Below, in pieces: positions 1 to 64,000 of a DNA stretch of 64,000 bases. A program made the position numbers and the translations under genes. The DNA is taken from assembly GCF_018350175.1 (NCBI RefSeq), contig NC_058368.1:111912001-111976000 (forward strand), written 5' to 3'. Source of the DNA: Felis catus (lineage: Eukaryota). A model generated the notes under the pieces. The model did no database searches and had not been told where the DNA came from. It worked only from the letters and a program-made list of their open reading frames with translations. Each line of letters begins with the position of its first letter. Within the stretch, counting starts at the first letter, position 1.

Positions 1-59
1 GACGAATCCACATCAGGCGCCCCCCGGCGTGATACCAGGCAAGGCCTCAATGCCACTTA

Positions 60-510
60 GGCAATCCCCCTACCAAAATGTTTAACTCGAATCCAAGCCT
101 GAGACCAGCCCAGGTTGAAGGACATTCTGCAACACAGCTGGCCTGCACTCTTCAAAAATGTCCATATCACGAAAACCGGGGAACGGTTTTAGCTTCAATA
201 GGACGAAAGAAACCCAACAACCAAAGGAAATGTGTGATCTTGAAATGGATCCTGGGTCAGGAAAGACAACCAGACAAAATTATAGAGGACGTTTTGGGGA
301 CAGTTAAGGAAATTTCCACATGGACTGTGTAACAGCCAAAAATCAAGGTACAAACGTGTGCACACATGCGTGTTCACGTACACACACAAGGTGGGGGGGA
401 GAAAAGGGAAAGGGGCCAAAATGTTAACAACCGGGACACCTAGGTGAAAATGTTCATTGTACTACTCTTACGAGTCTTCCGGGGGTTTGAAAAGTTCCAA
501 AATAAAAGGA
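60..510 (+). mobile_element. Ancient L1M (L1MC/L1ME-like) 3' fragment
   Basis: Contains GGATCCTGGG…GGGGACAGTTAAGGAAATTT and GTTCATTGTACTACTCTT…TCCAAAATAAAA, typical of L1MC 3' ends. Confidence 0.55.
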
Positions 511-601
511 AGCAGACAGGTCTCATCAGTCCTGGGCAAGTGTCAGAACAGCCACTCTGAGCACAGCGGAGCCCTTCCTCGGTGGACCCGGGCACACTCA
601 C

Positions 602-773
602 CTGTCAGATACTCCAGGACGGCAGCCATGTACACGGGTGCCCCCACTCCAATCCTGTACTTGGGGTGGCCTTTCTTGATGTACCGCAGCATCCGCCCCA
701 CGGGGAAGATGACTCCCGCCTTGGCGGACCGGGAGGTCTTGGTAGATTTCTTCTTCCCACCCCGGCTCGACAT
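602..773 (-). CDS. MACROH2A1: Core histone macro-H2A.1, first coding exon (N-terminal H2A fold, 57 codons + 1 nt); the gene continues beyond the window start
   Basis: Translates to [57 protein letters not shown], the macroH2A1 N-terminus. Kozak-like context GCCGCCATG; phase-1 donor ACAG|GTGAGT with GT at 601-600. Confidence 0.98.
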
Positions 774-806
774 GGCGGCGGCCCTGGAGGTGAGTCAGTA
801 AACACA
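774..806 (-). other. MACROH2A1: 5' UTR part of MACROH2A1 exon 2
   Basis: Acceptor TCTTGCCTCCACAG| (AG at 808-807) lies 33 nt upstream of the ATG. An alternative AG lies at 785-784. Confidence 0.8.
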
Positions 807-3800
807 CTGTGGAGGCAAGAGGCACAGCCGTCAGGATCATGGGGGCAGTGCACCCCTCTTCCCCACACTCTCCGGCCCCTACAAGAAAGGCCACTCCTCG
901 CGGCCACTGAGTCCTCCGGGCCCAGTTCGTGCACTTGGTTGGCGCACTCTGGCCCCTAAGAAGAGATTGGCTACGCTTTTCACATTTTATACCACGACAT
1001 CAATTTTATCGGCCACTTACATTTAAACGTTACTCTGACAATGAGTGCTCTTAAGTGCCCTGCCTTTATGCCACGTGGTATAAAAAAAAAATGGGATTTC
1101 TTGGCTACGTCCAATATGCTTGTTTAATAATTGCATTTTCATACACTTGAGACCGGGGCTGATAAATTTGCTGAAGTCTTCGTGGAAAAAAAGCAAACGA
1201 TGTCACCTTCCCCTGGAATAAAGACGTAAAGCCTGACACCTAGGCCGCCTGATGGAAGCAGCATCTCTACCTCGTGACCCTTTCCCCGTGAGGGGCAATG
1301 GCAGCTCACAGGAGTTCAGCAGATAGTCAGGCTGCAATCACAGGCCCTCAGAACATGCCCAGTCCACTAGCTGGGCCTGTCCTTAGAGAAGAGGGAGAAG
1401 GGCTTTTCTTACCCTGATCCTCCTCCCAATCCACATCCAAAATGCCACGCAGTCCAGAGGATGCCCCCTTTTCAACACCTCACGGAGGGTCCTCTCCTCT
1501 CCACCCCAACTGTGACCGGATCCAGGTCATCTCTAACCAAATGATCGCAAATATGTCCTGAAGAGATCTCCCCACTACTCGCCCTACTCTCCAATCCACT
1601 GGCCCTCTGAGGGTGGTGCATACGAATCCGAGTACTCGACGGCCCCGGTGTTAAAGCTTTCTCTGGCTGCCACAGTTCCTAAGGTCAAATCAAGATCCTG
1701 GGCCTGTCATGCGATGCCCTAGAAATCTAGGCCTGGCACATCCATCCAGCTTCACCCCATACCTCCTGGGGTCCAAACTCGGACATGGGGCAGGGGTGGG
1801 GGTCACACACAGTTCCCTTCAAGTGCCCTCCCCTGCAGTGGCTGTGCCCTTTCGCCAAGACCTCCTCTATTCCTCACACTTGCTTCCTGCTCTCTGCCAT
1901 CCCTACCCTGAGCGCTCGGGTACAGCTCCTCCATCCACTGGGCTCCCTTGCACTTCACACCACGGCAGTGATGTGCATACAGCCCCCGCTTTCAGAGAGC
2001 TGCCCCTGGCTGGGCCCCTAGCACAGTACCACTGAGGTCTGCATGTTTGCTAAGAGCACTCAAGGTCTCAGATATTTGCTAAAAGCATTCCAGTCATTCA
2101 TGCATCCACTTTAGGAATGATGCTGGAAAATGGAGACGGTAGTACACAAGGCAGATGAGGTCGCTGTCCTCCCAGAGTTGGTGGGGAAGAAGGGAAGAGA
2201 AAGAGGAAATAACCCTACAGTCATTTAAATGATCATCATGAAAGGCAGTGAGGGTGCTGGGAGAGGAGCTGTGAACAGGCCTCTCAGCCTGTTCTCCGGC
2301 ACGAGGCAAGCATGTCTTAGAGGACATTTATGCTCAATCATTTAACCAAATGGGCAGGTCTCCCATCTACTGGTAAACTGAGATCAGGCTGCGTGCTGTG
2401 TGGGTGCCTCCAGCTCCAACAGGCCAGGCCTCTATGCCAGTGGAGGCGACAGAGTTAGGAGTCCTTGTTACTCTGATGCCCAACCCTGTATTTGGAACAT
2501 GCTTGTGGTTCATACCTAACATTAGTGTGACCCCTAAGATACCTCAAGTCATGTGCCTGACAGCCATGGCCAAAACAACAGAGAGCAGAATTTGGGGGCC
2601 CTCTGACAGAATGAAGGTGGCTCAAGCCCCAGCTCTGAATAGATGTTTGGAGGGCTGAGGCAGGGGGAGGGGCACTAAAGACGACTATGATAATACCTTG
2701 TATTTCTCATCAAGGGGTACCAAGTGTTAATGGATCACTGAGTGCTAAAAATAGAGTCCCAGAAGGGTCTGCACTTCTCTGAAACAATGAGATGGCTCCA
2801 TTTCTTGCTGTAATGAGCTCCATCTTGAGACATTCCCTGCAAACAGGTGCACATGCTCACTCTGAGCAGGAAATGGTATATGTACACGTGTGCATGTGTG
2901 TGTTCGCAGGGAAAGCTGCCGCTGGGTTTCTTAGCAGTCGTTTGCTTTACCACAAATGTGTTTCACAGACCAACCCAATGCCTCTGGACCGGAGTTTTCA
3001 GATCTGAACATTTCCCCTCTTTCAGCAGGAGAGGCCTGCAGTCAGTGATGATGAATGCAGCTCAGTCCCATTCTTACTGGAGCACAGGCTTCAGCCCTAT
3101 CTCCAGGCAGACCTGTCTGGGTAGGTTTGGGGCTGCCTCTGTGGGAATCAGTAACGTCCTGCCCCAGGGAAGAGCCACTAGCATTCAGAGACCTGATGGG
3201 CCCTAGACATGCTCATTCTTTAAAAGTGATGCTCCTGGTGCCTTCCTTCCACTCCAGCCAAGAGTCTTGACGTGGACATGGACAGGACGGTGACTCCCAG
3301 GTCTCTAGTCCAGTGCACACCTGGCTACAGAGCCCCAGAGCTCTGTTCTGACTGCCTGTGGCTAGGACCCACTTGACAATCCCATGGGCACCTTGAATCC
3401 CTTCCTGTTCCAAATCCTGTGGAATTTTCAGCTCCAGCAGTGACAACCTTGTGCATGAAGCCCCTAAGTGGGAGTCAACATGGGCCATTCTCTCTGCCCA
3501 CTTTCTCAGCACCCAGACATTAGCCAAGCTCTGTTGAACCCACCTCGTAACTGCCGAAGCCTCTTCCCTCCTCTTCAGCCTCCCTGCCTCGGTTCAGCTT
3601 TCTCTACTCCTCATCTACCCTCCCCAGCACTAGTCTCTCTCCATGGATGCCAGGGGATCTCTGCTCCCTTGCTGGTTCCTCACCACCCTGAGCCAGCCAC
3701 AAACAGCATCCTTCAACTACTTCCTCAGCATCACTTCCTGCCACCCCTCCCCCTGGGGGCGATGCTCCAGGCCACCACTGGTTTCCTGTCCTCGGATGCA

Positions 3801-4223
3801 GTGTCCAGAATATCTTTACACAGGCTGTCTCTCCTGCCTGTGACACCCTCTGTCCTTGTGCCAATCTGCTGCACTGGCACTCGTGAGATCCCTGTCCTCG
3901 GACCCAGCCATGGACTGGAATCGCTCACTGCTTCACGTTCCCAGAGAACATATCCTGGCACGTATCTGTGTGCCTGCCTGCCCAGCTCAGCCGAACCGCA
4001 AGCTGCTTGATGCCAGGCACTGTGGTCAGCTCATCCCTAAATCCCGGGGTCCCAGGCAGGGCCTTAAACGTCATGGATCCTCAAGGGGTATTATGCTGAG
4101 AGGAAACCATCTTCACATCTAGTTTTCAGTCAGGCTCCTGATAAAGCAGCCCCGTCTTCACCCCTCCCCTGGGGGCAGTCCTGCCGCTCCTGCTCCTCAC
4201 CCTTCCCCGCATTCTTCCTGCAC

Positions 4224-4419
4224 TTTTTTTATTTTAGAGAGAGTGTGTGCACATGCAAGTGAGCGGGGAAGAGGGGCAGAGAGAGAGAGAGAATCTTACG
4301 CAGGCTCCACGCTCAGCACGAAGCCCACGTGGGGCTCAGTCCCACGACCCTGGGATCGTGACCCGAGCTGAAATCAAGTCGAGTCGGATGCTCAACCGAC
4401 TGAGCCACCCAGGTGCCCC
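4224..4419 (-). mobile_element. Can-SINE (tRNA-derived)
   Basis: Reverse complement of the GGGGCACCTGGGTGGCTCAGTCGG head, (CT)n region and A tail; approximate TSD CCTGCACTT. Confidence 0.92.
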
Positions 4420-4689
4420 TTTTTTATTCCCTGCACTTCTAACTAGGTCCCCAATGTGCAGCCACAGCTTGGAAAGACGTCTGAGTCAGCCATGCGGCTT
4501 CATGACATCCAGTCATGTGTACGGACTTTAAAAACATCTTGGAGAAAATCACCTTGTGGCTGGGCAGTCTCCAGATGAACCTGTGAATGTGCCGGCTCCA
4601 TACTACTCTTCAGGGGTCTATGGAGATGTGGGCACCCACGTTGGGGACAGAGCGGCCGTGATGGAAGTGGCTGTTGAGCACTAGGCTGC

Positions 4690-4915
4690 GTAACTCAAAT
4701 TCCAAAGTCAGACTGACCTCATTCAAGTTGTGGCTCTGCCACTTACCACCCATGCGTCCTCGGGCACGTGATATGATGTTACCCTCTGAGCTTATTTTAT
4801 CATCAGTCAAGCGGGGATGAAGGTAGAATCGACTTCAATCATTTGGTGGGAAAACTGAACAAAACATGCATATACGGGGCCTGCCAAGAACTCACTGAGT
4901 GGGTGCTCAGGTAAG
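4690..4915 (+). mobile_element. MIR
   Basis: MIR core GGCTCTGCCACTTAC…CCTCTGAGC. Confidence 0.6.
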
Positions 4916-4989
4916 TCAATAAAAACAACAACAACGAACAAAGGCCGCCTCCTCGAGAAACCAATGTTGGGTATTTGAACTGGCAAGGA

Positions 4990-5330
4990 CAGCACCAGTT
5001 GCTGTAACAAACAAGCCCCCATAGCTTATTTCTCTCTCGTGGAAAGTCCAAAGTAGGTTTCCATGATTGGTTAGTGCTTCTCCACATGAGTCAGGGACCC
5101 AGACACCACCCCCCATCCTTCAATGCACAATTCCCAATGTCACCACAGAAGGAAAGAGGTCGTGGATGCTAACACATGGAGGCCTTCGGGGGCCACACCC
5201 AGAGGCGGAGCATACCACTACTGACCATGATTCATCGACTAGAACTTGGTCACATGGCCACACGTGATTGCAAAAGAGGTTGAGAAACGCCCTTTTGCTA
5301 TTTGCTCAGAAAACAGCCAGTCTCTGTCCT
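4990..5330. mobile_element. MaLR LTR fragment (MLT1K/L-like)
   Basis: GTTGCTGTAACAAACAAGCCCC…TTGGTCACATGGCCACAC motifs. Confidence 0.5.
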
Positions 5331-8300
5331 ATAACAAACCAACTTGAAAGCTGACCCTGAAGCCAGGGTGGGAGCAACCAGCCAAAGCCTGTTGGGCCCT
5401 GTTTGACCCATGCCCTGCATCCAGCCTCTTCTGAGAGATGGACAGTCCTACGTCACAGAAAAAAGTGGCTTCTTGCACACTCGGCTTCTCTTCAAGGCAT
5501 GGACATTGCTCAGGAAAGAAACAGCTGTACTATCTTGTCAGACTGACAAAGCGATGTCCTTCCTTCCCAGGCTAATCATCCAGGAGAGCCCCCCCTTCAA
5601 TAAACCAGAAGTCCTCACCCCTAGGGAGGACCCCAAGTGCTTTGAAGACAGTGACACGGCCTCAGGCAACCTCACTACACATGAGCCTAGCTGCTTTTTT
5701 GACTGTTATCGGGCCAGGAAATGAAGACTCTGTGGTTGATCCCAAAGGGATCTCTGTGGTCTTTACCTCTGCAACTCCTCCAACTATAAATCAATCACAG
5801 TAGACATGACCCTTGCTTGCAGAAACCCAAGGCTTACCCAGAGACAAGCTAGGCTTGAGTGATAGGCAGGTCTCTGACCACTGGCTCCTCAACAACTGAG
5901 CTGTGACCGGGGCACCTGATCTGTCCTCTTGGCGCAGGACTAGCGAGAGGCCTGGCTGTGAGGATCCCACGAGTAAGATGGACACAAGAATGACAAGCCC
6001 TCTACTACCACAAGGGCCACAGAGGAAAAAGGGTCAAAGGGCTGTCCTACCTACTACCACACTGTTGCACTCTTCCCCAACAGGGCACCATAACAGGCTC
6101 CACACTGCCCTGTAAACCACTTTCGTCACTTCGGCACATACCACCCTCTCAGTCGATAGCACTCTCTCCAGCCCTGTGTCTGTTCCTGCTGTGGCAGTGC
6201 CTTGTGCCCGCCAGTCACAGTCTAGTTTGGGCCAGCCCTATGCCCAGACTCCAGCCTTGCGCACAAGGCCCCACTGACCTCCCGCCCATCTCTCCCTATT
6301 TCCAGCAACGAGGGCTCCACCAGGCCGAACGGCTCCCGGAGTCCTTAGTGGACATTCCTGCGTGTGGCCCGAGCCCAGCTACAAATCCCTCGTGACGTTC
6401 CTCACCCTGACACCATTCTTTAATATGTTCAATTGCTTTTCTCAATCTTATATAAAGTGCTCTGCAAATGCAGTTCCCAGCCCTTTCTTCCAACTGGATT
6501 GCTACTCAACATCCAATTTATATAAATATCCTGAAGCCAACCTCCCCAACCTTAGCAGCTGCTATACTGTATCATCACTGCCAATTTCCTTGTCTGTCTT
6601 GGTGGGACGTACCAGTCTGCTCCCCAGTGTACCTCCAGGAACCCACTGCCCTGCCTGGTACCTGGTAGGCCCTCAAATGCTGGCTGGATGGTGACTAATT
6701 AGTTGGATGCGTTTACAGTTCTCTGGACAAAGATGAGGACAGCATTTCCAAAGGCCACAGGACTCAGAAATGTGGCAAGTGGGACAGCAGTCAGGGACCT
6801 TCATTGAAACCATTCACGGACACATACCTGGCCGATCCCTGTGGGAGCTCAGACCCTTGAAGTTCAGGGAGCTTGTGGGGCCATCTTAGAGATTCCCAGG
6901 GAGGAAACACCACAACGGCCCTGACGGCTGAGGTGGGAGCCCCACAGAGGCCTTCCCACTCCCTAATAATTCTGTGGCTCCAGCCACCTCTCCTCTTGCC
7001 AGGCAACTAGCTCAGTAAGAGACTGGAGGGAAATACTTCCCTTTCTCACACCTGTAAGTGACTGACCTCCACTAAGGCTACAGCACAGAAAACTCTTAAT
7101 CAGGGCACTTAGAAAACCACCTGAACTGGAGATTGTGAGGTCCTCTGTTACCTAAGCAATGAATTTGTGCATATTGATACCGAATGAAATGTTGACCAGA
7201 ATTGCTGCGGAGCTGGCAGTCACACGGCCCCCATCCCAAGCACCTGAGGACAGGGAACCTGAGCGATCAGCGCTTACAGTTGCTATCGCCGAGGGAGGAC
7301 TGCACCATCCACTCCCTGCAGCTGGATGAAGGCCCACGTGTCCACATGCATTTGTCAGCTTCCCATCAAGTCCAATCATGACAGCAAACCTGAGACACTT
7401 AATTCTGAAGCACAGGACACTAATCCTGTTTACAGCATTCTCTTCCATTTACTCCTACCATACCAGATGATTAACGGTGTCACTGCTGTCAGGTCTCCAG
7501 AGGCAGGAGGATCTACTACACAAGTATCGCTCACAGAGCTGGGGTTCAGAAACAGCGTTCTGATTGGCCGAGAACAGAGACTTGTTCTGGTGCTCGAGCC
7601 AATCAGGGAAAACCTCTCTCTCCATTCATAAAACACGAGATCATAAAGGGAGCCGGAGGATTAAAGAACTTACAGTCCACCCTCAGTGAACCAAGGGATT
7701 ACAAACAAGGAGAAAAGGACAAATTGAGATAATAAATAAATCCTAAATGGCACTTTTTGTTCCAGCACACATGTCTTCCTCGTGTGTTAGGTTTTTAGTG
7801 GTGGGGAACAAACAGAAACCCGAACCAAGTGTTATTCAGGAAAGAGTTTACAAGAGGCTAAGGGAGTCAGCACGACATTTCAATAGCAAAGCACTGTCTT
7901 CCTGCCTCACAAGGAAACTTTAATTCACACTCCTCTCTCTTTTAAAAGTTGTGCCAAACATTAAAATAATTTCAACGGAAGGTTATCAAAGGAAAACTTT
8001 AAACGTGAGCTTCAATAGGGCAGGACCCTGGCTGGCTGGGCTTGCCATCCAGAAGCTATTCAGTATTTGTGGAATACATGAAGCATTCACAATAACAATA
8101 AAATACATCTGGCCATGATTCTTTCCTGCTCAGAACCTTCAACAGCTTCTTCTAGCTTCACCTGAGTTCCCTCCACGATACAGCCATTCTGAGCCTCTGG
8201 CAGTTCCCCCATATGACCTCTATTCTCGCTGTTCTAAGACTTGACACATGGGGTTCCCCAGGCCTCAAACACTTGTCTCCATCTGCCCTCCATTGCCCAG

Positions 8301-9311
8301 CCAACTCCTACTTGGTCTTTCTGTACAGTAAGGGCTTGCTTCCACTTATGTCACCTTTCTGGGGGTTACTATGGGAGCTCCTGTGGCCTTCTGCACCAAA
8401 TTCGCAATAGCCCCTTGCCTGTCTTCTCCTTGTGTCAGTTTCCCAAGGACAAGGACTGAGCACTTCTTGATCATGCTTTTGTCCCCAGTGCCTGACTCAG
8501 AGTTGATTCTCAGGAAATATTTATTGGAAGACTTTAAGACACCAGTCAAGAAAACAAGCTATACAACTCTTTGGAACCCATCTGGGCTCCCTCGTAAGAG
8601 CTGGGGCGGGACCTAATGTACTTCTAAAACTGTAGAACGTGGGGAGGACTCACAGGATAGGTGCGGGGTCCCTCTCGTCCCTGCTCCTTCCCAGCATATG
8701 TGCCAAGAACGGGGCTATGAAAAACCCAACACAAATCCAAAGGCACAATCAAACCAAAAACTGGAAGCTGCTGCAATTCTGATCAATACCACACATAGGC
8801 TCTTATTGGACTTCATCAGCTTGGACTTTGCACTTTTTTTTATTTAAATAAATCTCCTTTAAATGACTGGGGGCAGCATTAGCTCTGAAAGTATTGGAGG
8901 CAAATCCCACAAAACATGTACTCCAAGCCTTCCTGTGGGGAAGAGATGAGGACTCTTGGGAGTTCTGTTGTCACCAGGACCAGAGGAAATGGCAGAATAA
9001 GATGTACCACTCCCTGTGTCTGGGCCCTTTGGTATAGACCACGGTAGTGACTTAGGACAATGCATTAGACTGTCACATGTGATGTTCCAGACTACTCTTC
9101 ATTCTAAAGGACCTACCTACCTCAAATAATTTTCACTTAAACCCTTCCCACCTCCCCAATGCCTTTAGGGATCAGCATTAACAATGGTGACAGGTTAAAA
9201 CGAAATACAAGAATGAAGAGATTTCCCACCCTCCACCTAAAACTATAGGGGGCAAGAATTTAAAGACTGAGGGTTTTTGGTTTGTTTTGTTAAGAAAGAA
9301 AAAAAGTTTAT

Positions 9312-9525
9312 GGGACACCTGGGTGGCTCAGTCAGTTGAGCATCCTACTTTGGCACAGGTAATGATCTCACAGTTCATGAGTTCAAGCCCCACATCAGGC
9401 TCTGTGCTGTCAGCTTAGAGACTGGAGCCTGCTTCGGATTCTGTGTCTCCCTCTCTCTCTCCCCCTCCCCAACTCACACTCTCTCTCTCAAAAATAAATA
9501 AACATTTGAAAAAACTTTTAAAAAA
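9312..9525 (+). mobile_element. Can-SINE (SINEC_Fc-like)
   Basis: GGGACACCTGGGTGGCTCAGTCAGTTGAG head, CT tract and AAAATAAATAAACATT tail. Confidence 0.93.
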
Positions 9526-10997
9526 GGAAAAAAACATAAGGTTTAAAAGCATATTTATCTTCATTGGAGAGCCTCTTGTGCAAGACAGAGATGCGGCTAC
9601 CCAACTTCAGCTAGTTGTTGTACGATGGGTATTAATTCCAGTTGCAGGCAGGGAGTGGCCATTTCAGAGCCGGTAACCCCCCCTGAAGGCGCCCCTGCAA
9701 TAGGCGGATTCCACCAAACTTACAACTAGAGTCTCCCATTCAAACCTAAAGCTGCTTGAAATTCCCCTAGTCTGTGGGGCAGGAAGCCTTGGAACAAAGC
9801 ACCTTGCCCCCTCTTTAACGGTAAAACCTCAAACCACAAAGGTGGAAGAAAAAGAGAAGCTAGCAGGAGTGCCCCTCTTAATTGTCTATTTTTATATGCT
9901 GTTTATTTGGTCGTTAAAATCTTACAAGGATTTCACGGTAATTGTAATTGTTGAATTCCAGGTTTGTCTTAGCTGATTGTACGGACATTTCTCACTTTCA
10001 AACTCAGCAACATTTTTCCTAATATCTTGTCTAAAAGAACCTTCCAGTCTGCCGACCAGATCCTTGAGTGATCCGTGGTCCCTGCAGGAGTGGAGGCAGG
10101 GCGCGCCACCCCGCACACCTGTTGTCAGGTGACACCGCCTGCAGCATCCAGCGCACTCACCTCTCCACTCCACCCCACCCCCAGCGAGTCCCTTCCCTCC
10201 CGGCCTTCTCCACCGGGAAGCCTACAGCCTTCTGGAGTTACCTTAAAAAGGAAAGAAAGAAAGAAAAAGAGAAAGGAAGAAAACACAAAAACCTCCCAAC
10301 CACAAAGCAAACAAAAGGCCGATCATAAGATGAGCGAGGGCAGCGGGGGTTCCCGCGTCCCCTCTCCAGCCAGTCCCTGGACAACCCCCACCCCGGCCCT
10401 GCCTGGCTCCAATCCCACAAGTATCCCCCAGCCGCCAACCCTCCCCTCCCCGCAGAGAGCGAGCCAGACGCCTGCACCACGGCCACCTGGCTCTCGGGCC
10501 CGACTTATTGTGCTGGGGCCGGCAACTCGCGGGCCCGCGGGGCCCTCACCAAGTACAACTCCGAGCACCGCAGCTCCCGGTCGCCCAGGCCCACGCTGGC
10601 CGGCCAGCGCCGCGGGGCCTCCCCGGGCCTCTAGCTTAGCCCGCCCGCCCGCCCTGGGAAGGGTCGCCGGGGGAGGGGCCAGCACTGTCGCCTTCCCACA
10701 AAAGCGCCCAGGCGCGGGCAGGAGGACGCGGTTTGGAGAGAAGTTGGCTTCCGGGTTCGCTGTTTGAACAAAACCAAAGAGAATCCCGCGCGGCCGGGCG
10801 GGGAGGGCCTGGGAGGGCGCCGTGCGCGCGCGAGGCCCCGCGTGGGCCACGCCGAGCGCGGCGACCCGAGCCCGGCCGAGCGCCGCCCGTGCGCGCCAGG
10901 CCCGGCCGCTCCCAGGCCCCCGCGGCCGGAAGCGCGCGGTGGCCGGACCCGGCGGCGGGGACCGGGCGCGGGGCGAGGGGGCCCGCGCGGCACTTAC

Positions 10998-11180
10998 GGG
11001 GCGGCTCGGCGGCGGCGGCGGCGGCAGCAGCTAGGTGTCCGGCCCGTGCCCTCTCGGCCGCTCGCGCCTTTTCTCTCCGCGCTCGTCGCTGGCCCGCCCG
11101 CCCGCCTCCTCGCTTCCCGCCCGCGCGCCGCGCGCTCGCCCCCTCCGCCCGGCTCCGCTGCCGAGTGAACTGGAACCAGT
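10998..11180 (-). other. MACROH2A1: MACROH2A1 non-coding exon 1
   Basis: Minus strand starts ACTGGTTCCAGTTCACTCGGCAGCGG, matching the human H2AFY mRNA 5' end as I recall it. Donor CCC|GTAAGT with GT at 10997-10996. Lies inside the CpG island. TSS position is approximate. Confidence 0.85.
11007..11024. repeat. (CGG)6 triplet run in the MACROH2A1 5' UTR
   Basis: Read directly from the sequence; followed by CAGCAGC. Confidence 0.9.
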
Positions 11181-13434
11181 CGCCGAGGCCCCGGGATTCC
11201 CACAATGCACAGCGCGCCGCTCGTCACATCCCATGCCGTCCCCGCGCGTCCGGCCACCCCTCCCGCGCCACCCGGGCGCCCCGGCCTTGACCCCAGCCCC
11301 GCGGCTGCGCGCGCCGCGGCCTCCGCGCTCCGCCGCCGGGACGTCTGTCCGTCTGTCCATCTGTCGGCGGGCCGCCCCGAGGCCCTGCCCGCGGGCACCC
11401 CGCCCCGAGGCTGGGCGCCCGACGCAGGGCGGGCCCCGCGAGCCGGGGCGCGCCCTGAGCTAAGTCCTCAGAAGGGGTCTGGTCCCTCGCAAAGGCGCTT
11501 CTCTGGCGCGCGTCGCAGCCCGTGGGTCTCGAGCGACACTTCTTGAGTGCCTACTGTGTGCCTGGCATGGAGCACGGGACTGTAGCTGACTCAGCCCTAA
11601 AAGCCTTCTCGTTAAGCCAGGGAGGGGGAGGCACAATTGCTGTTACCAGCAAGCACTTTTCCCTCCACCACCAATGCAAACCTCCCGCGCACCTGAGAAC
11701 GTTCGCCGTGTTTCCGTTCGAGCCCCCATCAAACTCTTTCCTGCCCCACGACCAGCCACTGCACATCATGCTCACCTGGGGTTCTTTATAGTGACCCCCG
11801 GAAGTCTGGACCTGCTTTGCGCATGGGAGCGGTTAGCTACTTTGATTCAGCCAACGTTCACTATTGGACTCAAACTGGGATTTACAACATCAGAAGTGAT
11901 TATCACACACACTTTTTTTTCAAACTGCAGACAAGCAGAAAGAGAAGGAACCACTGCAAAGCCCATCTGTATATTCCTAAATTGGTTCCTTGCTCTAGAG
12001 CGTTAGTGCCCCATCCAGGTTGCCTAAATAGGGACCTTCTCTCTGCGTCCCTCCCTCTCCTGGCCAAACTGTGAAGGGGGAAGCCACCTCAGCACCTAGG
12101 TGTGGACCAAATTTAAATAACAATACACGCCCAGCAGAAGTTTCCTGTGCTCTTGCTGGAGGTGACGGGAAGAGATTATGGAATTAACCCAAAACCGCTC
12201 CTCCCAACTCTCAGGCCGCCCGTATAGCAGCGGTGGTGACCTCCTCCCCTCACTATGCTGCTTTCACACTTCAAAAGTTTGCAAAGCAGTGTCGAATACA
12301 GGCCATTCATGCATTCATTAATCCGGTTAACTACTGTGGTCACACTTTGTGCCATGCTCCAATTTGGGTGATGGAGATGAAGCAGTGAACGAACAGGCAA
12401 AAATCCCAGCGTTGGAGTTTGAACCCCATAGGGAAATAGGCAATAGGAAAAAGGAGAAGCAGTCTCCTTAACAGGAGAGAACCTCTGAAAGGAAGACCAA
12501 ACCTGTCGGGGGGAGACTCGTAAAGCCTGTTGGTGCCCTGGCAGCAGACAGATGTGAAGCTTCTTCTTCGACAGGTCCTCAGTGATGGCCAAGGCCAGAC
12601 ACAGAGGATGACCGTCCGATGGATCCCAATCTGCAACCTTAGGAGGCCAAGAAGTAACTCATTCACCGCCACCCCAGTATTGGCTCTGACTCAGTGAAGA
12701 TCACATATACCCTATAATTTCACCCTCATGACAGGCAGGCTAGTTCTGTACGTTTCTACTTCCATTTTACAGATGAGGACGCTACAGTTCCAGGAAGCCA
12801 AGAAATCTGCCTGAGATCACACAGAGTTTCAAACCCAGGTTTGTCCAGGACCTGAGTTTTCATGATTCAGGCCTGAAGGGAGCCCTTCTGGAGGTTCGGT
12901 TTTCTCTATGTGCACAGTCCAGTCTTCCGTGTCCCCCAATGCAGAGAGTGGGTCTTTTTGTTCCCACCCAGTCCCACACCACCATCACTGGGTTAGAGTC
13001 TGTACCCTTCCAGAGGTGATCTTAGTGCCACCCCACCCCCAACCCCCCTCTCCGGCACACTGTTCTCATAGAACTCACTAGGAGTATCGTCCCCCAGAGC
13101 TGTTCAGGCAGAGGCCCTGTGTCCATCTCTCTTTAGAAGGCTCCACCTTTTCTCTCCTTTGTCTCTCCTCCTTATTTTGTATGCCTTTGGTGACCTGTCC
13201 CCTCACCTACTCTGGCTCAGGGAGGTTCACAAGCTGTTTCCCCTCCACTTGCAAAATAAAATGCATGTTCACCGTGTGGAACTTGGAAAATAAAATTGCA
13301 CAAAATATAAAGATCACTCTTCGTACACCACTAGGAGAGAACCACTATTCCTCTTTCAGCTTTTGTATCCATATCTACTTAATATTAAATATATTTGGGT
13401 TTCTACTGCATTTAGTGCTTGTCACCTGCTTTTT

Positions 13435-13641
13435 TAAAAATATGTTTCAACGTTTATTTATTTTTAAGAGAGAGTGTGAGCGGGGGAGGGGCACAGAGAG
13501 AGGGAGACACAGAATCTGAAACAGGTTCCAGGCTCTGAGCTGTCAGCCCAGAGCCCGACGCGGGGCTTGAACCCACAAACCATGAGATCATGACCTGAGC
13601 TGAAGTCAGACGCCCAACCGACTGAGCCACCCAGGCGCCCC
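13435..13641 (-). mobile_element. Can-SINE (SINEC_Fc-like)
   Basis: Full element with TSD TGTCACCTGC(T/C)TTTT. Confidence 0.95.
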
Positions 13642-14494
13642 TGTCACCTGCCTTTTAAGCTTAATGGACCTTTATGAACATTTTACCAGACCATTATTCT
13701 AACACAGCAGTTCTCAAACTATTTGGATTCAAAAACCTTTGTCCTCTTAAAAATTAACGAAGATTCCAAAGCACTTTTGGTTATGCAGGTTATATCTATC
13801 AAGATTTGCTCTATTATAAATTAAAACAAAAATTTTCAATATTTATTAATATATTCACTTTAAAATGTATAATATATATAAATAATGTATTTGTATGAAA
13901 AACAGTCTCTAAACAAAAAAATGTAAAAAGAAAAGTGTCAATGTTTTGCCACTGTGCACATTTCTTTAACGTCTGACTTAATCGACGATAGCTAGATTCT
14001 GATGTTGTTTTATTTGAAGTATACAAAGAAAATCCCATCACACACAGAAAATTATTTCTATGTATACAAATCCTCTATTAAAATGGAGAATTTTAATAGC
14101 CTGCTTAGATTATTTTGCCTGTTCTTCTTTAATATTATTCCAAAATTCAAGAAGTAGTAGTTTCATAAAGGTTCATTGCGATGTAGAATCTGAAACTGAT
14201 TAATAAATTTTGTGAACACAAAAGTTCATGAATCTGTCTTGTATCTTGAATGGATCTTTTAGCCATGCATGATTTGGTAAAATCATACATTGGTCATTTG
14301 GAAAATGTTTTTTTTTTTTCAAATGAGTCATATAGATCTTCCAGTCTTCCAAATATGAACACCTTTCATTGTACAGTATCAGAAAATCACATTTTTTAGT
14401 ATCAGCATTGATATCATCAAAAGACTTTTAAGTATTGGTAAGTTGTAAAGCTTATGGCAGCAAAATACAAGTGTCCCAAAACTGTATTAAAAAA

Positions 14495-14707
14495 AAATTT
14501 TTTTTTTTAGTGTTTATTTTTGAGACAGAGGGAGACAGAGCACAACTGGGGGAGGAGAAGAGAGAGAGAGGGAGACACAGAATCTGAAGCAGGCTCCAGG
14601 CTCTGAGCTGTCAGCACAGAGCCTGACCCAGTCTCGAACTCACAAACCATGAAATGATGACCTGAGCGAAGTCAGATGCTTAACCGACTGAGCCACCCAG
14701 GCACCCC
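14495..14707 (-). mobile_element. Can-SINE
   Basis: Full element with TSD CCAAAACTGTA. Confidence 0.93.
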
Positions 14708-14825
14708 CAAAACTGTAATTTTTGCTTGAAAGTTCAAATTTATCATTGGCAACATAATTTTGGTTATTTTCCTTGAAGTGACAGGTTCGTTTCCTGCATT
14801 TTCAAGAAACTGTTTATCACATACA

Positions 14826-15507
14826 CAGGACTGCATTATGACTTCTGCAGGCCTTAGGCATTTTCCCTTCATGGGTCCCTTCCTCCATTAAAACAAAAAC
14901 AAAACCCAAAAAACCCTGCATTGTTATAAAGACAAATATATTAACATTAGATATTAAAATTGTGCCTTACAGAGAATTCAGCCCTGCACATTCCAGGTCT
15001 AAACAACCATAGTTTGTCAGTCACTCAGCCAACTTCTCCATTGCTGAGGCTCACAAGACTTTATGGGCCCACAGAAACATTTTCTTTTAAAATCAGAAAA
15101 AGAAGGGGCGCCTGGGTGGCTCAGTTGGTTAAGCGTCCAACTTCGGCTCAGGTCAGCATCTTGCAGTGTGTGGGTTCAAGCACCGCATCGGGCTCTATGC
15201 TAATAGCTTGGACCCTGGAGCCTGCTTCGGATTCTGTGTCTCCCTCTCTCTCTGCCCCTCCCCTGCTTGTGCTCCGTCTCTCTGTCTCTCAAAAATAAAT
15301 AAACGTTAAAAAGAAATGAAAAAAATCAGAAAGAGAAAATGAAAGTTAATTCTTTTAGATAGAAGAAAATATCTTAATAAAAAATATTAAAATATTTGTC
15401 TTTCTACCATTGCAATCATAAAATACAATTTTTGTATCTTTTTATGGAGAAAAGGGTCCACAGAGGCAAAAATGCTCAGGGCCCGTGACAGTACTAATGA
15501 AGTCCTG
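14826..15507. mobile_element. Non-autonomous hAT-like element nested in Charlie1
   Basis: Imperfect inverted termini CAGGACTGCATTATGACT and AGTACTAATGAAGTCCTG. Confidence 0.45.
15105..15322 (+). mobile_element. Can-SINE (SINEC_Fc-like)
   Basis: GGGGCGCCTGGGTGGCTCAG head; TSD AAAATCAGAAA. Confidence 0.95.
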
Positions 15508-17119
15508 CAGTTACTGTTTCAAGAACAAATGGTGTTCATTGTAAAAAACAGCTAGGTTAGCGCGCAACTCAATCCCACAAAGGTTTTTCCTCAAGGCGAC
15601 CATCTTTGTGATATGGTGAAGCACTTTCTCCAGGCTTCTCATGTGGTCACATAGAATGTTTAGAAATGTATCCTAAAAGATCAAGATTCAATAAAATTAA
15701 TACTTTTTATTGCTTAGTCACGGACATTCCTAAGTGAAACTTTTTTTTTTTTCCTGCAAGTGTTTGGCAAAGAAGAAAATGAATATCAGTGCAGTGTGGT
15801 GTCCTTGCTGATCTGTACTAAGTCACCAGCGGTATTACTCACTTCTGTGTTTGCATCCTTGGTGGAAAGATGAAGACAGTGAAATGTCTCAATAATGTCT
15901 TAGTTTTGTCATAAGAAGTTCTGACTTGTGGACTCCTGGAAAGGGTCTCAGGGACCTTCAGGGCTCTGCAGACCCCATTTTGTGAACCACTGTCCCAAAC
16001 ATCCTGGGGCTGTACCATTATACTTTGTTTCCTTCATGTTATTCTTTTTTCTTTTAGACTGTTTCCAACTCTATTACAAAGACACAATGAATACCCTAAG
16101 AGATACATCTTTGTGCACATCCCATTGCTGATCAAAGAGCCACTGCATGAAGCTTTAACACAGGGAGCCAAATGGCCCTACAGAGAAGGCAGGACAGCGT
16201 GCCTTGGTGGGCAGCCTGAACATTCCTGCATTCCCCAGCACCTCTCTGCCCCACACTGAGTGTTCTGCAAGACCTGTGATGATCTGAGGGTCTGTTTAGT
16301 CGGGTGTCACCTCTTTCCCAACGTCCCTTTACCTTGATCTTGATTGTGGAAGGGCAGTGAGTGGGTGTCCAGTTAATTCCTAAGCTTTTGATCAATACAA
16401 ACCACACCAAGAAGAATGTGTGTGCACTTGAGGGAGTGGGGGGAATCCCAGGAAACAAAGCCTCTGGTACACATCTCCCCCACCACCCTCTGCCCCCACA
16501 AGCAGACAGATGTGTTCTTTTCCACGGAACAGGTGCACTTGTCATCTCTACTGGCTGGGGACTTTCTTCCTTACTTGATTACTTCAGAGATTACTTTTTC
16601 TTTGATCTGCAATTGGCGGCAACATCTGACACTTTCCCTTGTTTTCAACAACCCATACCCCATCTCGTCTTTGTTAAGCAGTTAATGCCCTTCTCCAAGA
16701 GGAGCATACGTACATATTTACCCTTAGTAAGGTGTAACAAGGGGCTGAGGAAAACCCTCCTAGGATGGGTGTGGGAAGGAAGAGGGGCTGTATTACCTCT
16801 TTCCAGGCAACTCTAAATTTAAATATCTTTTCCCTAGTGAAGTTAGTGCTGGATTGAAAAATATAGTGTGAAGGATTTAGACTACCTGTAGAGCAGTGGT
16901 CTTCAAAGTGTGGTCCACGGACCATGGTGGGGTGCCTGAGCAACTTTAATAGGGTCTGTGCATCAAAAGTACTTTCATAATAATGTTAAGGCCTTACTTG
17001 CCTCTTTCACTATGTTGACATTTGCACTGATGATAGAGAAACACGGGTGGGTAGACCGTTGGTGCCACAGTATGAATCAAGGCAGTGGTTTCAAACTGCT
17101 AGCAGTCATGGGATTCTTC

Positions 17120-17120
<1 letters not shown>

Positions 17121-17165
<45 letters not shown>
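17121..17165. repeat. (CA)n microsatellite
   Basis: About 22 AC units read directly. Confidence 0.97.
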
Positions 17166-17166
<1 letters not shown>

Positions 17167-17266
17167 CTAGTTTCATTTAATTTAAAATGTCCTTAATGAA
17201 ACAGATTTAAAAGTTTTTGTATCTGCCACCATGACTTAACAGCTTCCCAATACTTAAAATTTTTCT

Positions 17267-17440
17267 GGAGCACCTGGGTGGCTCAGTCGGTTGAGTGTCC
17301 AACTCGTGATTTTGGCTCAGCTCATGATCTCATGGTCATAAGATCAAGCCCCAAGTTGAGCCCTGAATTGGGCTGAGCTATGTGTGGAGGCTGCTTAGGA
17401 TTCTTTTTCTCCCTCTCCCTCTGCCTCCCTCCTGCTTGCA

Positions 17441-17471
<31 letters not shown>

Positions 17472-17497
17472 AAAAAAAAAAAAAAACTATAAAAAAG
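17267..17497 (+). mobile_element. Can-SINE
   Basis: GGAGCACCTGGGTGGCTCAGTCGG head, CT tract and poly(A). Confidence 0.92.
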
Positions 17498-17986
17498 AAC
17501 ATTCTGATGAGACTGGTGATGGTATTAACAGACATTTAAAAAATTTTTTTTGACGTTGTATAATAAAATCTGTCAACATTTGGAAAGATCTTATATATCT
17601 TAGTGATTTATGACAGTACAAGCTAGTGAACTAGTATTTTCCAAATGACTAATGTATGATGCTACAGCATCATGAGTAGGTTTAAAAAATCCAAAGTGCA
17701 AGATAAAGCAATGGATTTAATATCTCAGAGTATGAACAGCTCAGTGATATGTTTTAACCCACATAATGCTAAGAAGGTATTTTAAGAAACTACCACTTGT
17801 CAAGTTTGGGTGTAGAATCAGAGAACAATATCTACAATTATTTGAAAAATTATTATAATATTCCTCCCTTGACTACATAAAAATCAAAATAAAATTTTTG
17901 CATGGAAAATAATCCAACATAAAAAAGTCAGACAAATGACAAACTGGAAGAAAATACTGGAAAAATATAACACAGATAAAAAGGAT

Positions 17987-18218
17987 TGTCCTGGTGTTAA
18001 ATCTGCTCAGGCTGTTGTAAGAAAATACCATAGACTGAGCGGCTTAAAAAAAAAAGAATTTTCTCCGGGTGCCTGGGTGGCTCAGTCAGTCTTCAGCTCA
18101 AGTCAGGATCTTGTGGTTCATGAGTTTGAGTCCTGTGTAAGATTCTGTGCTGACAGCTCAGAGCCTGGAGGCTGCTTCAGATTCTGTGTCTCCCTCTCTC
18201 TCTGCCCCTCCCCCATTG

Positions 18219-18254
<36 letters not shown>

Positions 18255-18581
18255 AAATAAAAATATTTTTAAAATTTTAAAGTGAGAATTTTCTCACACT
18301 TCTAGAGGCTGTAAAATCCAAGATTCAGGTTCTGATTCAATTCAGTTTCTCTTCCAAAGCAAAGCCACTTGTCCTCACATGACCTTTCCTCTGTAAGTGT
18401 GTATGGGCCCAGGGGTGGGGTGAGGGTGAGGGGAGGGAGGGCTCTCTATTGGATTAATGTCCCATCCTTATGATCTCATTTAATGTCAATTACCTCCCAA
18501 AGACTCTATCTCCAAATACAGTCAGATTGAGGGTTAGGATTTCAATATGAACTGTGAGTGGCCATAATTCAGTCCATAGCA
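17987..18581. mobile_element. MLT1A-like MaLR LTR containing a Can-SINE (18067-18280)
   Basis: GCTGTTGTAAGAAAATACCATAGACTGAGCGGCTTAAA…TTCAGTCCATAGCA; the SINE is flanked by TSD AGAATTTTCTC. Confidence 0.75.
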
Positions 18582-18584
18582 GTC

Positions 18585-18830
18585 ATATATATATATACAT
18601 ATACATATATATATGCATGTATATGTACATATACATGTATATATACATATATACATATATATACATATACATATGTATATATACATATATACATGTATAT
18701 GTACATATACATATATATACATATGTGTACATATGTGTACATATACATGTGTGTACATATACATATACATATATATATACACATATATATATAGTGAAAA
18801 TGTATATATATATACCTATATGTATATATA
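18585..18830. repeat. Complex (TA)/(TACA)/(TATG) low-complexity repeat
   Basis: Read directly from the sequence. Confidence 0.95.
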
Positions 18831-18839
18831 GTGAAAATC

Positions 18840-20318
18840 ACCAAGGGTAATTAAAACCATTGAAAGACTGCTCAAAAACTGTGAACAATTAACAAACAGA
18901 GATTAAAATAGTGCTTACAGTATGAAAAGATGTTCAACTTCACTCATAAGTGCTAATAGAATCACACCTCGCTATCATTTCTACTTACCAGGCTGGTACA
19001 AGTTCCAAAGCTAGAAACCGTTAGCACAGGAAACCGGCTCTCATGTATAACTGGTAGAACTACAAGCTGCTATGGCCCTACAGAGGGGGCTTTCACAGTG
19101 TTTAATAAAGTATCCCTAACCAAGCAATTCTGCTTATAGAATTTACTCTGAAAATGCACCCCAGTGATATGAAAATACAAACCCACAAGATTGCTCTTTG
19201 CTTCATTATTCGTCATTGCAAAATATTTATTGCAAACACTGAAATATCCAGGCATGGGAGATTGGTTGAATAAACTATAATAGGTACACACTAAGCACCA
19301 TACACTGTAAAAACAAATGATGATCCCTGTGAACTGATGACGGAGTGATTTCCAGGAGATATTGTTGTGAAAAACGCAGACGGCAGGCGAGCATATATAT
19401 AGGATGCTACATTTCGTGTAAGAAAGTAGGGAAAATAAGAACACAGCATATTATCTGTACAAATGGCAATGCAGGGGGATAAATGAAAACCCTAAAGACA
19501 GTTACCTATCTGTGAGGGGTGAGGGACAGAAAGAAAGGGACACAGTGGCATTTCTCTGAGTATATTGTTTTGCATACTTTTGGCTTTTGGAATAATGTTA
19601 GTGCTCTGCAGACTCAAAAACTAGCATTTCATCTATAATAATAGACAGGAAGAAAATTCCTAAAACTGAAATCAAACTAAAACCCAAGTGTATCTCAAGT
19701 GAATGTCATAATCCTCCTGAAGGCAGGGAGAAAGAAGTAATCCACTTTATTTATGAACACAGTATTTGGTACTTTTGGTCTGTGGTGAGAAAGCGCGTCA
19801 GGGAAGAATTACAAACAAATCCTGGACCGCTTTTACTGACTTGGTTTTTCGTAGTGACATGAGAAAATCAATTCTAATGCAACTTTGGATCTACTATAGG
19901 TTTTAGTAAATGAGTACACGTGTTGATGCTGTTGGGAGTTAGGGATCTCAGAGCAGGAGAAGGGACATCCAAGTATGAAATGAGGGAAGTCAAGAAGGAG
20001 CCCTGTGAGGATGAATTGGGACTGGAGGTATTGGTGTGAACTCACTTCTAAAACATACATACATATTTATGTGTCTATACCTGTAAGTGTGCACACATGT
20101 ATATATGCATGCATATGTATGTATGTTTGTATATATGCATGTTTCCTAGCTCTGTCCACAAGCAAAGACACCCCTTTGCAATAAACACATCTAGCACTCA
20201 TCTTGGTTTCTAATACTACTACCTACTAAAAGAAGCCAGGGCTCCTTTGAGAAATGGCTGGAGCAGGAAGTATGCAAGATAAGCCTGTGATATCTTGTTA
20301 TGCCAGAAAAATAGGGAA

Positions 20319-20361
<43 letters not shown>

Positions 20362-20509
20362 GGGGGCATGTCACAAGAGCAAAGTGGCCAGTTTGAGGGG
20401 GCACCCCATGGGCTAAATTTGGGACAGTATGAGGGATTCTTAAGTCCATACTGAAAATAAAAAGATCTCATACACATATGATCACGTATACTTATTATAC
20501 ATATATATA

Positions 20510-20555
<46 letters not shown>

Positions 20556-20720
20556 TTTTAAATATGCATTTATAAAGGTGAGGGGAAGAAGTTCTCCTAC
20601 TCTAGTAGAATATTGAAATAACTGGTAAATGTTGAGGGAAGGGTGAAGTTAGAAGAACATCAGCCTTTCGCAATGATGCTGATGAAGATTAGTTTGGGCA
20701 AAAGTCCTCAGTGGATACTG
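18840..20720 (+). mobile_element. Degraded L1M fragments with embedded (CA)n (20321-20358) and (TG)(TA)n (~20499-20553)
   Basis: L1 3' motifs ATGAAAAGATGTTCAACTTCACTCATAA and AAAGAAGCCAGGGCTCCTTTGAGAAATGGCTG. Confidence 0.6.
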
Positions 20721-21813
20721 CATTAGTTTCTGATTCCCGTTACAACAAATTGCCACACATATTGCAAGATGTGCCCTCGACATTTTACCAAGAAATTGTT
20801 TTTTCTATCTTTCCAATGATTACAAGACCCCAGAATATTTAACCGAGGATATTTTAACTCTTTCAACGTTTCATTATTCTCATGAATCTTCTACATCTGC
20901 TTTAAATTCAGCTACATCACTAGGATTATTTTGTGCAGTTCTACTCATTTATATTTACCCTTTTTGGTGTTCTTCATTCTCCTTTGCACCACCTATGCTG
21001 TCATGCGGATCATTTTTATTTTTCCTGAAAAAAAACCACCATTAGTGCCGGCAACTAATTCTCTGTTTTTCCTTCTTTAAAGAAGTCTCAAAACTTCTTT
21101 ACTTCACCTTCACTCACAAGAAATTCTGTTATGGAAAAATTAAGACATTTACAAAGTAAAGAGGAGAGTGTAACGCATTCCCATGGATTCATCACCTAGT
21201 TGTGACAATTATCAAATTCGGCCATTCTCGCATCTTCTCCCAACCGCACCCCAACTTAATGGTAATGCTGATGATGATGATGATTTTTTTAAATGAGGAA
21301 TGTTGCACAATGGTCTTTAATTTTTTTTCTTTAAAAATGGGAAAAGAGAAGGAAATGCAAGGCATTTCAGTGAATCAATTGCATGATAAAATCTGATACA
21401 GATAGAGATAGAGATAGATAGATGTATGCATATATCAAAAGATAAAAGGAAAAAATAAGATACTGTGGCTGTAGAGAAAACAGTGTTAGAGAAAATGCAA
21501 AGGAAGGAAAATTTTCATAAATCATGGAAAGCACCAGCCTGACAGCTTTACTTTGTCAGTGTTTCTCAGAAGATAGACTATAAGCCAGAAAGATTTTTTT
21601 GTTTAGATCGGTTGTAAAAGTAGGCAAAAGAAATCTGACACTTCAGAATCTGTCTCACAAAATCAAATATGGAGGAAACAAAACCCTAAAATTTTAGTAT
21701 CTGAATATGTAGAAAGGCAAGTGTTTTGACAAGTAAAACAGGTTTTATGTTGGTGAAATCAGTTATTTTTTTCTAAGCTGCTTCTTTATGGTGTAGACTA
21801 ATCCAATTGTTTT

Positions 21814-22030
21814 ATTTTTTTAATTCTTTCTGACGTTCATTCATTTTTGAGAGACAGAGACGGAGCATAAGCAGGGGAGGGGTAGAGAGGGGGAGACACA
21901 GAATCTAAAGCAGGCTACAGACTCTGAGCTGTCAGCGCAGAGCCCTATGTGGGGCTCGAACTCATGGATCCTGAGATCATGACCTGAGCTGAAGTCGGGC
22001 ACTTAACTGACTGAGCCACCCAGGTACCCC
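21814..22030 (-). mobile_element. Can-SINE
   Basis: Perfect 15-bp TSD TAATCCAATTGTTTT at 21799 and 22031. Confidence 0.96.
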
Positions 22031-22244
22031 TAATCCAATTGTTTTCTGAGGAAGGAAGTTAGGAACTATAATTGCAACAATGGTGAAAAATACTCAACTA
22101 TGCCCTGATATTGTAATCTAGCAACTCATAACTTGTGAATTGAAGTTTTGGTAGGTTTAGGTAACCTGTTGCAAATGATTTTTAGAAGATGGGCAGTGGA
22201 GTATGGCCTGACCAATAAAAACAATGATGATGATGATTTTTAAT

Positions 22245-23200
22245 AGCTCTTTTATTTTTAAGGTAAAATGTGCATCATGGAGGTACACACACTTTAGTTG
22301 TGTGATTTTGACAAACAATACCCTACTTTAATTGCCTCCTTCATCACAATCAGAACATTTTCATCATGTTAAAAAGTTCCCTTGAGTCCCTTCCCAGTGA
22401 ATCTCTACCCCCAGAGGCAACCATTGATTTGATGTGTTTCACCTCACATTGGTTTTGCCTGTTTTAGAACCTCATAAAAATGGCATAATACAGTTTATCT
22501 CTTTCATGTTCCACTGTTCTTGTTTGAGGGATCGACGCATTTTGTTGTGTGAATGAATACTGCATAAGTTTTTTATTGTTGAATAGCATTGCATTGTATG
22601 AATATATCATGATTTGTTTATTTATTCTCCTCTTGATGGACCTTTTACGTTCCTACCGGCAGTAGAAGAGTTTGGATTGCTCTACATCCTTGCCACTTTC
22701 CAGTCAAGTATCTTCCTTTGTGAAATGTCCCCTAAAAAGTAAGATTGTTTGTTCTTTTAACCATTAAGTTGTAGGTGTATTTTTATGTCCTGGACACTAA
22801 TTACTTCTTAGTTATATATCTTGCAAATATTTTCTTTTGGTCTGTGTCTTGCCTGTTTATTATTTTTGTGATGTCTTTTGATGAACAGGTGTTTTTACTT
22901 TTGATAAATTCCATTTTGTCAATGATTTCTTTTACAGTTTTATCAAAATCTTTGGCCCCTGATGGTGAAGATATTTTCCTTCAGAGCTTTATACTTTCAG
23001 CTTTCACATTTAGGTCTACCATCTATGACACATCAAATCTTGTGTGTAGTGTGAGACAGGGAAATCAAGCTTTGTTTTGTCTCCTTTGGGTCCTCAGTTG
23101 TTATGGCATCAGTTGATGAAAACATTTCTTTTGGTTTGTTTTGGCATATTTCTTGAAAATGAATTGACCATATATACACACCTTTCAAAAGGAATTTGGT
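22245..23200 (-). mobile_element. Degraded L1M, antisense
   Basis: Motifs CAGAACATTTTCATCA…CCCAGAGGCAACCATT…TCTTGCAAATATTTTCTT. Confidence 0.6.
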
Positions 23201-23304
23201 GTTCTGCAGTCATTTGGTGAGAGGTCTTCCCTCGTGAAATCTTATGTCCTTCAATCTCCATTGCCTCCAGAATTCTCTGATGCTTTAGAATATATGATTT
23301 TTAT

Positions 23305-23465
23305 GGGTTGCCTGGGTGGCTCAGTTGGTTGAGCATCTGACTTCAGCTAAGTTCATGATCTCATGGTTTGTGGGCTCGAGTCCCGTGTCTGGCTCTGCTG
23401 CGAGCACAGAGCCCACTTCAGATCCTTTGTCTCCCTCTCTCTCTGTCCTTCCCTGTCTCACACTC
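23305..23465 (+). mobile_element. Can-SINE whose tail has become an AT-rich tandem array
   Basis: GGGTTGCCTGGGTGGCTCAGTTGG head followed by the CT tract. Confidence 0.88.
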
Positions 23466-23643
23466 TTTTTAATATATATATATATATATTATATATATAT
23501 TAATATATATATTATATATATATTAATATATATTATATATATATTAATATATATATTATATATATTTTTAATATATATATATTTAATGTTGTCTGCTGTT
23601 TCTAGGTCCCTGTCTCACACTCTTTTTAATATATATATATATT

Positions 23644-23707
<64 letters not shown>

Positions 23708-23830
23708 ATGTTGTCTGCTGTTTCTAGGTCCCTGTCTCATACTCTTTTTAATATATATATATATATATTTTTTAATATATATATATATATATATTTTTTT
23801 TTTTTTAATGTTGTCTGCTGTTTCTAGGTC
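23451..23830. repeat. Three-unit composite tandem repeat with internal (TA)n
   Basis: Unit CCCTGTCTCAYACTCTTTTTAAT-(TA)n-AATGTTGTCTGCTGTTTCTAGGT starts at 23451, 23608 and 23730. Confidence 0.92.
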
Positions 23831-24008
23831 TTGTCAGTGGGAGCATTGCCTTGCCACAAGCTACTTCATCAACCGGGAAGTGGAACCCTGTGTCGAATTT
23901 GCTGTCGTTATCTTAACTTACCAGAGACAGACGCTCTTTCCTCTTTTCTCTTACGTGAACTCCAGGGGATAAATTTCCCTCTAAGCCCAGGTTTACTGTA
24001 TCCCACAA

Positions 24009-24373
24009 TGTCTCAGCCAGCTCAGATGGCTCTAACAAAATTCCATACATGTGTGTGGCTTAAACAGCAAACATTTATTTGTCATTGTTCTGAAAGCTGG
24101 AAATTCCAAGATCAAGGTGTTGGGTGAGGACCCTTTTCCTGGTCTGCACATGGCCACCATCTTGCTGTGTCCTCACATGGTAGAAAGATGGGGAGGAATC
24201 TGGTCTCTTTCTCATCTTACAAGGGCACTATTTTCATTACGGGTGTTCTGTCAGTGTCACCTCAACTAAACCAAATGACCTCCCAGAGGCCCAATCTCTG
24301 AATGCCATCACACTGGGGATTGGTGTTTCAACATACGAGTTTTGGGGAGACATAAGCACCCCATTCCATAGTA
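24009..24373. mobile_element. MLT1A-like solo LTR
   Basis: Starts TG; contains GGCTTAAACAGCAAACATTTATT…TCCAAGATCAAGGTG…TTTCAACATACGAGTTTTGGGG; 5-bp TSD CACAA. Confidence 0.75.
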
Positions 24374-25027
24374 CACAAGTTTTAGTACGCTGTCTTCATT
24401 GCTATTCAATAGGATTCTCCTTTCTATTGAGATGTCTTCTTTGATCCATGACTTACTTAAAAGTATATCACTTAACTTCTGAACATTTAAGAATTTGGGG
24501 GGTAATTTTATTGTATTTTATTTACTGATTTCTAACTTCATTCCACCGTATTTAGAGAATATCTTCTGTATGGTTTCAATTCTTTGAAATGTGTTGAAAT
24601 TTGCCTTATGGCTCAACATGTGTTCAATTTTGGCCAATGGTCATGTGCTTGCAAAAATAATGTAAATTCATTCTTTTGCTGTTGGGAGGTAGTAGTCTAT
24701 ATATGTTAGTTAGGTCAACATTTTTTATTGTATAGTCAAATTCTTTTCAATCCTTACTGATTTTTTTTCCTTGTTATGTCATCAAGAAAAATGTATTGAA
24801 GTTTGTCCCTTTCCCTTTTAGTTCTTGCAAGTTTTGTTTTTTATATTTTGAGCCCCTGTTTTGAAGCACATACAAATTTGGAATTGTTATATATTTCTGG
24901 TAGATTGACCCTTTTAATATGCATTATCCTTCTTTATCTCTAGGAAACACTTTGTTTTAAATTCCACTGAGTAAACTAGCTTCCTTTTAGTGACTATTTG
25001 AATTGAATGTCTCTTGCACCCCATTAA

Positions 25028-25358
25028 TTTTTTTAAGATTTTTATTTTATTATTATTTTTTTATTTTTAGTAGGCTCCACAAACAATGTGGGGCTTGAAT
25101 TCACAACCCAAGATCAAGAATCACATACTCTAGTAACTGAGCCAGCCAAGTGCCCCCATCCCATTACTTTTTTTAAAGTTTATTTATTTATTTTGAGAGA
25201 GAGAGAGAGAGCATGAGCATGAGTGGAGGAGGGGCAGAGAGAGAGGGAGAGAGAATCCCACCCTCGTGGTGTGGGATTGGTCCCACCAACTGTGAGATCA
25301 TGACCTGAGCTGAAATCAAGAGTAGGACACTTAACCGATTGAGGCACCCAGGCACCCC
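25028..25358 (-). mobile_element. Two adjacent antisense Can-SINEs (short form ~25028-25155, longer form ~25168-25358) within antisense L1
   Basis: Two reverse-complement heads, GAGCCAGCCAAGTGCCCC and GGCACCCAGGCACCCC, each with its own T-tail. Confidence 0.88.
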
Positions 25359-25994
25359 CATCCTGCTAATTTCTAATAATTCTGATTCCTTATAAAGTAT
25401 GTATTTAAAGAAGCATTTGGTAAATGTTGTCATTATTTCTAAATCTACTCTAACTAAGACTTTTAACTGGAGCATTTCCATCATTTATATGTGATGTTAG
25501 AGCTGATATTTGGGGCTAAGCGTTGCAATTTACTATTTATTTTCTATTTATTCCACCTCTTTTATGTTCCATTCCCTTTCTTACTCTCTTTTCTATTATG
25601 CACTTTTATTATTCTATTTTTTCTCTATTAGTTGTGAGTTACACATTTAGTAATTATTTTGTTAGCGATAAGCCGAGATTACAGTGTGCATTTTTGATTT
25701 ATTAAAATCTAATATAAATGAATATTTTTACAATTTTCTGCATAATACAAGGATTTTAGAACGTCTTCACTTACCTCCCTCCTCCTGCATTTTCTGTTAC
25801 TGTTGGATGTTTAATTATGTACATAATATAATTGTGTGTGTTTATTAATATGTAATATGTGTATGATTTAATTACAAGTAATGCTAAATATATACTTTTG
25901 CAATCCCACATGACATTATTATGGATGTTTTCAAAGTGAAAATTCATTTGGTTTAAACTACTTGTTTACTTTCTTTAAAATAAAAATTTTATCA

Positions 25995-26146
25995 GGGCGC
26001 CTGGGTGGCTCAGTCTATTAAGCGTCTAACTTTGGCTCAGGTCATGATCTTGCGGTTCGTGAGTTCGACCCCGCGTCGGGCTCTGGGCTGACACCTCAGA
26101 GCCTGGAGCCTGTTTCAGATTCTGTGTCTCCCTCTCTCTCTGGCCC

Positions 26147-26194
<48 letters not shown>

Positions 26195-26228
26195 AAGTAA
26201 ATAAACATTAAAAAATTTTTTTTAAATA
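25995..26228 (+). mobile_element. Can-SINE (SINEC_Fc-like) with long (CT)n
   Basis: Perfect 16-bp TSD AAATAAAAATTTTATC. Confidence 0.96.
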
Positions 26229-27449
26229 ATGAAATAAAAATTTTATCTTTGTTTTAGGTTTGCAGAAAAGTTGCAAAGATAGCGAAGCAAGTTGCACACA
26301 CCTTGCACCCACTGTTCCCTGTCACTAATGTCACTAATGCACTAAGTGGTGCATTTACAACATAAGGAGCCAGCACTGGTACTGATCATTCCCTAAGCTC
26401 CATACTTTATTTGGATTTCCTTAGTTTTTCCCGAACATACTGTTTCTGTCCCAGGATACTACTTCATGTTTGGTCACCACGTCTCCTCCTGCTCTAGTCT
26501 GTTACAGGATCCAATTTTCCTTGACGTTAATGAGAGTGCCAAAGAGTCCTGGTGTTGTGTCGAGCTCACGGTGCCCTCCCTCGCACCCATGTTCCTCCTG
26601 CTCTTCCCCACTTCCCTTTTGTCCTCTCTCCAGCCCCTGTTACAAGTGCATTTCTTAGAAAAGTGTCAGCATGCAAGCTTTTGCCTCTGGCTCTTTCTTC
26701 TAGGAAATCCGCAGTAAGACTCTCTCGTTCTAGGCTCTGGATCTTTGGGGTCCCGACCAAAAGCCTGAGTGGCCCTCCTGATTGACAGATCTCGAACTCC
26801 AGCTCTTGTTCCTGCTGAGAGGCTGCCAAAAGTTGTACTCGGCTTCTCAGCCGCCACTTTCCGATCACCTTTTCCACCAAAAAGTCCCAACTGGCCAATA
26901 TCTCAAGGGGAAAAAGAGTGCCAAATATCAGGCTCAGTTTCCTGGGGTCCCCTTCTCTCCGAGATCTTGCTTCTAGAAATCCTGCATTGCTCTTTCTTGC
27001 CATCAAACCATTTAAAGATATATATTTCTGCCTTTTTTTTTTCTTTCCCTAGTTATTTTTAGCTAGAAGCTTGGTTCAGAAAAAAAGCTAGTTCTCCATT
27101 TCAGGAAGCAGAACTCACAACCCTGGGTTTTCATAGGAAACCACAGGGTACCGCTAGAAAAACTGCTGTTTCCTTACAGACTCTGGCAGGCCCCAGGCCC
27201 GGCAGAGAACAGAATAGGGCTCTGCCCCTCACGCACCTTTTTATTTCTGTCGTTTCTCACTGCCTTTGTTTTCTAACAGCTTTCCATGTTTGAGTGTGTT
27301 GGTGGAAGGTAGCTTTAGTATAATTTTCCTTGCTATATACAGTTGGATCTCTCAGCTGGAGAATTTTTTTCCTAATATATATTTTCCTAGAAAATGGTCA
27401 AGGTTTTGAAAAATGTTGATGTAAGATCATACTTAACATTTACCTATAA

Positions 27450-28473
27450 TTTTATTTTTTGTTAAATTTAAAAATGTTTAATTCCAGTGTAGTTGACATA
27501 CAGCGTTATATTTGTTTCAGGCGTATAGTGATTCAGCACTTCCATACCTCACCCTGTGCTCATCACAGCAAGTGTAGTCCTTAATCCCCATCACCCATTG
27601 AACCCAACCCCCCACTTACCTCCCCTCTGGTAACCATCAGTGTGATCTCTAGGTAAGAGTCTGTTTCTTGGGGTGCCTGGGTGGCTCAGTCAGTTGAATG
27701 TCTGTTTGACTCTTGATTTCAGCTTAGGTCATGATCTCAGGGCTGTGGAATCAGGCTCACATGGGGCTCCAAGCTGCTTAAAACTCTCTCTCTTTCTCTC
27801 TCTGTCTCTCTCGGGGCACCTGGGTGGCTCAGTCGGTTGAGCGTCTGGCTTTGGCTCAGGTCATGATCTCACGGTTTGTGAGTTCGAGCCCTGCATCAGG
27901 CTCTGTGCTGACAGCTCAGAGCCTGGTTCCTGCTTCAGATTCTGTGTCTCCTGTCTCTCTGCCCCTCCCCCGCTCATGCTCTGTCTTCCTCTCTCAAAAA
28001 TAAATAAACATTAAAAAAAATTTTTTTTAAAAAGACTCTCTCTCTCTCTCTCCCTTCATCCCAGTCTCAAATGCTATGAAGGCCTATGCTGTGAAGGAGT
28101 GTTTACCATGTGCTAGGTCCTCAGAGCACCTGAATGGCTCAGTCGGTTGAGTGTCCAACGTCAGCTCAGGTCATGATCTCATGAGTTCTTCCAGCCCCAC
28201 GTTGGGTTCTCTGATGTCATCGTGGAGCCTGCTTTGGATCCTCGGTCTCCCTCTCTGCCCCTCCCCCGTTCTCTCTCCAAAATAAATAAAATAAACTTTG
28301 TTTTTAAAGATTCTTTCTCTTTTCCTTTCCCCTCTCCCATGCTCACGTGCTCTCTTCCACTCTAAAAAAAAAAAAAAATTAAAGAGTCTTCTTGACTTTT
28401 CTCGTTTTTTCTTCCCTTTCTTCGCTTTCTTCATACGTTTCTTAAATTCCGCATATGAGTGAAAGCATATGGT
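27450..28473. mobile_element. Antisense L1 3' end interrupted by three plus-strand Can-SINEs (~27670, ~27813, ~28123)
   Basis: L1 3' motifs CCTCCCCTCTGGTAACCATCAG and AAATTCCGCATATGAGTGAAAGCATATGGTA; three SINE heads; repeated AAGAGTCT flanks the cluster. Confidence 0.85.
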
Positions 28474-28713
28474 AGACTAAAGAACTTTCTACGTGAAGGA
28501 AAAATGCAGAGTTAGTCCTTGGAACAATTGCAAGGGAGATAGGGGTGGGGAGCGTGCATCGCCAAGATGCTTACCTCACTGTCCCCCATTCCATCACCCA
28601 GAGAACTTTCCACAGTTCTGGTATCTGCCTCCTGTCCCTTTCCATAAATGTTGACTCCAATTTTCCTTTTCATGATGATTGTGTTACCATCATGTGCCCC
28701 AGCTATTATATAG

Positions 28714-28732
28714 TATCGCCCTCTGGTGGATG
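28714..28732 (-). promoter_or_regulatory. CTCF motif (reverse orientation)
   Basis: Minus strand CCACCAGAGGGCG at 28729-28717 matches the core CCASYAGRKGGCR. Confidence 0.65.
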
Positions 28733-29072
28733 GAACTGTTGGTCCCTTATAGAATGGGCCCAGAATGCTGCCATTTTGAACGCTGTCAACAAAGGAGACA
28801 GAACAATTAAAAGAGAAAAAGGACTGCCGACTCTCACATCTTATTACAAGGAGTCTTTTCCCCCTGGATCTCTTGCCCTAACTCACCAGGGACTGGTGAA
28901 TTGTACCTGTGATAACTGTTTCTGAATTAAGAATCAATAAGTAACAAGCAGGACTACACTTTGGCCTCTTGGTTTTAAAAAATACCCTGGGGCTGGCTCT
29001 AGGTTGAGAAGGTAGGCGTGATTTGGGGAGAATAGGATTTGCCGAATTTCAAAACCGCTCTTGTATTTTCCA

Positions 29073-29595
29073 GGGTAGGCTAACTGCTGTAACACCTAAG
29101 CTACACATTTCACTACTTTACACAGGAAAGTTTATTTCTTCTGCTTCGGGCTTTCCTACATAGCAGAGCAACTCCCTTGCTGTGATGTATTGAGAGTCAG
29201 CCCTCAATAGAAGGGTTTGTTAAAAAAAAAAAAAATTGTTTTCTTGCTTGTGCAGTGTCCCACCATAGATTTTCCTGGTCAGGTGACTCTCCTGTATGGC
29301 ACTCTTCCACCTGATGTCACAGGAACTCAGGCTGCTTCTGTTTGATGTCTCTGCCCTCTTCTAGGGCCTCAGAGAACTCTCCAATCAGCCGGTAGCAAGG
29401 AAAAGGTAGTCAAGGCTTGCATACAGGGAAGTTTATGAGCCAGACTTGGAATTATACCCACTTTGGGCATTTCATTGGCCACCATCCAGTCAAATGGCTG
29501 CACCCACCTGAGAAAGAGGCTAGGAAGTATAGCTTAGTGGTGGCCCAGGAGGAATAGGTAAATGGTTTGTGAACAGCTATCAAGTCCCTACCACA
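29073..29595. mobile_element. MLT1J/K-like LTR interrupted by the 28S fragment
   Basis: GGTAGGCTAACTGCTGTAACA…CATTTCATTGGCCACCATCCAGTCAAATGGCTGCACC…CTACCACA. Confidence 0.55.
29138..29235 (+). pseudogene. Retroposed 3' end of 28S rRNA with poly(A) tail (LSU-rRNA pseudogene / SINE28-like)
   Basis: CTTCTGCTTCGGGCTTTCCTACATAGCAGAGCAACTCCCTTGCTGTGATGTATTGAGAGTCAGCCCTCAATAGAAGGGTTTGT aligns without gaps to the recalled 28S terminus (…GCAGAGCAGCTCCCTCGCTGCGATCTATTGAAAGTCAGCCCTCGACACAAGGGTTTGT); A14 follows. Confidence 0.9.
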
Positions 29596-30104
29596 GGTCT
29601 TGTGTCTGTGTCTGTGTGTGTGTGTTTCTGCCTTCCAAAGAAAAAGTAAGAAGAACGTCTCAGGTGTCGCAAAGAGCCTCCAAACCTTCTTAGATCATTA
29701 ATGTTCTCAGTCTACTCAAATCCTGAGTTGACAGCAACACGGGATGTGATTTTTTTCAGCCACTTAAGACTAGAAGGAAGAGGCTTTTCAGTTAAAACAC
29801 GGAATATTTTCCTGGTCCTGGGATAGATCTAATTGGCCAATATTATTTTAAGTAAGCTCCTTATTGAAATTTGACATAATATAGAAAAATGCAGAAAAAC
29901 CACCGGCCCATAAGGAAACAGCTCAGTGAATTTTCACAAGGTCAATACAGCCATGTGACTATCACCATCAAGAATGAAAACATTACCCCATCTTAGAAAT
30001 TGACAAGTAAGGGTGGACAGGAGGGTTCTTGGTGATGGACAGGGTATTCTAGGGGCACTGAGTTGTAGTACATTGCTTGGGTTCTCCTTTAAATCTTAGC
30101 TCCA

Positions 30105-30272
30105 GGGGCTCCTGGGTGGCTCAGTCAGTTAAGCGTCCGACTCTTGATTTCGGCTTAGGTCATGATCTCACAGTTTCATGAGTTCGAGCCCCACATTGGG
30201 CTCTGTGCATTGACTCCATGGAGCCTGCTTGGGTTTCTCACTGTCTGCCTCTCTCTGCCCCTCCCCTGCTTG

Positions 30273-30310
<38 letters not shown>

Positions 30311-30340
30311 AAATAAAAAAAAATAAACTTAAAAAAAAAA
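30105..30340 (+). mobile_element. Can-SINE
   Basis: Head, CT tract and poly(A) all present. Confidence 0.94.
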
Positions 30341-32659
30341 GTGCTAGCCCCGAAGTTGAGGAAATGCTAAAGTGGCCTGAGGCTTGCCCTCCCCTTGATT
30401 CCAGACATCTGAATTACCTCTGACAGGTTAGTTCCTCTTTTAGAACCTCTGTTTTCCCATGTGTACTATGGGAGGTTTGGACTGACAAACCACTAAGCTT
30501 TCTCACCTTGGGACAATTCGGTTTTAGGACTTGCTCCAAATCCTACAGGATGGGTGTGATGGGGGAAAATGCATGATAGGCCTGGACAGCATCGCTTGTG
30601 CAGACAGATGCCATAGCCCCAACTTGTGCCCAGGCCCGGGGCCGTCTTCATTGAGTTCTCCAGACTGTGGTTCGGGCAGTCATTCTCCAGTGCTGTGCCA
30701 TGAGCCGTGCTCACCCCGCTGGTGTTCATTTGTTTTGGCTTCATCGAGTCTGTGTGTGCTGTGTGGGCTGCCGGACCTTGTAGAGTTGTTGGTGCACAGT
30801 CATAGCCAGGAGCTGAGGGTGTAGAATATGGACTTGGGCAGACTCGAGTGCCAACTCTGACTTTATCAGAAGCTGGCTGTGTGACCTTGGGTGAGTCATT
30901 TAACCTCTCTGAGACAGGCTCCCTATCTCTGAAGTTCCGAGGAGACAGTCGCCTATCTCCTAAGTTGTTGTGTGGAGGAACTGAGCTAATCCTTGATGCC
31001 TGGCCTCTAAGTGCCAGGGATGAGGTGGCTGGCAAGCCTGGTTGTGGAGAGTTCAGGAGCAGACCGGAAAGGTAGTCACCAGGTCCTTGTGACAGCAGCT
31101 GTGGTGGAAGCTCTAGCAGCTTCCCGAAGTCTCAGTCATGCGATGGATCCTTATATTCGACAGCCGGCTGTCGCTCCTTTGCGTAGGCTCCTCCAGCCCT
31201 TACCATAGCCTCCTAAGCATTTGACTCCTGGCACAAAAGCCCTCTTTTGCTAGAAACACCTAGAACAACTTCAGTTCGTTGCACTGAACCCAACTGGCAC
31301 AGGATGGTGGTACTGCTAACACTTACACAATCACGGGCTGAGGCAAGCTTTCTGAAGAAGCACTCCATCAATGGTACTCAGTAATGGTTGCCGTAAGACT
31401 ACCTGGTTAGCTGTTCGAAAGTGGGGAAAACCAGTTCTGTAAATGGCAGCTTGCCGCCCGCCGGTGCTAGCAGGATTTTTTCTTCCTCCCACTTTGGTTT
31501 TTCCAAGCAGTCAGCAGGCATCTCTAACAAGAGGAAAATGATCCTTGGCTAATGTTGCTTTCCCCCTTGTGTTCTCGCCAACAATTCATGTTGCCTTAAG
31601 AGATTAGGCCTTTTTATTGCTTGCCTCATTGCCCTGCTGTCTGCACCAAAGTTATGTCTTGGCTGGCTGGGCGTGTCCTTCTGATGGAGTCCAGGCCTGC
31701 TGCACAGAGAGCAAGGGGGTTATTTGATCTCTTGACTGTGGCTCTCCTAAGCCCCATTGAGGGTGCGCTTACCCACAGAGCTCTGCTATGCTAATTGGCC
31801 CCGGGTAGCCGAAGAAGCGAAATCCCACCTAAAGCAGTGAGTGTTTCTTCTGGCAGGATTTGATGTTTGGGAGAAGGCAGCCTCCACGGGGGCTCAGGGG
31901 TCAGCTCTGGATCCCACTCGACCCTTCCCAGATTCAGTTAATGGGCAGCCATTTCTTGATCAGGGTGATGGAGGGTCATAAGGGGCATCTCCTGCCTCCG
32001 GAGAGATTTTCACTCGGCCTGGACTTAAATCCTGGAATGTGAGAAAACCCCTCTGATTGTTTGTCTGTCAAGATGAACCCAAAGCCTGATATCTTGCCCA
32101 CCAAGAGCTGTTCCACAGACACTGCTGGTGAGAAGGTAGAGAAGTTAGCCTCTCCACTCCTGACTCACTTTTTTTTTATTATTATTATTAAAAGCTGCAT
32201 GGCACTTTTCCCGCTCTGAACTCTCATTGCAGCTCTTCCTAAAAGGCAGAGTGATCCTACAAAGCCCAGAGATAAAATCATTAGACCCTAGAGAGAGGTT
32301 CAGACTCAATCCCTTTCACTGGCAAAAGCTTAATGAGAGCGGATCCCCAGCACTGAGTGGCTCTCCCCCAGCTTGGTCATTCTCACCTGCCCTGGTCTTC
32401 CCAGAATTGCCCCTGCCCTGGGAACCCCCAAACCCTTCACATTCTCTTCACTGCTGTGATGTGCTCTTGATGGGCCCTGAACTCAGCATTAGGAAACTGT
32501 TTGTCTGCAAAAGAAGAAGAAGAAGAAAATTCACTCTTTGAAAAGTAACCCAAATCCCCTTTTGTTTACTGTGAGTCCCTATCTCTCTCTAACGAATGTC
32601 CCGTCTCCTTTGTATACAGCAGAGTTCTCCAGACTTAGTGTGCTTGAGAATTACCCGAA

Positions 32660-33850
32660 GCAAAAGCACAGTCAGATACCATGTCACCCCTACTAGGATG
32701 GTTCTAATCAAACCATGGAAAATAACAAGTGTTGGTGGAACCCTTGTGTGTTCATTGCTGCTGGGAACGGCAAGTGGTGCGGCTGCTGTGGAAAAAATTT
32801 TGGGGTCCCTCGAAAAGTTAAACATAGAATTATCATGTGACCCAGCATTTCCACTCGTGGGTATATTCACCCAAAAAATGGAAAACGGGGGCTTGAGCTG
32901 ATACCTGTATACCGATGCACACATAATGTACTCACGATGTCCTCGCAATAGCCAAAAGTAGAAGAACCCCAAGCGTCCATCAATGGAAGAATGGGGGCAC
33001 CTGGGTGGTTCAGTAAGTTAAGTGTCCGACTCTTGATTTTAGCTCAGGTAATGAACTCATGATTGTGAGATCGAGCCCTGAGTCAGGCTCAGCACAGAGA
33101 GAAGAGTCTGCTTGGAATTCTCTCTCTCCTTTCTCTCTGCCCCTACCCCACTTGTATGCTCTCTCTCTTTCTCTCTCTCAAAATAAATAAATAAACCTAA
33201 GAAAAAAAAAAAGGATGGGTACACAAAATGTGGTATAGCCATACACTGGAATAGTATTCAGCCATAAGAAGGAATAGAGTTCTTTTTTTTTTTTAATTAT
33301 TTTTTAACGTCCATTTACTTTTGACAGACAGAGAGACAGAGCATGAGTGGGGGAGGAACAGAGAGAGGGAGAGACACAGAATCTGAAGCAGGCTCCAGGC
33401 TCTGAGCTGTCAGCACAGAGCCCGATGAGGGATCATGAGTTGAGCCAAAGTCGGATGTTTAACCAACTGAGCCACTCAGAAGCCCCAGAAGGAATGGAGT
33501 TCTAATACACACGACGACATGGGTGAATCTTGAAAATATTTATGCTAAGTGAAATAAGCCATACACAAAAGGACATGCATGGTACATTTCCACTTACACA
33601 CACTCTCTAGCATAGGCAAATTCATAGAACTAGACAGTGGATTAGGGATTATCAGACCCTTGGGGTAAATGAGGAGTTACTACTTAATGGGTACAGCTTC
33701 TGTTTGGGGTGATGAAAAAGTTTGGGAAACCGTGGTAAAGACTGTACAACAGGGTCGATGTGATTAATGCCTGCCACTGAATTGAACATTTAAACATGGT
33801 TAAAATGGCATATCTCATGTGGTATTTATTTTACCGTAATTAAAAAAAAA
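32660..33850 (+). mobile_element. L1MB-like 3' end containing Can-SINEs at 32994-33212 (+) and 33280-33486 (-)
   Basis: Degenerate ORF2 C-terminus (STVRYHVTPTRMVLIK…IELSCDPAFPLVGI), 3' UTR motifs and A tail at ~33842-33851; SINE TSD AGAAGGAAT(A/G)GAGTTCT. Confidence 0.85.
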
Positions 33851-35495
33851 AGTAACCTCAAGAGCTTGCTGAAATGCGCCTTCCCAGGACGCTCCCAAGC
33901 TTGTTGAATCAGTATGACCAGCGTGGAGCTCCATCATGACTTGTCAAGTGTCTCTGATGTGGGTAATCCAGGGGATTCTTTTAGGATGCAGATATGCATA
34001 AGGATAGGTCAGGCCACCTGCCTTCCTTGGGAAACGTAAGGAAACAAAAGAGGAGGGCAGGCCAAGCTTTCCTGAGGCAGGACACGCCCACTTCACACAC
34101 CCTGATGAGGAAAAGTAGGCCATGCCACGCCCTGGCCTGGTGAGGACAGGCACACCAGTCTACTACACAGCCTGCATCTGAAGGTGGCGCTCTTGGGACC
34201 AGAGGAAGAACAGGGACCTTGCGACCAACACCGTGACTCTGAGGTCCAGTCTTGTGATGGCGCCTGCCGGTCTCCGGGCCAGTCCTCAGAGCCCTGCCCC
34301 GTGTCCTTCTCCAGCCTGCCCCTGCCCAGCCAGGCTTCCCTCCAGGCTCCAGCAAAGGCCAGAGTCAGGAGCTGACTTGGGGTTCTGGCCGCTTCTGGAG
34401 TTGGTCATGTTGTCTTCTTTCTCCCTAGTTCTCCCAGTGCCAGGGTCAAGTTTGCTGTTCTTTCCTCGGTGGTACATAATCTCCGTTCCGGTATTCCCCT
34501 CCCCATGACCAATGCACTTTACTGTATTTATTGACCATGTCTTTTCTTGCATGCAAGTAATCAAATTACTAGCAAAGAGAACGACCCAACAATGACACAA
34601 CCTCGCTGGGCTGATATCAGAGAGTTGTGCTTGTGTTCTTTTGTTGCCTGGCAACTCAAATATTCTTTGAGATTGGTTTACGCTTCTACTCTGAGTTCCT
34701 AAGACTCATTTTTAGAAACTATTCTGATAATGCCCCATCCAGAGAAAAGCTGAGAAAAAAAAAAAAAAGGCTGAACCTGGAAACTCAAATCTAAGTCTTG
34801 TTCGTCTTCAGGACGGAAAGACGAAGAAGGGAAGAGGCTCGCTCGTTCACTCCCCTGCTTTCTACCGAATCCCGACCCGGGGCTGGGTCTGCACCTTGGG
34901 AAGTGAGAGTGGACAGGACACAGCTCTCGCCTTCGGGGAGCTCAGTCCCAGGCTGGGTGAGGGTGGGGCTGGGGAACACATGTCAACTGGCCACCATAAA
35001 ATAGTTGACTGGTGGGCAAGGCAGGGGTGTGGAGGGAGGGCCAGAGGCTTGGCCTGATGGGTCATAGATTGGAGGATTCAGGGAAGATCAAAAATGAGAG
35101 GACACTTTGAGGAGACTTTTGAGAAATGGGTATTTTTTTTTAGGCAGACAGGATGTGGCTCGGACCTGAGCTCTCCAAGCCGTGAACAAGATCACCAGTC
35201 AATATGGGGCCAGATGAGGGGAGGGGAGGCTGCAGGATGCAAAGCGGCCTGATCCCTTGCACTGGAATGACACCCTTACAAGTCCAGACTGGATCCTGTA
35301 GGCAGTAGAGAATACCAGAATATTCTGAGCAGGAGAGTGCTGTGGTCAGATTTGCAGGGTTATTGAATGTATGGAAAATTCCGTAAGAAGAAAAGAAGAG
35401 TGTGATGAACCAGGAGCCCATACTTAAACTGAACAATTATGAATGCTTCTCCAAATTTTCTTAATGTATTTCTTTGCTAAAATATTTTAAGGCAA

Positions 35496-35716
35496 GGGGC
35501 GCCTGGGTGGCTCGGTCGGTTAAGCATCCGACTTCGGCTCAGGTCATGATCTCACGGTCCGTGGGTTCGAGCCCCGCGTCGGGCTCTGTGCTGACAGCTC
35601 AGAGTCTGGAGCCTGTTTAGGATTCTGTGTCTCCGTCTCTCTCTGCTCTTCCCCTGTTCATGCTCTGTCTCTCTCTGTCTCAAAAATAAGTAAACGTTAA
35701 AAAAAATTTAAAAAAC
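35496..35716 (+). mobile_element. Young SINEC_Fc-like Can-SINE
   Basis: CpGs retained; perfect 15-bp TSD AATATTTTAAGGCAA. Confidence 0.96.
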
Positions 35717-36704
35717 CCAATATTTTAAGGCAAATCAAGCCATCTTCTCTAGAAACTTCAGTGTGCCTCCTTTACAAATTCGGATTTTCTTTTTACTTGC
35801 TATCACACCTCACACACTTAACAGTAATTTCTCAACATGTCATCCCAATTTCACAACCAAATTTCCCACATTGTCCCCAAACGTTTTAGTTTCAAGGTTG
35901 CTTTGTCTGAATCAGGTTTCAAAGCCAGTGTGCACTTTCCAGTTACAGTTTTTGTTTTAGAAAGCTCACCCAGGGAAGGGTGGCCTCTGGAAGGTTCAAA
36001 TCTTCTAGCCCCGGGGAAGAGGCCAAGTTACATTGTTTCAGTCGGAAACATGGGCCTGCAGTTCAGGCGAGCAGGCCCGGCGGGAAGTTGCTCTGCTCCT
36101 GGGTGAGAAAGGCTGGTGTCACTCGGAGCCCTGGGAGGATGGACCCTGAGGGGTGGAGGGCTTGGGCATCTTTTGCAATCTTTAAGAGAGATGGGGGATG
36201 GGCGCTTACCGGTGGCAGGTGAGCGTTGAAAATCTACCTTGATGTCATAGAACTCTGGAGGCAGTCGCAGGGGAACAGTGAGGGTCAGAGCCTTCTGCGG
36301 TGCCCCGAGCGGTGGACACGAACAAGGTGAGGGGACAGGGATGCGGACAGCCTTTACAGGAATCTTTAAGAGAAAGTGGATGGGCCATAGTCAGAAAGGA
36401 CGGTGGGCGAAGAGGAACATCCCCAGGTATGGCAGGTCTGTGACCCTCTAAAGGCTAAAAGGCTCTAGTTTGTCACTCCAGCAGTAGAGGAAAGGTCAGG
36501 TGGTGAGTCTCAACTGAGGCCGCGTTCTGGAAGATAACCCAGCTCTTTCAAGTGGCCTTAGCATCGAGCGTGCCCACAGAAGCTGATGGCAAGGAGGTGG
36601 ACATGTGCAGGAGGGTTTACCTAGCAGGTGTGTTGTTGCTTCATTCGTTCCAGGAAAAGCTGAAAGTAGCCTGTAGGTGTAACAATAAGGATATAGAGAG
36701 ACAC

Positions 36705-36915
36705 GTTTTCTCAGCCTCAGCTGTCAATGTTTGAGGTCAGGTGACTCTTTGTTGTGGAAGCTGTCCTGGGCATCATAGGGTGTTTAAAAGCATCTACCCA
36801 CTAGATGCCAGTAGCCACCCCCACCCCACCCTGCGTTGTGACAACCAAAAATGTCTCCAGACATTACAAAATGCCCCCTGAGGGAGGGGCGAAATCCACT
36901 GCAGTTGGGAAATAC
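36705..36915. mobile_element. MER20 (hAT-Charlie)
   Basis: CTACCCACTAGATGCCAGTAGC…GTTGTGACAACCAAAAATGTCTCCAGACATT is the MER20 signature. Confidence 0.85.
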
Positions 36916-36977
36916 TTAGGTGAACCCGTGATGTGCCCTTACGGTGACATATTACAGCATCCTAAAGATGTCTTTTA

Positions 36978-37195
36978 GGGGGTCCCTCGGTGGCTCAGTC
37001 AGCGAAGCACCCGACTTCAGCTCAAGTCATGATCTCCCAGTTCGTGGGTCCAAGTCTGTGTCGGGCTCTGTGCTGACAGCTCAGAGCCTGGAGCCTGTTT
37101 CCGATTCTGTGTCTCCCTCTCTCTCTGCTCCTCCACCACTCATGCTCTGTCTCTCTCTCAAAAATAAATAAAAGTAAAAAAAAAAAAAAAAAAAA
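36978..37195 (+). mobile_element. Can-SINE
   Basis: Full element; TSD AAAGATG(T/G)CTTTTAGG. Confidence 0.94.
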
Positions 37196-40100
37196 GATGG
37201 CTTTTAGGAGTGATTTAGGATGTGTGCCAGAATCCTTACAATATAATAATAAGAAGAAAAAAGTCGCACATATAATTTTTTATACAAGAATAATGCTAAA
37301 TGTACAAGTAAGCACACATCATACCTGGGAAGAGGTGGGAAGGAAAAATACTAACATATGAAAGGAAATTAATTCTGGATGATAAGTGACCTCTTTCCAA
37401 GTTTTCTCTTTTCAGGAATAAGGAAACCACCACATTTTCTACACGGATCCTGGGTGTTTTATATTTATTTATTTGTACACACAGCGTGGCCATGGACCCA
37501 CTCATTTATTTTAAGGAAATTTATTACTGATCTAACATATGTCCAAAAAGAGTTTGTGGGCATATAGCTCAATGGATTTTCACCCAGTGAATATACTTGT
37601 GTAAACCGGTGCTCAGATCAAGAAACAGAATATCAGCAGCCCTCTCAGAAGCCCCGTGTGTCGTCTTTCAGTCATTCCCTCCCCCCAGGATGACCCAGGT
37701 CCTGATTTAAATACCATAGATTCCCTTTACATACTTTACAGCTTTATATTCTTTATATAGATGCGATTGTGCATGCAGCGTGAACTATTTTGTATCTGGC
37801 TTCTTGGGCTCAATGCTGTTGGTACGATTCATTTATGTTATGGTGTGTGGTTGTAGTATTTTATAACGAGCGTATATTATTTTTAAAATCATAAAGCTAT
37901 TTTACAAAGACGGCAGATGGCAGCTATTAAAAACCTGGGATGGTTTCCACTTCCCGATGAATGTTCTACAGTTCTCTGCTGGGGAGCTGGTCATGGCCTC
38001 CAGCCCTTGATCCTCTGCCTCCTGCCTTGCTCTTCCCAGTTGGCTCTCCGAGTCTAGGGAGGACGTAGGCTGATCTCACCATCCCCTGGCTCACCTGCTG
38101 TCACCAGTGATGCACATTCGTGTTTGAACCCCCTCCCCCCACCCCCGATGAGGAGACCGATCAGACAAGATAGGGAGAGGGGCATGTGCGGCTTGCACAA
38201 GGCTGAACAGGAAGGGGGGCCTGGGGCGTCCCAAATGGGGCTGGGCACTCCTGAAAAGAGGGTCTTCACTTCTGTTCCCATGGTGACTGTCACTGGCATG
38301 CCACGGGTAGAGACACAGACATCATTTGCCTCATCTGGTCCCCTGGCTTGTCACATTCATCAGGGTAAAGCAACCTCCTGGACACTCCTTTGTTCCCCAA
38401 CATCTTACAGAGAAGGGACTGTCATGATTTCCCAGTTCAGGCACCAAGAGTCCGATGCCGAAAGAAGTAACTCGTTAAGGCCCCGAGCTGGGCCACAAGC
38501 ATTGCCTCTCAAGGCCACTGTCTTGCCCTCTCCCGTTGCCGGCTGAGATGGGGGCAGGGGGGCAGGACTCCATCCGCGGTGATGTTCTCTGTCTGCTGAC
38601 CTGGTCACAACCAGCTGTGTGGTCAGGCAAGTCATTATCTCAGACACCGCTTCAGTTGGTTTGGCCGTAAAACGGGCAGCTCACTACCTCCCTTCTTCAT
38701 GCCCCAAGCCCCGCCTCCTCTAGCCAACAGGAACCCCTGGAAAAATGTTCTGGCAAAACGGAGGCATTTTTATGACTCTCTCCTCACCTAAACCTGCTGG
38801 GCCAGGACAGAGCGCAGACCCTCGGGCCCTGACCGTTATCCTACACTTTGGACCCCGGCGCCTCCGGCTTTGATGTCGTCTTGGTAAATGTCCCTGAGTC
38901 ACCAGTGGGCTCTGATCTCCCCAGCACCTAATAATTCAAACAGCCTGGGCAGTGAGCAGCTAATCAGCTGGGCAGCCTCTGCAGCTGCACAGTGAGGTCA
39001 AGAGAGAAGGGGTCCCTTTCATTCTTAGGGTCTCATTCCACAACCCGAGGGCCAGGGCAGACGCCACCATCTCCTGGCCCAGGGGGGGAGGTTAATTCCT
39101 GCAAGGACCCGGGCGGGCATCTGCCTGGCCGAGGCGGCCAGTTGCACGGTTTGAATCATGGCCGTGGCGGCCAGGCCATCGGGTGGGAATTAAAATTTAA
39201 TTTAGAAAGTCCCGTCTCTGCGGCCCTGGTGGCCGTCGTCTGGGTGATTGACTGGCTGGTTTCTTTCACCTTTGCACGCCTTGGGTTTTTACTGGCGGAG
39301 GAAATGAAGGCTGAACTGGGGCAGGAAATTCCATGTACACAGGTGTTTCTGGTTAGCCCCGTGCACCTCGCCCAGGGGCACGTTTGGGGGCCAGGGATGC
39401 CTGTGAGCCCGGGGCTTCTGTGACCCGGCAGCTGCTGTGGCTCTGCCCGTGGGGAAGGCTGGACAGGGCACTCGGGCCCCTGCAGGGCAGACAGGGGTGC
39501 CGACGAGTGGTCCCACGGCTGGCCCCGGGTCCCCCGTGCCTGCCCACCGCTGCCACAAGATCACGCAGGCGACTTGGCGAGAGGCGCCCCAGAGTGGCGC
39601 CTGGTGGCACCAGGGCCTGACCTGGAAGATTAGCGGCGCCCTGAGGCGGTGTTTACACGTTGTAGCCAGCTCTTCACGTGGCTGACCTGCCCCCATTTTC
39701 ACATCTTCTGAAGGGCTTAAAGAGCCACAAAGCATGCCCTCCCTTGCTTAAAGGGGCTCTGGAAGGGCTGGGGAGGCCGCCTTGGGCTCGGTCTGAGACA
39801 GCCATCTGGGGGCTTGTTCCAGAGGCCAGAGAAGGAGCTTTCCTCGTCCTATGGCTTCCCCATGCTGCCGTAGGGGCATCTCCACCAGCAGCCGTTCACT
39901 GTGCGAATGAAGGTACCTGGGGCTCCCCGTCCATCCAGAGTGCGCCTGGAGGGAGCAGGCCTCCTGAGAAACGGCACGGGGAGGTACACTGGCTAGCTCT
40001 GGGCAGAGGCTCACCCCCACCCACCCACCTCAGTTTTTTAACGGGCATCCTAGGAACGAAGTCTGCTGTGTTGGCCGATTGAGGAGATACCCTCGGTCTG

Positions 40101-40918
40101 TGAGGAGCCCACAATCTTCGCGCGGCTCTCAACTGACCATCCAGCTCCCGGGAACGTTCCCAAGGGAAGTGCTCAAAAGGAAAATCATTTTATGAGCAGT
40201 TTAGAGTATTACTTTAGACACAGCACAACAACAACAAAAAATGTAACCAACGAAAACGCCCTTCAGTTGGTTGCAGACTGAGGGATGTCATTGACGTAAT
40301 ACCGAATAGCAAACAGATCACCGTGTGGAGTGTGAAACCACGTAAAAGGCCCAGGAAACGACTGAAGACAAGTCTATGCCCCCCGATTACGATGTGTGGA
40401 AAATGTGTACCTCAAGGAAGACTGGAGGAAGATGCAAGTAATTGTTCATTTAAATATATTTGTCATTCAATATTTAAATGCATAATTTAAAATGAAAATT
40501 AAGTAAGAACAGAGATCGATATGAATATGTGTAAGTTATCGAGTTCCCGCTAGGATGAGACCCCGTGTCGTCTGTCCAGGACAGGATGTATGGGATCTCA
40601 AAGGCTGGAGAAAAGCCTGTGACTGGAGCTTGGCCACCGTGGGGGGACATAAAAGCGGGGTCATCACAGTGAGTGTGGCCACCCACGTGAGGTTGTGGTT
40701 AGGGTGTTCTGGGCATCCTGGGGGAAATGGGGCTAAGCCTCTGGCACAGTTCAGGACCCCGCATAATCCCCTGGTCTCTGAAGAGGGGTGGGAGGGTCCG
40801 CGGGGCTCTGACCAGCACACGGCTGCCCCGAGCTGTAGGGTGCGAGAAATGGGTTTTCACTGTAGTGAGGAGTTCTAAGGCTGGGTTACCTAAGCAGCAC
40901 TGTAGAAGGGACATCATG

Positions 40919-41115
40919 TTTTGGTTTTGTTTTTTTTTTAAGTTTATTTATTTATTTTTAGAGAGAAAAGAGAGAGCATCGGGGGAGGGGCAGAGAGCAA
41001 GAATCCCAAGCAGGCTCTGCACTGTCAGCGCAGGGCTTGAATTCACAAACCATGAGATCGTGACCTGAGCTGAAATCGAGTCGGACGCTCAACCGACTGA
41101 GCCACCCAGGCGCCC
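40919..41115 (-). mobile_element. Can-SINE
   Basis: Reverse head GAGCCACCCAGGCGCCC and T-rich tail. Confidence 0.93.
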
Positions 41116-44100
41116 TGGGACCTCTTGTTCTTAGTGAAGCACAAATGAATGGCTGCCACAAGTGACTGTGTAGGTTGAGGTACGGAGGGGGCTAAAACTG
41201 AGCCCCCTGAGCCCCCTACCCCTACCTCTACCTTGGCCTCGGACCCCTGCCAGGTATGCTGCAAGGCACCTAGGGTGGGCATCTCTCTTGCTCAACATAC
41301 TGCCCATATTTCAAGGCGTAGCTCCATCCTCCTGCTCCCAGGAACCTCTTCTGAGCAGCTCAGCTCTTGCCAGCCTGCGCTCAGAGTGCTTCTAGAATCT
41401 GGATGTGGTCCTGAGTCTGAGGAGGGCAGGGGCCAGGCCTCACCCTTTCTGGACAGCACCTCCTTCCCCACCCTGGGGCTTTCAGAGCGGATCTCCGTGC
41501 CTTCTCCGTGCCACAGATGCAGAATAGCAGTTGGAGTAGTAGCAATGATTTGTGAATTTCAATTCCTCTTCTAAAACCGCTTGCAGATATTTCTGCTGCT
41601 TTCCTCCACTCCCCCATCCTACTTCTTCCTTCGCCGCAGACAGGACTTAGGAAACAGTAACTCACACTCCCCCCTCTGCTTCTCCTGCTCCTCCTGTGGG
41701 TATCACTATGGCTACTTCGGGGATAAGCCTGATTCTGATCCACCTCTGAGCACCCTAGAACCATCAGACAGGGTGCTGTTCACCTTTGGGCGGGGGGAAC
41801 AGCAAAGAAAGAGAGCTTCCCAACACTGACTGCTCACTGAAAGCCAAACACTGCACTCAGCACCCCGTAGGCATCATCTGGTTTCATTCCCCCAAACACC
41901 CCATGAGACAGGCGGTGTGCTCCTGCTTATAGATGGGAGACCCTGAGACTGGAGGAGATTGGTCTCTTGCCCAAGGTCACGGAGCTAGTAAGAGGTAGAG
42001 CCAGGCTCCAGACTTTGACTGTCTGATTCCAAAGTCTAGGCTTTCCTTTGCTCTAAATCCCTCCACTCAACCTTCTCTTTTGTCTGCGGAATTCTAGGAA
42101 GTGTTGGTTCTGTTTCTCATCAGCAGGGCCTCGTGCTCCCCGCAGAGCAGGGTCTCTGGGCATTTGCACATCATCCCTACAGGCAAATGTTGGGTGTGCA
42201 GAGCCTCATCTCCAAGTCCAGGGTGTCCAGAACCAGCTGGACTCAGAGGCATTCTGGCCCTTTTCCCTGCCACATGGAAATGTCATTTGCAATCAGCCGG
42301 CTGTAGTTGGAGAGCTGCCTTTTAGGTGCAGCGACTAAAAGGAGCACATGGAAACACTCAGTGCCTGAGCCAGCATCAGAGAGGCCCTGGCTCTTAGCCA
42401 TGAATGGCGGCAGGTCCAATAATGTTGAGCTCCAGGCATGCGTGTTGCCAAGAAGCCAGAGGGGTTTGGAGATTGACCAGCTCTTGCAGCACGTGAAGAT
42501 GCCTTGCACAGTGCTGGGCGTATGGGTGCTTGAGAATGTAGATCCCTGTTTGGTGACAGAGGGGCCGTGGTCCTGTGGGCTAAGTGCCCGGTGATGAAAT
42601 GTTCTGTGCCATGGCTGCCTTGGGGGTGGGGCACGGTCTAAATCAGGGGACCATGGGCTTCTGAGGTTGTATGCGAGTGTTACGCATGCTCCTGTATCCA
42701 GTGGGCGGCCATAGCTTTCTCTGGGCTTTCAGAGCTATCCCAGACCCAAGATCCTACTATCCAAGAGGCTGCAGGTAGGGACCAAGAGATGAAGCCATTC
42801 AGCATGTTCTAAGATACGCTCACCCCTGGGACGGCTGGCAGGGGGAGATGTGCCAGACTGGCGAGAGTGTGAGGAGGGGGAACAGGTACCCGGGTCAGGC
42901 TGCCTCTCTGAGCAGAGTGGAGCTCCTGCTGACTCCCCTCCTACTCTGACCACACAGGCTGCAGGGAGCAGAGTCCTCCGGCCCTTGGGGGGAAGATGGC
43001 CTCCCCCACCATCATCTGTGAACCTCATCTCCAAGTTTAGAGCTTCCTCCCCAGGTGGGGTTGCCCCCTCTCTGAGCTCCAATTTCCCCATCGGCCTGTG
43101 GCCGTATATCTTCTCCTCTTTTCTCCTGGCTGCTTTATAGCTTGCTGGAAACACCTTCCCTTAACACTTCGAAATGTATCACTTGAAAGCATCTTAACGT
43201 TAACCAATGCGATTCTTTTTTAATTTGAAGGGGCTTATTTCTCTGAATGGCTTTCCTGATCATATAGGAGGGCATGCTCCCTAATATTAAACTTTTTCTT
43301 TAAAAAGAGCAAAAAATGACTCACATCTGTTTGATATTTGATTCAAATTGAATGGCAGGACAGGAACAGAATTACACTGCAAACGGCCATAAAGAGCCGA
43401 GCGTACGGAACCTACACGCCAGACGACTTGAAATGACAAAGGATTGAGGGGGATGTGGCCTGGGCAATGGGGCATGTCCTACCCAGAAGCCAGAGCTGTA
43501 GTAGCAAAGCCAGGAGAAGGTGGAAAGTGGGAGAGGGGCTCCCTTTTGCACTGGAGGATTTTGTAGCGACTGATATCTAGATGCATGTAAGTTTGGGGTC
43601 TGGGATCCAAGCCCCCAACAAGCGTCCTGATCCCATCTGGAATCCAATGCTCGTCGCTCTACGTTGGGGTGGTGACCTGTCTGGGCTCCCCAAAGGGCTG
43701 TCGGGTAATGCTCGCACACAGCCTGGGTGACCAACCAGTCACTGCCCTGATCTCGGGGTCCTGGAGGCCTTGGGGTTGGGCTACAGCTCGGAGATTGAGC
43801 TCAAAGTCTCCCTGCTCCCTGCTGATCAGTTCACCAGAAACTCCAACATCCAGTGTCTAAGAGGGCAGGGAGATGAGGTGGGGCCTAGAGAACTGTGTTT
43901 TCCTCCCTTCTCAGAAAGAAGGTGACTTCTAAATGCCAGGCGACCTGTACTTCCTTGAGCTCTGAGAGTGAGATCCCAGGAAAGAAATGAACACAGCCTC
44001 TTAGCTAATACCTGCGGGCATGTTTGAAGTCAGGGGACTGATTACAGGGTCCAGGCACAGCACTTTAATTGTGAACCATGTCTCGTGGCATCTGCTAGGT

Positions 44101-44512
44101 GGGCATCGACAGTGGGGTTCTACAACCCAAGCTCAGCCAGAGCTTGTGGGCTTCCTCTCACCAGGTGTGCACGGATGGTGGGGATGAGGAGAAGGGCAAG
44201 AGTCCCCCACTTACCAGGTGAGTGCATTTGGGAGCCTTTCCCCTCCCTGCGCTTTTGTTTCTTCATCTGTAGCATGGGACGGTTTAAAATCCTCATAAGG
44301 TTATTTGAAACATCTAACATTATAAATACAAATGACTTCACTTTTAAAATGGCCAAACACCATACTGTTTTCTTAGAATGGTTACCCTGACCTCTCCAGC
44401 ACTTCTGTGTAGGCACCATATGCATCTCAAGGCATTTTCACATGTTTGTTTGTTTATTTGTTTGTTTGTTTCTCTGGCCCACCGTTCTCAGGTGCTGGAA
44501 CCTTTTCCACAT

Positions 44513-45135
44513 GGTGGTGTGCTAAGAGGGTCCCATACTGTCTTATAAGAGCCGATTGTTAAACAAGCCACCACTGAAAATTAAAGCACAAAGGGGTGCC
44601 TGGGTGGCTTATTTGGTTAAGCATCTGACTTCAGCTCAGGTCATGATCTCCCGGTTCGTGAGTTCCAGCCCCGCGTCGGGCTCTGGGCTGACAGCTCAGA
44701 ACCTGGAGCCTGCTTTGGATTCTGTGCCTCCCTCTTTCTCTGCCCCTCCCCCACTCACCCTCTGTCTCTGTCTCTCAAAAATAGACATTAAAAAAAAAAG
44801 AAAATTAAAGCACATGAACTTAGTGTTGAATAAGTTACACTAAATACAAAGTTAAATAATAAAAACTCACAGTTTCCTAATTATTTTACTATATTTGGCT
44901 ATATCTGTGCTCTTGGGGTATTTGCATCCAGTCTCTCTGTGTGTAGAAGTGCTATCTGTGTGTGTTTACTGCACATCTCTTTCCAACTCCAGGTTCAGTG
45001 GTGTCACCCTGATACCTTGAAACTGACGATGGTGGGAGAATTTCCATCACGGAACTCAGAAATCGGCAAACACTACACAATCAGAGGTCTCCCACCACCC
45101 AGAGAGCTGGTGGTTAACCGTCTGCCAGCCCCTGA
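44513..45135. mobile_element. MER63-like hAT element containing a Can-SINE (44593-44799, +)
   Basis: GGTGGTGTGCT…GAGCCGATTGTTAAAC and AGAGAGCTGGTGGTTAACCGTCTGCCAGC ends; SINE TSD GAAAATTAAAGCACA. Confidence 0.6.
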
Positions 45136-48100
45136 GTGACTGTAGGGATTGGCAGAGTGAAGTCTCTAGAGCCTTTGGTGACTTTCTCGGTATGCCGCGT
45201 CGGTCTCTCAACCTGCTGCTTTGTCCATCAGACTTAGATCTTCCAGCATTCCCAGGCCCTCGTGCGCAGGGTATACGGCATTGCTTTATTCAGAACACTC
45301 TGAATTTGGCCTCCTCCGAATGCCTCCTACCATTCCTGTAATGAGGTCTCTCCTTGGCTTCTGGTTTTTTCCCTGAGCTCAGCCAAAATATTCACCCTGG
45401 TTTTGTGAAGCATGCTGCGAGTCTCAAGTGGAGGTATTTTCTCTTTAACTGAGAAGCAAAACTCACAGCTCATAATGACCCTGGGGATTTCTAACCAACA
45501 CCTTACCCGGGGTGCTAGACAGAGCCCAGAGGCTTGCATGTGCGTGAGAGTGTGTGAGTGTGTGAGTGTGTGTGTGCGCATGCGAGATGGGGAGTGGCAT
45601 GGAGAAGGAGAAGTCAAACCACATGAGGCTTTCCTGACATTTCAAATTGAAATCTGCACAGCAACCGCAGCCCCAGGGGAAGAGGAACGTAAAAGTGAAA
45701 GATGGAGCCCCCTGATTATTAGCTTCCCTCCTGGGCCTCCAACAAGTGTCTACAGGGGACCATGTGTTCCTCAGTAACGAGGGCCAGGATGATTCTGGAA
45801 ACCTCTGACATCAAGCATGCAGCCTGCTTACTTCCAGTGTTCCCCGGGGCAGAGGTCCAAGTCTGGGAGCTCCGCACCTCGTACATGTGTTTCTGGGTGG
45901 TGGGGGGCTGGGCACTTGTGTTGAACCATAGACATAGGACTCATCTGGAAACGGGAAAACCTATTGGCAGAGAGTAGAAGAATCAGGGGTGTGAGCCCTG
46001 CAGGGCCTTGCTGGATTTGTCCTTGCCTCCTGGACTTAGGGTCCTATAGAGAAGATGAGGGCACTCATGGAACAAACCACTTACCCTGGCCTCTTCTCAT
46101 TCTGAGTAATTCATTGTTTAAAGTCCATTTTAACCTGTTAAACCAGCAGCTTTGTTGTGACGTGAGGTTCTGCTCAAAGCTCATTCCCGAAGGCCTGCTT
46201 TCACCCCACGCAAATTCTTTGTCCCAGCTCACTTTCTTGGCAGTCAGGCAATAGACCCCTGCTGGGGAGCCGGGTGGCTGTCCCATCCGTAGACGCAGAC
46301 TCGTCCGAGTTGGTCTCTGCCTTGCCCGGGGCCATGTTGGCGGGGCGGAGCACACGGCAACTACACGTATTCCCAGCCGAGGAGATACCATGTGGTGGAT
46401 ACCGTGGATCACTGCCTGGAAACCCCTCTGAGTGTCCCACAACAGGCTTGGAGCTTGGGGGGAGGCCATTCCTTTCTGGAAAAAGTCAGGAAAGCTTTCT
46501 GGAGGGAGAAACGTTTGGGGAAGGGTGGTGGCAGTTCACACTCACGGCCGACAGTCATTGAGCGTTTCCAAGGCATGCATGCTAAGTTCCATTACACATA
46601 TGTGTGCATTTCCGTCTGCACAGAGGGGGCGCGGGTACTGACAGCATTCCCGTTTTGTACTTGGGCGTCGGCGGCTTGGGAGATGAGGCAAGTTTTAGGG
46701 TCAGTAAGTGGACAGCGGTGGGGATTTGGACCCTCCTCTGCTGCCCTGCCTCTGAGGTGGGGGGAGAGGGGTTTTCAAAGCAGGAGCCCCGGCTGGATTG
46801 CATGACCCAGGCCAGGATGGCCCCACCTGGCTCTTCTCTGGACCTCACTGTCGGTACCTGTCCTCTTGTGCCCTCCTCTTTCCTTTCTTACAGAGGCCAA
46901 AGGATATGTGGTTAGGGTGATGTGTGGGAGAGGGGGTCTGTGCTCGCCTGTTGCCTCCAGGAGGCCCCCAGGCAGGGGAGCCCTCTAGGCCATGCCCCCT
47001 TTCCTCTCCCTTTCTGGTGGCCCAGGCCCCCTTCTCCCTTTTTGCCCTCAGACCCTCCTTCTCCCTTCTCTCCTCTGCTTACCAGGGCTGGGGGGGGGGG
47101 GGGCAGTCCACCCTGCAGTCTGCATTCCCCAGGTTTGCTCACCAGCTTCCTTCTGCCTGCCTTCGGCCAATAAGAACCACAAGGGGTGAGTGAGGGGAGC
47201 AGCCAGGATGTGTCACCCTCTCTTTCAGCGCCTCACGCTGGGGAGAGAGTCTGGAGCGGCAGGTGTTATCTCCTCTTTGGCTCCAGCCTACACCCCCCCC
47301 CCCCCCCGCCCTGCCCCCAGATGGCCTCTGACCCTAAGGTCCCAGCTTCTGCAGGGACAAGGCACATTCGTTCTAGCTCTGTGCCTGGCAATGCCTGCTC
47401 TGGTTGACTCTGCAGCCCCAGAGGTGGGAGCAACTTCTGCTCTTGCTGACTTCTGAGGTGCGTGGCCTGTTATGTTTTTGCAGTGCTTACAGTGGTTTTT
47501 GTTTTCTTGACTGGATCCTGCTATGCACCCTCTCCTACCTCCCCCCCTACCCCCGCCGCTCCCTCCCCCCAGGCAAGGTGACCTAAATAGGATCCAACGT
47601 GCAGAAAGCTGCATATGAATGGAGGAATGATATCATGGTGTCCTGATCCCTCAGAGAAGGAAACCCATGGCTGGCTGCCTGACTGAGCTCTCCCTGGGAA
47701 CCCCCCCCTGTCCCCCCCTCCCTGTCTCTGCTTTATTCTGAAGAGTCCCCACCCCCTACCCCCTGCCTCTGTGTCTTTAAAGGAAAGCAAGGCAGATGTC
47801 TCAGCTGGGGCTCCTTCCAGCAGTTTGAATGCTTGGCTCAGAGCCTGGACGTCGTCGTGATGGTTTTGCTCCGGTACCTGCTCTGTGTAATTTCTCTGTT
47901 AGGTAACACAGAGGATCGGAGAAATAACAGAGTGGGGAAGAAAGCCCCCCCTTCAGAACTCCAGACCCCATGGGTCTTTTCCCTCCTTCCAGGACTGTGA
48001 TTTGAATTTTATTCAAATCTGCCCCTTCTCAGACTCCTTTCTGGTTCCCAAAGGTCTGGAGCTGGGCACTGTAGCTGCCAGTGCCCCTTAAAAAGTTAGG

Positions 48101-49174
48101 CACTGTGGGGGAAATGGAGGCTATGTTCCCCTGGAAAGAAGAGGCAGAGAACAGTAACAGTTCAGGGAAGGCTGGCATTATCGGGGGAGGGCACATTTTT
48201 GCGGAGCAAGCCCCATACCAAACGACACTTTAAAGCCTTTTCAACTCACGTCCTTAAAGAAGAAAATAATTAAACTCTTCTGCTGGGGATCACCTGGCTT
48301 CCCACATCCCTTCACTTAGGATGTTTTGTTCCCACTGGAGCGTGTGATTGGAAAACAAAGGTAAATGAGAGCAATTTATTCCCGGATCATTTCTTCCCCC
48401 GGCGGGCTTAAAGCTGCCTCAGCCATAAAGAGTTTACAAACTCTAAAGAAAGATAATAACTTCCCTTCTCACGGCCCGGTCATAGGGAGGTAATGTATGT
48501 TTCCAATCAGCTGAGAATGTAATTCAAATGGTAGGTTTTATTTCACTTTAATCCGCCTGTGAGTTCACATTCAAGGTAAGAGGGATCACAGCCCTGCAAT
48601 GTGAATAGAGTTCATTAACTTGGCATCTCCACTTAGAGGCGGAGGAGCTGGGTCTGTCTGCTCCTCTCCCAGAGCCTTGCACAGGCTTGGGCCTCGTGTG
48701 CCGGCCAGCAACCAGAGCGCGCCGGAATGTGGGCGGGGTGGCCACAGCGACCGGAAGCTGGAGGGTCCAGTTTGGGGACCAGCTAACCTGATGGCAGCAT
48801 CAGCATCACCAGGTGCCACGGGGTAGAAGCTGAGGAGGAAGAAATGAGCTCACACAGTAGATAGAGTAGATAGTCTCCCCTCCGCAGCCCAGTTTGGGGG
48901 TGGGGGAAGGTCCTGGAGGTGGTGATGAACTGTCCACACTGCCTGTGGCTTACTTGCTTCTACACACATCTTTGCTGACAGCAGCCTAGCTGCTCAGTGG
49001 GCTGTTAGGCAAAGAATCCGTTCTTAGCTCTGTTGGAATCCTGTCTCAGCTCTATTTAGTCACAGGGAGACCTTGAAGCAGCCACTTGACTATGTCTTGC
49101 TTTATACATTTATGAAGTGACTATCCATTTGTGGGGAAAGGGACATGTTTTCTTCATCGGCCTACTGTGAAGCC

Positions 49175-49382
49175 TTTTTTTTAAAGTTTATTTATTTGTT
49201 TTGAGAGAGAGCGAGAGAGCACGAGCAGGGTAGGGGCAGAGAGGGACAGAGGCAGAATCCCAAGCAGACTCCATGCTGTCGGCACAGAACCCGTCGCGGG
49301 GCTAGAACTCACGCACCATGAGATCATGACCCAAGCAGAAATCAAGTCAGACAGTTAACCAACTGAGCCACCCAGACGCCCC
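49175..49382 (-). mobile_element. Can-SINE
   Basis: Reverse head and tail; degenerate TSD GGCCTACnnTGAA. Confidence 0.92.
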
Positions 49383-50914
49383 TGGCCTACAATGAAACGT
49401 TTAATGCCACTCGTTCTACAATGAAACTCACTCCTGCAGGGTAAGCGTTACCCTCTCCAGCCCTTTCTTTGGAAATACTGATGCCTTCAGCAGTGTGATA
49501 TCTTAGCTTCCCAAGCCACAGGGAATCCCTTCAAGGAATAGTTCTGGTCTGTGCAGGTGGGGTGTCGGTTTAGGGAGGCAGCGTGTTCCTAGCGAGTGTC
49601 TGGGGGAGGAGGTTCTGTGGAGGGTGGCCTCCATCATATGGGTGTGGAGCAGAGGTATCAAACCAGATCCAAGGAGATGTGGGGGGCTGGGGGCCCACAC
49701 TCTATCCTGCCGGTCCAACTCAAGACTCCTAGTGATTGGAGCCCCTCCTAGAGTCTCCTGGAGGTACCTATGTGCCTCTAGGAAGTGCTGAGAGCTGTCT
49801 CTCAGTCACATGGGGACCTGTCACATCTGCCGACCTTCCCCAGCAGTCATCTCACAGAATCTCAAAAATGCAGCATCCTGGCTGGCTTGGGCTGCAGAGG
49901 CTCGAGCCCCAGAGAGAAGCACAAGCTGTGTTCTGCCCCAGCTGGAGGATCTGGGCTCTCCTCACTGAGGCCTAGGGCTGGAAGAGACTTACTGTCTGCC
50001 CACGGCTTCCAGGCCCTGCTGCCCCAGTTGGCCGACCCATCTCTCCTCCTGTCACTACAAGCCTTGGCCATGCCCTCACCTGCCTCGCTCACGCCTTAAC
50101 AACTCACCTTGCCCGTCTGTCCATCCATTCTCTGACCAGCTCCCCAACGGCCCCCTGGAACACAACAGCAAACCACCCGTGGTCCTCATCTGTGTGGAGC
50201 CTAAGTCTCACAGGGAGACAGACACAGAAACTACGGCGACAGCATTGGGGTGTCCGGTGCCCTTCCTTGCTCCAGGCCACAGCCACGGTTGTGCTGTCCT
50301 GCCATCACATCCTCACCATGCTTGCTCACGCCTCAGAGCCCTGCACATTTATGTGGAGTTCTCAGGTCTCCCTGGAAATGGGGCTCGGGAGGTTACGGTG
50401 TCCCACTTACAGACAGGTTGGGGAGACTCCCATTCTTGGAAGAGCAGAGGAATGTGAAGGTTAAAATGTCTTAAAGGGCACAAGGGGTGATTTCTAGATT
50501 TCCGGACATGCCTTCAGAGAATCGCAGTGCTCTGGGGCTAACTGTTGTAGCCCTTTGTAGCAGACGTACGCATGTGTGTCTATGCTGAGTGTATGTGTCA
50601 ACCCGCATTCAATTCATTCCACCGAATTGGACAGTGAAAGCTTACTCTACTGAGTACCTACTATGCGCCAAGCACCACACTAGGTGCTTTATATGCACTG
50701 CTTCATTTTACCACCACCGCTGGCTGTCACTTTTCCCATTTTCCAGAAGAACAAACAGAGGCACAGGGACATTCATTCACTTGTCCAAGGTCACAGAGCT
50801 AGTAACGGTGGAGTAGGAATTCCAACCCAGGCAGCACCCGATTGCAGAGCCCCGGCTTGGAGCCGCCCCAGCGGGTGGGCGTGGCCCGTGTCCGTGCGTG
50901 CACGTGCACCCCCT

Positions 50915-51534
50915 CCTCGCCTCCGCGCACTGCCCTGTGTGTGGGAGCTGAGAGAATGCAGAGGAGGTTTCTGGGAGGGTCTTTCCAACCTGCTCAGGCT
51001 GCCTGTGCAGGCCAAGTGTGCAAATGCGGGTGGGTGCAGGGACCTGGTGATTTAAATGGTTCTCTGGTCAAGAAAGATGGAATCCAGCACGGAGCGGAGC
51101 TTTGCTGCCCTGCAACCTGGTACGAGGCAAGCAGTGAGTTTTCCAAGGAGAGTTTGTCAATCAGCAGAGTCCGAAACAACGAGCCGGACGTGTCTGGGCT
51201 CCCTCCTGCCTCGTGTCTGGCAGGCATCCTGCAGCCTGCTGTACACTTCATCCTGGCGCCCGGAGGGACTCCCAGACACTTCCCCCTGAATCTCCCACTC
51301 CTCATGGGGGAGGTAACTCGTTTCCTCTCATAGACCCCCAGCGGCTAGGGTTTACTTTCTTCCGGGGGGGAGGGGACCCCTTGAGTGGTAGAGGTTCCGT
51401 GCTGGAGCAGGGGAGCTGCCCCCTGGGACTCTGGGGTAGCGTGCCACCAGCCAGCTTCCTCTTTTCTGCCTTTGAAATTCAGGTGCGGTCTCCAGGTTGT
51501 GGCTTCCCTGTTCTGTATCTGCTCCCTTATACAC
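50915..51534 (-). pseudogene. DCANP1: Disabled, non-coding sequence orthologous to human DCANP1 (C5orf20)
   Basis: Fragments in several frames resemble human DCANP1 as I recall it: GSHNLETAPEFQR, PPGRK*TLAAGGL*E, PSGRQDEVYS, ENSLLASYQV, SQKPPLHSLSSH. It begins with GTG rather than ATG, has stops at 51354-51352 and 51330-51328, and lies at the syntenic position 3' of TIFAB. Confidence 0.75.
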
Positions 51535-53325
51535 AGTTTGGCGAACGTTTTGGTCTCCGGAGGGATCATCGCTGCATTTTGAACCCCTGCGTGAAATACA
51601 AAGGCAGCTCCAAAACAGTGGGCTTCATCAGACCGCCCAGCACACGGCTTCTTCTGCTTGCCAGCCCCGACCGTGTGTCTCCCATCCAACAAACTCTAAA
51701 TATCGGGCCTTCTGGTGCAAGGAACAGGTTAAAGCCCCCTCCTGACTGCCCACCAGGGCCGCAGCAAAGGCAAAATCCTTTATCAGGAAATCACAGACTG
51801 CAGGTGAGCCCTTGGGTACGGACCCATCACGTTCCCTCTGTCAGGTTTCATGATGGTATCTAACCCTTCCTGAGTGCCTACTATGTGACAGATGCTTCAC
51901 TATGAGCTCCTAAGACCGTCATAACATCACCAGTGAATGGTGACTGTTATCTTACCCACTTGCCAGAGGGGGAAATGGAGACCAAGAGCAGGCTAAGTCC
52001 CTGGCCCAACATCACACAGCCAGTAAGTGGCATGATATTGGGCAAGATACCTTTTCTAAGCCTCAATTTCCCCAGGTGTACAATGTGTTAACACCACTGT
52101 CCATCTGAGTGTTTTGAGGATTCAGCTGGGCAAGGCACAAAGCTCCTAGCAGAGGGCTAAGCACACGTAAGCACTCACCAGACATGGCCACTTAATGGTA
52201 GAACTAATGTTAACACCAGCCCGAAGAGAGAGAGAACACAATGTTTACAGCACCAAGAACAGGGGTGATCAAATAATTCAGTGATTAGTTCCTGAACAGG
52301 GGTCTTTCATGAGCCCAGGTAAACTCTCTGGGGTCAGGGACTTTGTCAGCCTAGTTCACTGCGGGTTCCTGGGGCTTTGCATAGCATCTGGTGAAAGTTT
52401 GTTGAATAACTGAGTGAAGGACCGTTTGGGGGGCCCCCACATGCATTCACAGCATTCACCCTTCTTCTTACAGCCCTTGCCCTCCTCTGCCTTTTGCTGT
52501 AATCTGAGTGTCCTATTCCCCATTAGAAGGGAAGCCTCCCAAGCCAGGACAGGCCTGGTTCCTGCCCACTGCTGTCTTCCCCATGGAGAGGATGCTCAGA
52601 GAGTGCCTGGCAGACCAGCTGAATCTTCTTGCTCAGTGTCTCCAGGCTCAGTGTCTCCAATATCCTAGAGCATGGTCTAAGATGATGATGGCCATCTGAG
52701 TTTGTAGGTCCCTCCCTTCATGGCACGGGTGAACATTGTTTCTCAATGATGCTTGCAAGCCCCCACTGGGGAGTTGGAATGGAGATGATGTGGAGAGTAG
52801 GTACTTGTGCTCAGCCCCTCTGTTCACTGAGAAGTTGTCCCACCCTTAACCTGCATGGCTTACTAACTAGTCCCTTATATTGGAAAGACCACCCCACCCC
52901 CGTTGGTATATGACCCACTTTGAGTAAAATTACCGTTGAGCTGAATTTTACCACAACCTCTTCCCCCCACCCTCACGGACTTAGTCCTGAAAGATTTCTC
53001 TGCTCTGGGAAGCCACCTTTCCCTGGAGGTCTTGCCCTCCCATCAGCCAAGGCTTTGATCCAGAAATAACAGAGGGAGGGAGTGTGAGGATGACCGTGTG
53101 ACAGTGAGTTTCCCGGCAGGCCCAGCCCCCAGCTCCCCGCCCCCAGGAAACCCTGAGCTCTGCCCACATCCTTTCCAGAAATGTGAGCCCCCACCTTTCC
53201 AATTTCCTCTTACACCTCTTCTGTATTTCCCGCCCCTGCCTCTGCGTGACAACGTGGCGTGCACGCACCCCGTCTGGCGATCAGGGAATCCTACTGGGCA
53301 TGCCAGCTTAATGAAATACTTACAG

Positions 53326-53331
53326 TTTATT
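53326..53331 (-). terminator. Candidate proximal poly(A) signal for TIFAB
   Basis: AATAAA on the minus strand ~420 nt after the TIFAB stop codon. Confidence 0.45.
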
Positions 53332-53752
53332 AAACACAGGCTTCCCTAAGCCCTGAGTGCCTGTGGGTATTAGAAAGCCCAAGGTAACCCCGAGCTACCA
53401 CGAACGTAATTGGTACATGTGTCCATGCATTCCTCGTGCAACCTCAGACTCCAGCTCTTAAGCGGCTCACGAAATTAGCCACATAAAGTAACTCCTAGGC
53501 AGACAGGCCAGGGGAAATGTGGGGAAAGGCTGAGAGAGGCTCTCAGAAGCCCTCAGGGCCTCTAACGTATACAAAGTTCCCGTTCCTTTACGTAGCTGTA
53601 ACCATGGAGGGTGCTCCCCCAGCCCAGGCTGTTCGTGTTTGCAGAATCTGTTCATTATTACCAGGCCCGTCTTGCTTGTCAGCCTCACATGATGTAGCTA
53701 CAAGAGTTCAAGTTCTATTTCAGGTAAGCCTTGCTCTGGGCCTCTGGCGGGG

Positions 53753-54356
53753 CTAGCAGAGCATACTTTCTGAGGGCTCCTTCTGGACCTGTGTTTCTGT
53801 TCCTCCTCCAGGGCTTGGATGGGAAGGGCCGTGGAGAAGCCCCCGGTGATCTGGAGCTTGCTGCCCCGGACTTGGGGGCGGCTGCTCCTGGGGTTTGCTT
53901 TCCCATTCATCAGTCTCCTCAGCTTGGGGCCTGTGAATCAGGGGCGAGGAGCTGAGATGGAAGCAGCAGACAAAGGCCTCCAGGGAGGTGCCTCGCTCTA
54001 TGCGGACCACCATCTGGATGCCGGAGAAGGCAACCCTGTTGACCACGCTCAGTGGAACCTGCTCCAGGAACCTCAGAGTCAGCCCGTTGACCCACACACA
54101 GCCTTTGCGGCTCAGGGCCTTCAGGCAGAAGGCCAGGGGAGTGCCACCCTTCTCCCGGTAGGGCTCCAGCGACAGGTGTTTGCGGGAGAGGCACGGGAGC
54201 CGAAGCTGGAGGTGGGCGTCCGGGCCTCGCCCCACCAGCAGCGGGTTGGTGTCATGCTGCAGCTTCGGTGGGACGTTGGCAAAGGTGTCTGGGTCCTGCG
54301 TGGGGTGGTACAGGCTCACATGCAGGACCGTGAGGGGCTTCTCCGTGGATGGGAGC
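53753..54356 (-). CDS. TIFAB: TRAF-interacting protein with FHA domain-containing protein B, main coding exon
   Basis: Frame reads (R)LPSTEKPLTVLHVSLYHP...LLVGRGPDAHLQLRLPCLSRKHLSLEPY...CVWVNGLTL...PQAEETDEWE, with the FHA GR, SRxH and N motifs. Polypyrimidine tract and CCCAG| acceptor (AG at 54358-54357); stop TAG at 53755-53753. The position of the human ATG reads ACG (54346-54344). Confidence 0.95.
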
Positions 54357-54564
54357 CTGGGAAGGATGGAACACAGACAGAGAAGTGTGGTTGGAGCCTG
54401 ACACCTCTGTGACTCCCTGAACCTAGACATGCTTGCCCGGCTCAGGGGCCCTGGACCCCTCCAGCCCAACAGAGCAGAGCACGGAGTGTGGACACGGTCA
54501 TCCTGCTCAAGCCAGGATAACACCGAGGCTCAAGCTGGTGTGGAAGTTCAGCCCCACTGGTTCT

Positions 54565-54784
54565 TTTTTTTTTAATTTTTTTTAACGTTTATTCATTTTT
54601 GAGAGACAGGGACAGAGTGGGAGTGGGGGAGAGGCAGAGAGAGGGGGAGACACAGAATCCCAAGCAGGCTCCAGGTTCTGAGCTGTCAGCACAGAGCCCG
54701 ACATGGGGCTCGAACCCGTGAATCATGAGATCATGACCTGAGCCGAAGTCGGACGCTTAACCAACTGAGCCACCCAGGTGCCCC
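54565..54784 (-). mobile_element. Can-SINE in the TIFAB intron, sense to TIFAB
   Basis: Perfect 17-bp TSD TCAGCCCCACTGGTTCT. Confidence 0.96.
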
Positions 54785-55417
54785 TCAGCCCCACTGGTTC
54801 TAATCTCAGTGTCACCTTGATCATATTCTGTGAGTGGGCCTTACCACCCATCCACTCTGAGCTTTAGTTTTCTTTTCTGTACTGTCAGTATGCCCCTCCT
54901 TGTCTTTGTAAGGTATATGGGATACCAGCTTCTGCGGTGTGGTTATGGTGGTGGCCTACTGACATCTGGAGACAATCTGGCCCTGTTTTGAGGGGAGGGA
55001 AGAACAGACAGACAGGATACACCTTCCTCGTATCCAACCGTCACACAAAAATACCCTTGCTGGGCCCTTGTTTGAGCCAGGCACTGAGCAGCTGCTGGCA
55101 ATGAGTACAGGCAACAGGAGAACAAGAACTTGATTTCCGGAACACCCAGCTGGGGGAGGAGACAGGTGCCTCTTGCATCAGGAATTATGGAGAGAGAACA
55201 GGGAAGCCCAGCTGGCTCCTGGGGGAACCAGAAAGACTCCCTGGAGACCCAGAGGATGAAGAAAAACAGCTAGCATGTTCCAAGTTGCTTCTATGGGCCT
55301 GGCCCCATGCCAAGTGTATTTTGGACATGAATGTCTCACTATATGGGCAGAGGACAGATCCTGATGGAGAAGGTGGAGAGCCATGAGAGATGTCACTCAG
55401 GAACCAACAGGGGCTCA

Positions 55418-55593
55418 CGGCGTCTGGATGGCTCAGTTGGCTGAGCACCTGACTTCGGCTCAGGTCGGAATCACACAGTTTGTGAGTTCGAGCCCCGTAT
55501 CAGGCTCGCTCTGCTGCTCTCAGCACAGAGCCCTCTTCAGATGCTCTGTCCCCCTTCCCCCTCCCTAAGTCATGCATGCGCGCTCTCTCTCTT

Positions 55594-55616
<23 letters not shown>
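55418..55616 (+). mobile_element. Can-SINE in the TIFAB intron, antisense to TIFAB
   Basis: GGCGTCTGGATGGCTCAGTTGG head, A23 tail, degenerate TSD ending ACAGGGGCT. Confidence 0.9.
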
Positions 55617-55624
<8 letters not shown>

Positions 55625-56979
55625 AGGGGCTGTGTGGAGGCCAAGTAATAAGGTGGCCACAGTGTGAATCGCACACATCCTTTGTTCCAGCAACTCCATC
55701 TCTGATCATTTGTCCTTTAGAATGTCACTGGCACATGCAGTAAGGCTACTTACAATAGTCGGCTTTGCTCCTGCATGCATTTGAGGAATATAAACTCTCT
55801 GGCACATCCCCCAACCCCATATGGCCCAGAACCTGCCAGAGCCTTCACTGGGAACCAAGGGGATGAGTGGGTTTGAATAACTAATTGTACACTTTCTCGG
55901 CACCAGACTTTGCTTACAGGTTTTTCTCTGCTAAGAATGTATCCTCCATCCCAAACCCTGACCAAATACCGCTCCTCTTGAAAGGCCCGGTTCCAATGTG
56001 GCGTCTTCTAATGTAGCTCTTTTCCTGTCTCTGCCCTCTGGCCCTTTCCGGACACCGCCATTCAGTCCATCTTCTCATTACACGTCAGAATTATGTGGGT
56101 CCTCGTCCTGTCTTCCCTGAGCCCTCCTGCTCTGTCCCCTAGACTTCCCAGGATCAGGCTGTGGTCTGAGCCGCCCTGTTGCCCAGTGTCCCATTGCCCT
56201 GTACAAACAGGGCCTGGCCACATGTGTCTGGGGGCACATTTGACAAATGGCTCAGTGAAGACACGCTCACACAGGAAAATCATGTGAAACCAAGTTTAGG
56301 TACGCGGCAAATGTGAGCCTAGAGCTCAAGGGCTGTGTGTGGAGTGGCGGGGGGGGGGGGAGCGGCTGGAATCCTGTCACAGGTGGTCTGAATCTGGGAC
56401 CCTCCACCCCTTCTGCATTTTGGGTGAAGTAGGTTCATGGTGAAGACCTTCCACTCTGGCCCCTCAGGCCCCTCCCTTTTCCCTAAAGCACAGACATACA
56501 CATGTCTCCATCCACAACCCGCTCTGGCCCCAGCCTGCAGGAGACCTCCTGACTACAAAAGACAAACTGGGCCCGGAATGGCCAAGAGGGGTATCCAAGT
56601 CCTCAGGCCAGGCCAGAAACTCAGAGTTCACTTCGAGGACCCGATCTCACATCCCAGGGACCCTGAGAAAATCCCTCAGAAATGAGGGTTCACCGCTGCT
56701 CGGGAGACATTACTCTCTGCTCCACTGCGCGCTCCAGAGCCGACAGAAATCCCCCAGCAGCGCAGAGCCCCGGGAGAGGCCCTCACATCTCCAGGACCCT
56801 CCAGTTGTTCTGGGGAAGCAGAACCCAGCCCTACCAATGTCGTCTCTGGGAGGAGACAGCAGAAAGAGACTGAGATACGTGCCTGGTGAGTAGCCAGCAG
56901 GGGCTCTGCTCCCCCCCTCCCCCGCAGCCCAGCCCCGGGCCATCTCCCCTGGCTATGTGTCAAGTCCCCCTCCACCTAC

Positions 56980-57020
56980 CTTACCGCCGGGGGCACCTCT
57001 GGCTGTGACTCGGCAGCCAT
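56980..57020 (-). CDS. TIFAB: Predicted TIFAB exon-1 coding segment MAAESQPEV PPAV(R)
   Basis: ATGG at 57020-57017. The phase-2 donor AAG|GTAGGT (GT at 56979-56978) joins in frame to the phase-2 acceptor at 54356; 41+604=645 nt, giving 214 aa plus stop. Confidence 0.65.
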
Positions 57021-57039
57021 GAGCTCTCAGGAGCAAATG

Positions 57040-57220
57040 GGTCCCGGCCAGGGCAGGTCTGGCTTGGCACTTAAGGCTGCGGTTTGGGGATGTGATACGT
57101 CAGAACATTCATCAGTTTTGCTGCTTTCTTCCTTTTTCCCGTTAGGAAGGAAAATGTACGTGTGATTTCCCATTGCAGAAGTGCAACCCTAGCGCTGAGT
57201 GGTTGAGAAACCGCAGCACG
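57040..57220 (-). promoter_or_regulatory. Putative TIFAB myeloid-type promoter
   Basis: RUNX TGCGGTT at 57078-57084 and its reverse at 57209-57215; PU.1/ETS AAAAAGGAAG (minus) at 57128-57137; C/EBP-like TTGCAGAA at 57173-57180; NF-kB-like GGGAAATCAC (minus) at 57162-57171. Confidence 0.55.
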
Positions 57221-59319
57221 GGATCCTTGCTAGGCCTGGCCCCTGGGGGGGGGGGGGTTCCCGGCTGGGCTTCAGTACACTGCCTGGGTCTGCAGCCTGT
57301 CCCCAGCACCCCGGGAGCTGTGTCCAGGGCACCCTTCACTGGTGCTGCTACTCTTCTCTGCTGCCAACCGCGGGGGTGTGTGGGTGTGTGGGGTGAGGGC
57401 CTCCCAGGCTTGTTAGAAAGGAGAGGCTTTTTGAACAGAGAGCCAATGAGGGGAGCCCCCACTTAAGTGGGAGAGTGTGAGGAGAGCGTTACAGATGGGC
57501 CGGCGGTGGCCAAGAGGGCTGTGGGTGACAGAGCAGTCCACTCAATATCTCGGGAAGGGCAGGGCCTCAGCGGATGGGGGTGAGGGCTGCTCATGGTGGG
57601 CGGCCTGTCCCACAGGACAGCAGAAAGTCCATCTTCTATGCTCACCCCTCCTGGGCTCTGCTGGCCTTCCAGAGCAGCATGGAAGAGACTGAGATAGATG
57701 CTTGCCCAGCACTGTGAGCCCCGGCCATGCTGGAAGTGACCCAGTGTCCACTGGTGTATTCATACTGCCTTCACTGTACCCCCCAAGCTGGCAAGAGACA
57801 GGTGCCCATGGTATACAGGGGGTAACGGGGGCCCTAAGAGAGGCAGTGCCTGGCCCAAGGCCCCAGAATGCGTCAGCATATAATCCTTCCTCTTTTTCCC
57901 ATCAAACCTGGGCTATCCTGGGGATTCTTGGGGGGTATCTAGGTGGGTAGTACAGCCCGCTGGTCTCCCAATCTGTCTCACTGTCCCCAACCCACAGCTT
58001 ACTCTCCCTCCGAGAATGACCCTTGTAGCCCCTGAGATCTCAGCAGGCCACACTGTGGGGGCCAAGCCCCTCTGGGCACTATTCAGTGCTTCGTCTGCTT
58101 TATCTCTTCTGAGCATTTAGACTCTACTTGGTTGCTTAGTAACTAAGAAGGAAAATAGGAAAATCTCGAAACGGTCATCCGTCCCCATGTGTCCCAGCCA
58201 GTGTGACACAAGCACGAGGGCTCCCCCAGGAAACCAGGTCCTCCGGAGATGGGAACTGTATCTGCCCCTGGGGGGGACCAACTGTTAACTCCAGGCTGCC
58301 TCCCTGGAGGCATCTTCTTCACTAGCTGTCTAAGCTCCAGCATGCACAGAGCTGGGCCAGGTGTGTGTGGGGGATGCCTGTCCCCATGGGGATCCGCACA
58401 GAATATCAGCATTCCTGTCAGGAACCCAGGGCGGTGGGCAACAGGCAGAATCCGGGCAGGGGCTTTGCTACCTCTTGCTCTGTGACCTTGGGCAAGTCCT
58501 ATCCCCTCTCTGGGTCTTAGTTTTCCTTCCTTGGGGATGGGACACCGCCTTCCCGTTGTACCCTGCGACCATGTCTCAGAGAAGGGCTCTGTCCACACTT
58601 CCAGCCCTGGCATGGGACAGTAGGTGGGCAGAAGAGATGTGTTCATGGCCCCCTGTGCCCTCAGGACCTTGGTTCAGAGCATTCCCTAGCAAGAGAACTG
58701 AAACAGCCAGGGAATCCATCAGTACGAGGAAGTCTTGCCTGGGCTGTGTCTTCTGAAGGAGAACAGGAAGTCCTGTTCGTCACTGGCTGGCAGTCTCCTG
58801 AGGGGACAGCGAGAGTAGGGGGAGAGCAAGTGCTGGCTTCTCTCTACTTGGCCCCCTTGGCCAGGATGGCCTTCTCTAGTTGGTGTCGGGACCCCGAGGA
58901 GTGTACCTCAGTGAGCAAATGTCTCTGTCGTGTGCTCCCGGGAAAACTCAGGGACAGAACAACAGTTTCCAGGGCTTTCTACAGTGGCGGGCAGGCGAGA
59001 GTTCTGGGGTCACACAGGCTCTGGTGTGAGGCTTGGTTCCTTCTTATAGCAGGTGTGTGTGTGACCCCAGACAAGTTACCTGGCCTCTCTGAACCTGATT
59101 TCTGCTCTGTGAAATAAGGACAGTTTGTTGTGTGAGGGCTAAATGAGATAGGCGCCAAGTGTCCAAGACATGGTTCAAAGCTGATACGTGAGGGCTGCTC
59201 GTGGTAGAAGCCTTAACAGCAGAAGACCGCGAAGATGCACCTTGTGAGAGACGCTGGAGGAGCAGACTAACAGCCTGCACAAACCCCAAATTCTCAGAAG
59301 GCCAGGTTTTGCTTTAAAA

Positions 59320-59530
59320 TTTCTTTTTTGATGTTTATTTATTTTTGAGACCGAGAGAGACAGAGCATGAATGGGGGAGGGTCAGAGAGAGGGAGACACA
59401 GAATCCGAAACAGGCTCCAGGCTCCGAGCTGCCAGCACAGAGCCCGACGCGGGGCTCGAACTCACAGACTGTGAGATCGTGACCTGAGTCGAAGTCAGAC
59501 GCTTGACCGACTGAGCCACCCAGGTGCCCC
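59320..59530 (-). mobile_element. Can-SINE (SINEC_Fc-like)
   Basis: TSD CCAGGTTTTGCTTTAAA. Confidence 0.95.
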
Positions 59531-59989
59531 GACCCAGGTTTTGCTTTAAAGGAACATAATTTTGGAGTGCAATACCTAATTTGCACGCATTTAACATAAA
59601 TTCCATTTTCAACGATAATGAAATTAAAAGGGCGTGCTCCAGGAAGACTCTCCAGGTTATGGCCTGGGGCATGTGGCCCTAACACAGGAGGACAAGGTTA
59701 CGTATTTGACAGATGAGGCAGCTGAGGCCCACAGCAATTAGTCAACTAGCCCCAGGGTCTCGTATCTGAGAAGCTGCAGAACCAGGACTGGGACCCATTC
59801 CATGGCACTCTTGGGCCTGATCGTGAAGCTGCTGGGCCTCGAAGGTGGTATTCTCTGGAGTCCAGCTGTCCTGCCTTCTGCAAACGTGCTCCTGCGGCCT
59901 GGCTGGCAGTGCGCTCTGGAGAGAGGGGCCGGCTTCCGGCAGCCGGCCAAACTGTGCGGAGGCCACTCTACTGATGTCCCGGTGGCCTG

Positions 59990-60008
59990 TGGCCACCAGG
60001 TGGCAGCA
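59990..60008 (+). promoter_or_regulatory. CTCF motif (forward orientation)
   Basis: TGGCCACCAGGTGGCAGCA is a near-perfect match to the CTCF consensus. Confidence 0.7.
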
Positions 60009-61979
60009 CCCACAAACCTAGTGGCCTGCTCTCCCAGGGGGAAGGAGAGGATGGGCAAAGCATGGGTGAGTCATTCACCAGAGGACCTCAAAACTCATTG
60101 TGCGTGCGTGAAGATAAAGCAGGAAGCCAGCGCAGGAGGCCCCGTGGAGCAGTGGTCACAAGCACGGGTGCTGGGCCAGACAGGCTCAGAAGGGTAAGTA
60201 AACTGCCCACGGACACAGACTTAGTGCACAGCAAGGATGGGTGAGAAGCCGGGTCGGCTCCGGTAAAATGGAGTACCGCGGGTGCCCTCCAGGGAGGGGG
60301 GACAGCAGGAGAGGAAATGCATGCAATGCGCAGAGCCTAGGCCAGGACCTCATGCAGGGGAAGTGGACTATGGCCGCAGTTACCATGTCTGTTACGATTG
60401 TTACCATGTACCTACTGTTACTCTGATCTTGCCTGATTGCTCCCTGCCCCCACTGAGCTCTCCCGTAAGACAAAGAGCACCTGTAACTCATAGAGATAGG
60501 TGCTGTGAGGGGGGGTGGGCACAGAACCACGAACCTCCGGGAAGAGCATCTAACCTGCCAGGGGTGGGGGACACCTGGGAAGGCCTCCTGGAAGAGGGGA
60601 CGTTTGTGCTGACTCTGTAGGGTGGGACGTGGGATGGTGCCTGGTGGAGGAAGGTGGGAGACCGTACCCAGTCTCCAGAGATGCGTCTGCCTCCCCCTGC
60701 CCCATGCTCTTGGCTAATAAGAAGGCTAACCACCAGGTGATGGTTGGTTAATGAGAGGGCTCACTGAATGAGTGACCAGGGTTTGTCCAGCGCTACCGGT
60801 CTCTTGGCCTGAGCCCCGGTGGGAAGCAGATGGCTATCGGGGTTGCCCTGATTGCTCGTTCCCTCTGTGTTCACTCCCAGAGTGCCGGCTGGGCCCCTTG
60901 CAGAGGCTGGGCTGGCCGGCAGACCTGGGTGGCCTCCTCCTGCCGAGAGCCAGAGACAGCGGGAAGGCCCTCAGGAACTGCCACCATTGCCACCCAGGCC
61001 CTCCCCCCCATTCCAGGGGCCACTACCAAGCCTGATTTCACTGATTTCACGATTGTGCTAAATGCTTAATATATGTCCATTTTACTTATTGTTAAATCCC
61101 ATAATAAGGACTCACCTATGAGCTAAACCCTGGAGCCCTGACCAGTGCCTGGAACAGGCCTGGGGATGGGGTGCCTGGGATTTCTGAGGCCTTCTTGGCT
61201 CTTACCTTGGGGTGGGGTGTTCAGGACCCATGGAGCTGGTGCCTGTAGGCCCACCAGTTCCCTTACAGTTTGACCTATTTTTTCCCCACGGAACTAAGAG
61301 CCAGCCCTTAGGTTGCCTGGGGAGCAAGGGCTCAGGGAAGGAGGAGGCATCCTGGCTCTTAGCCAGCATGCCCTCCCTCCACCTCCACCCACTGGCTCCA
61401 AAGCAGCAAGGGTCCAAAAGGCAGAGAGAGAGAGCCCTCATAGGGAGCCAGCCTTGGCTTTCCTGTGGACATAATTTGGGGCAAGTCGCTTTTCCTTTCT
61501 GGGCCTCAGTGTCCTCATCTGTAGAATGGGGATCATCATGCCTGCTCTATAGCCACCGTCTTCATTTAACACTTTATGAGGGGTCAGCTTTCACTTGGTT
61601 GAAAGGACTTGCCTATGGCTGCTTTCCTGTTTCCATCAAGAACCCACATTGAAGAAATACAGCTTGGTCTTATTTAGAGGATGCATCTGGCTAGGAAAGA
61701 TGGCCTCAAACACAGCATAACACACATCAAACATGGCCTTTTTGTTTTTAATTAAGTGAGGTAAAAGCCTAGCATAAATACTTTTAACTAAAGTTTAGGA
61801 ATAAAGTGTATTTTGAAATTAGCGTGTCTTCAAAGGCAGACTTTTAACATACCATGGGGGAAAAAACCATGGGAATTTAGGTGGTTTCTGGCGCCTAGAA
61901 ACACTCCATGCAGATCTGATAGCAACCCAGGAGGGAGAAGAAAAAGAAAACTCTCCTCTGCAAACAGTTATCTGCCTTT

Positions 61980-63109
61980 ACATTGTGGTGAAGTGTACAA
62001 TATATAAAAGTTACCACCTCAACCATTTTAAATGTGCAATTCACAGTGGTACGTATATTCACATTGCTGTGCACCTAATCTTAGAACCTTTTCATCTTGC
62101 AGAACTGCAACTCTAAACTCGTTACAAAACTCCCCCTCTTTCCAGCCCCTGGCAACCGCCATTGTGTTTCTTTCTATGACTACTCTAGAGACCTCATATA
62201 AGTAGGATCGTACAGTAATTGTCCGTTTGTCACTGGTTTATTTCGTGTAAAACGATGTCTTTAAGGTTCATCCATGTTGTAGCCTGTGTCAGAATTGCAT
62301 CGCTTTTTAAGGCTGAACGATACTCCAATGTATCACTCCACCGAATACACCACATTTTGTTTATCCATCCATTTGTCCATGGATACTTGGGTTTCTCCCA
62401 CCTTTTGGCTATTGTGAATAATGCAACTCTGCACATGGTGTACAAATACCTGTTTGATTCCTTGCTTTCAATTCTTTTGGAAATATACTCGGAAGGGGAA
62501 CTCCTGGATCATCCGGTGATTTTATGTTTAATATTTTGAGCAACCACCATGGCGGCCATAGTGGCTGCACCAGTTTACGTTCCCCCCAACAACGCACAAG
62601 GATTTGGACTCCTCCGTATTGTTGCCAACATTTGTTATTTTCTGTTTTGTAAAAAATAGTAGCCATCCCAATGAATGTGAGGTGATAGCTCATTGAGGTT
62701 TTCATGTGCGTTTCCCTAATGATTACTGATATTGAGTATCTTTTCATGTGCTGTTGGTCATTTGAACTGAACCTCTTCTTTAAAGAAATGTCTACTGAGG
62801 CGCCTGGGTGGTTCGGTCGGTTAAGCGTCCGACTTCAACTCAGGTCACGATCTCATGGTCCGTGAGTTCCAGCCCCACATCGGGCTCTGGGCTGATGGCT
62901 TAGAGCCTGGAGCCTGCTTCCAATTCTGTGTCTCCCTCTCTCTCTGCCCTTCCGCCCTTCATGCTCTGTCTCTCTCTGTCTCAAAAATAAATAAAACGTT
63001 AAAAAAATTAAAAAAAAATAAAGAAATGTCTACTTAGGTCTTTTGCCCATTTTTAAATTGAATTATTTTTTCCCATTATTGTAGGCATTGTTTTTTTTTT
63101 CTTTCTCTT

Positions 63110-63165
<56 letters not shown>

Positions 63166-63660
63166 AGCAGGGGAAAGTGGCAGAGGGAGAGACGGAGGGA
63201 GAATCCTAAGCAGGCTCCACCCTCAGCATAGAGCCTGACATGGAGCTCGATCCCACAACCCTGGGATCATGACCTCAGCCGAATTCAAGAGTCAGACGCT
63301 CACCGGACTGCACCACCCAGACTCCCCCTGTACACTTCTTTATATATTCTGGATATTAACCCTTATCAGATATAGGATTTACAAATACTCTCTCCCATCC
63401 CATAGGTTACCATTTCTCTCTGTTGATTGATCCTTTGATGCAGAGTTTTAAATTTTTATATAGTCCAGTGTACCTATTTTTAATTTTTGCCTGTGGTTTT
63501 TACTATCATATCTAAGTCATCATTGCCAAATCCAGTGTCATAAAGATTTTCCTCCAAGAGCTGTGGGGTTTTAGCTCCCACGTTTAAATTTTTAATCCAT
63601 TTTGAAACAATTTTTGTATACCACCTAAGGTCAAGGTCCAAATACATGTGGATGTGCAGC
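61980..63660 (-). mobile_element. Antisense L1MA/MB-like 3' region with Can-SINEs at 62798-63020 (+) and 63090-63327 (-; (GA)n at 63113-63161)
   Basis: ORF2 C-terminal remnants (MKRYSISVIIRETHMKTSMSYHLT; ALFTIAKRWEKPKYPWTNGWINKMW); SINE TSD AAAGAAATGTCTACT. Confidence 0.88.
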
Positions 63661-63681
63661 TTTCCTACAAAGAGTTATTTT

Positions 63682-63840
63682 TTTGTTGGAGGCGAGAGGG
63701 GCGGAGAGAGAGGGAGAGAGAGAATCCCAAGCAGGTTCCACACCCAGCACAGAGCCTGATGTGGGGCTCGACCGTGAGATCATGACCTGAACAGAAATCA
63801 AGAGTCGGACGCTTAACCGACTGAGCCACCCAGGCACCCC
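63682..63840 (-). mobile_element. Can-SINE
   Basis: Perfect TSD TACAAAGAGTTATTTT at 63666 and 63841. Confidence 0.94.
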
Positions 63841-64000
63841 TACAAAGAGTTATTTTCAGATAAGATTTATGACTGATGGTGACAATGTACCGTATTTGAC
63901 CATATGAGGCAACATAAAATATTTTACATACCTTGGTAACAATATAAAACAAAGTGCCTCCAAATTTACCTTGTAGTTTTTGTTAATTTTATGTTCCCAT

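Follow-up and report, generated by a model that had tools for sequence, protein, structure and literature searches.

The question raised by this locus is where the TIFAB protein begins in the domestic cat. The window, a stretch of 64,000 nucleotides of the Felis catus contig NC_058368.1, carries cat TIFAB on its minus strand, as identified by sequence and orthology searches, and the features noticed earlier from its letters hold at their coordinates (Table 1). The codon matching human Met1, the start of NP_001092691.1, is ACG at 54346-54344, 10 nt past the acceptor of an exon that begins at 54356, and the FHA frame of 197 codons from this ACG to TAG is intact. Exon 1 does contain an ATG at 57020 with G at +4, and its donor (AAG/GTAGGT, exon end at 56980) joins 41 nt of exon 1 and 10 nt of exon 2 into 17 codons in frame, giving 214 amino acids. 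The next in-frame ATG, originally placed after most of the FHA domain, lies at 54013, beyond the entire Pfam match. Our main reading, to which we assign a probability of roughly 0.7, is that TIFAB is intact in the cat and that the exon-1 ATG in the spliced mRNA replaced the ancestral start, the predicted product being a protein of 214 residues with Thr at the position of Met1.

Table 1. Features of cat TIFAB, in window coordinates
Feature	Position	Strand	Remarks
Exon-1 ATG, likely start codon	57018..57020	-	context gagctcATGG, -3 C, +4 G; within the X11 and X12 spliced contigs
Exon 1, minimal extent in RNA	56980..57063	-	RNA contigs; one contig extends to 57325
In-frame TGA, 6 nt 5' of the ATG, closing the upstream frame	57027..57029	-	Arg in aligned meerkat and hyena models
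48-codon upstream ORF from ATG 57173, same frame	57027..57173	-	long leaders only
Short uORFs from ATG 57112 and ATG 57108		-	long leaders only
Intron, GT...AG	54357..56979	-	sequence and RNA contigs
Two SINE-like repeats in the intron	about 54558-54790 and 55400-55630
ACG, Thr18 of 214, at ancestral Met1	54344..54346	-	aligned with TIFA Thr9
Exon 2 coding part, open until TAG 53755-53753	53753..54356	-	sequence
FHA domain PF00498, residues 37-107 of the 197-aa frame	54026..54238	-	E 2.7e-06
First in-frame ATG after the ACG, codon 112, beyond the FHA match	54011..54013	-
Two out-of-frame ATGs (54321, 54255) preceding in-frame ATG 54013		-
AATAAA polyadenylation signal	53326..53331	-	RNA contigs stop at about 53274-53308

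The orthology of the gene is well founded, as (i) the PF00498 domain was found and the protein matches PDB 8WWY chain B with an E value of 6.5e-63, and (ii) the genome search returned a single TIFAB and one weaker match, TIFA. Eight of the nine TIFA-binding interface residues named in PMC10945758 are the same as in human and the ninth, Y93, is F, when the sequences alone are compared. A structure of the TIFA-TIFAB pair has already been solved. The canonical TRAF6 motif (PxExxAr/Ac) is absent, AEETDE standing in its place. AlphaFold modelling of the 214-aa protein from a 22-sequence alignment gave a mean pLDDT of 39.8, too low to be informative.

For evidence from transcripts, eight sequencing runs of the 24 listed were compared with the locus; the list was ranked by the share of a whole 4-kb stretch covered, so that runs with only spliced RNA are probably missing from it. 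Runs X2, X10, X11, X12 and X14 were only guessed to be RNA, and the GT-AG junction identifies X11 and X12 as such. In the first comparison, whose table was filled by SINE reads, the junction appeared in none of four runs (X1, X2, X10 and X24) among the joins listed; X10 has no exon 2, possibly because of filtering. A second comparison (X11, X12, X14 and X21), made on a SINE-free stretch around exon 1, recovered the 56980-to-54356 junction sought by the original prediction in contigs of X11 and X12, i.e., in two of the eight runs overall; X14 had no exon 1 coverage, and X21 had one read around exon 1. The contigs of X11 and X12 leave the locus at 56979 and enter exon 2 letters, ACG included, the one-base offset being a G common to exon 2 and the intron. 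Their 5' ends, at 57063 (X11) and 57325 (X12), do not define transcription start sites (TSSs), and both lie upstream of the ATG, which the original prediction had feared might precede the mapped TSS. The X12 contig (1416 nt, depth 141) ends by its length near 53287, beside the AATAAA at 53331, and thus runs from exon 1 to the poly(A) region. The junction and the ATG, both being within spliced contigs, therefore occur in real transcripts. An alternative donor at 56984 (GCG/GTAAGG) was rejected; it is out of frame, would give 46 aa, and is absent from both junction contigs. We also rejected an in-frame intronic ATG at 54430-54428, 28 codons before the ACG (225 aa), which would serve only transcripts initiated within the intron; the exact 225-aa protein found no match in the protein collection. 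Other mammals show similar N-termini, read from the intron, on unspliced Logan/ENA contigs (P0014, P0032, P0094 and P0249).

Which of the two codons initiates can be judged from the reporter table of PMC5778536, the supplement file of which contains no AUG rows. AUCC-ACG-G, the cat context, scores 2.9 against 100 for CACC-AUG-G, and an ACG in a good context (CACC-ACG-G) reaches 32.2. The ACG thus lacks a strong near-cognate context, and the leader before it is not free of in-frame AUGs, as ATG 57020 is present in the spliced contigs. Because the ACG context has 2.9% of the activity of a Kozak AUG, the exon-1 ATG is the likely start, adding 17 residues to give the predicted 214 aa, and the combination of an upstream AUG in the mRNA with a weak context suggests that initiation at the ACG should be minor; the short form made from it would amount to no more than a few per cent of the protein. 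The context of ATG 57020 is itself only moderate, with C at -3.

The original prediction also called for an alignment across felids and other carnivores. We examined the old Met1 site in 235 protein models, which showed Met in 184, Thr in 31, another residue in 11 and no site in nine; as these are proteins without codons, ACG is established for the cat alone. All 31 Thr carriers are carnivoran, namely the window itself, 14 felid proteins, 13 pinniped proteins (nine species), one badger and two mink; every pinniped, badger and mink examined has Thr there. Fifteen felid proteins are listed (16 in the cluster), 14 with Thr and one, Geoffroy's cat, with Met; the 17-residue extension is found in 12 of the 15, Geoffroy's cat among them. 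The felid exon-1 Met stands opposite Thr in models of meerkat, alpaca, dolphin and cattle and opposite Ile in Hyaena (one hyena), which indicates that ATG 57020 is a felid gain. Bears, seals and mustelids have a different exon-1 start, three codons downstream, with an extension of 14 residues. This extension is combined with Met in polar bear, panda, Lutra, Lontra and Mustela and with Thr in six pinniped species, badger and mink, and its presence in both kinds of models argues that the upstream ATG predates the loss of Met1. Canid models start at Met1, as do those of brown bear and sea otter, and some pinniped models have other N-termini. Outside carnivores the site holds Lys or Val in some models and, by eye, Arg or Ile in other mammalian entries. 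Models of relatives carry limited weight here, since gene predictors need some ATG once Met1 is lost; the extended ferret (211 aa) and cattle (222 aa) proteins have Logan sources, which implies spliced contigs.

These data suggest the following history. On the felid stem, an exon-1 Thr codon would have turned into ATG, probably from ACG by a CpG transition (the codons of the relatives being unseen). Scanning ribosomes would then have reached the new ATG first, which would have freed the old one to change into ACG. Like events would have taken place separately in bears, seals and mustelids from the ATG three codons downstream, in each case with the upstream gain first and the loss of Met1 second. 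The extension, which varies at 3 of 16 columns among 12 felid proteins, much as the C-terminal tail does (11/58) and more than the core (6/138; Fisher p 0.053), is probably an N-terminal tail under loose constraint. The cat protein likely still inhibits TIFA through heterodimer formation and, as expected of a TIFAB, would suppress ADP-heptose/TIFA/TRAF6 signalling. TIFAB carrying GST, His or Myc tags at its N-terminus was used in the binding and inhibition assays of PMC10945758.

Three other explanations have to be weighed against an upstream shift of the start in an intact gene. That the protein is mainly made from the near-cognate ACG, the canonical 197-aa form being retained, is most improbable. 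It is true that G at +4 strongly aids ACG (PMC5778536), that ACG surpasses the other transition products GUG and AUA in the cat context of the same table (1.0 and 1.1, respectively, below 2.9), which could bias which change survives, and that the upstream AUG, having a pyrimidine at -3, may leak. Nevertheless, the gap between 2.9 and the 32.2 of a well-placed ACG, the in-frame AUG that precedes the ACG by 51 nt on the same spliced RNA and the retention of the extension ATG in 12 felid models all speak against it. Of the two branches left open by the original prediction, the move to the exon-1 ATG thus gains support from the junction contigs, the 12 felid models and the RefSeq prediction, and the ACG is unlikely to be the main start. 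We regard it as very unlikely, too, that cat TIFAB is decaying or poorly translated, with the exon-1 ATG a chance frame chosen by predictors. Intron-containing TIFAB RNA is plentiful (contigs of X1 and X2 extend past the acceptor into intron sequence), leaders longer than about 57108 contain uORFs, one of which stops 6 nt before ATG 57020, and several other mammals have broken or low-quality TIFAB models, for example Cervus and Dama, which are frameshifted just after the ATG. On the other side stand the full-length spliced X12 contig at its depth of 141, the absence of any stop or frameshift from the 15 listed felid proteins, and the low share of variable columns in the core of 12 felid proteins (6/138, against 11/58 in the tail), which points to purifying selection. 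Finally, the chance that the ACG is an assembly error, another concern of the original prediction, or a private allele is practically negligible. The codon is found in contigs of four runs (X1, X2, X11 and X12) from four studies, those of X1 and X2 covering 54345 with no listed difference there, and the felid proteins agree with it in 14 of 15 cases. The check at 54345 rests on contigs, as the raw-read runs X24 and X21 were sampled at 1-2% of reads and gave no usable depth; nothing in support of either an error or a private allele was found in this material.

The residue that has taken the place of Met1 is of interest in relation to the paralogue. In the phmmer alignment, cat Thr18 is matched to TIFA Thr9, with no gap between there and the common YHP, and MAFFT with cat TIFA concurs. 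Phosphorylated Thr9 drives TIFA to form head-to-tail oligomers (PMC7083832, PMC13283784), and ALPK1 targets Thr9 and Thr177 in this protein (bioRxiv 2022.07.19.500647). TIFAB has been described as a pseudo-TIFA lacking both the N-terminal phosphosite and the TRAF6 motif (PMC10945758). The cat protein departs from a definition of TIFAB by the lack of Thr at the Thr9 position, and it possesses the Thr-then-Glu in the Thr9 register that marks TIFA-type ALPK1 substrates. The acidic flanks that surround TIFA Thr9 are absent from carnivore TIFABs; within a 10-residue window TIFA has five acidic and no basic residues, whereas the five carnivore TIFABs tested have one or two acidic and one or two basic ones. 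Four TIFA-type proteins have Thr in register, and two fish TIFAs have it one residue earlier. Among other TIFABs, the register holds Met in platypus, possum, newt and coelacanth and Lys in reedfish, where Met comes four residues earlier, and Thr as the ancestral TIFAB state was rejected on these grounds. Judged from the aligned proteins, Met1 is the TIFAB start from coelacanth to human.

Is the Thr selected, as a regained counterpart of TIFA Thr9 that ALPK1 or another kinase would phosphorylate in carnivores? If this is the case, TIFAB may dock on TIFA's FHA domain and cap or join TIFA oligomers, or may compete for the kinase. Besides the alignment without a gap, it can be argued that the +1 Glu is kept, as at the ALPK1 sites Thr9-Glu and Thr177-Glu, that the extension provides upstream residues impossible with a start at Met1, that all carnivore changes observed there are to Thr (against Lys, Val, Arg and Ile in other mammals), that ALPK1 weakly phosphorylates other threonines near Thr9, namely Thr2, Thr12 and Thr19 (PMC10113258), and that the last three kinase exons are intact in the alpha-kinase gene adjoining cat TIFA. 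We also fitted a codon model of four states along a time-calibrated carnivore tree, with ages, rates, tree and a few tip species taken from general background. This comparison, crude and post hoc, prefers a Thr bias when felids are included (2dlnL 12-18), and an equally crude and post hoc test on arctoids alone, under 12 settings that varied the rate, a mutational hotspot and GC-biased conversion, favours the bias in 12 of 12 (2dlnL 2.8-12.8, p about 0.0002-0.05). Against this, the acidic flanks of TIFA Thr9 are missing, Met persists despite the extension in Geoffroy's cat, bears, otters and Mustela, and Met to Thr requires a single transition. The arctoid pattern amounts to three steps, either three gains or one gain and two CpG reversions, and the model relies on background ages and rates and on one post hoc site, and ignores incomplete lineage sorting. 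In the same model ACG has a posterior of 0.23-0.56 in the seal-musteloid ancestor; it was possibly present there already, so that maybe only two gains, with three reversions, are needed in all. The excess of Thr over drift is unexplained by pure tolerance, and on the codon model selection on Thr may be at work; even so, we hold a selected phosphosite to be unlikely. The same applies to the wider scenario, improbable in our eyes, that the TIFAB start has lain on phospho-Thr9 since ancient times (>400 million years), doing away with the activation switch, and that cats, seals and some mustelids independently regained Thr under selection, making TIFAB a signal-responsive brake that ALPK1 can phosphorylate. 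Under the main reading, the change from Met to Thr most likely made no working phosphosite and was tolerated, or favoured weakly, instead.

How much of this is new? The spliced 214-aa protein has no differences from the cat RefSeq entry XP_003980938.2 (P0098), which has the same two exons, so the gene model was already predicted; this entry and the felid XP_ models are predictions only and are silent on the shift of the start, on how it came about and on the correspondence to Thr9. Beyond the original prediction, we find a RefSeq entry for the model, recurrence of the change in carnivores other than cats, and a Thr placed on the TIFA Thr9 position; of these, the repeated shift and the Thr are new. 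Neither was described in the listed titles and abstracts on TIFAB from a library with few subscription journals, and the one carnivora-related match, PMC13358300, concerns vocal-fold evolution in the matching part. Met1 may already be drawn beneath Thr9 in the alignment that PMC10945758 gives among its supplementary figures. Compared with human and mouse TIFAB (NP_001092691.1; 8WWY chain B; PMC10945758), the cat protein, 79% identical to the human one, shares the FHA domain, eight of the nine named interface residues and the non-binding AEETDE motif, and differs in its predicted start 17 residues earlier and in Thr at the Met1 position. With TIFA it shares Thr-Glu in the same register before strand 1 and an N-terminal tail ahead of it, but the acidic flanks and the PxExxE TRAF6 motif of TIFA are both missing, and overall identity is 26%. 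Like non-AUG-initiated mammalian genes such as EIF4G2 and POLGARF (PMC9082881), cat TIFAB has a near-cognate codon with +4 G at the homologous start; unlike them, its -3 context is weak, an in-frame AUG lies upstream and the non-AUG codon is not conserved.

Start-codon turnover, in which an upstream in-frame AUG is gained before the old one is lost, is a familiar process in orthologues. Here each of two carnivore clades employed a new ATG of its own, and the freed codon became the paralogue's regulatory residue each time. We conclude that TIFAB, itself intact, has undergone a real turnover of its start codon that is family-wide. It offers a clean and repeated example of how a start codon conserved between coelacanth and human is replaced, twice in the same order, and ortholog pipelines anchored on human Met1 may report the start as lost in cats and seals although their gene is intact. 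Should the Thr be phosphorylated, the pseudo-TIFA model without a phosphosite would fail in carnivores, cat TIFAB would offer a natural means of testing how far inhibition depends on the missing Thr9, and the brake on bacterial heptose sensing would be signal-responsive rather than constitutive.

Several side observations concern the neighbourhood of these genes. Cat TIFA is intact (185 aa; L002 1477-2034), and its Thr9 codon is likewise ACG. The alpha-kinase gene (L003), about 140 kb from it, is presumably ALPK1 by synteny; a TGA within the alpha-kinase match was dismissed as a disruption, since it sits just past a GT donor, in an intron. Upstream of TIFAB exon 1, an allele at 57141 in X12 creates an extra ATG at 57142 (a 23-codon uORF) in long leaders. 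Promoter-like motifs resembling known consensus sequences were seen by eye on the minus strand: C/EBP (57180-57172), NF-kB (57171-57162), PU.1 (57137-57128), a half-CRE (57102-57097) and RUNX (57084-57078). Those in 57180-57078 would fit a myeloid promoter with a TSS near 57060-57100. Farther away, at 10001-12000 of the window, lies a CpG island (o/e 0.83-0.98, GC 66-69%), which we take by synteny to be probably the promoter of the next gene, MACROH2A1.

The N-terminus of TIFAB varies in other mammals as well. Meerkat and hyena models (P0003, P0021 and P0109) use a third upstream ATG, 34 codons before Met1, which is kept; the cat codon at this start is GTG, and the TGA breaks the frame. In Old World deer (Dama and Cervus, Logan; P0039, P0230, P0231 and P0233-P0235) the Met1 region is read in another frame, as a small indel immediately behind the ATG would explain, with loss or another start shift as possible outcomes; reindeer and white-tailed deer models start normally. 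Low-quality or partial models occur in manatee, dugong, porcupine, armadillo, tamandua and a pangolin (P0242, P0247, P0237, P0058, P0065, P0248 and P0154, dolphin included), and TIFAB of the white-beaked dolphin has Lys at Met1 and an ATG 48 codons upstream.
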